Shown: piece by piece, positions 1 to 64,000 of the stretch
How positions within the stretch are numbered: position 1 is the first letter of the stretch
How the letters are laid out: every line of letters starts with the position of its first letter
NCBI GenBank assembly: GCA_002633005.1
Contig: NMRA01000097.1
Coordinates: 645,734-709,733, forward strand
From: Phoronis australis
Lineage: Eukaryota; Animalia; Phoronida
Direction: 5' to 3'
Length of the DNA stretch: 64,000 nucleotides
Translations under genes and position numbers: made by a program
The notes under the pieces: model-generated
Database searches by the model: none
Told to the model about the DNA's origin: nothing
The model's input: the letters and a program-made list of their open reading frames with translations, nothing else

Positions 1-2614
1 AGGCCTTTTAAATTTCATATAGTCTCAAAGTTCATCAAAATCCATGCCTAACATTGGGAGTAATTTCCAAACCAAAGCAAATGCTTCAAACAGGACTGGT
101 AATGTGTGAAAAAATTCTGTTTCTGAGAGCATTCCATTAGTGAGTTCTCAGCCCCAGTCTGTTAGTCTAAGCTCTTTTCACGTTTTACCCCATGGATAGG
201 TGGGCGCAGGTTGTCACCGATCTGTTCTAACATTTTGATGCAATGGTAGACTGAACACTGGTTCGAGTTCATCACTTTATTAATCTTGACTGTATGCTCA
301 TATTAAGTCCATTCAAACAAAATGTACAACGTAATGTGTGTTCTGTGCTCAGCCAGTGCTACAAAGCCTTGACTGTCAATACCTTCTACAATTGCTGGTG
401 CAATAACATGCTACTTTTGACAGTTCTTTGTTCTCTAGCCACAGCTGAAGTGTTAGACAAGTTCTGTGCAATTGAAACTGTACAACGGCTGGTGTTTTAG
501 CCAATGAATAATGTTATGAACTATGAAAGTACCTAGATGTTCTATTATTTTCTCATCTGGAATGGTAATTTGATGCTCCATGGACAGTAGAAATAAAATT
601 ATTTTCAATTAATGTTGCTGCAATTTATGATGTTTTTAGTGGGACAAATTTGCTGGAAGTGCAATTTATCATTCCATTTGTCCAAAGGTGTGTAGATTGA
701 TTCTGTCTTTTTATTTCTAAACACACTTATGTTGCTCAAGTGGAATGACCTCTTATTTCATGTATTATGTAACTTCGTATCCTTCCATGAGTCCATACAT
801 CATTGATGTTTCATTGTAATCAGATGTAACAGTGGAGGTCAGCTCAATAAAACAGAAGTTGATTGCAAACCACAGATTTGTGCAAATCCTTAAATTGCTA
901 AGTGCTTGCAGTTATAGTCATTGAAAATGTGTAACATACTTTGAAGAAAAGCAAAATTATTTAGATCATGATGATGCTCGATAAAACTTTTTGAATGCTG
1001 TTGGGACTGAATGTTCATAATGATGTATAATGCAAACTATAACTGGGTGAACAATTAGGTCAATATATTTACCACCAGTCGTTGGAACATGTGTTTCTGT
1101 GACTAATCATCACATCTTTCCATGAAATGACAATGTGAAGTATCAAGTGACTGGAGTTAACAGCTTTTGAGATATTTTAGGTTAAAAAAGATACCAAAAT
1201 TTAGCATTAGAAAGTTAATCTTCCCAATTTTAATGTTTTATTTAAAAATTCGCTGTGAAGCACCTTGTAATTGGTTAGAATTACTGTAAATAACAGTGTG
1301 ATTACTATGGCATAGATTTAATGTAATTACAATGTTGGTCAAGTCATTGCACTTGGTCAATGTAAACATGGCCATTTGAACCCTAAAATGCATTGACTAT
1401 TATGTACTTTGGGCCCACTGGGTGCATTTGGCCCCAGAATTCAAGAATACCTTGGGCCAGAAATTTTGGGAGATTTTTCGATCTGTAAACAAGAAAGTTC
1501 AATGAAGGTTTCCAGAGAAATTCAGATTGCATTTTTTTCCACCACTAACAGCTGAGGATTTAGCTAACTGCACTTGCACTACTCGGCCACTTACTAAACG
1601 GTGAATACGCCAGTGGCGGATCTAGGATACCACAAGGGGGGCCCAACATGACGCCTCAGAGAAATGGGCAGAGCTCGATTGTATGCACAGGTGGTTCAAA
1701 TATTGTTGGGGTTGGCGATACGGACCTGGTGTTCCGGAATTCTACCGTTGGGCTCGATATTTTCTCACGCTTCACGCTGTTGCTGTGTAATTTTTTGCTT
1801 GCACCAGTCAAGGGGGGGCCTTGGCCTGTACGCAATCTTCACGTAGCAACAATTAACAATCGCCCCGAGATACATTTTAATTATAACTCCTACGTACAAT
1901 CGCGATGCATTGAAGTGTTTTTAGCAAAATGTTATTGTTCATGTTTACCATAGATTATACACAACATAGTCTATGATGTTGACCGTTCGCCGAACGGTGA
2001 GCCAGACTATTTTCCTTCACTATACGATAAGACATGAATCGAACGTTTTCCGTTTGAAATGCACATAAATGAAATCCTAGGCAAAAACTATATTAGATCA
2101 TACTTGGGAGAGCATAGATACCAAATAAATCGATAACTTACTTCAGAAATAGGACTTCTTTGAGTCAATCGAGGTGTCGATGTCACGGTGCTTTCGAAAC
2201 CAGCCATCACTGTTTTGCTTTCGGCGACCTTTCACCTCTCTGAGGTCATCAGGTCTTTTCCAAATAAGGCACCGCAATGCATTTTGGGACTGTAATGTCG
2301 GACTTGACGAGCACGAAGGCGTGTCTTTTTGGTCAACTTTCAAACATAAAGAAAAATACTCCAAACTCATCTAAAACTCACTATATTTACGAAACCTACA
2401 AAAAAACTTCTACGCCACGATATGATATAGGTTTCATGCAAGATGAGTAACATTTACTTTCTTATTTTATACTATTTTTCACGTTCCAAGCCACTTTAAG
2501 CGTTAGTGATTACGTCTTAGTCTCCTTTCCTGGCTTTAAATGTATCTCTATTGTTTACTCGTTGTTTTGGACACATATTGTACATAACGCTCTCGCTCAA
2601 CTTGACATTCATAG

Positions 2615-5600
2615 ATGGTCCCTCCGAGTTAACTTTGGAAGCAAAGGATGGTGTCATACTCAATCAAACCAAGGATACAGTCGTTTTACTCAGCGACGAA
2701 CATTACGTCCTACATTGCAAAACGGACACGGTGTACACAACGGCCATGGTTACGTTAGAAGTTGCTGGAAATAGGACCACTCTGGCGGAGAAGTTTGCTT
2801 TGCCAAATTCCCGCTTCAAATTCAGCACAGGCAACATTGCATTTCATACGAATTGGCAAATCAATGGCACATTCGCTGTGTGTTTTGGTCAAAATGAAGA
2901 TGCACAGAAACTCAGTCAGATAAGGAAGCGGATGATTATTTTCGAGGGTGAGTCACGTGCCACGGTGGTGCTGCCATAGATCATTAATAGCTTAAAAATC
3001 CAGATCGGTGGTAACAGCAAGTAGGGACGGTGTAGGACTCTATTAAAGAAACGTACCAACATGTGGTTTTGGGGATCTCACTTCACGTGCTTACCCTAAC
3101 TCCGAAAATTGTGGGTGACCACCCGTTCCCGTAAATTTGACTATACAATGCATGTAAAACTATGAAGTGCAGGAAATGGTCACGAAAACATTCGACGGCA
3201 AGCAATGAAAACATCCTGACCTAATTGTCAAACGGCATGTCTAGAGAGAACCAGGTACACTGTACACTGTGCACGCACTCGCATAGCATAGATGTATGTG
3301 GAACGGATTTCCACGTAAAATCAAAGAAGATAGTGTCCAACGAAAGCAAAAAAAAATTAATTCAAGTCACCGTAAGCCTTTTCCTTACAGATCGCCGCCA
3401 CATCTTTGTAAGGCAAAACATATAGATCCATTTAGAGCTTCGCTACAAAAATGCGTAACAACTCCATGCGCGCACCCAGGGGGGGGGGGGNNNNNNGGGG
3501 GGGGGGGGTGTTCGTACAGCTCGAACGAGCCCTCCATTTTTAGGCTGGGTTTGCGCATGAACTCTGACCGTTTTCTTTTTTTTTCCAGTCGGCTGGACGC
3601 AGTGGGTTGACATGCCATGCAGCAAGACTTGCGGAGATGGAGTATATTACAGGCTGCGTAACTGCCGCCGGCCTAACATGGCCGACGTCTACTGCCCGGG
3701 TTCTCATATTTTGTTCCGAGCCTGTGTGAACTACCTGCCTTGCGAGGAAGTCACGTACATGAAAGGTGACAACTAAATTTAGTTTTAATAAGTGAAGAAT
3801 TCCTATGATATGAGAGATAAAGTTGCTAGTTATTGTAAGGGCAAAGCAAAATCAAAATCAACTGATATTTTTAAATCAGTTTTGACGATTTCAAGCAATC
3901 CTCATTATGCCTTCCTGCTAATGCAACATTGGCATCTCACTTGAGCGACATTTAACTAAAAACACTCACTGTGTCACAGAATAGGCACTACGGTTCTTTG
4001 TGTGTGGTCTTTCCCCAAAGTAACAGCGAAGTTCGCCTAACGCTTAGGTCGCGCTTATCCATTTAGCAAACTTTGAAAAGAGTTTTCACATTTTCCTCCA
4101 AACTTTTGAGGATTGACGTGTGTTACAGATTTTTATTTTGTTTTAGAGAGATGGATGGGAACGTTTTTACCAATATCTGTTCATAGGTCAATACCAGATT
4201 GAGAATCCTTTTAATAGTCACTGTATAACATCCTCTGGTGTCAAAAACCACTTTGTCCAATGACATATTTGATTTTCCAAAGACTTTTCTCATAAGTTGT
4301 AATTGTCTGGAATAAAACTTCTAGAATTCCCTTGACGAGTTTCTCGGTGGTTTGACGGCTGAAACTAAGGCGCTTTGACCACAGAACTCTATTGATTTAG
4401 CTAGAGTTTTGATCACATTTGTTTTAGGTCAAAACAGAAGCATGAACTTCAAAATTAGCGCGTACGGAAATAGAACTGTTCCCTTGAGAGTGGTTTAAAG
4501 TAATAATTATTAAACCGAAACGTCGGATCAACATGTCTTTATTTACGTTAATATTGAAGTTCAAACTAGAATTTTATCACCTATCACGCAAAGCTCATGT
4601 TAGGTAAGGAAAGGAATCAAAAACTCTAATTGCTGTGTTCCTAATGCTCGATTGCAGACGCAACATATCTTCAATATCACGAAATAAATCACCAAGAAGC
4701 AACGAATGTGCAGTATGCCGTCGTCATAGGCATTGTGATCAGTGGCCTATCGCTTTATATCTGGTATTCGCGCATCATATACAAACGGGACGTGGACGAT
4801 GTTCTGCAGACGTGTTACGACGACTTTGACGGCGTGGTCAACACCATGATTCGCACCCTTTCCCACAGTGATCTGTTCGAAGACCTCGGGCCAGAGGAGA
4901 AGTCTGATTATTGCCGGCAGCTAATCACAAGAAAGATCCATGAAATGCACGACGTCCAGTGTATTGAAATAGGCACAGAATTTGATTGGAACCTGTTTAT
5001 CCAGCAGTGCCAAGAGTTGTCCAACGAGATCGTCTTTGCGCAGAACGCCGAGACCAAGAGAGAGCGTCAACGTAAAAAAATGGTTGTCTGCCAGAAAATG
5101 ATCGCCCAGCGTGCAAAGCAGCAAGCGGTCTCTATGGTGCAGAATAAGCACACGCTCACGCGGAACTTGCTGCTGTTGGACGTCAAAGCTGGGGATAGAG
5201 AGCGTATCAAGATATCGTTGGAAGAATACAAAAGGTTTTGCGTCGAAAACAACAATTTGATTGAACCTGATAAAGAACTGATCCGCAACACTCAAAAAAT
5301 GTTGATAGCACTAAGTATTAAGCCGCGTCTGCAAAACGCTGTACAATCAGAAGACGCAGAGGCATTAAGAACGATCATTCAACTCAGTAAGGAAACGGAA
5401 ACGCAATATCTACTTGCCAAAGAACTCGAGGTGGCAGAAGAGCACTTGCAAGATCTGTTAGAAAGGCAAGAGCAACGTAGTGAGTTGTCAGTCGAGGTGA
5501 AATTATTGCGCGAAATAAAGAACTGTTTTAATCCACCACCAGTCCTTCACGATGTAATGGCCGCAACTTTAATGATACTAGGACAGTCGGAGCGAACAGT

Positions 5601-6174
5601 TCGCAACTGGCGCAAATGCAAGACTTTGTTCACAGCAGTAAGTGCAGATGAGACTTCCGGATTATTCCAGAGGATATCAGATTTCAAGCTTGATGATCTT
5701 AAGATCAAGACTGCCAAACGGGTGCGCGAAATCTTGTCAGGGTACGACGAGATCGATGTTCCGGAAAATGTGATGGCGTTCTTTCATTGGTCACAACAAA
5801 TGATCAAAGAGTGTCTAGTATCGGCAAGTACAGCTGAACCAAAACAGATAGAGACGAAACAACAGGCTACATTCTCGGTGCGTAAGGTAAGTGCAGATCC
5901 CAAACGAAGACGTGGTAGCAAATCGGCCTCATCTTATCCTTCTCCGTCTCTTTACTATAAAGACGACTTTTCTCAAAAGGTGAAAGATAAGGGTACTGAC
6001 AACCCCCCAGACCAGTTTTTGGCTGTCGGCAAGGAACCATCCGACGCGTGCTTGATATCACTTTCCAGAAGTTGGGAACCAAAGGACAAAAAATTTGTTT
6101 TCCCGGATCAAAACTGGAAAGGAATTAATAATAACTGGTCGTGCGGTCGACGTGTTCACCCCGAGAAGATGTAG
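2615..6174 (+). CDS. Single-pass membrane protein, 5'-incomplete model: Ig-like exon + TM + helical region + dynein-stalk/MTBD-like domain
   Basis: Exon A 2615-2947 (catag|ATGGTCCC...TTCGAGG|gtgagt, 333 nt, phase 1-1) reads GPSELTLEAKDGVIL...YVLHCKTD...GTFAVCFGQN, with two Cys spaced as in an Ig-like domain. It splices in frame to exon B 4658-6174 (attgcag|ACGCAACA), which contains the 488-aa ORF. TM segment AVVIGIVISGLSLYIWY; C-terminal EIKNCFNPPPVLHDVMAATLMILG...NWRKCKTL...FQRISDF...FFHWSQQM. No ATG or signal-peptide exon was identified. Confidence 0.7.
3466..3545 (+). mobile_element. MITE end (CATGCGCGCACCCAG family) with a G-run containing an assembly gap
   Basis: catgcgcgcacccagg followed by poly-G with N at 3491-3496; same terminus as the complete copy at 56963-57194. 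Confidence 0.55.
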
Positions 6175-9100
6175 CAACCAGCAAGATTTCTACTTCAGTT
6201 TTGTTGTTGCCTTGTTTCAGATGTTTATGACAATAACTACTTTGAAGCAGCACACAGTGTTACATGTATGCGTCTATAAGGCGCCGAAGGCCTACTGTTT
6301 CCTATAGTTAAGCGCTGGGTGGAAAATGTCGCCGTAAATTGCGCTCGCAAATTACGTTCGTTAAACGACGTGCTACTGTAAGTAGGACACGTCTGTGGAC
6401 TTTGCCAAATATCGCAAAACCTGAATTTTACGCAGTAAAACTACACATTTTCTGAATTTACTCGAAATCCTGCAGAATTTGAGTTTTGACATTACACGAT
6501 ACGACAACTACATTGGTCTTCCGGTCATGACTGTTTTAGTAAAATATAACAAAAGTGCATTCTATTGTAGTTTCACAGCCACATCTAAAACATGGCCAAA
6601 TTTGTTTCCATACCAATCTCAATTTTTTTTTGCAGTTTTCTAGGTTATCACAACGATTCTTTCAAAAAAAACGTAAAAGTCCAGTTTTTGACAACTAACA
6701 TAAATCATGCATTCCGGCATTTGTGGGTTCTCCTCATGGGCGTAGGGTGGAGTGACTGCAGTTAGGGATGCCGTTGTTGGCTTCGTCTGTTTGACTGTGA
6801 CTTCATATCAGCTATGTCGTCAATGTTTGTCGCTTCGGTACTGTTGTGGAAGGCATCTACATGTACGCAGCCATCGGTGTTGACGGCGGTGTCTTCGTCT
6901 TCTTCGCTGCTGTTCGTGTTGTTCAAATAGTGTAAGAGTCGGCGGCGGTATCGTGGTCGCCAAGGGCGTCCTCTGCATCGACAATGGTGTCGCTTGGAAT
7001 GTCGTGTATTGCAACAATTTTCATCACTGGCATTTTTATCCTGTAACCTACAAGGCTAGTGAAAACGCTATCGTTTTAGTCAGTTTTCAGTCGGGCATTA
7101 GTCTTACACGGTGATGTATTCTTCCAAAGCCTTTTGTCAGTTGTGAGTACAGTGTATGTGCAGCTACATCTTGTGGTCAAGTTGGATAACTCTTACGGTA
7201 CATTACACAACGCTGAAAGGGGACTGAGGTACTCGCAAACGGGGTCATTTTCGACCAGCTATTAGTTTTTCTAATTACCCGAACCGTTTTTGTGCAAAAC
7301 ACTTTTTAACTTTATAAAAATAACTACCATACATTTATTAATGCGATCTCTTCTCATATGTGTCTGGAAGTACGTGCTGGCTATAACATCGTCATCGAAA
7401 ATATCTACAGTGTACGGCAGTGCTGTAGTGGGGCGTAGGAGCACGTAGGCGCAGCCAACCACCTTTTGGCATTTAAACGTAGCGCCTACAGTGAGGCGTA
7501 AGCGCAGCCAACCATCTTTTTACATCTTAAAGTAGCGCCTACGCACAGTAAGTGACGGTATAGAAACCGCATACATGTAGAATGGACGCGGACCGTTGCC
7601 TTCCTATGTGTGGCTGGGCCCCTCTCCGAAAGAGTCTGCGACATCCTAGATTCGCCACGGCAGACTCGAAATAAATACCCACTCGAGAGTCAAAAAAGAG
7701 TTTTTACATGTTTGAGTTGTGCTTTGCAAATTCAATGCATTTTTTAAATTCCGTGCTCAAAGTGATACGGTGGGCATTGGGCGCCTACTTACCTTTAATT
7801 TTACCACTACAGCACTGGTTTACGGGGAAACTCAAATCGCCAGCAAAACACCAGGAACAGTAATACTTGTCACCGTTTATTTTTGCTACTCACTACCCAA
7901 AGTTCTGGCAAAAATGCGAGCGTTTTAGCACGTTGGTGAATAAAATATTATCTTAATAGTCAAAACTTGCCGTGCGTCATAGTTGTCGAGTCAGTTTTGA
8001 TTTCACGGATGACCTGCACTTTACATTGAGGAATGGAACTCGAAACTCGTAAAAGAACTTACGTAGCTGATGGTGGCGAATCCATTTCTTGGGGATGTTA
8101 ACGTATCACGTAATATTCACTTTGAAAATTGCAAGTATTTGTAGAAAAACCCAGTAGTTTCAGTATTTTTGGAACACAAACAGCAAAGACAAAACTCAAT
8201 CCAATACAGTTTCCAGGCGCGTACCCAGAGGGAATGTGACCGAGATTCGGGTGTACTCCTCCAAATTTGTTTATACTATAAACACTTTTCGCTAAAAATG
8301 AAGATTATCAAACGGTTCTAGGGAAGGTTCGCCAGATAATAGCAAACCGGGCAAACCTATAGCTACATGTACGGTTTAGTATCGACAGCAGGTTTATTGT
8401 CATCTCAAATTACGAAGAGCGTGCGTGCGATGTGAGGGGCTCACGCGTGTTTTATGAACCATGGGCACGCGCGTCGTATGAACCCAGTAGCTACCCAGCA
8501 GTCAGATGAACAGTAGTAGCTAAAGACGGGTCAACTTGTACATTGAGAACGTGAATACAAAAGAACAGCAAAAAGTGTAAATCTGTCGATCCGTTTTTAT
8601 GACGGCGAACGTCGAGTCCCAAGTGCTGAAGCTGTTTCAAGCAATCCTGAGCCAGCAGTGCCATTTCCAATGCAGTTGTCACCAACAAGCAGGAAATGGA
8701 CGATACAGAATTGGTAGAGATTTCACCAGATAAAACAAACTATCTCTCGCACGTCCGAAACAGTTACAGGTAGCAGATCCTCAAAATAGTGCATTGATGA
8801 TTGAGGTGTCTTCATTAAAGCGGAAAACAAAATAGACGTGGTGATAGCAAAAGTGAAATCGCTCAGTAATTAAGACTGTTGCTATCTAACTACGAACCAC
8901 ATCCATCCTGATGACAACTTTGTATTTGGCAGTAGTTTTAGGGGCGGTTGTAACGTATTTTTTAGCGAAAATATCATTCAAGCTCTTTAAATCGCAGCAG
9001 CTTTAGCATCGCAGGTTGTGCGTGCGAGCGAAGCGCCATTGCGTTGGGAAGACTTCATAAATGCGAGTGGCGACGTACTAGGCTGTTCGCTATGGTGGGC

Positions 9101-9676
9101 CGTTGAGGGGAAAGTGTCGCCGTAAAATTACGCTCGTAATTACGAGCGTAATTTAAATTGCAGGAATGTNCGCATTGCAACTAGTCTAGGCCTGCCATGC
9201 CAAGTCACGCACGTGACCTATGTATTCTATTATTAGAACTTTCGATCCCGAGACTGGACGCAGTCTGAGTTAGCATTCTGAATTTCAGGCTGTGTCGGTC
9301 GAGCCCACTCAAAAGTTTTAGGAAAATATCTTGCAATGCACTTGTTTAATTTCTCCTGTAGTCAATTTTGGTCACACAATTCACAGTAAACAGACACTTA
9401 TAGTGCTGGTCTTTCAAGGATACTTTAACACCTTTGATGAACACCGTGAGACTCTTTGAATAATTCCTAGGAAACTAGATTGTCCAACCGTAAATAGAGA
9501 AAACGCCCTCAGACAAAACATGCCAGACCGGTCCGGCCCGCCTGTGTTTGGCCTTTCTAAGAGAACAAGAATTATCCCACGTCGCGTCGTTAAAACTGGA
9601 AATACCATCATTCACACGCCATGAAACATTCTCCAATCGTGGCTCGATAAAGTTTGTGGTAGAGTCAGTCTTCATA

Positions 9677-10483
9677 TCACAACACGGTGGAGGCAAGACC
9701 TTTCCACCTATTTTTCAACGTTTGCGTTAAGCTGCTGGAACCTTGTTGTACCTGGTCAAGGGGGCCCTCGAAACGAATGCTCCGTCCTTTACAAGGCCCC
9801 TTCACAATTTTCCGTCTATGTCCCCAGTAAGGAACAGACTGTTTGTTAAGAAATGAAGGAAGAGATGTGTCATGCTGTAACTTCTGCCTGGAAAAGACTA
9901 CAGGAGTATACGTTAAAAACAGATCCGACGCCGGCCTTGACAATCCATGTTGGCCTGGCGGATTAGTGAACATGTATTCAGCGTGTGCATGATTACGATG
10001 GTAATCACTCTCAAGCGATTTGTATCTCTTAACGGCTTGCGGCATCGAAGTTGTTTCGTCTTTGTCATTTTGGGAGTTGCCGTCTTCGAAAGGAGCACCT
10101 CTTGGTGATGTTCTCATAGTTTCACCCTTAATAGATACTTCACTGCGCGGTTCAGTACATGTGAACGAGTGACGGTGAACTTTTTGGCAATGCCCCCATG
10201 GAAACAAGTCACGAGGTAGCACGTGAGTGTCTTTGAGCACGTGACTGAAATATCGCCCCAATGATTGATTGCCGTGGTAAATGTAATGGCTTGGTGGTTC
10301 TCCCGCACTTTGATAATTGCTCGTCTGGGAAGATGTAGCGGACAGTACCTTGTGTTCTACAATACGAGCGATTAGTAATAAAAATGCTGCCACCTTCAAG
10401 CAGCGTGAATTCAGGCTTCTCGGGAGCCCTAATGCTTTGAAATGACTCCTGTTGCAACAATTTCCACTTACCCAGGTTGGCAC
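9677..10483 (-). CDS. Unassigned 268-codon open frame (possible exon or decayed gene)
   Basis: About 800 nt without a stop in AT-rich DNA; a hydrophobic patch VAAFLLLIARIV is followed by hydrophilic sequence with basic pairs (KR, RRK). No ATG before the hydrophobic patch, no recognised domain and no convincing splice partners. Confidence 0.3.
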   Translation of the reverse strand: MPTWVSGNCCNRSHFKALGLPRSLNSRCLKVAAFLLLIARIVEHKVLSATSSQTSNYQSAGEPPSHYIYHGNQSLGRYFSHVLKDTHVLPRDLFPWGHCQKVHRHSFTCTEPRSEVSIKGETMRTSPRGAPFEDGNSQNDKDETTSMPQAVKRYKSLESDYHRNHAHAEYMFTNPPGQHGLSRPASDLFLTYTPVVFSRQKLQHDTSLPSFLNKQSVPYWGHRRKIVKGPCKGRSIRFEGPLDQVQQGSSSLTQTLKNRWKGLASTVL

Positions 10484-13400
10484 AATTTCGAAGTTACCCC
10501 CTGTCCCCTAACTCCTTGAGGCCCAACTTTTAATCGCTAAACCTCCGCCGACTGGCTCTGAAGTCTTCTGAAGTTTAGCATAGGTTCGGCACTGCTGACA
10601 CATTTCACAGTACATTGTAAGCAATTCGTTGCTGATAAACTGACTCCACATTAAACAAGTTATTATTACTAACTCGCGTTCATTTAATCTATACTCAAAG
10701 ACTATATTAATGAAAGCGCAGTTGAACAGAGACAAATCTTAAAATCGAATAAAAATTTAAAGGTCAGCATACTGCCGGTTTTCCTCTCGCCATTAAGAAT
10801 AAATTTTGTCGTAAACGAGTAGTCAACGACAATATATTCATTTTTTGGCGTAAATATATAAAACGTGAGGCAGACCGTGCTCTTGCAGATATCACATCAT
10901 ATTCAAGTTTACGTGATTGTCTTGTACGAACGCAAACGCGAATAGATCAGGATCACAGGCGCTCGAAATTCCAGATGATTCATAACCATATATAAGAAAC
11001 ATATGCTTTTTTAGTAGTGAGTGACGTCAGTCGTGATTGAGGAACAGATAAACTCAAGCGCCTTTGATCTGGACTACATGAAAGATAAGTGTCATAGAAC
11101 TGTTTAAAGGTACACTGTACCGCTTGATAGACGCATGTTCCCAAAAGTGTCAGGCTCACAACCCGCAGCTGTTACATCGTGTTGTAGTTGCGCAGTCCTA
11201 TTGTCTGTTGTTGACGTCAGAAACTGCGTCAGCATCTTGGTTTCTAACACACAGGAGTGGCACGAACAGGCAATCTTCCCAAAACAGACGTCCAACAATG
11301 CACCAATTCTAGTGAAAGATTTTGCAATGACGAACACAAGTAAAGTTTGAATGAAGGCAACAGCTTTCTTAAAATGTAACATGTTTCGGCGGGGAAACAT
11401 CCACCGTCATTGTCAAGCTCTACTCAGAGAATGGATGGCCACAGGTACGATACACGGAAAATTCCAAAACAGGCAGAAATACTAGAAACAGGATTAGCTA
11501 GCAATCAACGAATCACAACTCAGTGTAACAGTGTCAGTCAAAGAAACATGTTCATTGAGTCAGGGCGTTCCCGAACACTGAACATAACGTAAAATTCAGT
11601 TGCCGTGAGGACTTGACAGGGACCACAGGGGTCTCACACTCCACTGACTTATCCACATTATTTTGAAAACGCTTTGCCTAGTCACACATTGCGTGTCATA
11701 AAATAGATGAGCATACCAGCAGCTGACGCAGCAAGTAGAACTACTCTCGTTTATCACATTGGTGTAGACTCACAGTTGAACTGTGGCTTTCTGTAGAGCC
11801 CAGACCGTCCCGAGTTGCACCAATACCAACTCCGGATGGTCTCTCACGACGATTAAGCGTTATGTGTGAACGGCTTCGCGAAGTTTAATTCAAATAATAA
11901 CGATTAATATCACTGTCAATCGTAAAGCCGTGGTCCAGAAGCTTCCCTGAAACAGCATTACGGTTTTCCGAGTGACCGCTAGGTGTTCCTTCATCCTTGT
12001 AATCAAGTGGCGAGTTGTCCCACCACTAGACCCAATTCACGCGGCAGAATTAAAATCCAAAGCGAGGCTCACTGCGATAAACAAAGCCGAAGTTGACATT
12101 GCGTGAGTAAATGGCTGCTCTTTCGAGTCCAACCTGGATATTAAATCTTAAAATGTGTCAATAATTAACCACAGAGACGTATAAAAATACATTAGAGAAC
12201 AAGTCAATGCACCAAAGTGTTGTCTGGCGAAAGGGTACACAGTGTAAGCTTTTTTCGGAAAACTAGGTTCAAAACATGAAAAGTAAATATGACTAAATTG
12301 CGGCAGTACGGCTACTAGGTATTATGCTGAATGCAGGGTTACGTTTCTTCTTATAAATTATTGATAACAATGCTAATCTACACGAACCAGTTCGTCTGCT
12401 CTTTTCGACAGCATTTTGCTGTCATGTACATCTGGTTTAATTTGTTAATCAAGAATAACATCAAGCATCAGATAGCATAGCTAGGTCCTGGTGAGGTAGG
12501 GACTACCGGGACTAATAATTGATTTGTCATTGATCTGAAAGAATAAATGATGTTATTAAATATATTTTATTAAAATAAAAAACTGTGTCGTAATTGAAAA
12601 TAAAAATTACTTGACCATCAATTCTGCTTTCTTGGTTTTCGAATAATTCTTACGTCTATTGCATGTGTTAGGATTCAAATATCAATCTGTACCAAGTTGA
12701 ATTTTAAAATTAAAATACGTACCTAATTCGTTCGTTTAAAGCATAATCTCGTTTTAGAGCTCAATTTCAGTTAACTGGACAGAGCAAGCATAGTTATTAT
12801 GTTTCTTCAGGGGCCTCGTTCGTTCATCCCGGCGAGGGGAAAGATGCCTGTGCCTTCAAGAGGGGTATTTTTTCGCTGAGTGACGGGAAAAATCTAGCTC
12901 CCGATCACCATCAATAAGACCCCTGCCCTGTTGCAAGCTCTCATACTGTAGGCTATGTCTCGAGCAACATTTTGTGCTCTTTCCAGCCGTCAAATTGTCA
13001 CATGTGTGGTTCACGCCAGATGATTTGAACGTCGAAGAGAAATTTCCAATCACTTGTTTAGGCCTCGTGGGGAATTTCGCGTGATTTTTTAATATTTTTA
13101 GAGGGGCATAGAGCCGATATTCGGCCCCAAAATAGAGGGATTGAGGGCCCTGTCCTTTTTGGAAAGAAAAATGCATCATGAAAACACCGTGTCGGCTGGC
13201 CGAAGATTCTCCAGTCGTCATTACTCGGCAACGAGATGCTATCAAATATGATCTAAATTTCGAAAACATTAATAAACTTTACACGGATATATTCTCTTTC
13301 GTCGCTTCCGCATCTCAGCGTCCTTAGTCGGAGATTGTAAAACAGACAGTTGAATGTCCGTATTTTCCCTAGCCGTTCGAGCAACGCGGAATACAGCTAC

Positions 13401-15596
13401 ATGTATCGTAGCGAGCCTCGTTTTGGAACTCGCCTCCTGTCGGCGTGAATAGGGTCCATATAAGTCGTTTGACAACAGCTACAACCAAATTCATACACTG
13501 CATTGGATTTTAGAGCGAAAAGAATCTATATAGAACACAACTGAGTGAAGTACCCTTGAAACCTTGAAGCTGAACAACCATGTTGACTGACTCGTAAACA
13601 AAACCAAACGACGACCGAACTTATCACAACAGAGGGAGAACATGAATGACTCGACTGTTGTCTCACAGTCAGAAAAGAAATTGGCGCGAAAATTTGCCTC
13701 CCAAAACGTCACTTCCTTAGTAGAGGACGAGAAATTAATTAAATTACGAAAAGCTGTAATTAAGTGAAAAATATGTCTGGGATAATCAACAGACCTTGTT
13801 TTTGCTAAAAGTGACATGAAAAAATGATTGCCTTCGCCTTTAAGCGTATCTCAAGAGCACGCTTCTCTTAGGGGAGTATTCAAAGCTGGTTGAAAACACG
13901 ACACTTTTCGTTATTAACAATCTTTATTCCGTTCCTATCCTCTCGGAACAAAGCTCTACACTAAATAGAACATTGGTAATGCAACTGACCAAGAGAGATG
14001 ATTAAAAGACACTCGGTATTTCGAAATTTACTTTTTTCATTCTCAAGTAGAAATAAAATGACGCAGCAATAGCACCAAGCAGAAATGTGGAGACATACAC
14101 GTACACAGTGAGACACGGCACGTGTGAAATGCTGCTTATGATGACAAATGAAGGGGGGACAGGAAAGTTACGCAAACAAGTGTATCGTGCGGCGCGACCC
14201 TGTTTGCTGCTCATTCAAAACAGGCCGCATCGAATGCAGTCAAAAGGGACTCGATACTTTCAATCGCAGCTCATCCTGTTCTACATGTACTTACCGAATT
14301 GACGTGTTTTCCACAATTTGTGGTGGGGAATGTTACGTTCGTGACATTGCAGAATGTTTTTGTATGGTGCCGTTTTGAAGATGGATAGGTAAATGACACG
14401 AAAGACAGCAAATCGTTTGACCAATGTAACATTGCTTGACATTTGATCTAAGACATTCGTACGTACATGTAGGGCATACAAACACATAAACAACACTAAA
14501 CTGGGCAACAGGGCGAACTTTCGCTTTAGAAATGTTATTTTTCATGACAAGGTAGTGCTTCCTATTCCGATAATAAATAATAACACCGAGGTGATCATCG
14601 GGCTTACGAACTTCAACATTCCCCTGATGATTTTCTTAGTGGCGTGTTCGTCCTGAAGTTAATTATTGGATAAACATTATAAAATAACTTTTTGGTCACA
14701 CCGGTCCAACATGCAGTGACTTTGGACATGAATCGCCTAATATTTGAGTTCTATAAAAGCATTGGTGTACCCATTATTTACCGGGGTTTGTCTTATACGA
14801 TTTACATGTACTTCTCGATTGAAGAATAGCCAGTTAGACGACACCAAATACGAAATTATTAAGAATAAACCGTTTTCTTTGAAAAAATGCCCCTTAGGGT
14901 CATGAGCAGTATAGTATCTCTGAACAACCGACAAAACGATTACCGGTACTAGATTTTCTACGCACCGTCACAAAAATGTAAACTATGTATATTGTAGGTC
15001 AGCTTACCATAAGTACGCCGTGACGCGTCATCAGAACTTGCGGGTGGCAAAGGCAACACTAGTGCGTATTATCGCGTTTCAAACACATTGAGCACAAAAG
15101 CCTGAGCAAAAAGAAGTTTAAGTTGTTCGTTAGAGAACGGCGATCTTTGACTCGACCAAGTGACTGCCCGCTTCATAAGATAGTTGGCGGCCGACTGACT
15201 ATATTTCGGAGCAATCAACATTGTCTCAAACTTTTCAAGGTTGGCAGGAGAAACGGCGCATAATTTAATTTACACCATTTATGCGATATCTCAATGCACA
15301 TTTTAAGGATTTTGAATAGATTTAACGTTGAATTGATTTCTATAATTCACGTTTGTTATGTTTAATCTAGACTGATACGCTGGACAAAATATAAAAATTC
15401 CAAGATTCAGTGGGCACAGCTCAACGACTTACCAGGCACGAGGCTTCCTGGATACGCCTAATCCACTTTGTTTGACCTCCAAGTAATGTAAAGACTAAAT
15501 TCCCATTTTTCAAAAGCGTGCAATCACCACATCGTTCGTTTCAACCGGATAACGCCGAACAAAAACAATGAAGACAATAGCACGGTGGAGTTTTTG

Positions 15597-15602
15597 TTTA
15601 TT
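15597..15602 (-). terminator. Candidate polyadenylation signal for eIF3J (implies about 2.8 kb 3' UTR)
   Basis: AATAAA on the minus strand (plus tttatt) downstream of the eIF3J stop; assignment inferred from position only. Confidence 0.35.
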
Positions 15603-17314
15603 AGATTCATAATATTGGCATTTTACAGTTTTCTCATAAATAGCATTAAGCATGGAGCAAATAAAACCATAATTAATCATCACCCTTCGTCTTTAACAAA
15701 TTTAACTGGGAGATACCAAACCATTGCCCATCACCCCATGTAGTGCATACATGCACTTCTTATGCCCTCGATATTTGTGATGTTTGGCACCACCCTTTCA
15801 CTCTTGCACCCTCCAAACCACGTTCTTGATAAACAGCCAACAGAGAAAAAAAAACTAATTTATTTAACCCAAAATCTCCAATAAGGTGGACACTAATGCA
15901 AAGACTGCCAGTGAAAGGATTGATGTTCCAAACAAAAACAACTCGGTTCAACTCACGACATTGTGGGCTGTTGGCATCTAGCGGTTCTTGTCTACTGGCA
16001 ATGGACAAAGAAGAGGTTTTTGAGGTTTTGTAGGAACTTGTTAACAAGTCCCTGCATCCAGCCAAATACTTGACAGTAACTCGGAATAAGTGACGTTTTC
16101 TTTACTGAAAATAGAATGTCCGTAAAATTCGATTTTTGTCTTAATACCCACGTGCCATTAATTGGGTCACCGCATCTTTTTGTGAAAATTTAGCACAAAG
16201 AAAGTTCCATTCATAGCAAAACAACCGTAGCAGAAATGTTTAAGATCAATTTTCAAAAACACTGCTAGGGTTTTCTAAAATTTATGCTTCACGTAAGTTC
16301 AATTTTTTTCAGAGAAATCGCGCATCTTATTTTTGATAACCCCCTAAAAATGGAACATTTCAAAAACAACGGCCGAAAGCGTTTTGGAGAATAGTGCACA
16401 AAGCATAATATCTTAAAGTTTCACAAGAGCTGGCTTTGTTATTTATGAGACACAGCGCTAAGAAATGAGCCAATTTTGGAAATTCTTTAGGGTCCTCCAC
16501 CACCTTAACAACAGAGCAGGTGGGCGCAATAATGTAGCATATCAGAACACATAGTTATTACCGTCTTGAAAACATTTCTTGGGATTTAAAGGCGTGTTAC
16601 ATATATAAAAGTTTTCCCTTTGGAGGACATTTGCTACATTGCAAATCAAACCACATGGTATTTAAAGAACAGTTCTTTGAAATATGACATCCTTGAACAG
16701 TTGAGCGTTCAGGCACTAGCAGGGGTTGGTTCATATTCAGCACTATGATCAAAATCGACAACTACCTTGAATGCAGACTGCTCCCTTAGCAAAAAGTACA
16801 AAGTTGGTGCGCCCTCTGTGGATTAGGTTTTCACATCTTAACCACCCTTTCCCTTAACCACACAAACCACTATTATTACCCATAATTCTTACTTGCTGAG
16901 CATGTCAATCATGGCTCCAAAGCCACAGAATAACAATAAAGCACCACTTTCAATATTACTGCTCATGCAAAGCAGATAAAACTGACTTTTCAAACAAAAC
17001 TCAACATTCCAAACGTGGTTCAGGGCTTGTAAATCATGGCTCAAGATTTCCAAACACCGCACAGAATTTTTCCATAATGGTGCAGGGCAGTGTTCATTAC
17101 AGGAAGGCAGAACATTGAAAATCTAGACCAATGAATTAACAATGAGCCCCATAATGAAATTGCATAAAGCTACAGTCTTATGTCATAGCTGTAACCAGCC
17201 CTACACTGCATAGCAATATACATGTAAAAAAATGTATTACACAAGGCTTTACGTAAACTGTGTGGAAGGGCTGCATTCTTTCATACTTCTTAGCTGTAAC
17301 AAGCCCTACACTAC

Positions 17315-17498
17315 CAGGGCTTGAAATGACCAACGAAAAAAGAGGATAGTTTTCCAGGTGATGTATCGTTCCACAAGTCAACAAGCTTACATGAAAAAAA
17401 TATTTGAGATGAAAAAGAGGAAACTGGAAATCAAATGAGAGGAAATCGAAACCAAAAATAGAGGAAATTCACGTAAAAGGAGAAAATTCCAAACCCTA
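17315..17498. mobile_element. Degenerate MITE of the CAGGGCTTG family
   Basis: Starts cagggcttgaaatgacc and ends gaaaattccaaacccta; flanks cactac/cacttc (5/6 match, old 6-bp TSD); termini match the copy at 22608-23113. Confidence 0.6.
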
Positions 17499-18024
17499 CA
17501 CTTCGTAGCAACATCAACAACTGTCTGGTTTAGGAGCAGTGACTGGCGCTATGGTAACATCTCTAGTATTTTGGACACAAGCACTTGAAATTCCTCTACT
17601 TTCTTTTTTCAAGGTCTATTTACACAGTAGCAACTGCCCCAACCTTTTCAAAATATTGTCTTGTAGTAAGTTATATGGTACAGACCTTGGACATTAATTT
17701 CATGCTACGTAACTTTCATGAAACAATGAGAAAACAAAATTTCACATGTTTGCCAAATTACATCCTCAATTGGCAAGATTTTCCTATTACAATCATATTC
17801 GTTCGACAGCATGCTCCAATTAAGGGTTATTCCATTACATGTACCGCTTCACTTACACTAAAACTGCTCAATTATTTGCCTTGAATATTCAATATTGTCT
17901 CCTCAAATATACTGAAATGACCACAGAATCCCTCCACGTTAAGGCTTAATTTGTAGATGTGTACAGTGAAGGAGAGGGACATCCTAGAGTGACATTATTG
18001 GTTAAAAAAATGAATTGCAGAAAT

Positions 18025-18100
18025 TAGTCCAAGTGAGAATTCAAGCACGTAGCTTTCACGCTCACAGTCAGATGTTCTGCCAACTGAGCTAAATCAGACT
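18025..18100 (-). pseudogene. tRNA-like remnant (tRNA pseudogene or SINE head) downstream of the eIF3J stop
   Basis: Minus strand AGTCTGATT-TAGCTCAGTTGGCAGAAC...CTTGAATTCTCAC-TTGGACT: A-box TAGCTCAGTTGG and pairing ends AGTCTGA/TTGGACT, but degenerate B-box and anticodon arm. Confidence 0.45.
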
Positions 18101-18371
18101 TGATAAGTGACAAGGTATTTCAAGCGTGCTTGACTAGGAGTCACAGCAAATGTCTAGAAGACAACGACAAGAACAGGGGACTCGAAATAAAACCACAAAA
18201 AACAATGGATTGTATTTTTTATAGCTTTGGTAAAGGCTAACAAAGTCAAAAAGTTTATCCCATCCAACCATCATCCAAAATATGCGTTTTCCATCATTAG
18301 AAACGATAATTCACTTTAATGAGAAGCTTAGAATATGACATTCACTTGTAACATTGGAAACGGTTGCTAGG

Positions 18372-21300
18372 CTACATGAAATCCTCAAACTCATCCACAT
18401 CATCATAATCGTTATAGTCACCATCTCTAGTCTTGGCCAGTGTAGCTTTCTTCCTGCCCTTTTTATGTTTTCCCAATTTTTCCTAGAAAATTAAAGAAAG
18501 CCATGTTAGCAAAGAGGCACAAGTCGGACAAAAAAGAGTCGCTGGTTCCTCAAGAACGTCTGTCCTACATATGTCGGACAATTATTGTAATACTAAGTCA
18601 TAATACATTTGCCACAAACACAGATGAAATAATATTCATCCTCAACGTTGTTACATGAACAAAACGGACAATATCTGACGGTCAACACCATGATGACGAC
18701 CGGTCTCTATGCTCAATCTATGAGCAACACAATCATGCCATAGAGCAAATAAAACTAAATGGAATAGGCAAAGCTAAGTATGATTCAAATCCAAAATTGT
18801 TTTTGATTAAGTTCAACTGTGCTGTGGGCCTACGGCCTTTGAGCGCTTCAATAAAGTTATTATAAAAAGTACACTTGCCACAAAAGAAACATGCAAATTA
18901 TACTTCAATATCAGGATGTTTGCACACACAGTCCTTTTAACAATAACGAGGATAAAACTGTGGCATAATCAGAGACACAGACTCATTCCACAGGTACCAA
19001 ACTTGATAGCCCACTGAACCAATCTTTAAATGTCATAGGCGGACTTCAAAAATGCTGCATTTAGGGGTCACTTATCTGTATATTTTTACATTGAAAATTT
19101 TTATTGGTTACCCTCTTTACGACACCCTAGACCCGACAGCCACTGTCGCAACTCTCTCAAATCTATAAAAGATCTAGTACACCCACGAATGCAATAGCCA
19201 TGCTTCTCTGAACATACACGACATAACCAAATGGACTTACTTTTTGTGCCTTAGCTTTTTCATTTGATAATGTGTTGAGCGTACTGCCTAACCTTTTGAT
19301 GTCTTCTGGATCCACTGTCGACATACAAAGAATGAAATATATACTACATGTAGGAACATCGCAAAAAATGAAGAACGTGTCATTCAAAGCCCCAATGGCT
19401 ATGAAGGCCCATCAATCCCTCAACTTTGGCCCCATTCCCCCCTGAAAAATATTGAAAAATCAGGCGAAATTCCTCTCTCAATGCCAAAAAATTCCCCTCA
19501 AGTGATTGAGAAATTCCCCACGAGGTTCATATCACTTGTAACACACTCAAGAGACAATTTGCAAGAATTTTGGCTACTTGAAGTAAAGCTTATAATGGCT
19601 TGCAATAGGGTGGGGGTGCTATTGATGGTGACTGGGACTGAGGTAGATTTTTCCCTTCACCCCGAAATATTCCCCTTTCACAAGGCTCAGGCACGATTCC
19701 TCTTGGATGAGGGCTTTGCCATGTTATGTATTGTTATGTACGCTTAAGTATCCTGTTTCAAAATGCAATCCAATTTCCCTTTTCTTGTTTTATAACACCA
19801 AAGACTTCCATGGCAACTCAAAAATAGCTCTCAATTCCGAGTACATCATCTAGGGACTTGAGTTAAGTTAGGTGGGTGCCACTTCTCCAGTTTGACTGCA
19901 GTAAATACAGGTTTGGATTACAAGTCTGAGACATTTTAAGAACTGAGAAAAGTATGGTGATAATGGGCCCAGCGGCGACTGGAAGGACAACAATATGCAC
20001 CCACATAATGTATATGTGGGTGCAGACTGTCATCAATCTGTCCACACATAATATATTTTACATTCAGTTTTACAAGGGTCTAATTACTAATATTAAAACA
20101 CACCATGTTACGCATGCGCACTACAATACACGGCTCCAGACTCTTTTCAAAGTCAGACAAGGTTAAACCAAAGAAAAGTGGTACCTGAACGAAAAAACAC
20201 TCAAGCACTAGATGGTACACAATACTCACATCCCGTACAGCAGTCTCTAAATAGATTTTCTAGGAAGGTAACGTAGTGTCCAGATGTCTGAAAAAAGTAA
20301 AAAAATGACTGTACAGCGGAACCATGGTATCACAAACCTGAAGCCCATTTTATCAAAGGTGGTCGGTAGCTAAGATGGACCAAGGCACGTTACTGCAAAT
20401 GCAAAGCAATATTGCCCAGAACGCCGACCTAATTCTAGTGTACACTGTGCAATAGTAAAAGTCACATCTTGTAAACAACTTGATCTTGCGTTGGGTCTTC
20501 CCGCACAAAATTCTGCAAAAATTAACACAAAAGTGAATTGTCCTTGCGCTACATAAAAGTGCATTGTCCTTGTGCTACATGTTCTGATTCCCCAGGGAAG
20601 TTATTCCATCTTTGATTGGTCAAAATGTTGTTTTAATAGCAAATGAAAGTAAGAACTTTTACCCCAGGTTTTACTCAATTACAAAGTACAATGCCAGCAT
20701 TGGGCCTGTGCACCGAAATTTCTACAAAATAATCAAGATTAAGAATTGCCCATTTAGAAAACATGCACTATTTCTCCCCGTGAACAATTAAACACAGTTG
20801 TGCATTCCAAATGCAAGGACACACTAAAATCTTATATGTTTACGTTGCCAGATACGATTCTCATAGACACGTGACTCTCGCACAAAGGAGTGTGTATCCT
20901 ACAATTTTGTACGCAATGTAATCACGGAGTTTGTTTGCTCTTGATTAGTTCATAAACAAAGGAACAGTGACCACAGCATGAAGTTTGCCGCAAAATGACC
21001 GGCGGCTATTCTGATGGTCAATTGTACTGCCTTGCACTTAGTTGCCATGATGAGGAATCCTGCTTGCGCTCAGCAGCCATTACAGAATGACAGCTGATTA
21101 TGTTTCATTATCTTTACCGTGTACTGCACTATGATTTGCTCAGTTCCAACGAGACAAAGAGTTTCTCCGAGTATGACCAATTCCAGCATACTCTGTCCGA
21201 GTTGAGCAAAGGTATGTCTCTTCACAGGTCCGACTAAAGAGCTTTTTACTGCAAGCTTTTGGAGTAAAATAGTAAAATGTCGCCACGGACATTACAGTGG

Positions 21301-24300
21301 ACCGATTGAGATGATCATTTCACAGCCCCTTGCTACAGTCTCGCAGCAAAAAAATCATTAAAATTCTTTCCAATAGGCAGACTTTCACCCCCTTTATTCT
21401 TCAGTGAAGGACATACATTTGATTGAATGAAAACTGCATGACTGTACAAGATTTACTTCAGTCGCACCAAAGAATCTCCATAATGTACAGTCATTCCGTT
21501 CTTATTCCACGCCTACAAATCAGTTCACGGTGAATCCAGGCAATCTTAATTAACATTAAGTGTCTTACTTCATACTGGGTGATCTTTTTCCTCAGCGCTG
21601 CATGAAATTCATCAAACTCTTCAGGCGTGGACGGGTTCATGGCTTCAATGCCAGTCCTTCCAGCCAGGTCATCATTTGTGACCCCTGAAAGAGGTCAAAT
21701 TTTTACTTGCAGACACTATGTCAGTGGGTGGCATTAATAGCAAGTTTAAGTGCATGAGTGAAAACCGCCGTGTCCATAACTTTGGTTTGGGAGAATGAAT
21801 TTGTTCTCACCGATGCTTTTTCACATTGAACACAAGTGAATAAGTCTGCCCGCTCTAATTTTCTCTAAGTAATGAGCCTTGGTTACACACGCGACAAATG
21901 TTGCCAGTTTACAATTTTAAAAACATTCTCAACATCGTGGTATATTTGTTGCTATTCCAAAGACCAGATAAAATACTAGTTTGAAAGAATTCCAATGGAT
22001 ACATTTAACACCGCCATGTGTTATTCCAACTTAGTGCACAAGAGGGGATTCTGATAATCTACCCTTTGTAAGGAGGAGAAAAATTACTCAGCTAACACAC
22101 TGGGACCAGCTTCATAAAAGGTTATAGGTCAAACAGTTATAACTGACACATAGATGATCAACATGCTACTGAAGGTGCACATTGTGTACAAATATGAATA
22201 ATGTCAAATTCATGCGAGTTGCAACCTCTGGCTCTCATAAATACACATTACTATATGTTCTCAATAACACAGCAAAAATCATCATCCACACCTTATTATT
22301 TTTAACAACATTCTCATCAAAATGACATACCCAAAAATTCATTTTTGACCCTTAGAAGTGGGGCTCCTTATACTAATAAGGGGGTACCATCCGAAGAGCA
22401 ACGAGAGCAGCACTCCCTATGTTAATATCAGCACAACCACTTTTTGGCAACACTCAGGTGGGACCCTTTTATTAATACAAGTGGCCCGGCCTTTTGGCTG
22501 CATTTAGGTAGGGCTCCCTATATTGATATAGGGACTCTCCCTTGTGAAGCTCAAGAATGGATTTCTTATCACATGTCATTTTAATAAGAATAAGTCGTTT
22601 AAATAATCAGGGCTTGGAATGACCAATGACAAAAAACGCGGAAACTTTTACGGCCCAAATCATGCGCGCTACCCAGCCTTGAAATGGTCGATGTGAACCT
22701 TTCCCCGACAAAATTCGGGAGGACTAAAAATAAAAAAAAAACGTTACCTCCATCACTAACATGCGTCTGCGTCCTTTTAGCTCTTCCGTCCAATCCCAAC
22801 CCACACATTTTTGGCTGCAGAGCTGTAGTATTTGTCGCCGCGGTTTACAATAACACGAGACGCCATTGAAAATCCCACTACGCTATCCCAGATGCCCCGG
22901 CAATGTTGACAATTTACGTTCCTCCGAAACATAAAGAGCAACTTCCGCTTTTCGAGGTGAACGTCGTCTGCAACGCCGCGGTAAGAAAAGAATTTGTCGT
23001 GGAAATTATATATCAAATCCGAATTTTTTTTACGCGGAAATATAATAAAATGCGCGGACAGAACATTTGAAAAAAGCGGAAATCCGCGTTTCCGCGGAAA
23101 ATTCCAAGCCCTGAATAATAAGCTGTTCACAGCTATTATTGGTCACCAATCTATCTCTTCAAAATGTCTTGTCCCCAGCGCCCCCTACCTAATGCATCCC
23201 TAACTAGATCGAGGTCAGAATCCTCCTGCAACTTCTGAAGCCTCAACTTCTCAGCCAAGACCTGTTCAGGTGTCCGATTGGCGCTCTCTTCAGCAGCCTG
23301 CCAAAAAAAAACAAAAAAACAGCCATGTTAATCGTCAAGATACAGCAACTCTTGAAAAAACTGGACAACGCTGAAGTGTGTCGAGTTTCAAACCACAAAA
23401 CTGCAACATCCACTGATTTTCGACTAGAACCCATTTCAATTCGGGCAAAATCTGGATACTTGTTGTTCAGAACACGTTGTTGCTATGGCACTCGATTTGG
23501 CCACCTGCAGCTTGCCAACCTCGGAAAAATCCCACATTGCCAGAGCAAGTAGCAAACAAAGTCAGATCATAATTCACCTGAAATTCACTTCAAAATCTGT
23601 AGTTACTTCTAAACAGTTAATTTTAATAGTATTTATTAGTTAACAGATTCCAGACTTTCCTTCACAACTGTTCTGTTCGTGTCGTGAAATCAGTGCATCT
23701 GCCTCCCTCAGCAGCCAGCACACGTCAAAACGCGCTCAAATTTCAACAAGAAGTAAACAGACAGTAATTGGAACTGTCCTGCAAAAATTGCACAGTCGGA
23801 CCATGGAACACACACCTTCAGTGTTTCTGATCGTCTAAAATCTCTGCAGGTAAGAGGAATTGAGCTAGCTTGAGTTAAGGTAGGCAAACCATAATATAAC
23901 TCAGAAATATGTATCTCAATAAATTAGTTGGGTAAACATTTCTACGTGATCAAAGAGTCGACATCGGGACTTCTGTTGAATGAGGGAAAAGACAGCAGTC
24001 TACATTGTATCGTCTCACACGACGATGTATCTCATAATGGGAACGTGCATCGCGATACCCTGCGAAAAGTGTTCATTTGTGGAAGAAATGGAACGGGTAG
24101 GCAACGCGAAGAATTATGGTGACAACGTGTTTTTTTTTGGTTGACAACGTACGACCTCAGTGTTGGTGACCTCAGTTTTCGTCTGGAAATCTGTAATTTT
24201 AGCTTAGTCGCATATTGCCAAATGGCATTAGCATCACGCACACTGAGTGAACTGTGATCCCTAACAGACTTGACTCCAAGCAGTTAATGTTAATCACCTT

Positions 24301-27300
24301 AACGAGTAAGCCATATGAAACCTATGTGCAGGGATATCCCCGAGCACAAATCCAAGCATGGTGCAAACTGTGGGTCATGTTTCAGCAACCTAGCCTTTCT
24401 GTCAGTTAACTCACAGATACAACATAGCAGCATCACAATGAAAACAAAAAGAATAAATATTAGTATCCCTATGTCTTATATAAAATAAACCAATCTAAAT
24501 ATGAATCAAGATTTTAAACATTGCTCAATTTTTTAAATATGGCTCAAGATTTCCAAACATGGCACAAAACTTGTCAAACACAGTAGAGCACCCTGTTCGA
24601 AAGCATGCCCAGATAACTGGAATTTTGATACAAAAACTAGATTATACACTTGAGACAATGACGGGATTGAGCACCTACTTTCCGTCGTTTCTCTTCTAGT
24701 TCCTGGCGTTTTTTCTCCTCTCGCTCTTTAATTCGTTCAGCCAGCGGCTTCTTCTTTTTCACCTGCACCGCTGGCGTGGCTTCATCTGAAAACGCAACTT
24801 ACAAGTGGGTTGGAGGTATGGACATGGTTAAACAGTGTTACAATGCAGTTTTTGCATGATGTCCGAAATTCAGACACCAAATCTTGCCCCCTACATAAAA
24901 CACATTAAGGAAAACTCTTTCTATCAAGCATTTACTGAACGACTACATGGAGACCATTTTCTGTTTTCTACATGGATGTGCTTTGAGAAGAGTAAGTCAA
25001 TTTCTTTGCAACTTGCACAACCATGAAAGTTTTGAGACATCCAATTGTAGCAGACAAAGAAGGAATTGGATCGAACATTGCGATTATTAAGATCATGGGA
25101 AATAACATGGAAACTGCCATTTTTAGCTACTAGTTAACCACATTGAGAAACCGTCGTTGAAAAAGCAGGGCACCTAAATTCCAACTCACATGTATAGACA
25201 GGGCCATAGACAACCTACTGTGCACATGGCCTGAACAAAGCTCCATTAAAGTTTGAAAATGAGTAAGCAAGTTGAAATTCTTCACATGAGGACACAACAA
25301 TGCTACTATTGTGATAACATTAGCTTTGGTACTTGATTTAATTTCTTTATTGCACTGCAGTGATTAACACAAGGAATTTTACATGATTGGTAACTGAGCA
25401 ATGCTTGTATTTAGGCCTACGCACCTACGGTGTATGTGAAGTATCCCCTATGTAAAGTTTTAGGCACACTTGCGAAATGTGTACTTTTGACAACACACAT
25501 TATTTCAATCAGTGAGGTCTATCGATGCCATTTTGTTTAGAGCATTGCTCTTTTGTTTATGTGCCACTTGGGTCTACTCTTGTTGCGTGTTTGTTTCTTA
25601 TTGGCAGACATCTTGCTCCATTCACTTTTCAAATATGCAGCATCAGTATACAAGTTTTTTTTGAAGGAGGAAGCCGTTGTCAGTAGGTGGATTGTGTTGA
25701 ATAATTCACGCGTAAACCTAACCGCATGCCTTGTTGTTCTTTCCTGCATGACAGACTTTCAGCTGTACAGAATGCTAAGCCAATTGGCGAAATTAAATTA
25801 TGCCCAGCAATGAATGCAGCTTGGAACAGCTTGTCTACATCTGCCAACCTATGCATACTATCATGCCTGTACAGTAAAAAATGACACTACAAAATGGGGC
25901 TGCTATAATGACGAGCACAAAAACAGAATACCGAGCCTACCGTCTTTTTTCTCTTCATCTGACATTTCCCAGCTATCCTGCAAAAGGAAAAACAACTTTA
26001 AGAGAAATAGTGGCATACTAAATGTTCATTTGATCTTAAATATTCAGATTGCTACACAAAGTTTAAAGTATTAGATTGACCTAAATATAGGATGTTTTAT
26101 AACATCTCATCAGAATCAAAGTTTGAGAACAAAATAACACCAATTTCCATTCCGTTGTCATGCATTCAATGTCCAGTAGCATCTCATTTTTACAGCGGTG
26201 CCTCATTTTGAATGACAGCGCACAATTTAGACCCGTAAGTCAGCCCAGAGTGGACAATTGCATAAAACGGTTATAAAAGCAGAAACTACAATCTCTCTCC
26301 ACAATGAAAACATTTCAATGAACAGAAACTCTTCCACTGTTTCAGTTTTCATTTGTCTTCAGCAGAAGTCAAAACCCGGCTGAGCAAGTGCATTTGTGTG
26401 TCATATCGAGAAGGTAAAGAGATACTTAAACCTCAGTGAAGATTGCATGTACTTTGGTCGTCTGCACTGATTCATCGAAAAAAATGCTGTGCTGTCATAA
26501 GATTACATTTCATGAATTATTTTGTTGCTGACAGAGGTGTGTTCTAGCAGCAAATATATCAAAACGCACGAGCTGCAATTTGGTGACAAAGTTCCTGTGG
26601 CCATTACATGGTTAGTAAGCTTAGTGCAGTGTGGCATAAGCAGAAACTAGGTGTCCAGTATTTAGGTTCTCTTCAGCTTTACAGTAACATTCCTTAAAAA
26701 TCAGTCAGAGCATAAATATAGCTAGCGGTAAAAAATTTTTAGTAATAGAACAAGTTAAGTCTTGATTTTCAGAAAAGAATTTACAACAACCTGTAGTACT
26801 TCCAATTAAATATAGGGCTAATGGAAAATGTACCAAAATGTCCAATATTTAGGTCAATAGACTGATCTAGACTCTAGATGGATAGACAAAATGACCCAGA
26901 GTTCCCTTACAGGATAGTTGGGCAGAGACTGAGGTAATTGTTTACAATATGACGACAATGACTTAGACATACGATTTTGGTATCGTTCGATTCCTCGCAG
27001 TGATATATTTCCAAATATACACAGAAATTCCTCCTACCCCGTTCCCTTAGTATTTTATCGTGAAATTTCTTGTAGCACTATTTTCTGGTACGCGGTATAA
27101 TAGCGCCATGTTGAATGGAAGGAGTCACCTGGCGGTCAAAAACTGAACTAATTTACCGACTTGCAGATCGTCGCTTTCCATAAGTTCAAATTGACCGAGA
27201 CCCGTCAATCCCCTGCCCGAGTTACGGAATCAAGGATTAGAATTCGATCCTATGGTGACCCTGATATACGCACCTGCTAGCAAGAATCCGCTAAAACAGC

Positions 27301-28281
27301 GGAGGTTGTTTTTGAGGTCCAAATTTGTGAAAAGAGTATCATTTCAGACAATTCCGTGGAAAAATGGTTAAATGGTCACAATTTTAAAAAAATGGAAAAG
27401 GTAAAATGCTTCTACTTGTTCATCAATATTTATTATGTCAGGAAAATTTTAGCGGGAATCTAGCGCAGGCAAACACCATTCAGAATCAATGATGCTGTTT
27501 CATTCATTAACAGTAGGTGTCGCTGTAATCTTGTTGAGCTAANGTTAGTACCTAACGTGCAGACGAGCGTTCCAAATTGGAACGCTAAGTCCCGCGTGGC
27601 AGCGCTGCACGCGAAACAAGATGGCGGACGACCTTTGGAGACTGACGACGAGAGGTAATCGGACTATAATACTTCCAATTAAATATAGGGCTAATGGAAA
27701 ATGTACCAAAATGTCCGATATTTAGGTCAATTGACTGATCTAGACTCTAGATGGATAGACAAAATGACCCAGAGTTCCCTTACAGGATAGTTGGGCAGAG
27801 ACTGAAATAATCGTCTGAGTAGCATTTCATGAGTGAGAGTGAAGGCAACTTTGATTGGGCAACTATTGGTAGACAGTCAATGAGTAAGTAATTTTTGAAA
27901 AGCAATTTTAGAACTGAAGACCTTCCTTTAACAGTCTAAACCATTTAAGGGCATAATTGTACCAATGACATTAGGACATGGGTAAACGAAACTCTGAATC
28001 TTAAAACAATCAAGAGCCACAAACGGCAGGGAAAAGGGTGTAGGAAACATTTCCTTTCGCGGGGCTAAGTGAATTCCGCTCCCTCACCGGAATATCTTCC
28101 TCGTCTTCACCTTCCCATTTATCTGTTGGTGCGACATGTTGAACGTCATCAGCAGGCTCAAAATCTTCGTCGTCTGAAAATACGCCAAATTTGAAAAATC
28201 AAGAACATTGGGAATAAGCAGCATGTAACAAACAGAGAAAATATGCCACACAGGAACACGATACTCACCCCAAGAAGACAT
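18372..28281 (-). CDS. EIF3J: Eukaryotic translation initiation factor 3 subunit J (9 exons, 236 aa)
   Basis: Exons 28269-28281, 28088-28173, 25941-25977, 24679-24785, 23189-23297, 21569-21684, 20230-20287, 19241-19314, 18372-18482; all GT-AG and phase-consistent (711 nt). Protein MSSWDDEDFEP...DKWEGEDEEDIPDSWE...KKKKPLAERIKERE...TPEQVLAEKLRLQKLQEDSDL...IEAMNPSTPEEFDEF...YVTFLENLFRD...DPEDIKRLGSTL...EFEDFM* carries the eIF3j hallmarks. Confidence 0.96.
22608..23113. mobile_element. MITE, 506 bp, 13-bp TIR, 6-bp TSD (eIF3J intron 5)
   Basis: cagggcttggaat ... attccaagccctg, flanked on both sides by aataat (22602-22607 and 23114-23119); no coding capacity. Confidence 0.85.
26797..27805. repeat. 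136-bp near-identical direct duplication (26797-26932 and 27670-27805) bracketing about 740 bp
   Basis: tacttccaattaaatatagggctaatgg...gatagttgggcagagactga occurs twice with about 2 substitutions, in eIF3J intron 2. Confidence 0.9.
27540..27668 (+). repeat. Short interspersed element, copy 1 (about 128 bp)
   Basis: gttagtacctaacgtgc...caagatggcggacgacctttggag...cggactata; second copy at 42461-42588. Confidence 0.85.
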
Positions 28282-28324
28282 CTTGAATGCAGTCCCAGAA
28301 TAATCACGTTTTCACGCGCGAATC

Positions 28325-28333
28325 GGAAAAGAA
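28325..28333 (-). promoter_or_regulatory. TCT/5'-TOP-type initiator candidate for eIF3J
   Basis: Minus strand TTCTTTTCC matches the TCT consensus YYC+1TTTYY, 50 nt upstream of the ATG; an ETS-like CCGGAAAC lies about 30 nt further upstream. Confidence 0.5.
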
Positions 28334-29252
28334 CTCTTCAATGAGATGAGACTTGTTTCCGGGGTCTTTTCTTAAGACAACAGTGGTCGAAAATGCTTAA
28401 ATTTTTGAAAATTACTTTCTAAATTGAACTTTGAATTGCAGTGACAGTTGCAATAAAATTAAATTCGAACTTTATATGAGTTTCTGATTAATATTATTAG
28501 TTTTAAAATCTGTATTAGCAGTATATTTTATTTTCGAGCAATAGGTCTTGCATCTCCAACCAAGCCACTGGAATGGGCAGTAATGATGGCCAATGCCTTG
28601 CAAAGGAAGCGTATACTGATCCTTCCCTGTAGCAATAATGGCAACCTAACGTAAGTGATAGTTCAAAGCAACTCTAGAGGATAATACTTTAAATAATTTT
28701 GTCATTTTTTGTAATTGCCTGCTCGTAAATCCCATTCACTTGTAGGAGCAAGTCATTTAGAATGATTTAGATCAAGTTCTTTTCTAGACTTTGCCGAGTC
28801 AACAAATTCCAAAATTTGTTTTGTTTTGTAAAGCAATTGGTTAAATCAAAACAAGCCTGGTATATTTGTGTAAATATATCCCCCGTGTTTCCTGTTGTTT
28901 AGTGAATATTGTTGTATTACAACAGATTCACTAATTAGACTTCTAGAACTAGTACTCACCAGACACCAGTTAAAACACAGCTGTCCAAGCTTGAAATTGA
29001 ATAAAATCCAATCAAGGTGCTTGTCACTGACACCCTGATTGCACTCTGAAAAACTGCCAGCAGCCACCTGCCAGCAGTGTAAATGAAGGAAACATCTGGG
29101 AAACCATAAAACTGACATATATCATGAGACACCACATCGAAAGATCAAGGACCAGTGATGTTGACGATTACAACAGTATCACTGCAAATCTCATCATTTG
29201 AAGGAAAATGTGAGTGATGACATTGTACGGGATAGTTAACTCATAGACAGTA

Positions 29253-29404
29253 CATGGGCGGCGCACTATAGGAGGCTGGGGGGGCTATGCCTCCCCCCCT
29301 TACTTTTTTCAGTGCTGCACCACCCAATGGTCTGTGGGCGGTGCACCGCAGGGGGGCTGGGGGAGATATAGCCCTCCACTTTTTCCAGTGCTGCGCCACC
29401 CATG
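29253..29404. mobile_element. MITE, 152 bp, CATG termini, 5-bp TSD
   Basis: catgggcggcgca ... tgctgcgccacccatg, flanked by cagta (29248-29252 and 29405-29409). Confidence 0.85.
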
Positions 29405-29563
29405 CAGTACCACTTCTCAAGTAGAGAGGGTAGTCATCCCTTGGACCTTCCATACGCCAGAAGCTTTTCAGTGATTTGAAAGGTTGAAAGGATCCATCAC
29501 AGGAAAACTGCATACTCATTAGAGTCTAAAAATTTATCATGGTCAGCTGAGAGTGCGATTTGA

Positions 29564-30035
29564 CATGATGGCGTTTTCCTGTTCAGTGACTTGACCAGAC
29601 GTAGAGGGTTGTGAGCGTGTGATAACATCTAGCTCCTTTGTTAACTGCCAAGCACAGTCTTTTGTCTGGTATCAAAACAGGCTGGCCAATTATCTACCAT
29701 GCTTATTACAGACCCCATGTGAACACAGTCAAACACAGAGCAAATTGGTGTGTTCGGAAAGAATAGATTGTCGTAACTTAGGTTGTAGTTGGGCGATTTT
29801 GGCGACTCATAAAGTATAAACATGATCACCATTTGACGAGGCTTTCAGAAATGCTATTGGTTTATGTTTAGATATGTTATAACTTAATTTTTATTTTTAA
29901 CAGCACAGCCCAGTCAGGCTAGATATGATCTTATTGGAGATTAGAGCATGCAATTATCGAACAAAAGAGAGCTGGCCCTCCAACCATGAATGCCAGAATG
30001 GAGTTAATCAGTCGTGTAAGATATTGGCTACAGGG
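29564..30035 (+). repeat. Interspersed repeat, about 470 bp, copy 1
   Basis: Aligns by eye along its length with 37160-37628 (shared gaaagaatagattg, aacatgatcaccatttgac, aatgccagaatggagttaatcagtcg, gtaagatattggcta). Confidence 0.85.
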
Positions 30036-30386
30036 GTTAGCTTCTCAACTTGTTGTTGGGCTATAGAATCGAACAAGTTGGGAGCAACGGAAAAACGCCG
30101 CCATGAACCAACAACTTCTTAGCTGACACGTAAACACAAGCGGTTTAATCGAACCAACCAAAGAGCAATTGCCTCAAAAAGGCTGGGAGCATTATGCATG
30201 TTTTATACCACTATTCATTTCTAATATCAGTATTGCATCAGTAAAGCAGTAAACAAATCAACATCAGTGCATTTACTCTTTTAGAAATACATGTTGTGAT
30301 GACCTGTTCACTCAAGTACTGCAACGTAATGTAAATTATTTTTTATCAATTTCAGAGTGTCCCTGCACTTCATGTGATAAAACTCC

Positions 30387-33300
30387 ATGAGTCATTCTCA
30401 AAGAAAATCAGTTACATGGTGTGAATCATTGTTAACAAACTCTGTCAGTAATGCCGCCCAACCAGGGACCCTGCTGATATCGCCCCCTCCAGTGATGTCA
30501 AGCTACAGTGGCAATGAAACGTCTGAGGCTACTCTGGCATCTGAACCCATGTCAGGGGAGCAGATTTCACCTAGAATGACAGGTACATGTATTCTGTTTG
30601 ATATTTGTATGAAAACCTTGAATTAAATGTTTAGCCCATTAATAACCTTGGTCTGAAGCATTTAACCTCCTGCCAGTTCTTCAACCATAGACAACATTAG
30701 GTTCCAATGTAAGTACGGAACAGAATGAATTTTGTTTCTTGTTGATAATTGGTGTGTGCTGATAGCCACGGGTTTATAGTCCTTTAACCAGTTCATAAAT
30801 TTGTAAGTGTCATGTGAACATAAACATATAATCCGATTCGTCGTCCTGATGACTGGCTTAATTCCTGACCCAAGTAATAACCACAAAGGGACCCAGCAAA
30901 ATCTCATGGGAGTGGGCTGGGCAAACAGTTGCTGACTGGTGTCCGCATCTGGCCGAAAACCTTTTGGCCTGTGCTGTATGTTGTGTAAATTAGCTCTACC
31001 AATGTTGTACTGCATCAGTTAAGCAGAGCAGTCCTACTAACGCACCAATCTGGTCTTTAATTCAGATTCAGTGAGGACAAAGTCAGCAGGGAGAAGAACA
31101 AGCACCCCCAGGCGCCCCTCTGCCAATCGTCCTGCCGTGGGTGGGAGCCCTCGAGGTTCCAACATTACACGACTGCCTAGTTCAAACACTAATAGATCCC
31201 CAACAACGTCAACATTGCCTTCAGTTTCCAATCCTGGCTCCCCTAGGGCAGTACCTCCCAGCTATAGCAGTGGTGGGATGAACGAGGGAATCACAACGAT
31301 GAAAGCCATGGTTGTTTCCAGGGGTACTACATCGTCTCCAAAGGCAAAACCAAAGGTATGATTATGGCACTGTCACATGGTTTATATTTTAGTATGTGAA
31401 CATAATCAATGTTATCCTCAGGAGCTACCTTCAATCTGATTATGTGTCAGTTCTCATACTGATAGACAAAAGCAGAATTTTTTGTTCTAGTGTTGTGGTC
31501 GCTTGCTGTGGGCCCATGATGTCGTGGCCTCAGTAACTACGGTAATTTTGGTAAACTTTTCACTCGAAATCTTCCAGTAGAGTTCCTTGTCATCTGTTTG
31601 GTGCCAACTCTTCCAGATCTTGGTCCTGTGTTAACCAATAATTAGAGCAAATTAATGCTGCAGCGCTTCTGGATTCCAAGCTCATCTACCACACTGCTGA
31701 GTTTGGTAATTTCCAATTTAGTGTTTATTACGGCGCTTTTGAATTATGCATCCTAAGGCTTTATCTTGTGCATGACTTTAAACCACGCGTGTTCATTGAG
31801 ATATGCACAAGATTTAGTCTGGGATAATTGAGGACATGCAGACAGTAATTTTCCATCCTCGTGAGGTCAATACCAGTTTCGATGAAGAAGAGATGTCACT
31901 CAGCCTACTTTTATTTTATTAAGTGCCACCAAGGAAGGACTCAGGCGTCATCATCCTCTCCCCATTTTACGGCCAACATCCAAATAACAATAATGATGAT
32001 AGTAATAGTTTGCCAAAATTGGTCTTTTCCATTTTTCAAGGCTCTTAACATTGTCGTGGATGCTTGCAATTTCTAAAACACTTTTTGATGGTCCCTTTAG
32101 GAATGATATAGAGCTTGATGAGGAATTAAGTTTTTATTGATTGTTACTTGAAAAAGAAATAAAACTAAATTTTACTAGCCTACCGTTGTGTGTCCTAAAT
32201 TAGCGAGATGTCACCGCAGTGCATTCAAGCTGTCCGTGCAGTTGATTCAATGCATGGGTTTTGGTGGGGCACATTTATTTTATGCTTTCAATTTTACAGT
32301 CACGTGTCAATATTTTTTCTTCGAAAATTTTAATGTTAAAAAGTAGTCAACCTTCAACCAACTTGACTCTGAGTCAGGTTCATGATGCTCACTCTGATTC
32401 TGTACTTCACGTGTATGATCCCAGGCTGACCAATCACTGCTCATGCATTGGTAGTGCTTGTGTTTTTTAGACTGGTAAGCAGGCGAAGCCACTGACCATT
32501 GCTCACCGTCCTGGACCCCAGCAGAAGCAGATGGTCCCGAAAGCATTCCAAGAACCTCACCCATTCCACGAAGTTACTGACCCACTTACGGGTGGCAAAA
32601 TTCTTGCGCCTGAAGGTACCAATTTTTTTTTTAAAATCACTTACAGATTTTCATTCTAGTAATTAGTGTTTTTAAAAATTGTGTCGCAGAATAATTTGCA
32701 TTTTAGCTTGCATGCTTTGCCTATGAAAGGTGTTATGCAGATGTTATGTTTAAGCGTGCTGTGTGCGAAATGTTATTTAGCTTGTTTTGGTTAGCTATTG
32801 ATTTCTGTGTCTCAGAAATGTATTACACTGTTTCGTTTTTTGTGAAATATCTCTTTAAATGGCTTTTGTGATTTAATAGTTGTTTTTTAAAACATTTAAT
32901 CTCATTCTAATTTTGTAACAACTAGAACAAAAAGTCAAAGAACATTATAAGATTGCTCCTGCTATCCCGGGTTTGCATTATGCACTTTTTTATCAGTATT
33001 TCATTACACGTACCCAGCATCATAAATTCATCAAGTATAATTGTTAGGCCGTGTTCTGCTTAGCTGGACAGCGTAATGGATTTCTGCCATGATGAATACT
33101 ATATTTTGGTAGCAAATTTTTTATGACAGGCCCATCAGCAGAATATGCAGGCCTGATTTCAGACTGGTTAAATAAGCACGCATCACGTTTGCTTGCGAAT
33201 GTTGACCCTTGTCTTTGTAAAATGTAGCGCTTTTAAATTTGTGTCTTGGTACATGTAGATGTTGTGTGTCAGAGATGTTACGTGTTGATTCATTCGTTCC

Positions 33301-36300
33301 AGGATACAGCATGAGACCCATTGTACCAGCAAAAAAGTTTGAGGTCGTTGCTATGGCGAAGGCTATGAACGACGACTTTGGTCCTCGGGTTAAGCAGCTG
33401 TTCGATCCGGAGAGGCAAGCAGCATTAGCTGCCCAGCAAACAGGTATGGAGTAGTGACATGTAAAATGAAGGAGAGTCACTTCTCACAAGCATCTTATGC
33501 AATTTTGAATCAAACAGGTGTGGAGTAGTCATGTAAAATGAAGGAGAATCACTTCTCACAAGCATCTTATGCAATTTTGAATCAAACAGGTATGGAGTAG
33601 TGACATGTAAAATGAAGGAGAGTCACTTCTCACAAGCATCTTATGCAATTTTGAATCAAACATGTTCAGACATTATTAAATTGTCTCTTTTTGCTTCAGA
33701 CTTCTGCAGAATTTGTTGCATGTTGAATCACGGTTACTCTGAAGAATATATAGAGCATGTTGCAACACGGTTACTCTGAATAGTATATAGTACTTGTTGT
33801 GCACACAGGCAATTTTGGTTGATTAGAATTTATCTTAACACATACTTTGTATGAAGATTATGATACGATATACCATAAGTGGTTGATGAGAATTCATGCT
33901 AACAGTTAATATAGTTTTCGTTCAAGGCTCATCAATGGTCGATAATTTCATTATGAGATTTCTTATCACTGATCAATGATAAATGGTCACTATGATATCA
34001 GACTGATCATCATTAATCCTCAGTCTCATATGAATTCTCATCAACCAAAATATGGGTGTATACCATTGCTTGAATATCTGTCAATTATTAAGAACACAAT
34101 CACTTTTTACGGCTGGAAGTACTCATTTTGGTATTATCGTCGTGTGTTATAAACTTCGTGAAGTTACTAGTATTGACCAGATCTNCATAATGTGGTTGTA
34201 TACATTGCCTGAATATCTGTCATAGGAACACAGTCGCTTTTACTGCTAGAAATACTCATTTTGGTATTAATTATCGTTGTGCATGGGCGCACCCAGGCGG
34301 GACTCAGAGGGCTCGAATGAACCCCCCCAATTTGGCGAATTCAGCAAAAAGGTCCGCTTCAGTGAAACACAAAGTCTGAGTAAATGAGACAAAAGTCCAC
34401 AAAATCCACAGGAAGTCGGCGCGTATGCACGATTCGTGAGCCGGAACCCAGTGCGCTGTTGTTTTTTTTAGTGGAACAGCAAAGTCTGTTGTGTTTCTAT
34501 CTGCCAAAATTGTCAATTATACCGACGTTGGATTCCAGTCATTCCGTAGAATTGACCAGAATCAAGACCAGTGTCAGTAGCAGCAATTAAATCCACTAAT
34601 AGAATACTCAGCTACTTGGCTACATGTTGGCTCTAGAAGTTAAGTGTAAGATTTGGACCACTAAGGTCTTCAAGGTTCGAATCCACCTTGAGGCATAACA
34701 TTGTCGCTGATAATGTCACTTAACAGCAAAAACTATTCTATCATACTTTCAATGATTTTGCACTCAAGACTTAGAAAAGTGGTGTTTAGATGTTCTAGGT
34801 CCCTTCAATCTCCCTCTGCAGGTGTCTACATTGGTTGGAGATGCCCAGAGTTCAAACATGACTGTCAACGTGTGGGAACCATGTCCAAGTGTTTCTGTGG
34901 TCATTTACTTGGAGAGCACAAACAGTTTACAGGTAATATCGACAGTATACCTTACTTTGATGTACTCCCAACGTGACTGACCCTGTCTTAGGAAAATTTG
35001 GTTGTACGCTGTCCAGTTGGTCACGTGTTTTAAGCTTGTTTGCCAATGCAACCTCATTAACCAGTTTTAACTTTAACTGAACTTAAAAGTTCTGTATATT
35101 GCATCATCTTAAAGTGACATGAATCTTCTGATTACCGGCCTTTAACAACTGGCGTCATTCATGACATTTGCCACTAAAAATGAGACACTGATTAAAATAC
35201 ATCAGTCTTGACAGTGTTGACCCACCTTGTGATGTGTCTCAATTCCGTGGCATAAAACAATGGCTAGAGCTAGGAACATTTAGAAACTAGCCAATATTTC
35301 TACCAGTTTGTGTTTAGGCCATATGGACATTAATGTGAGGTTGTGTGATGGAAAGGGCTGGGCAACCAATCTTTTACATGATTGAGTTATATGTGGATAT
35401 TCTCGTGTGCAATACAACACAGTTCGATTGGTAGCATAAGTCGCCATTTCGTATTCCGACGCAAACGCTCCCTATTGGAGCACCACCATTGTTGGGTGAC
35501 TGGATGCTGTTTGATGTCTGTAAGATGGCAGTGGGCAGCCAATAGGATGGCAGTGGGTGGCCAATAGGATGGCAGTGGGCGGCCAATAAGATGGCACTGG
35601 GCGGCCAATGGGATGGCACTGGGCGGCCAATGGGATGGCACTGGGCGGCCAATAGAATAGCACTGGGCGGCTATCAAGGTGGCACTGGGCGGCCATCAAG
35701 GTGGCACTGGGCGGCCAATAGAATGGCACTGGGCCGCCAATAGGATGGCACTGGGCGACCAATAGGATGGCACTGGGCAGCCAATAGGATGGCCCTGGGA
35801 GGCCAATGTATCACCTGATTGTTGGGTGACTGGATTTTTTGTGCTATTCTACAGGTGTCTACATGCCACTTCATTGTCACCGTTCAACTAAATATTTGTG
35901 CATTGTACTGTAAGCAGGAAGGAGTCCATTTACTAGGTGTTTGCATTATCACGTGACCATCCACAGGTAAAAGCCTCCAGGTGCCATGTGCTCAAGCCCG
36001 CTGCAAGTGTCGCTCGTTCCAGTGGATCCCGTCTCGACCTGAAGAGGTGGGCGAGTTCTGGTTCCAACGCCGTCGAAACTTTGACCCGAGCCAGTGGAGG
36101 GCTAAGTGCAAGTGTAAACACCCACATGACCAGCACTGTGCTATGATGAAAAGATGCCAAGCTAAAGGTTTGACATATTTGCTTCCCTGATACAACGCTG
36201 CAGCAAGTACTGTCTGTTGTGTTTGCTCAACTGTGAAATTTACACAGCACACTTGGTCAATTTATGGTACCCGTCAAAAACACCGAAATCACCCTTTCAA

Positions 36301-38340
36301 GGAATAAGTAATCATACAATTTGCTTAAATATGTGTCGTGCATGGCAAATGCCTGTGTTTAAACTAAATTTTGGAAAGTTTAACTTTTAATCCTCCTTGC
36401 AAGCTACACCACCTTCAAATCGCGGGGTAAGTTGAATGTCACTTCGCTGTCCCCACAGTCATTTACATCCCATCGTTCGATCCTGGCCAATATGTGTCAA
36501 AGCAAATCTCCAGCGAACACATCTTCAGTAAGAATGACTTTTTCTAAGCTACCTTTAAAGTCAATTTCCAAGCTATTAAATAAATCTACTTGCTGTGTTA
36601 TTCTTGGAAAAAGTTGCAGATGTGATTACTGCTGGCTGCTCTGGTTTGATTACTAGTTCTCTACAAATAATGTTTGACAAATCAATTTCAAAATTGAACC
36701 TTTATTTAATATCCAAAACTATACCAATATCCAATATTAGGAAATTTCCATTCCACGTGACCACTTATTTATGAGTTGTCGATTGTTGACTCGTCTCTAC
36801 TGAAGCATAAGCTTATGATAAAATTCATATGTCGGAGCATCTCTGAACTCAGACACTGACAGTTCAGCAGTATTGCGATAATTGTGATTGGTTGACGTGG
36901 CATTGCGTAATATTATAACCTTAGTTAGATGTAGCAGTTGGGTCCGATTTATACAACTTTCCGTGTAATTCAATATACATAAAATCTTAACTGATATAGT
37001 GACCTAGAATTTACCCCGTGATGGCTCGGCTTCAAAACGGGAGTTCTTGTCCAGACCTCTTCAAGTCAACTTCCTCGCCAGTATTGTTAGAGTGACAGGT
37101 TATGATCTGTCTGATTATTTTTGGCCCATGCCATTAGTTTTGGTTAAACTTTTGGTTTGCATGGCAGCGTTTTCCCGTTCAGTGACTTTACCAGACGTAG
37201 GTGGTTCTGAGCCTGTGATAACATCTTGCTTCTTTGTTAATTGCCAAGCACACTCTTTTGCCTGTTACGACAACAAGCTGGCCACTTATCTACCAGGCTT
37301 ATTACAGGCCACATGTGAACACAGTCAAACTCAGAGTGAATTGGTGTATTCGGAAAGAATAGATTGCCGTAACTTCGGTTGCAGTTGGTGATTTTGGCGA
37401 TTCAAAAACTAAACATGATCACCATTTGACAAATAATTCAGAAATGCTATTGGTTTATGTTCAAATAATTATGTTATAACTTAACTTTGATTTTAACAGC
37501 ACAGCCAAGTCAGGGTAGATACAATCTTATTGGAGATTAGAGCAATTATCGAACAAAAGAGAACTGGCCCTCCAACCATAAATGCCAGAATGGAGTTAAT
37601 CAGTCGAGTAAGATATTGGCTAAGGGGTTTGTTGGGCGCAAGGGGAAAACGCCGTAATAAGAACTGTTTCATACCACCCTGTACTCACCAAGGACATGTA
37701 GCGAATCACCCTGTACTCACCAAGGGTATCTTGCCAATCTCTCCGCAGGTTGTGGATGCAGCCATTTCATTTCTAACTTCCTGTGTGCCGCCTGCGACCG
37801 ACACTGGGAGGACCACGAAACATTCTTTGAAACGGAAGATATGAGAAAAATGGCAGGACTTCCCTACGGTTTGTGAAATTCTTTTTCAAGAAAGGAATTG
37901 GTTACCTCCGGGTGAAAGTTATTCCACATATATCTCATGGAAGCATGCGAGTTAATTGGGTTGTATGTTCTTATCGTGAACACTAGGCTACCTGGACCAC
38001 TCAACAATGGAGGAAAGTCTTATAAGATTTTCAGCTCTTATGATGTCTGGCATGATCACTGAATGAGAGAAAGTTAATGTTGTTTCTCATGATAGCATCT
38101 TTATCATTTGCCTTTTTTGTAGGTGAAGCTTACCTACCATTTGCCGAGATGCCCGATTTACGTAATGCGGTGTTGACTGGAGATGAATACAATGATTCTG
38201 TATACTTGGCGCTAACTCAAGGTCAGGGAGCTATCCCAGACAACCCTGCGACAGGAAACAATATGGTTGTGCCATATCGTTCATCGTCACAATCTCTGCA
38301 GTCATTGTCCAGGACCGGATTCCGTCATGTATACGACTGA
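30387..38340 (+). CDS. FAM221B: FAM221B-like protein (DUF4475; 8 coding exons, about 473 aa)
   Basis: Exons 30387-30582, 31066-31355, 32471-32615, 33303-33443, 34822-34932, 35967-36167, 37749-37868, 38123-38340; phase-consistent GT-AG. A low-complexity S/P/T/R N-terminus precedes PIVPAKKFEVVAMAKAM..FGPRVKQLFDPE..A..TGVYIGWRCPEFKHDCQRVGTMSKCFCGH..CKCRSFQWIPSRPEEVGEFW..WRAKCKCKH..CGCSHFISNFLCAACDRHWEDHETFFET..GEAYLPFAEMP. The first two exons and start codon are less certain. Confidence 0.88.
33437..33662 (+). repeat. Tandem repeat, 3 x 72-74 bp, each copy containing the exon-4 splice-donor sequence
   Basis: caaacaggt(a/g)tggagtagt...gcaattttgaat starting at 33437, 33511 and 33583. Confidence 0.9.
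34282..34410 (+). mobile_element. Partial MITE (CATG-GCGCACCCAG family)
   Basis: catgggcgcacccagg...ggctcgaa...tttggcgaa...aaaaaggtccgcttcag; reverse-complement similar to 61850-61967 and 57090-57194. Confidence 0.65.
35523..35807. repeat. GC-rich minisatellite, about 13 x 21 bp
   Basis: Unit (a)ggatggcactgggcggccaat; bracketed by an 18-bp direct repeat attgttgggtgactggat (35488-35505 and 35818-35835). It explains the repetitive ORFs in the track. Confidence 0.93.
37160..37628 (+). repeat. Interspersed repeat, about 470 bp, copy 2
   Basis: Diverged same-orientation copy of 29564-30035; ORF-track peptides share CEHSQTQS..SERIDCRN.GCSW. Confidence 0.85.
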
Positions 38341-38902
38341 TGAGTAAATGCCAGAATCTCTTTTTTCGGATATCATATCCTCATCTTTTTTCAGTTATGG
38401 TATCTGCATTCCTTTGGCGATTAGTTTTTGTGGTCATGACTGTGGCTTTAGTAGCTTTTATCAGAAAGTGGCAGCAATAACGCCAAAAAGGAATTCTTTT
38501 AGCCTCATTAAAATTACTGTTAAAATACTTTAACAATCTGGAATGTTTTATTAATGTTTTTATCAGAGTGTTTATTTATGTACAACTTATTTAGTTTCTA
38601 TTTTTATCACACCTCGGTTTCATTTCCTGTGGCAAATTTGCTTGAAACTGTGTTTGTTTATGTATGTTTTGATTCCATGATGTTTTTATTAACTGTAACT
38701 GCAGATATTTATCAACTATTTTTAACAATATGTATGTTTGTATGCTCATGTATGTTGTACTTAAAGGTCCAACGATTTGTTGTTGAAAAGTTACATAACA
38801 CCAGTGCCTTTCTCATAATAGTTACTAAATGATGCCACTATAATGTCATGTGACAAAATTTTCTCTGGCAGTTGGTAAACTGAATCGAAACTTTGACTTG
38901 TG

Positions 38903-39042
38903 CATGGGCGCGCACCATAAGGGTCTGGGGGGCTATAGACCCCACTTTCTTAAGTGCTGCGCCGCCCATGGTCTATGGGCAGTACACCACAGGGGGGCTG
39001 GAGGCTTTAGCCCCCCACTTTTTTTCAGTGCTGCGCCGCCCA
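38903..39042 (+). mobile_element. MITE of the same family as 29253-29404
   Basis: catgggcgcgcac...ggggggctat...agtgctgcgccgcccatggtctatgggcagtacaccacaggggggctgg...agtgctgcgccgccca; same internal two-unit layout. Confidence 0.75.
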
Positions 39043-41659
39043 AGAGTGTGCCAATTACACTGTCTACTCAAAAACATTCATGGTGCAATTATAAGTTTGT
39101 GCTTTGATGGAGTTGTTTGAACTCTGGTTGACGTGTGGAATCAAGAAGTTGTGATAAATACAATTATGTTGAACTGAAAACGTTTTCCTTCTGAACAGTT
39201 GAATTATAAGCTGGTAGCACTTTTCCCAATTCTGGTATAAAAGCCTATGGGCTTGCGTGAGGGGGAGTCCCTGTAGCATTTCAGGAAATCAAAGCCGTCA
39301 TACATCGTTTTAGGTAAAATTTTTTTTTGAATTTTAAAAAAAGCTTTATTACTAATTTCGGCGTGCTCAGTACACTGTGTCTGGGTTTCGCGGGAACGCT
39401 GCAGTTCGTTAGTGCTTAGTCTTCGTCATGCATGTAGCATGACTGATGAGGGTCATTTCTGTTTCTAGTCGGATTGCCGCCGTTGGATTACGGAATGAGG
39501 GGACAAGATGCTTCAACCAACTGCACAAACAGATTTTTGTTGTGACTAGGGGCCGACAAATATTTACGGGCCCCCGTAACAACGGTCATACGGTTGCTTT
39601 GGCTTGCGTAGTACAGCCCGACCTAAAATATTCCGCTTGCTCCAATACTCGACGTTATACCTTTTGCACTGAAAGTTCCAAAGTCGCACCTCTCCGTAAC
39701 CTGTCGATAATTCGCTGTCTGGTCATGTTTTTACCTACAGCCGGGCACATCCAGTGGCGTGATGCGGCATATGATATGACTAGAACAGTATTTATATCAG
39801 TATCTGCATGCATAGAACAGATGCAGACACCCAGCTAGCTGCTTTTCTTTAACTTGTCCTGGACGACAAGGAGACCGCTACTCGGTGGATTGCATTTCGC
39901 CACCGTGACCATGTCGAAGAGACCACCATAAAAACTGGTATTGTGATGTCCAAAGCGTTGTGATGCCACAGTATTTTGTGCAACGAATTGGTGAATCTTT
40001 GTTGGAATGCACTATGTAGACTACTGTGAAATCATTTTAATTTGTAAAATGCAAAAATCACTATAAATCCTCAAATGATATGCGACCATTTACAAGTAAT
40101 GGCACAATTGACTTGGAAAAGTACTATGCAAAACGTGTCGAACTGATGAACCCCAAGAAGTAACGACTAAATCCTGTAAGTGAAATGCAGTGGAGACAAA
40201 GTTACTAAAATGATGTAAGGCACCCACTAAGTTTTATGATTCCGTAAAATGAAACTAGGCCTACTTGTTTGCAATGAGCCCATGAAATGGAAGTAATAAT
40301 TCCATCTTCTTGAAACGTAAAATTAATTCCTAAATATTGGAAGTAAATGAACCAGTAAAATGCTTCTGAATTAATGGCCGACAAAAATCACTAAATTAAG
40401 TCCGTGTAAATGCAACTATACAAAATCATAACAATCAGATAAATTAATGCAAGACGCAGTGAATTTATGAATCCGAAAAAGCATAGGATCTGATAGCGCA
40501 CAATGAATTACGGCAAAACAAGGACTGATGATTATTTTACTGCGATGAATAGGAGAACCTTGCAAAAGCTAAAAAGTCAGTGAATATGATTGTGTAAACA
40601 GTTTTTAGAATGTATACCGGTCTGTTACGCAGATCTTGTGCTGGCGATACGACAGACGACTGAGATTAGTTCTAGTTCAGCCAGGTTCGTGATCACGCAC
40701 CAGCCTGAGTAGCATGCCATTGTGGAAACAGAACAGTTCGAGTTGAACTAAATCGAACTACTGACGGCGGATGGAATTGAATCAATGAAAAACACTAGGT
40801 ACCACGACCCCTAAGTCTAGCGAAGGACTAACAGCTTATTAGCTATTCGTTACTTCTCACCATGCAGTTTAGTTGCTACTATACGTAAATCGCCTGCGGG
40901 GCCTCACACTACGGTAGTTGTGAGCAGCGGGATATCTGAGTTCAGTTGGACATGATCTTTACAAGGCCCCGCGGGAAAACCGGTGTCGACGTCCGCCCTT
41001 TAATATCACAAAAGTTGATCTAAGCTCCTAATTGACAGGGCAATTATCGCATTCGCGATGCGTTCACGGCAAGGTAGGCCCTAATATTGTCTTTAGTGAA
41101 ATAAATGTCAGAAAATCTGGTACTTTTTAATGTGGTTTTGGCTTCTGAAATTGAAATTTTCATGAAAATTTAAGTGTAGAATCCTTCTTACACGTAAGAA
41201 ATAAGATAAAATTTTGTTGACGGCAATTTTGAGTCGATGCATGTTAACATTAAATTTCACTCAGCGCGTTTGCATTGTGATAGCCGGCGCCGGGCTGACT
41301 CGGACTAACTCAGAGCCTACCCGAAAGAAAAGAGATTGACCGGTAACAGGCCTCTGAAGACGGTGGTGTCTGGGGTGCAGACTAAACGAGTTATTTGCAA
41401 TGCACTGTTTTTCCTGGGTATTTTGTTAATATTCACTGTCTCCTCTTGGCTAATTAGCTGTCCCACCCAATGAGCTATCTCATAGGGCACGTCCAACTTA
41501 GAGTATATTGAACACCAGATGTCGCGATTTGTATTTTTATTATCTCCTTTCCGAAAGAGTAAAGCTATGGCGCGATATTTTGCAAATTTTACTAAGCGAT
41601 GCCCTCTGCAACGTTAAACAGCTTGAATATAGTAGGCCTTAATATATACCTTTTTCGTG

Positions 41660-44600
41660 ATGTTGCACGAACTGCTGCTGGCACTAAATGGGTTTCCCGG
41701 AGGAATATTTGTCGAGGATCGAGCAAAAAACATACAGGTAGTGTGAAAGTTTAGGTAGGATTTGCCAACGACGTATACTGGGGAACCCAATGGTCGTCCG
41801 CCTAAGCATAAAACCGACTTGCTGTTGTACTCACCGAATTATTCCACTTCAAAGTTATGATCTGAATAGGATTCTATTTAACTCTCACAGATATACCGCA
41901 TTCATCGATTCGGAAGTTTTCTTTAATTTGTGCCGAGTTATTTCAAATGTGCACTGCCTTCGGCAGCCATTTTATTGTGACACCTAAGGTCGTCATATGC
42001 TGCCCCCTTTTGTAAAAACTGAGAAACATGCAGAAAAAGGCCAACGAAGTAATGAAAATTGCAACAGCCTGTTTTTATTGACATAAACTCGATTTGAAGC
42101 TTTGATGTTGAGCTCTGCACTGTGGTTTCCAATAAAAGCCAATTGGACAACATTTCAATGCAGTTTAATGGTGAATGCGTGAGGCAAAAATGTTAAGAAC
42201 CCAGCGTATCGCATTTGTCTGCGGATTTTTCCTTTGGCCTTCTAGATCCTACTAGTGCCTGGGAAAAACAGATACATTGCATAAACAAACCCTGGATCAT
42301 GTTTTGTGTCCCGTCGGAAGAAAATTTAAATTCGAAAACATCTTCTGAAAACGCACAAAAAAGTGTATTAGTAAAATCTACTGATTTTTAAGTGGTTTTA
42401 AAAAACAATCGGTAAACTCACCGATTTTTGTCTCATTACTTTGATACGTGTCTCTTCCGATAAGTTAGTACCTAACGTGCACACGAGCACTCCAAATTGG
42501 AACGCTAAGTCCCGCGTGGTTGCGCTGCACGCGAAACAAGATGGCGGACGACCTTTGGAGCCTGACGACAATAGGTAACCGGACTATATAATCGTATAGC
42601 ATGCCTAAATCTAAATGACTAGTCACTTATTTATTAATTTTACTAATTATATGAACATGGTGATTTTAGATATACTGATGTCCAGCAGTACATATTGTTG
42701 TAATCGGCAACAATATTCAAGTCACAGTATTGGCAGATTTACTAACATACTGAAACTTTCCGGTTAATTTCAGATTCTCTCAGAATTACCTTTCCTGCAC
42801 TCCACAGAGGCAGCCCTGTGTAACCGTCTCTGTGTGCTGGCAACGTATTACAAAAGGCTCAAAGACTTCATAAGAGAAAATGGCCATGTGTCCTCACTGA
42901 AGAGATCATCTGAAGGTGATTGTTGTATTTAGTGTTATTTTGGTGAAAACAATGATGGATTTAAATCGACTTGGCATGTTTTGGCGTTTATTAAAACACC
43001 ATCCTCAGAAGCATAAAACAGTGGCTACCTTGCTAGGCCCAACAACAAGTAATGATACAGTATCAGTATTATTACCCAGAAGACTGTTCGTGTATTTCTC
43101 ATGCACACTGAGTGAAAAACTCAATGTGCTCATAAAGAAACACGAGTACATTACTACTGGCACATAATTTGTTTTGTTCACAGGCTAGGTTGGTAGTCTC
43201 CTGTACCTCCAAGGTTTGTAAATATATGGTAGCTTGTGAATTCAATTTTGTCCAATTTTCATGCAAAGAACAGAAATGCAGTCCTCCTGTGCTGAATTGG
43301 GAATCTGCTGGTCCATGGACCTAGGAAGAGAGCTAATATTTTGGTGTATGCGTGCGAATGTAAATGGCTTCATTTTTGATAGAACATGCACGGTTCCCAT
43401 TCTTTAAGGAAATTTATAATTTTTAAATTTTTTATTGCAAAGACATAACTGACACACATACAAACATACTTTCTCTTTCATCCTTCTTGCACACAATGTA
43501 ATTACCATGTATAGAAACTGCCAACTTTTGCTGACTCAAACCTTCTTTTTTATTATAATTAAACTTTTCTATTTTGTAATATATATCCTGTTCTTGTTTA
43601 AAAAATATTTCAGATGGCTGTTGAGAATTTGGTTTTATGAGTAGACAGTTTTTTTGCTAAGAGTAAAGGAAAATGATGAGAACCTAGAAAAGACAAAGTT
43701 AATCTCCATAAATGTACATGGAAAGTTGGGAAATCTCACATGATAAAAATCTGTTGTTTTGCACGTCACATTTCAGATTGCGTTCAGTTCCTCAAGCATC
43801 AATCATCACTTAAATTTAACAGTGCATTGAGGGAAGATGGGAATTGTACCTTGGAGAACTCATACGGAAAATGAAGACACAAAATGAGTGGGAACTTCTT
43901 TCCCAATTAATGTTTTGATCGGTCGTATGCAATGTTGTCAGTTTTGTCTGCATTCCACGTACTTTTGACTGACACAATGTTATAACTGTCCCTTCAACAA
44001 TATGACAACACAGCTAAAGAAGCAAATTGTATGAAACACACACTAAATCAGGTCACTTGTCAGCACAATTCTCAATCTACGATCATACTTAATAGGTCAG
44101 GTGTCAGGTCTTCATGGACTTTACCTGCGATCGTTCTGCGATGGATTGGATAGGGTGCTGGACCCCTACAGAGAGACTCTGTTAAAGCTGGAGAAGGAGG
44201 TATTGGCTGATCCCCACCTGCATATATCTCACCTTCAGAGCTCTCTAGAGGAGGTAGGCTCTAAGTTTGTTTATCCTTTTATGATCTAAGCGCGTAATGA
44301 CTCAGATTTTACGCCTAGATATAAAGCTTTTCAGTGCTTTCTGCGCTGACCTGGAATTATTTTACATTAAAAATCATTGATTTTGCACGATTAATGAAAC
44401 ACTGGCTAAATTCAAGAAACTTTATTCCTTTTATGTGTATTTAACAGAATTTTACACATTTCAGAATGTATGAATATTTTAGGTGATTTACAGATACATC
44501 AAATTTTTCATCCAATGTCTATTCTGACCCCACCTCGACTGCCACTGTAAACTAATAAATAACATGTTGAAGAAGCCAATCTTTCTTTCCTTCTGAAGGA

Positions 44601-47600
44601 AGCGCTGTTCTGTTTTCAGTTTCTGCTCCTAATATGGTGTGCAGCAAATTAACTCGGATGCTGGAAAATAAATGCCGTTTGGAAATATGAGTCTATAGTT
44701 TTCTCATTTATTTTGGAAACATAGGAAAATATGTTTATTATCAAGCTTCAAAAAAGCTCCGCGAATTTTAGGTTCACTAAGCAAATTTAACAAAAAATTA
44801 AGGACTTAAAGCAAGTAATTTGAAACATCGCCTGCGATTGGGTGTTTAGCCACAATCAAAATTTTTTTTTTTTTAAGATCTACATTGTTTGTGTCAAACA
44901 TTTGTCTTAGGAAGATGCTGAGATTAACTTATTTTTAGACATCTGGAATTTTCTTTTCCTTTTTGCTTTAATTTCGTATCTGAAATATTTTCAAAGATAT
45001 ATGGATTTGTTGTAAAAGTTGATAGTAATGAATACTCTAGCATTATAATTTTAAAAGAAAGTTGACATATTTCATAGAAATTCTCCTTTAACAAATCATC
45101 GTTTAACATTGAAGAAAATCAGAAGAACACGAATTCTGACCAATAACTAGATAATTAGCAGAGAAATTGTACTTAACAATATACTCAACACTGGCGATTG
45201 GTTTTAAAAAGGTTGTGCAGTGTATAATTATGTACTTTTAATGAGAGAACTTCACTGACTGTTTCAGTACCACTTGTTATTGCCTGGTCTCTATTATGTT
45301 GTGGAAGAAATCAAGACTCACAAGGTGAGTGATCCTCACATCAGTTTGCATTAATAACTAGTACTGCTGTGTCTTGACAACACCGCTGACGGTAAAAAGT
45401 CTCTAGCGTGGGAAAAATTAATTATTCTGTATAATTATGTTGTTTTGTTTTGTGTCTCGAAAATCATGATTTTTTTTATTTTTCTATCATGAGCTTGGGA
45501 GAATTATTAATATATAATGTGATGCCTGATGTAAGATGTGACTGTCGCCAAAAGAAAAGCCTATCAGTTAAGGCTGGCTGGTATGTGTAAATGGAACTTA
45601 GTTTTTAAACGAACATGTCTTATAGAAAATTTGGTGCTCAAATATCTTTAACATCCACCTTGTTTTGACATGGCAGCTGGTGATTTGCTGATTACTTTCT
45701 TCTAGTTTGATCATTCCTGAAAGCTAGCAGCATTAATTTTACAAAATTAAATTGGCAGTGTATTTCTGGCTATTCACTTCCCGCAATGTTTTGTTTACAG
45801 CATCATGGCTGTCAACTGCTTGAAGTTCTTCACAAGCACACATCATGTGGGATACTTGTGGTCAAGAAAGCAATACACAAGTAAGTGGACAGTGACCTTA
45901 TTTACATTTGGCCAAGGTCGAGTGATTCTTGTTCATCATGCTAATTCTGCCCCATCACTGGGTAGAATTTGCTGTACACATAATCAACTTCTTACGGTAA
46001 TTTTTATCTCAGTAGGAAACACAATGAGTTAGCCGGTCTCATTAAGGTAGACCATCCTACAATGACACGGTAATGTTCCTAAAAATTATTTCAAACTTTT
46101 CAATTTATTTTTGTTTAGCTTCCTCTTAATTTTAAGTCTGGCTGTCAGAAATCTTGAGAATCCTTTCCACTGAAAGTACAGTAGAATTGGCAAAGTGTGT
46201 CTTGCATGATCGAAGGCATTACAAAAATTGTGAAGCAATTCACTGATGCAGAAATATAGTGTTAGAAACCTTTCATCAACAGGCATCCATGCCGAAAGAA
46301 TTTTGTTTGTTAGAGAAAATAACTGTCATTCGCTTCAGGAATTTGCAGGAACTGATTAGTATTGTGTCAAAAAATTATGTTTATACAGTACTGCTTTTCA
46401 TGAGACTGCCTGTACAATTCATAGTGGAAGAGTCTCTGCCCTGAATATGGTGATATTGTTTGATTATAATTGATTTGATGTCATTTCTTTGTTAGAATTC
46501 TTCACAACTGTCATCAGCTGATGTACAAGCAATTGTCTGCCTGGCTTTTGTATGGTCTTTTGACTGACCAATTCGGCGAGTTCTTTATTTACCGGGTCAA
46601 AGGTCGTCTCCACAGCAGCGACCTGTCAGTTGAGGAAGATGATCTTGGTCTTGGTGGAGTCACAGGCAGGCAACTCAGACAACTCATGGTAGGGTGGATT
46701 TTGCTCTTTGTCAAAAAGTATTGTCTATGTTGCCTTGGGGCTTGTTGTATCAAAGGTGTTACAGGCAGTGGTAGTTAAGATATTGTGAGTGTGAATGGGT
46801 TATTGTTGTCATGTGTACAGTAAATGACCATCTTCATAACCTCTTAAACCCCTGCCTGTCCAGCATACTCTGAAAATAAAACATCTAGATGTGATGAATC
46901 TGGCACCAGTTTTCTCATTCTTATGGCTTAAGTTATACACATTTCATGCTTACTAGTTTTTGTTTGTTTAGATACAGTTTCTTTTTGTACATTTCAGCAA
47001 ATTTCCGGAGTGCCCACAGAGGTCAGCACCAAGGACTTTGAGCAGTTTGCTATACGGCCTGGTATGTTGCCGTCATATATCCCGACCCGCATGGCTAACC
47101 GCATACTATTTGTTGGTGAATCCGTACAAATGTTCGAATCTGATGATACCTATGGCAAGCAGCGAACAAGTAAGCAAAGAAAAGCAGAATTATGTTCTAA
47201 TCCAACTTCTGCATCAAATGCTTGTTGTTATATGTATGATCATTGTCTGTGGTAACATGAACAAATATCCTATCGTGTTGAATTGCAAAAATGGAACAGA
47301 AGTTATCTTATTGCATTTCTCATCGGAAATCTCTGAAAGCACAATACTATGTAGAATTAGGCGAGACGTGCGACTGAAATTTGTCAAAATTGTACTTTTT
47401 TGAAGGTTTCTCAAATTTTGTTGACAGTCTAGGCATGGATATGGGATAGTTTCTGTAATGTTGCTGTAACACAAGAGATCACTAGTGTTTTGTGAGTAAG
47501 CAGGCAATATATTGAATGGTCTTATTGTAGTACAATGTCTGAGCAATGAGTGAGCAGCTAGTAGGTGTGTTGCTTAATCTTGGTAAACACTCACTAATAC

Positions 47601-50600
47601 TCACGGATCATAATCCAAGTCAAAGTTCACATAGTTAAAAAGTCTCTGCAGTATTTTCCCTCTCTCCCAATGAAACTCAATTATGCGGGTCAGGGTGCCA
47701 CAAAACCTGTTAGCTATTAATGGATTCTTGGTTTAGTTGGCAAGGGTTTTGAGAAATATTATGAATTTACAGGCTCAGTTTTGAAGAACCAGAAGGACGA
47801 TTTTGCTAAGCAGTTATACCAGCTGTCACTGCAAGAAGAGTTCTCTTTGATCGATTTTGAGAAAGTCATTGATGAAATACGTACCAGTGTTGCTGAGGTA
47901 GGAATATGTACTAAGTAGTGAAAGCCGCATGCAACTTTTAGTCACAGTTCAGTGAACATGGCGTCTATGACTAACGAAACTAGCCACGGACACAAACATT
48001 GTACTCCAACCATTCAGGTCATTGCGCAATCATGCAATGTAATGCAAATTTGCTGTTTTATTACAAGCATCAAAACTGATTCTTACAAATTTTATTATTT
48101 CAAATCTGAAACTGTTTTGATGTCCCAGCATTATTGTTAAATGCCTAAAAGTCTTGAACTGCATTTTGGGAAAACTTAACGCCTTGCTTTCATAGGCTTA
48201 TTTTGGAAATATTTTCTGAATGTAGAGCGCAATTTAAAATGTTACGGTTTGTATTGTTTCCTAGAGTTAAAACGTTTTAACGGAACGTGAAAGCTAAGCC
48301 AGACTGCATGGCTGAGTAAGAGGACTGAATTCAGTTTATTTTGTAGACAAGTAAAAACATGCTTAAACAAACTACCGTGATCTCTAGCTCTTATGTACAC
48401 GCACATTGTCCTTCATTCCTTTTGGATATCACTGACACATGTTCCACTTTTTGGTTCAAGTTTTTGGTAGGGAGTAGCAGGAGAGTTATTCCATTTAACG
48501 AGTGTACACCTAAGGCATACCACCTGAAATTCCAATTATCACAGTCTAATTGTAAATTTTCTGTACCAGCACCTGTGGACCCTAGTGGTGGAAGAGTCCA
48601 ACTTGGAAGGTCAGATGAGAATCATCAAAGACTTCTTTCTGCTGGGTCGAGGAGAGCTTATTCTGGCCTTCATCGACCAAGCCTCGCCAATGCTGTCAGT
48701 GCCACCCAGTGGTACCACACAACATGGTATTGTCTTTCTCTTTGTCTATAGAATGCAATGGGATGTTTGTCGTATGCTGGGTGCAATATTAGAGTTCAAG
48801 TACATTACTTTTCAAAAAAGTTAGAAATCAGTTAGTTCTTTTTGTCTGGTCTCCTTTTGGGTTTTTGCTATTGTTTTGACTATGGCAGGAGAATTTCAAC
48901 GAAATTTGGCAACTTTTTCAGAATGACTGTGGGCATTCTCAGTCATTCACTTTTGGAATAGTTTTAAAGCTGCATGTGCCAGACCTTGGCATAACTTGTA
49001 GTCTTATCTAAAATACAAATTAATATTTAAAACTGAATTTTGAGTTGTTTGTATCGGCTTGGAATTGGTGCATTTGAGTTCAAAGAAAAGACAACCATTT
49101 TGTTTGATTTTTAGAATTTACTTCGTTGTTCTTTGTACATTTTGTTGGTAGCCGTCTGTCTCAAGAGACAATGGATATGTGCCATCTGTCAGTCATTGGT
49201 TAAATTGCAGCATTGCTTGTGGCCAAAAAGTCCAATTCTGGCACATTTAGTTGTGATTATATACATTTGTTTGTATGTCCAGATATCAACATGGCGTTCC
49301 AGCAGGCAGGCAGGAGTGTATTGTTGGAGGATGAGTTGGTTCACAAGTTTACCCTCACAGTCGATGTCAAGCCAGGAAACAAGGATAAAAGTAAGACACG
49401 GTGAAATATTGAACATACTGTTGTAGGATTTCGCCCAATTCTGATTCTATCACTTGCTATTTTGATATAAAAAGCATTTGACATACAAATCTTTAGCGTT
49501 GCGAGAGTATGATAAATTTTAAGCCAGGTCATTGAGTTGTTGGTACAGATTCTGTTTGAAGTTTCAAACCTGATCAAATCTCTGATTTGTCTTTCAGAAA
49601 GCACCAGCCAAGAAGACACTTCGGCCAGTGAACCTGGATGGAATAGTCTGGGAATGAATTATACAGTGGAGTGGCCACTGCATGTACTGTTCACTCAGAG
49701 TGCTCTTGAAAAGTAAGTCAAGTGACTGTCATGACACATTGGCTAATGAATTGCCTGATCACTGCTCCACCTAGTGGCCTTTAATTTTTGAGATGGCTGC
49801 TGGGATGAGCCAAATCTGTCAAGGTAACAACTCATTCAGTGTCAGGGTTCCAAAAAAATTTAGTTTCCATTTCTCTTAACATATATAGATAAATCTTTCC
49901 TTTTAACATTAGCTCCCATTCTCCACTATTATGACGCATTTTGTGTCTGTGGCATACAGTAAAATTATAAAGTTAGTGTTCCTTAATTTTGTCACTGTAA
50001 AAAAGCTTGCTGTTATACATTTTATACAATTCAAATTAGCATATTAATTTTTGATAGCCTAAGTTTTTGTCCTAAATGAATCAGACATGTTGCCAACACT
50101 TAAAACGCTAGCATATATTTTACTTAAAACTCGCATATTGGAGATAATACTGTCAGATAACAGTTATCACCATAGAATAAATAAAGTACAAATTACTTCA
50201 AAGTTTACTGATGTGACGGGCTCTCTTTGTTCTTGACTGGAGACCAGATATGACTGTAACTGATAGCTCTGCCTACTCTCTTCACTATATTGTCACAGGT
50301 TGACATACTTTGAGCACAGAATACTATGTGTAGAACTTTTATCTTAGTATTCTAAATATACCTAAAACATTGGGAGATATTTGAGCAGAGTTTGCATCGT
50401 GGGATTAGTCTACCATCTTGGGTAGACTAAGTGTTTAGGCATAAACGTGAAGAAGTAGATTTCATGTATTAGGCCAGAATTGGGCAGTTCTAACACTGCT
50501 AACAGCTAACCCGCGCAGAGGTTATGGAATATTTCACTATTGACCAACTATGGTATACTTCACTATTGACCAACTATGGTATACTTCACTATTGACCAAC

Positions 50601-53600
50601 TATGGTATACTTCACTATTGACCAACTATTGCTGGCATGTACACATAACTCTTTTCCTACTTGCATTACCCTACCCCTCACTCACATACATGTACTGGTA
50701 ATGTGTCACTGTGCCCCTAAATACCTTGTGTAGCACTTAACCAAACCCTGGCGCTTTGAGATGCTGTGCTCATGTTGCATTGAAATTCAGCCCCTGGTAG
50801 TAGTCTAAAAACGTCGCTTAAAGTTGCATTTCATCCTAATGAGCTGGCTAAAAATGTATTAAATCTTTTACTCGGCTGATAAAATTACTCTCATAATTAT
50901 TTTTTACTTGGATAGAATTCTAGTTTTATTACCACCAAGGTAATCGAAACCAACAGTGACTTGAGAAAATACTTCAGAGATTATTGCAGTTGGCTTATCC
51001 TAAAATTGCATAAATATTTGGTAATGGCGCATGTATGCATTGTGTGTGTCCAGAGTTGGTAAATAATGCAATCCTTCATTGGTAAAGACTACTACGAGAC
51101 TGATTTTATCATGACAGTAAAAAGCTTATCCAAATAAACAGGGTAGAGGTACAGCTTTAATCAAGCCCTGGCACTTAATCGAGCCAAGACAATGTTTCAG
51201 TTGACTTAGTCTTTGAGATATATGATCTCTGAACTTGCATCCATTTAAGATACAACACAGTGTTCAAGTTCTTAGTGTCAGTCAGAAGGGTTCAACTTCA
51301 CCTGCAACACATCTGGGCATTGCAAATGGAACGCAAAAAGTTACTATCAGCCGACGTTCACTCTGCGGACAAGTGGCACCTGCGGACACATATGGCTTTT
51401 CTGGTAGATAACTTACAGTATTACCTACAGGTGAGTCCATTCAGTGGTCAAATGGCTGTGTTTGACACATTTCGCTGTACCACTGAACAGTGTCCAGTAT
51501 CAGCTTTGTTAAATGTTTTCAGTTTCATTACACCAGGCCTTAAAAAAGTGCAGGTTTCGGAATGCTGTGCTTGCCTTAGTTAAAAATCTTTCGGCCTGAT
51601 CATGAGCAGTGGCATGCGATTTTCCAAAAGAGATCTGCAAACAATTTCTATGATTTGTGAACATGTAAAATTATTAATAAATCCAGTATTTTGTGGTTTC
51701 TGTTTTTAAGTAAACCTCTCTATTGGATTTATATTATTTTTCAGTATTGTTTAACATTAGAATTTCAATTTAACTTAATTTTGTTTATTTAGTTCAATGA
51801 ACACACTGTCCTTTCAAAGGTTACTTGCTCGATATGGCATGTGTTTCAGATTGCAAAATATCACTCCCTTTCCCACTTAATCTGTAATAAATGAAAAACA
51901 AACCCTTCCATTTGTAATCTCACCCCAAGCTCCTATAACTACACTATAACTTCCCTTTTGGCCACCAGGTGGATGTGATCGAGTCTCAGTTCAGCACCTT
52001 CACATCATCCATACATGCCACGCATGACTTCGAAGCTGTGAGGTTCGCGCACGACCAGTTTCTAACGTCGTTGTTATCACAATCATTTCTGCTCATGAAA
52101 CCCGTGAGTTTGTTGTATTACTTTACACTTTAATATGCCAGTCACTCTTTATTGTTTCTTGTAATGTCTTTTGGGTCTCTGCCATGGTCCCTATGTTCTC
52201 TGGCTGTAGAATGTGCAAAAATGATGCTTCCATCGGTTTTGTAGTGATGCATTCTTTGTTAACATAGTCGCATCTTGTAGGATATTTTGCTTTGCTACAA
52301 TGACAGTTTTGACCTGATCCTACTTGGTGGACTGTGCAGTCCTTATGTTACAATCAAGTCATATTTTGTTTCTTTGAGAATCTTAATTTTATGATTTTTG
52401 CCATTTTTGGTTTTCATAATATTTGAAGAAATTAAAATTAGTAAATGGCGAACCTTTTACTTTGTTTGGGATTTCACCAAATTTGACGAAAATAAAACGT
52501 TGTTATGAGAGTAGCTGATTTGGAATCCCTTTGTGCCTAAACAGCTTATTCATCTCATGCCACAATGCAATAGAGTACAAAACTATTTTTCAAATGATTT
52601 TATTAATTATGGTAGCTACTAATTTGCAATTTTCTCAAAGCTTGGACAAAATTAGAAAACTTATTGATTGAATGTTTTTGTACGTTCTTGACAACTATTG
52701 TCGAACTGTCACCAGGTGTACCACTGTCTGATGGAGATCCTGTCTACGTGCCAGTCATTCTGCCACCTAGTGTCACATTCCTCAGAGCCAATGTTGGATG
52801 ACGAGGTCGGTCAGATGGAGACCATCACTAAGGTATTGTAAGAATGTCTTGTTTGCAAAAAAAATATTAAAAAATTACTTAACGTTGACATGGTCCGATT
52901 TATTTTCAAGTAGTGTTTTCCAATGTTGACCATTAGGCAAACTTGCTTGACACTTTAGTTCTGTCAATGCGCTGTCACCACTAGACTATGAGGCAGGTTA
53001 GACCACTGCAGCACTCTCTAGTGGCCTCTTGAGTCTCAACAGGAGACTTTTTGTACTCTTGGAGAGATCGTTTCAGTATGACATCTAGAGAGCCAATTGA
53101 AAATACTCAATAATTTTACTGAACCGGAACACAGACGTATTTGATGGCAATGTGCAGCCCCTAATCAATGTTTGGCCAGATTTCACCACTGCGGACTCTC
53201 CCAATTGCCATTTTGGGTCTTAACAAGGGGGTTTTCTGTATTTTGAGGGAGAAAAGCATCTCCAAATGATATCTGGACAGCTGATCGACAGTTTTCAATG
53301 AAACAGTTTTTGACGGCACTGTGCTGACACAAATCAAGTATTGGTTGGATTCAAATAAGGCGGCACCCCCTATTGGCCAAGTTGTGTGGTTGATTCTAAT
53401 GAAATTTACCACAGTAAAGTGGGGCATCATTGCAATGCTTCCCACTTTACAATTTGCAACTTTTTCTGATGGTAAGGGACAGTGGAAGCAGGCAGGGCTT
53501 ATCAGCATTTTTGAGGAACCAATTTGGAACAGATTTTATGCGAGCTACATAGCCATTAGTATTATTTTTTAGTATATTTTTTGTCATGTGTTTCTGAATC

Positions 53601-55835
53601 TGCCAAACTGCACAGAGGATCATCATGACAAGAGTATGACTGACACTGATTTTTGAGTGAGTCCAGCTACAGGAGCACCCCCTAGTGGTATTTTTGCATC
53701 TGCAATAACTCCATGCCAGGTGCACGATCTATGTGAAATTTGATTTGTGTACATGTATATCCATTAACTTGACAACAGGTGGACTGATCTATTTACTGCA
53801 CTACCTCGTAGTGGATTGTGAGTTTTTACATTTGGCACTGTATCTATGAGTTGCTGGACAGATTTTCATGAAATGTTACAAATAGTCTTCTATTAGGAGA
53901 CGGCCATGCATTCCATTTTTTAGACAGGTTTGATTTTGATATACTCTGGGCCATATAATAGCCATTTTTATACTAATTAACACCCCTAGAAACTTGTTTT
54001 TTGTAGTGCAGTTTTGGACACATTTCAACACTTCATACTGATCTTAGTGCAACATTGTTCGAATGATCGTCGTTAGGTAGTCCCTCATCCCACTCTGGCT
54101 GCAATTACGTTAACAAACTCTAGATCCAATATTAGTTCAATTTCTGTTCAAAAATGTTATCAATCATTGTTGATACTGATATGTTAATGAGAGATTGAGA
54201 GCTGTGGATAAAAGTATGACTATCACATTGGGACATCATGTTTTACAGAATTTTGAATTTCAATATTTTGATTTCATTTCCGACTGTCATTATAAATAAT
54301 TCGGGAAATAAGAAAGTCAACACTTCTCGTCTTCAGTGGATATGCTGTGGTCAGAATGGAGCTCGTACACATATTTGTTATTTCGGCGCATTAAACTGCT
54401 TCCTGGTTAAATTATCTTACTTTGAACGTGGTCAGTTTTGACCAGATGAAACAACACACAATATAAGTTTAAACAACACACTACCTTGGATATATGAATA
54501 TGTCAATCTCAATATGGCGTGGCTAGAGCATCTGCACGGTTAGCAAAAGGTCCTGGACTTGAGTCCCAGTCAGAGCAGACATCTTTTCGGACACATATAT
54601 AGTAGGTCACGTAATGTGGCCAACAGATGGCGTGCAGACACAACTTCAATGTTTGCAACATACCTTGGATAGTTGTTACCTGCCCACAGGCCTTCACTAT
54701 TACACTATATGTTGTTACAGAACTTCCAACGTCAGTCCAACCTGTTGTTCAAGATACTGTCCAGTGTGCGTAGCCACCAGTCCAGCCCTCACCTGGCCCA
54801 ACTGTTGCTAAGGATTGACTACAATCGCTACTTCACGCAGGCTGGAGGACAGCTTGGCAGGTAAGCTCCGTCTGCCTGTAACTCACTATCTGCTGTCCTC
54901 TCACTGCTTGCGTGCAAATCTGCTTGAGTTTAAAAGTCGTCGCACCAAACTCATTCCCAGGATTTCCAATCTTGTCTCAACGTGTTAATGATATGGCGAC
55001 ACGTATTTGGCTAAAAACATCACTTTCGATGAACAGATAACAGTTTTACAGCATTTTCACCAATTGCACCAAATGATCTTTGTACCCTCAAAACTCAATT
55101 GGCTCCAAAAGTATTAGCAATTGAAGAGTTAATGCAACAACATCCATGGGCTTTCACCCACAATCTGCCAGCACTCAATCGGTTTCCTCTCACTTTTGTC
55201 TGTTGATGAGCTTCAAGTAAGAACTTTAAAATCAGCACATATGTAAACAAAGACATGGTATTGGTCGACGTTTCCTTTTATTATCACTAAACCACTATCA
55301 AGATAAATGTTCTACGCAATACTCCAGTCAGGTAACATAGGAGAACAATCTGCACAGGTACACAAAGTCATCAAAGTGCATTGTGAAGAGACCACAAGTC
55401 ATAAATGCCCTAACAAACCAATGTTTCTATTCAAATAACGCTCAACGTGATCCAACGGTATATGTACAGCCTCCTTTATGAGGAGCCTGAGGGTGGTATT
55501 GGTTGATTTTCTACTGAGAACTACATTGGCCTTACAGCACTCTTAGGAAAGGCTCCTGCAAAGTTGAAGTAATCTAGTGAGTTTTGCATGGTGATGTAAT
55601 TGTGTATAAAGCCTAGTTAGCTGTTCATCTTTCAGCGTTTGTCAAAATGAGCTTTCATACAGCAGCATCCGCATTTTAATTTGTTCAGTGCAACATTAAT
55701 TTCGGAATAATTAATATTCAGGAACAGTTATTATTACAAGATTTGTTTAATGATTGCCGCAGTCCTATTCATAGAAAGGTATTGGAGCCTAGATTTTCAA
55801 TCTTATTTCATTCTCTTTGCAGCTTGTCCAGTTAA
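41660..55835 (+). CDS. TUBGCP4: Gamma-tubulin complex component 4 (16 exons, about 656 aa)
   Basis: Exons 41660-41737, 42774-42915, 44096-44253, 45268-45324, 45801-45880, 46496-46688, 46998-47169, 47773-47897, 48570-48726, 49283-49390, 49598-49712, 51250-51430, 51969-52103, 52716-52832, 54721-54860, 55823-55835 (1971 nt, phase-consistent). Motifs MLHELLLALNGFPG, GLHGLYLRSFCDGLD, MYKQLSAWLLYG, MLPSYIP..ILFVGESVQMFE, IIKDFFLLGRGEL, YTVEWPLHVLFT, HMAFLVDNLQYYLQVDVIESQF, HLAQLLLRIDYNRYF. Confidence 0.96.
42461..42588 (+). repeat. Short interspersed element, copy 2 (TUBGCP4 intron 1)
   Basis: Close copy of 27540-27668, including caagatggcggacgacctttggag and the cggactata end. Confidence 0.85.
50533..50629. 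repeat. Tandem repeat, about 3.7 x 26 bp
   Basis: ttcactattgaccaactatggtatac repeated without spacers, in TUBGCP4 intron 11. Confidence 0.92.
54515..54580 (+). repeat. tRNA-derived SINE-head remnant
   Basis: tggctagagcatctgcacggttagcaaaaggtcctggacttgagtcccagtc resembles the D-arm to T-arm part of a tRNA with a degenerate B-box. Confidence 0.4.
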
Positions 55836-56878
55836 CCAGTTACGTGTAGAGATAACAACTGGAGATATCCACACGGATGTGCAGAGGTTGCTCAGTTTGA
55901 ACACAGCTGGCTCACAGGAGTGGGTATCCAGTGCTATTTACAGGCTATGGATTTGCATAGTGTCACCAAATGGTTACGGGGTTCTTTGTTGGACAAAAGC
56001 TCTGCAGCGGACCTATGATTCACCTGTAATGTGATGGTGATTTAAAGCTGTGAGATTTTGCAGCATTTTGACAGTTGTTATTAGTCATGATATACGTCTG
56101 TAAATAAGTATTCACATATTGGGGGATACAGGCAAAAACCTTGTGCAACATAATTTGGCCTAATTTTTGCAAGTCAATAGCTTAACTTTTGTATAGTTGC
56201 AATGCCAAATGATGCAAAAGATAGTGCCTTTACTTTTCACCATGAAGTAGATTGATTTGTGTAACCAGTTTACCAACAAATCTGTATTTTCAACAACAAT
56301 ATGACCTGATGATGCCTTCAGTAAATTATGTCAGGGTACCGGTCATAAACTGTTTGCACGGCTCATGGCAGCAGAAACTGATGTTAGAATGCTTTTGTCC
56401 AACAAATTATGAGCTTGAAGAGTTCTTTTGTGCAATCAATGCCCTAAGGAGTTCCATTTCCGGTATTTGTTATTTTGAAATTGTGTGACTACATTAAATG
56501 TTTTGCAGAATAATGTTCTGTTTAATCTGTTACCCAAACAACTGTTTATTTAAAAACATAGTTTCACACCAAAACAACTGCTTTTCAACACTAATAATAG
56601 CACTGTGTGAATCTGTTGCACAAGGCAGTTCTTGTCCACACAGCTTGGTTAATGAGAAAAGCACACCAGTAATAGCGGAGTCAATTCTGAGAACAGGCAT
56701 ATGTGGTTACATAACCGTCTGTGATGTCAGATCAGTTAGACAGCTGTGTATTGCAATGGCTATAGACAGTCAACCCTCAAAAACTTAATTTGCTTCACTT
56801 TTTCATCTCCATTTGTTGACGTAACTAATTTGAAATTGTTTTTTGCCAACGAGATGTAAAGACCAGTGTATCACCGAT

Positions 56879-56884
56879 AATAAA
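56879..56884 (+). terminator. Candidate polyadenylation signal for TUBGCP4
   Basis: AATAAA about 1.05 kb after the stop, followed by T-rich sequence. Confidence 0.45.
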
Positions 56885-56962
56885 GCCTAATACACAATAT
56901 TACAGTTTTTATTTTTTTCTCATTTTAAGCAGTGAGTAGGAAGGATTTCACCTTTTAATTTA

Positions 56963-57194
56963 CATGCGCGCACCCAGCCTCCAATATGGGGGGGCTCGAA
57001 TTCCTGACGTTGTGGACCTTTTGGTAACAAAAATGTGGGCAGACAAAAAAGGCGCCACCACTGTAAATTGCGTGTTTGCGCTTGTTTAGTGGACTTTTGT
57101 TTCATTTTCACGGACTTTTGTGTCTCGTAGGCGGACCATTTTGCCCATTTCGCCAAATGGGGGCTCGTTCGAGCGCCCCCTGGATGCGCGCATG
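56963..57194. mobile_element. MITE, 232 bp, 15-bp TIR, 5-bp TSD
   Basis: catgcgcgcacccag ... ctggatgcgcgcatg (1 mismatch), flanked by attta (56958-56962 and 57195-57199). Confidence 0.88.
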
Positions 57195-58244
57195 ATTTAA
57201 CCACATATTTAATTGAAATTTGAGTGGAGGTGGCAATCTCAATGACAGAATTACAAGAACACTTGAAATGGAAGTCTTCTGATCTTGGTTTTTAAATTCA
57301 TGTGTTAATCTATTGAAATAATAATAAACCCAAGGCATCAAGAAATATTACCTGAACATATTATTTCAGGCGTTCAGTATGGCAAGCTAATTCTACCGTG
57401 CTTTGGTCACTGAGTCATAGAAATCAAAGAACAAATCAGGACGATTATGATTTAATCCGCAGTTCAAATTAAAATCAAGTGCTTTCAGTCGGGAATATAT
57501 ATTTGATTTCTACAGTGAAACGCTTTCAAGATAATTGAAAGTTACATCTACTGTACATACATGTAAGTCAAAACTGAAATAATCTCAGTACAGTAAAGTT
57601 GATATGTAAGTCAAATTGATCTAATCTTTCACCAAAATAAGTAACTTAGAATGCACAGTATTTTAAAACATTTAAGCAATACAAACGTTATCCAACAACA
57701 CGACAAATTTACATGATTATGAAAGTGGATAAGCTTAACTATTACCATGGCGACCAGGTGTTTCATTACATTAGAATTCGACAAGCATGATTTGAAAAAA
57801 TAAGAAGTTACAAGAAAAAGGATTGGAGGCTAGAAGCTTAACAATCCAACATGGCCTATTACTCTAATTAAGAGCCTTTACATTTTGAGTCTTGATAACT
57901 TGAATTAAGAAAGAAAAAAGTTACAACGCATGTATAAAATTCATACGCAAAATTTAGAAAAATATGAATTATGTTGTGACACATAATCAAATCTAAAAGC
58001 GCAATTGACTTTCAAAGAAAACACGATTTCAAAACTTTTAAGCTGAGCGTATTGTCACTCTGCAATAATTAGAATATTCCTTATATTTTTTGCAGAAAAA
58101 CATAAATATTGTGCAAAGTTGCTTTTTTGTAGCAGCTTTCATCAAAATGTTTCAAAGTTAAAACTTCACCAAGTACAAAATAGCCCATTAAACATGCCCT
58201 TCAGTTCAGCAGAAGTCGCCATGTTATCTGTGCCGACAGAAATG

Positions 58245-58495
58245 AGTCCAACGGGAATTCTGAGCACATTTATCACTCCATAAGTAACATCTGCGAGACT
58301 AAAAACTGGTGAAAACTGTGAATAGCGCAGAATAGTAGGTAAAGATTTTTCTCACTTAGTGTCATCGTAAATTATTTGTGAAAATAATTTATACACAGTT
58401 GTAAACTCGTTACTATGAGACTAAGTCTAACGGGAATTGTGAGCATTTTTATCACTCAGTAAGTAACATCTGCTTGGATGAAATCCAATGAAAAC
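58245..58495 (+). repeat. Two diverged direct copies (about 50-70 bp, about 180-bp spacing)
   Basis: agtccaacgggaattctgagcacatttatcactccataagtaacatctgc versus agtctaacgggaattgtgagcatttttatcactcagtaagtaacatctgc. Confidence 0.7.
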
Positions 58496-59959
58496 TATTG
58501 AATCGCCCAGTGACCTTCGGGATTTATGCCGGGGTTATTTACTTGAGTATAATGCACGTGCTGAAGTTTATTAGGATTGTTTCTCGATCGCTTTCTGCTG
58601 TTCGGTCGAAGCACACATAGTAGAATTAAAGGAGCTTGCCACCCAAAAAACATCCTAATTTGTATCAATTTAGATCGAGTAATTCTACTCCGTAACGACA
58701 CATACATGTACGGTTGCGTTACCTGACACCTGGCAGACGTAGGTGTTGAAATTATGCCAATGACGTCATCGGTTTCACACGCAGTCTGTTCAGCAGTTCA
58801 CAACACGGGTTACTGGTGTCAGCTTATCGCGTGAAGTCATCGTTTAACACAAATAAATCATCAAACTTCGATGCAAAACCCTCAAAAATACACCGAGTTC
58901 TTATAAAAACGTGTTGTTTTATTTCGCTCTTACAGATTTATTGGTATTTGGACACATCGTAGCCTACAAAGTTCGACAGGCCAATAAGGTCCGTAGCAGG
59001 AGTTTGGAGTCTGTTCAGAGATAATTTCGAAGTATTTTCCGTGAGATACAGACAGGAGAACTTAGATCTGTGTTGTTTAGACATGTGATTTTTTGATTTC
59101 TAAACACAAAACGCTCGTTATCCTGGCCAGTGGCTCGGAGCCCGATCAGGCCCGTCGCGGCAGGCCGGATCGGATTGACTCGTTATCCCGGCCAGTGGCT
59201 CGGAAACTGATCAGACATCACGAACATAAACCAGCCAAAGATCAGTGGAAAATAAACTTCCAGTCAAGAAAATACTATATTATAGTGAGCCAAAGTAATG
59301 TGCACGCGATTATGTTGGTGAATTAGCCACGAAACTGCAAGTCTACTTACTCGTCGGGTGCCGCGCGAATTCAGGTTTGCTCTGGCCACAGCCGGCCGTC
59401 AGGGCAGAAGTTGTACATTGACAATCATTATTTGAATAATGTAAATGTAAATAAAGACTCCCCTAACCTGGCCATGGGATGGAAATCGAGTTGTTTCACA
59501 ACAGTTTCTGCCAGCAAACACTAAATTAGCATGAGCTCACACGGCCTCGGTGCCAGTGTCCCGTCAATTAGTTTTATTGCACCTAAAGCCGGTAACGCAG
59601 TGATTTATTCATTGCTGGCTTCTCAAATCATTTGCACTCACGAACACTCCAAAGGCATTACAAACTGCATCCAATGTGACAGACTTTGTTTCAGTTTTAA
59701 ATAAGTATTGGTTAGGGTGAGAATAATTCATTTTGAAAAAAAACACTCAGTAATAAACGCCAACATGGCAACTCGCAATCCCGACTTAGGACGAGCTAGA
59801 GCTCATCAGTCCCGACTTCGGAGGTAGATCGTTAAGTTTTACAGGCTATCAATTCGAGCAGGAATACAGTGATGAAGAAATACTAGAGAGGCGCCGTGAA
59901 CAAGCTCAGAAAAAGGAACGCATGGAGTTATTCGGTAAGCCGGCCGGCATTCGTCATGC

Positions 59960-60163
59960 ACTGTCGACGTCTGCAGACCACAGACACGGAGATGTTTCAC
60001 GGCCTCATACTTGCTATTTACAGCGTACATTTCATTCTTCACTACCATGAGCCACTTCCTAAGCATTTCGGGCTCTCGAGGAAGTAAAAAAACGATATAC
60101 CCGCTTTCCTCGCAGCTGCTTAGTTCGGACAAGGGGGAACGATGCACCGCAACATAGCGGCAT
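59960..60163 (-). pseudogene. Decayed THAP zinc-finger coding remnant (probably DNA-transposon derived)
   Basis: MPLCCGAS..(frameshift)..CPN..(frameshift)..GYIVFLLPREPEMLRKWLMVVKNE...KHLRVCGLQ follows the THAP pattern C..C..FxxP..KW..RVCxxH, with the last His lost. Confidence 0.45.
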
Positions 60164-61708
60164 TCACTCTGCATATGAACCACTGACGTCACTAGCGTCG
60201 TTTCTCACCTTAATCACAGGTTAACACGACACCTCTTGGCAATTTAAGATCGACCGTGTGCGAGGCGATGTGGATATAGACCGATTAAGACGGCAAAAAA
60301 GACTAATTATATCGGGTGGCATTCTCCTTTAAAGCAAACCATCTGCGTTGCATTTGTGGGCGCTTTTCAACGCTCCGCGTTGCTCTTGTACCAATGTGCA
60401 ATTAAAATGGGTCACTTGTTGCTGAAATTTAGCAAAAACGAAAGATACATCCCTTGCGAAACCATGGTATCAATAAAATGGTCATGAAATTCACTTGATT
60501 TAGTTGTTCAATATGAATTAAATATCAAAAACGTAGCTACAATTTTCGGTAAGTTATCACTTCGTTTTTGTTTTATGCAACTTTGGATTCTTTTATATAA
60601 CAGTATTATTTTTAATCACCACATGCAAAAATGATGTATTTTAAAAAACAAATATCACTAAACACCATTTTGGAAAAACTTTGCAAAATGGATGGTTTCT
60701 GAGAGTTTCCAATGTGCATCACTTAGATTAAGTCATTTCTGAGGTATGATGTTCCAAAGTTTGCCCATTTGGGACAATTTTCTAAGAGCTTGTATAATCT
60801 TAAAAGGGTACCAAATCCGGTTTTGCCTTATTAACAAATATTAAAAACGGCCTTCCAATCCAGTTTTCTGAAACAAAAATATTGCTCTGAAACCCTCGAC
60901 AACCCTCAAAAGTATGGAACAAAATTTAAAAATTAAATTCGAAGTCTGTCAAATGGTAAAGCGTGTTCTACGCCGCGTGTTGAACGGTTAGTGTGGGAAA
61001 GATCATCACCAAGAACCAGCTTGTTCAACCTGTGAGGAAGGCAAGTATGGGGTTTTAGATCATTCAAGTGAGACGCCAGTGATGCATTAGCAGGTGACAG
61101 AACGAGAATTGGTTGAAATCACCAAAACAGTTAAGTATCGTTTTAAGTAACCATTACTTGTGAATGGTGTCCCATAAAGTGCTGTTGAAACCTACATTTT
61201 AGTAATGATTAAATCTTTGAATATCATTGTTTGTGCGAAGTGAAACGCTCAACTCAGGCAAACCTTTGGATTTGACGAGCGTCCGACATTACTCCGCTCT
61301 GCATCGTCTTTTGTTAACTGTTAAACGGCTCGCATGAGTAGACTAAAAGATTTATTCAGAGATTGACGTAATTCAACTTATCTGAAGGCCCGAGTGCACG
61401 GACTAGAACAACCATACCGCGGAACATTACGCCAACTTGAACTAGTTTATAATCTGGCCAATATGTAGCCCTGAGCAGCTGCTAATGGCGCTCACTGGCA
61501 GGGCTAGACTTGCATGCACCTAAGCGACCCCTGTGATCTAAACATGTCTGGTTCCCATCACCAGCTGTTGGGACACGCGATATGGTCATTCGCATGCTGC
61601 TCTCGAAGGTCCCGTAGGTCCCTCCTGATAATTTTAATTTAAACCAGTTCCCATATACGTTACCATTGTCATCAAAGATTGCTAACAATAACGATGATGC
61701 AGATCAGT

Positions 61709-61967
61709 CATGCTAGCATCTAGCCTAAATTATAGGGGATCGAATTTTTCAGTATGTGTACCTTTTACTGAACAAAAAACGGGGACTAAAAAACGGCGTA
61801 CTACGTTTAAACCTATAAATTGTGCATTCGCGCCGATTTCCTGTGGACTTTTTCCTCGTTTTTTCGGACTTAAAGTTTCTCTGAAGCGGACCTTTTTGCC
61901 CACTTCGCCAAATGGGAGGCTTAATTGTTCGAGCCCCCCCCCCCGCCCTTCCCTGGGTGCGCGCATG
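61709..61967. mobile_element. Diverged MITE of the 56963-57194 family
   Basis: Right end ccctgggtgcgcgcatg; internal gtggactttt and cttcgccaaatggg; degenerate left end catgctagcatctagcc. Confidence 0.7.
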
Positions 61968-63017
61968 CAGATCACCATCAACAACAAATGGGCAATGACT
62001 GTACAGTTGACAACAACCGTACGAATGTGCAAATATTGTTGACACCAACAAATGAATCGCTAACAGCAACTTTGTTAGTCAGATGACCGTGAATCAGAGA
62101 TTTCAATTTAAGGGGTGGTTGAACAGCTAGCCCCGGCGATACCGTATTTCACGCCTAGTGTGCATCTGCGTGCCGTCAGCGCATGTTGAAAATGCATAAT
62201 GACTGCAGCAGTGGGCACTTTTATGCACGGCATACAGACTTACTCTACTGTCTAGTAGAGATGGTCTTAGTTCGCGCGGGTAAGTTATCAGTAACACGTG
62301 CATTTTCCCAAGAAGATCGAATACCGGTACATAAATGGAGTGGAGTGCAAAGACCTGCAGAAGCCGTTGTAGCTGAGAAGGTAATGTGTTCCGTGTTTGT
62401 TATTTAGTGACGTATACAGCAACATTGTCTCACGAGAGTACGGTATTCAAACTAAGTACCAAATCCGCCTCCCGTTCAGTAACGCTAGGACCTTGCTTAA
62501 AAGCAAGACTTATTTGCGAGATTACGCGAGATATTGCAATGTATTTTAAATTAGAGCACGTGACCTTGACTAGCTTTTGGCTAGGTCTTAGCGTAGGTCC
62601 TAGCGTCTACTGAACGCACGCCAGCTTTGCCCCAACAACGACGGAAGTGAACCTTGATCCATAATGGTGTGGCAATACATCTTTTAAAACATTCTTGTGT
62701 CTCAAGCTTTCCAATTCATAGACCAGCCCTGTCCGCACATTTCGATTAATCATAGATAAGACGTTGTATTCGACTGCGTTTGTGATTCGACTCACCTTTT
62801 CAGAACTCTAGAATAACTGAAACCGAGCCATATTTTGCTTCCCGCATTTTCGTTTCAATTGACTCCACCTGTCTGCACAAGCTGATATGAAGTTGATACA
62901 AATTAAGTCGCGGTGGTATGGAAAATCAGGCCGTGTGTGTATGCTAGGACTACCCCGCAATAACTTGAGTTTGGGTTTTTACGTGCTTTTTTCTTTGTCA
63001 CATTACAGGAGGTCGAC

Positions 63018-63542
63018 ATGAATGTGTTTCTGACCGTGTTGTTGTGCGCACTTGGCGCTGTGCATTCAGCTCCGTTAGATGGCGTTTTGTTCCGCGAGGC
63101 CAGAGGTAATGTTTGTGCTTTTGGAACTGCATGCACGAATTTATGTTTGTTTTCTGCTTATGATTGATGTCTACTAGTAAAGACCAGTCACTGATGGCTG
63201 CTGACTTACCATCATGTGTCAAAAATGGTGGTTGAATGCCGAACGCACGAGGGAGACATTGTTCAAATGTAGGCTACTGTGCCATTCCGATGAGTCCCGT
63301 TGATGAAAATCTTTATCTACAAACGTGCTTATGATTCCCACTGTTTTGGATTTGAACGATCCACGCTACATAGAAATCTTTAAACTTAGTCTTACTGACT
63401 GTTTGTTACAGCCAGAAATGGTTTCGAAGAAGGCCGATCTGTTGGCAGAGTGTCTGTTGTCAACGAGGCATCTGGTCTCGCGGCCAGTCGTCGCCATCCT
63501 GGCATTCTCTACACTCTAAACGACTCAGGTGGAAAAGCGAGA
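63018..63542 (+). CDS. Secreted protein with bacterial-type beta-propeller signature, first two coding exons (3'-incomplete)
   Basis: Exon 63018-63105 MNVFLTVLLCALGAVHSAPLDGVLFREAR (signal peptide) ends AG|gtaatg; exon 63412-63542 (ttacag|CC...AGA|gtaagt) continues in phase: ARNGFEEGRSVGRVSVVNEASGLAASRRHPGILYTLNDSGGKAR. Not in the ORF track. Confidence 0.82.
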
Positions 63543-64000
63543 GTAAGTTTTAAATGACAACAATAAAACGTTTACCGACAGCCATTCTGCATTTGATATG
63601 TTTTAAAACGTTTTTAAAAGTGAAATTCTCCAGTTAGTCGATGGTTCACATAAATTACGTCACTGAGTTCCGCTTAAAACGTCACAATTTGCCTTGTTTA
63701 TTGGCTAATAACGAAATTTGAATTAGACCTTTTACTCTCATAAAATCGACGTCGTGATATTCCTTTCCGTAATAAGATTCCAGGTATTTCCATATACTAA
63801 CAAAAAAACATCGATCATGCATGCCCATCGGTGAATAAACTTTATCACGGAGTTACAGTCTAAATCAAAAGCTTGATTCTTTGATAATTAAAGCAGGGTG
63901 AAAGCCGTTGTAGCATGTTCAAAACAGTACAATGAAATACAAAAATAATGACATAGGCGGGTCAAGGGGGTCTGGATGGCCCATTTTTCCCTTGAGTAGT

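Follow-up and report, generated by a model that had tools for sequence, protein, structure and literature searches.

A motor-less homolog of the dynein microtubule-binding domain in the tail of a predicted Ig-like/TSP1 receptor from Phoronis australis

Adhesion receptors connect to microtubules by way of adaptors or motors; the microtubule-binding domain (MTBD) of dynein is treated as part of its motor. The fold of this domain, the core of Pfam family PF12777, is represented by the structures 5AYH, 3ERR, 6KJO, 6RZA and 6RZB. Two studies count H6 among the three helices through which the MTBD makes contact (PMC6629372; PMC7042235), and the isolated yeast domain, assayed by co-sedimentation, lies between low- and high-affinity states (PMC7042235). 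Here, we report that a gene in 64,000 nt of Phoronis australis DNA (the whole stretch analyzed, hereafter the window) encodes, at 5476-5817, a true homolog of the dynein MTBD without a motor. The two have a fold in common, as well as the motif order E-I-K/R..PP..V..VM.A..L-G..W..F..W and the H1 glutamate with its basic residue. Unlike a dynein heavy chain, however, the Phoronis protein has no AAA+ ring or linker and instead carries TSP1 and Ig-like exons upstream. Its domain lies behind a predicted membrane helix, has a three-helix repeat in place of the coiled-coil stalk, is about 14-20% identical to dynein with a decayed H6, and falls below the PF12777 threshold. The features of the locus are as follows.

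2615..2947, + strand: Ig-like exon, likely ectodomain (splice ends, RNA cover, Cys pair, sequons)
2948..3588, + strand: intron, GT..AG (X1 plus X2: 7 spliced reads)
3589..3765, + strand: TSP1 repeat exon, phase 1-1, 177 nt (Pfam TSP_1, six Cys, joints on both sides)
3766..4657, + strand: intron, GT..AG (X1 plus X2: 9 spliced reads)
4658..6174, + strand: last coding exon, with the membrane helix and the entire predicted cytoplasmic tail (ORF, RNA depth)
4708..4764, + strand: predicted single transmembrane (TM) helix, followed by basic residues (Kyte-Doolittle mean 1.83)
4765..5150, + strand: juxtamembrane region, charged and with cysteines, matching no known family
5152..5289, + strand: possible first copy of the helical repeat, weak (region covered by a joint profile, 30 bits)
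5290..5475, + strand: three-helix repeat in place of the dynein stalk (model helices 2-20, 23-35 and from 43)
5476..5817, + strand: dynein MTBD-like domain, H1 to H6 plus a returning helix (profiles, fold)
5743..5772, + strand: H6 segment, decayed (net charge -4, with Asp in place of yeast R3201 and Pro in place of the conserved Ser)
5881..5913, + strand: basic patch in a likely disordered C-terminal tail (sequence)

The gene is real, spliced and expressed in a sample-specific manner. An earlier note on this DNA had correctly described the exon at 2615-2947 (333 nt, phase 1-1, AG/GT ends) but had spliced it directly to the exon at 4658, and thereby missed the TSP1 exon. This exon sits between the two, because reads join 2947 to 3589 and 3765 to 4658: in the raw RNA reads of samples X1 and X2 the first intron is spanned by three and four spliced reads and the second by four and five, and all 11 loose read ends listed behind 2947 (7 in X1, 4 in X2) continue into the TSP1 exon. 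The direct 2947/4658 splice, for which the note had proposed searching RNA reads, does not appear among the joints listed from about 18-19% of the raw reads in each run; the TSP1 exon may still be skipped on rare occasions. RNA cover of the Ig-like exon is confined to 2613-2948, with loose ends on both sides, and depth over the last exon is 4-22 in X1 and X2, with none in X3. The three exons joined form a single open frame of 675 codons plus stop, and within the last exon the frame is open for 505 codons, in an ORF of 509 residues that ends with the stop at 6174. At least one further exon precedes 2615 and is carried by eight reads in X2; even with 10 mismatches allowed, the final 30 letters of that exon have no counterpart in the window, and the 5' end and signal peptide of the receptor lie outside the window. 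The domain order is (Ig-like)n-TSP1-TM-helical region-MTBD-like-basic tail.

The TSP1 exon matches Pfam TSP_1 (E 2.5e-9, 37.6 bits against a cut-off of 21.6), and shows the WxxW, CxxxC, RxRxC pattern with six cysteines. No Ig profile from Pfam, PDB or NCBIfam passed for the exon at 2615-2947, whose one Ig-like match in Pfam, below threshold at E 0.02, was to a family that is unrelated; weak matches to unrelated families were dismissed as chance. This exon is likely Ig-like, judging from its strand pattern and a pair of cysteines separated by 55 residues, and it holds three N-glycosylation sequons. The membrane helix that the note had placed in the last exon corresponds to one hydrophobic helix at 4708-4764, with a Kyte-Doolittle 19-residue mean of 1.83 and a next best of 1.12. 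Altogether the protein is predicted to be a single-pass surface receptor with its Ig-like and TSP1 domains outside.

The homology of the tail to dynein emerges through its relatives. PF12777, the profile suggested earlier for this purpose, gave no match at E<=10 when the last-exon ORF was scanned directly, and neither AAA+ nor any other Pfam family was found in its 509 residues. The dynein-like motifs quoted in the note are present at 5503 (LLREIKN), 5605 (NWRKC) and 5779 (FFHWS). In a direct phmmer search of the PDB, three of four matches were dynein but at E 0.54-0.61. A homolog search returned 132 matches at E<=1e-3 (best 6e-22). Pfam identifies every one of the 30 long proteins found as a dynein. 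We built a profile, A1, from 109 motor-less relatives and the Phoronis sequence, leaving out four early-suspected dynein pieces. At E<=0.01 it matched 57 PDB sequences, of which 56 are heavy chains of dynein or constructs of the MTBD (one a chain of 4583 residues that is labelled otherwise), with a best E of 3.5e-13 for MTBD-only chains. A family profile built without the Phoronis sequence scores its domain at 90 bits, and one built from the 30 dyneins gives 22.9 bits over H1-H5, stopping before H6. Among the 132 matches, 24 hit PF12777 at E<=0.01 and six score above its cut-off.

Structural comparison, also proposed in the note, points the same way. The alignment-based AlphaFold model of the domain has a pLDDT of 92.5 and was used instead of a single-sequence fold, in which pLDDT was below 50 over the MTBD part (residues 65-181 of the fold). 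The model matches the mouse MTBD 5AYH with Z 14.0 (1.6 Å over 110 residues) and 3ERR equally at Z 14.0; dynein MTBDs score 10.6-14.0 against at most 7.6 for unrelated folds. Foldseek was less decisive, ranking dynein first at E 0.02 with nothing at E<=0.001. The returning helix is about 22 residues long in the model, with no long antiparallel coiled-coil CC1/CC2, and H6 forms no helix of four or more residues, the rest of the H1-H6 bundle being present. The model is slightly closer to low-affinity than to high-affinity or bound structures (6KJO Z 11.8 versus 6KJN 10.7; 1.8 Å to 3ERR versus 4.2 Å to 6RZB), which is weak evidence against binding.

The three-helix repeat at 5290-5475 has a pLDDT of 93-98, scores 17.4 bits against the family and is common to the motor-less proteins and not to dynein: the upstream profile of the motor-less family gives the Phoronis protein 30 bits, and none of 30 dynein stalks scores above 5.9. 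The possible first copy at 5152-5289 reaches 4.6 bits when taken alone, and at least 5 of 500 shuffles score higher, so it is not significant on its own. No Pfam family, homolog or Atlas match was found for the juxtamembrane region at 4765-5150. Beyond the domain, the C-terminal tail of 117 residues holds 22 Lys or Arg and 14 Asp or Glu, and its basic patch could bind acidic tubulin tails.

By sequence, the module is a mobile one with a wide distribution in animals, positioned C-terminally on KY/hillarin-like and other membrane proteins; in 87 of 111 relatives no more than 40 residues separate its end from the C-terminus. The transglutaminase-fold KY/hillarin-like proteins of molluscs, annelids, brachiopods and amphioxus have the same C-terminal helical-repeat and MTBD-like module, and Pfam Ig-like_KY is present in 37 of the 132 matches, which bears out the suggestion in the note that similar tails occur on hillarin/transglutaminase-like proteins. 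These hosts combine Transglut_core with Ig-like_KY. Neither domain was found in the three Phoronis exons, whose product is predicted to be integral to the membrane and to carry its TSP1 domain outside the cell. A hydrophobic helix lies upstream of the module in 11 of 112 relatives, one of them probably spurious. A membrane helix followed by a cytoplasmic copy of the motor-less module is found in amphioxus CLCA-like (P0067, P0077), mucin-like (P0034) and CD20-like (P0018) proteins, and likewise in the tunicate proteins P0052 (VWA-TM) and P0110, a rotifer protein (P0112) and the Cys-rich TM proteins P0049 and P0135. Named only automatically, these single- or multi-pass hosts have other ectodomains, keep the H6 serine and fall elsewhere in the tree than the Phoronis protein, with weak support. 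Because membrane-tethered copies exist in other animals, it is the Ig-like/TSP1 ectodomain that is new and not the tethering. The suggestion in the note of a mobile module is supported, but the order Ig-TM-MTBD given there lacks the TSP1 domain. TSP1 or a canonical Ig family is present in none of the 132 matches.

In a quick tree of 127 columns all 30 dyneins fall on one side of a split (SH-aLRT 88) that leaves the Phoronis sequence out, and in its own weakly supported fork (SH-aLRT 84) four of five rows are KY/hillarin-like. No starred branch holds the Phoronis sequence, so the tree suggests several separate fusions with membrane helices (four changes) without requiring them (one change). Word-seeded searches with the last exon, at 277-884 and 885-2525 residues, found nothing, a scan of metagenome contigs gave 40 pattern matches with none confirmed, and an Atlas search with residues 1-400 had no match. 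The module itself led in the Atlas to unnamed mollusc-rich clusters (0.91, 0.90) and to a cluster that is 33% PF12777 (0.78), a lead only (recognition below threshold).

The tubulin-contact residues of the domain were compared, numbered from yeast as in PMC7042235 and placed through the A1 alignment. Three of six salt-bridge residues are kept (E3122, R3124 and R3152). The E3122 position is Glu in the Phoronis protein, in 109 of 111 relatives and in 30 of 30 dyneins, R3124 is Lys (Lys or Arg in 91 of 111 relatives) and R3152 is Arg, while K3117 is Val and R3159 is Thr; the two H3 positions were placed by sequence offset and are poorly conserved in the 30 dyneins as well. In H6, the R3201 position is Asp, where 28 of 30 dyneins but only 15 of 110 relatives have Lys or Arg, K3204 is Glu, and the conserved serine (101 of 110 relatives, 30 of 30 dyneins) is Pro. 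Net charge in H6 is -4, a value as low as which is seen in none of the 110 relatives (mean -0.5) and none of the 30 dyneins (mean +0.7). This H6 is the most altered among the 141 sequences that could be scored. H3 carries +3, a value that 110 of 111 relatives equal or fall short of. Interface charge is 0, compared with family and dynein means of +0.9 and +2.4. The hydrophobic core, both tryptophans and the typical 61-residue Trp-to-Trp span (94 of 111 relatives) are retained.

Tentatively, and with confidence a little short of even, we favor a model in which the receptor tail serves as a weak, static microtubule tether that depends on clustering. The module would have been acquired from the motor-less family, probably from a KY/hillarin-type host and not directly from dynein. 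Any microtubule binding by the tail would be passive, with no ATP-driven release, because the AAA+ ring and stalk are absent, and the grip would likely be weak because one of the three gripping helices, H6, has decayed. We envision that, with the H6 contacts lost, the H1 contacts (Glu and Lys), the unusually basic H3 and the basic tail would remain for binding. A single receptor would bind poorly; clustering by ligand or adhesion could provide useful grip through avidity, and clustered receptors may then anchor cortical microtubules at the contact site.

It is also quite possible, although we would not put it first, that the MTBD fold has been re-used as a docking surface for cortical adaptors, for septin or actin linkers or for itself, and that microtubule binding has been lost. 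In favor of this reading, the core and both tryptophans are kept while the surface charge of H6 is reversed. MTBD-like bundles are also seen in radial-spoke chain C of 7JTK, which we take to be RSP2 (residues 467-589, Z 11.4), in chain Xl of 9FQR (Z 9.9) and in chain L of Toxoplasma 9YA2 (Z 8.5), axonemal or conoid proteins of 8-16% identity that are not receptors and whose Z values, coming from helical bundles, may reflect a common arrangement only. Because the radial-spoke chain has the same fold, an MTBD fold need not imply lattice binding; the long C-terminal part of RSP2 extends to the spoke head surface (PMC10774353). An analogy at the host level only comes from hillarin and Ltd-1, the best-studied among the relatives of the most frequent hosts, which are described as acting with septins or actin-like patterns (PMC3718969, PMC3081291). 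Against loss of binding, the H1 glutamate and basic residue are kept both here and family-wide (although the glutamate could be structural), and the basic charge of H3 exceeds that of nearly every relative. In addition, the weaker lookalike 9YA2_L is by size and numbering probably ICMAP2, which is located on a microtubule surface (PMC12819142).

We consider it improbable that the module is a slowly decaying passenger under relaxed selection, derived from a retro-copied or shuffled exon that supplied both membrane helix and tail. The entire tail does lie in one intron-free exon, the end branch is long (1.03 versus a median of 0.38), H6 has decayed and our searches turned up no relative more than about 35-40% identical; yet the frame is open for 505 codons, core residues and Trp-to-Trp span are retained and the fold is predicted with high confidence. 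Chance likeness, a disrupted dynein gene or an erroneous joining of exons that do not belong together, for which the missing direct PF12777 match and the weak phmmer values might speak, is largely refuted and very improbable: transitive profiles and fold matches lead to dynein, spliced reads connect the exons, the helices ahead of the domain fit the motor-less family but no dynein stalk, the sequence lies outside the dynein side of the tree, and a six-frame scan of the window found no second MTBD-like stretch.

Returning to the clustering-dependent tether, a broader hypothesis follows that we hold to be rather unlikely as a whole: that undescribed motor-less grips derived from dynein exist from sponges to amphioxus and have been re-fused repeatedly to membrane anchors, and that this Ig/TSP1 receptor holds cortical microtubules directly, without adaptor or motor, switched on by ligand clustering. 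In our literature search no publication dealt with this family, with an animal dynein MTBD that lacks its motor or with hillarin in connection with dynein; the "MTBD-like" wording in work on TTLL11 concerns TTLL6/7 and not dynein (PMC12366701). If it binds, a receptor equipped in this way with an MTBD-derived domain would link membrane and microtubule directly. The family holds many natural stalk-less MTBD variants, and the need for H1, H3 and H6 is therefore testable; as a natural H6 loss, the Phoronis domain is informative whichever way binding falls. These findings also offer a starting point for the C-terminal domain that is left unannotated in many KY/hillarin-like proteins. Membrane tethering recurs in the family: besides the upstream hydrophobic helices, a myristoylation-like start is present in 27 of the 132 matches compared with 13 of 1589 internal Met positions, and in 21 of the 37 KY/hillarin-like matches.

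The DNA is eukaryotic, with a G+C content of about 40% across the window, and the receptor gene comprises the following features.

2615–2947, + strand: Ig-like exon, 333 nt, with correct AG/GT ends
3589–3765, + strand: TSP1 exon, 177 nt (Pfam TSP_1, E 2.5e-9)
4658–6174, + strand: last exon
4708–4764, + strand: single hydrophobic helix, followed by basic residues

Raw RNA reads carrying the same species label (about 18–19% of each of three runs, X1, X2 and X3, plus one contig set) were mapped to window 1–7000. The intron between the Ig-like and TSP1 exons is crossed by 3 spliced reads in X1 and 4 in X2, that between the TSP1 and last exons by 4 and 5, and the last exon is covered to a depth of 4–22 in both runs, on the expected strand; X3 gives it zero cover despite deep cover at the window start (1–940). 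When the Ig-like exon was mapped alone, 11 of 11 loose ends past 2947 ran into the TSP1 exon. The earlier note had placed the Ig-like and last exons correctly but overlooked the TSP1 exon and lacked the 5′ end; the direct 2947-to-4658 splice that it anticipated is not among the joints listed for this sample of three runs and one contig set, and the reads pass instead through the TSP1 exon. A further exon, carried by 8 X2 reads, lies 5′ of the Ig-like exon, and its sequence is absent from the window. Read by hand, it ends in frame in a strand-like MLIIRVR before Tyr-Gly-Pro, which may be where an earlier Ig-like domain finishes. The Ig-like, TSP1 and last exons form a single open frame of 675 codons, and the product predicted from sequence is a type I membrane protein with the order (Ig-like)n, TSP1, transmembrane helix and a cytoplasmic tail of ~470 residues.

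Window 1–960 (+) is transcribed deeply in all three runs (depth ~90–310, greatest in X3, the run with no cover of the receptor exons), contains no long ORF, has an AATAAA at 846 and looks like a 3′ UTR. Because the upstream exon of the receptor lies outside the window, this segment would belong to another gene on the same strand within a receptor intron, mark a short alternative end of the receptor gene or reflect an assembly problem. At 2612, the Ig-like exon is preceded in 3 X2 reads by another sequence, in which hand reading shows an in-frame stop; this sequence resembles window 58306 and is therefore probably repeat-derived or another allele's intron. Reads vary at 2653, 2720 and 2853 within the Ig-like exon, two of these sites being conservative (Val/Ile, Lys/Arg) and one silent, again as read by hand. 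Multi-copy repeats with many loose-ended reads occupy 1610–1815, 4070–4115 and 4442–4547, and the second intron holds an inverted repeat.

Sequence profile and modelled fold together indicate that the tail belongs to the same family as the dynein microtubule-binding domain (MTBD), and on these grounds we regard their homology as established. A direct Pfam scan of the tail, the check that the earlier note had proposed, returned no match to PF12777 (dynein MT stalk), and a direct PDB search reached yeast dynein MTBDs only weakly, at E 0.54–0.61. A full HMMER search with window 5260–5850 against 1.84 billion representatives gave 132 matches at E<=1e-3, with 20–40% identity. We aligned 109 of these with the query (alignment A1), omitting 19 mostly long proteins and four initially suspected dynein pieces. 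Searched against the PDB, the A1 profile found 57 sequences at E<=0.01, 56 of them dynein heavy chains or MTBD constructs, with E 3.5e-13 for MTBD-only chains; all 30 proteins that it found among those of 1981–5000 aa are dyneins by Pfam. AlphaFold pLDDT was 92.5 with A1 versus 56.7 without an alignment. Compared with 48,161 representative chains, the model has dynein MTBDs as its best five matches (Z 14.0–10.6; the best at 1.6 Å over 110 residues), bearing out the fold that the earlier note had assigned; unrelated folds reach Z 7.6. Chance can give helical bundles Z values like those of the dynein matches, but in this case the sequence profile and the fold agree. A profile made only from the 30 dyneins gave the window 22.9 bits over helices H1–H5, although it is not fully independent because those dyneins were selected with A1. 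Among PDB chains, the 4583-residue 9FQR_Hl is labelled 'Radial spoke head protein 9 homolog' yet aligns like DNAH10, and the label is probably a list error.

The relatives of the module are non-motor proteins. A KY-type Ig-like domain occurs in 37 of the 132, in most cases alongside a transglutaminase-like core and in some with CARD as well; among the others are CLCA/VWA, CD20-like, EF-hand and unannotated proteins. PF12777 matches 24 of 132 at E<=0.01, nearly always on the profile's MTBD part. Hosts, named for the 30 of 132 looked up, include sponge, rotifer, molluscs, annelids, brachiopod, amphioxus and tunicates. In the module a three-helix repeat is joined to the MTBD-like bundle, and the whole ends 40 residues or fewer from the C-terminus in 87 of 111; the window protein also has the repeat, whereas dynein stalks show no match to it. 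Membrane anchors recur in these sequences: 27 of 132 relatives have a myristoylation-like start, a pattern that fits 13 of 1589 internal Met positions, and a hydrophobic helix lies upstream of the module in 11 of 112. CARD precedes the module in four relatives (P0104, P0108, P0109 and P0119, the last from amphioxus), three of them KY-like, and several copies occur in P0001 (3), P0058 (2) and P0124 (2).

A microtubule link for the window copy is in real doubt. Dynein binds microtubules through H1, H3 and H6 (PMC6629372, PMC7042235). Yeast contact residues were located through the A1-profile/PDB alignment and tallied for 111 relatives and for 30 dyneins, of which roughly half are DNAH2 and a third dynein-2. 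In favour of binding, the window copy retains the Glu that partners alpha-tubulin R402, as do 109 of 111 relatives and all 30 dyneins; the basic residue that comes next is also retained, as in 91 of 111 relatives; the H3 charge of +3 lies at the upper end of what the family shows; and a basic patch (5881–5913) lies behind the domain. Against binding, the net charge of the H6 segment, −4, is lower than in any relative or dynein; Asp stands at the R3201 position, where 28 of 30 dyneins and 15 of 110 relatives have K/R; a conserved Ser (101 of 110 relatives, 30 of 30 dyneins) is Pro; the AlphaFold model lacks a proper H6; and the summed interface charge is 0 in the window copy, compared with +0.9 for the family and +2.4 for dyneins. 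The tail might act as a weak, avidity-dependent microtubule tether, a reading to which we give a little under an even chance; re-use of the domain as a scaffold is a somewhat less likely possibility, and a decaying passenger seems improbable.

In a quick tree of 143 domains, from which 20 short matches were dropped, one side (SH-aLRT 88) holds all 30 dyneins together with a single protist protein. The window copy is a long branch among annelid and mollusc copies from proteins with KY-type Ig-like domains, apart from other transmembrane-linked copies (support 84–86), and no starred branch holds it. This placement suggests, without proving, that the receptor captured its module from the motor-less family, from a lophotrochozoan host. 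P0124, from the protist Gefionella, clusters with dynein-2, unlike the animal family.

The window protein is neither a dynein nor a KY/hillarin protein; its architecture is new but uses a known fold, and it belongs to a family for which we found no description. A search of main texts, mostly outside the subscription literature, yielded no publication describing either a family of motor-less dynein MTBDs or a receptor of this kind. MTBD-like folds are present in three further solved chains that appear to be non-dynein: 7JTK_C 467–589 (Z 11.4), which we take to be RSP2, 9FQR_Xl 1351–1492 (Z 9.9) and 9YA2_L 1217–1457 (Z 8.5), probably ICMAP2. Passages of PMC11779644 contain no mention of the likeness for 9FQR_Xl. 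ICMAP2 binds between protofilaments (PMC12819142), and in the main text of that paper the word 'dynein' is confined to the reference list; the MTBD likeness of the three chains may so far be unremarked in print. Hillarin is linked to septins and the axon hillock (PMC3081291, PMC3718969). Elsewhere in the window, a gamma-tubulin complex component (Pfam GCP_N_terminal, GCP_C_terminal) has exons within 46932–51580 (+), and an exon at 34692–34973 (+) matches FAM221 (E 1.1e-4).
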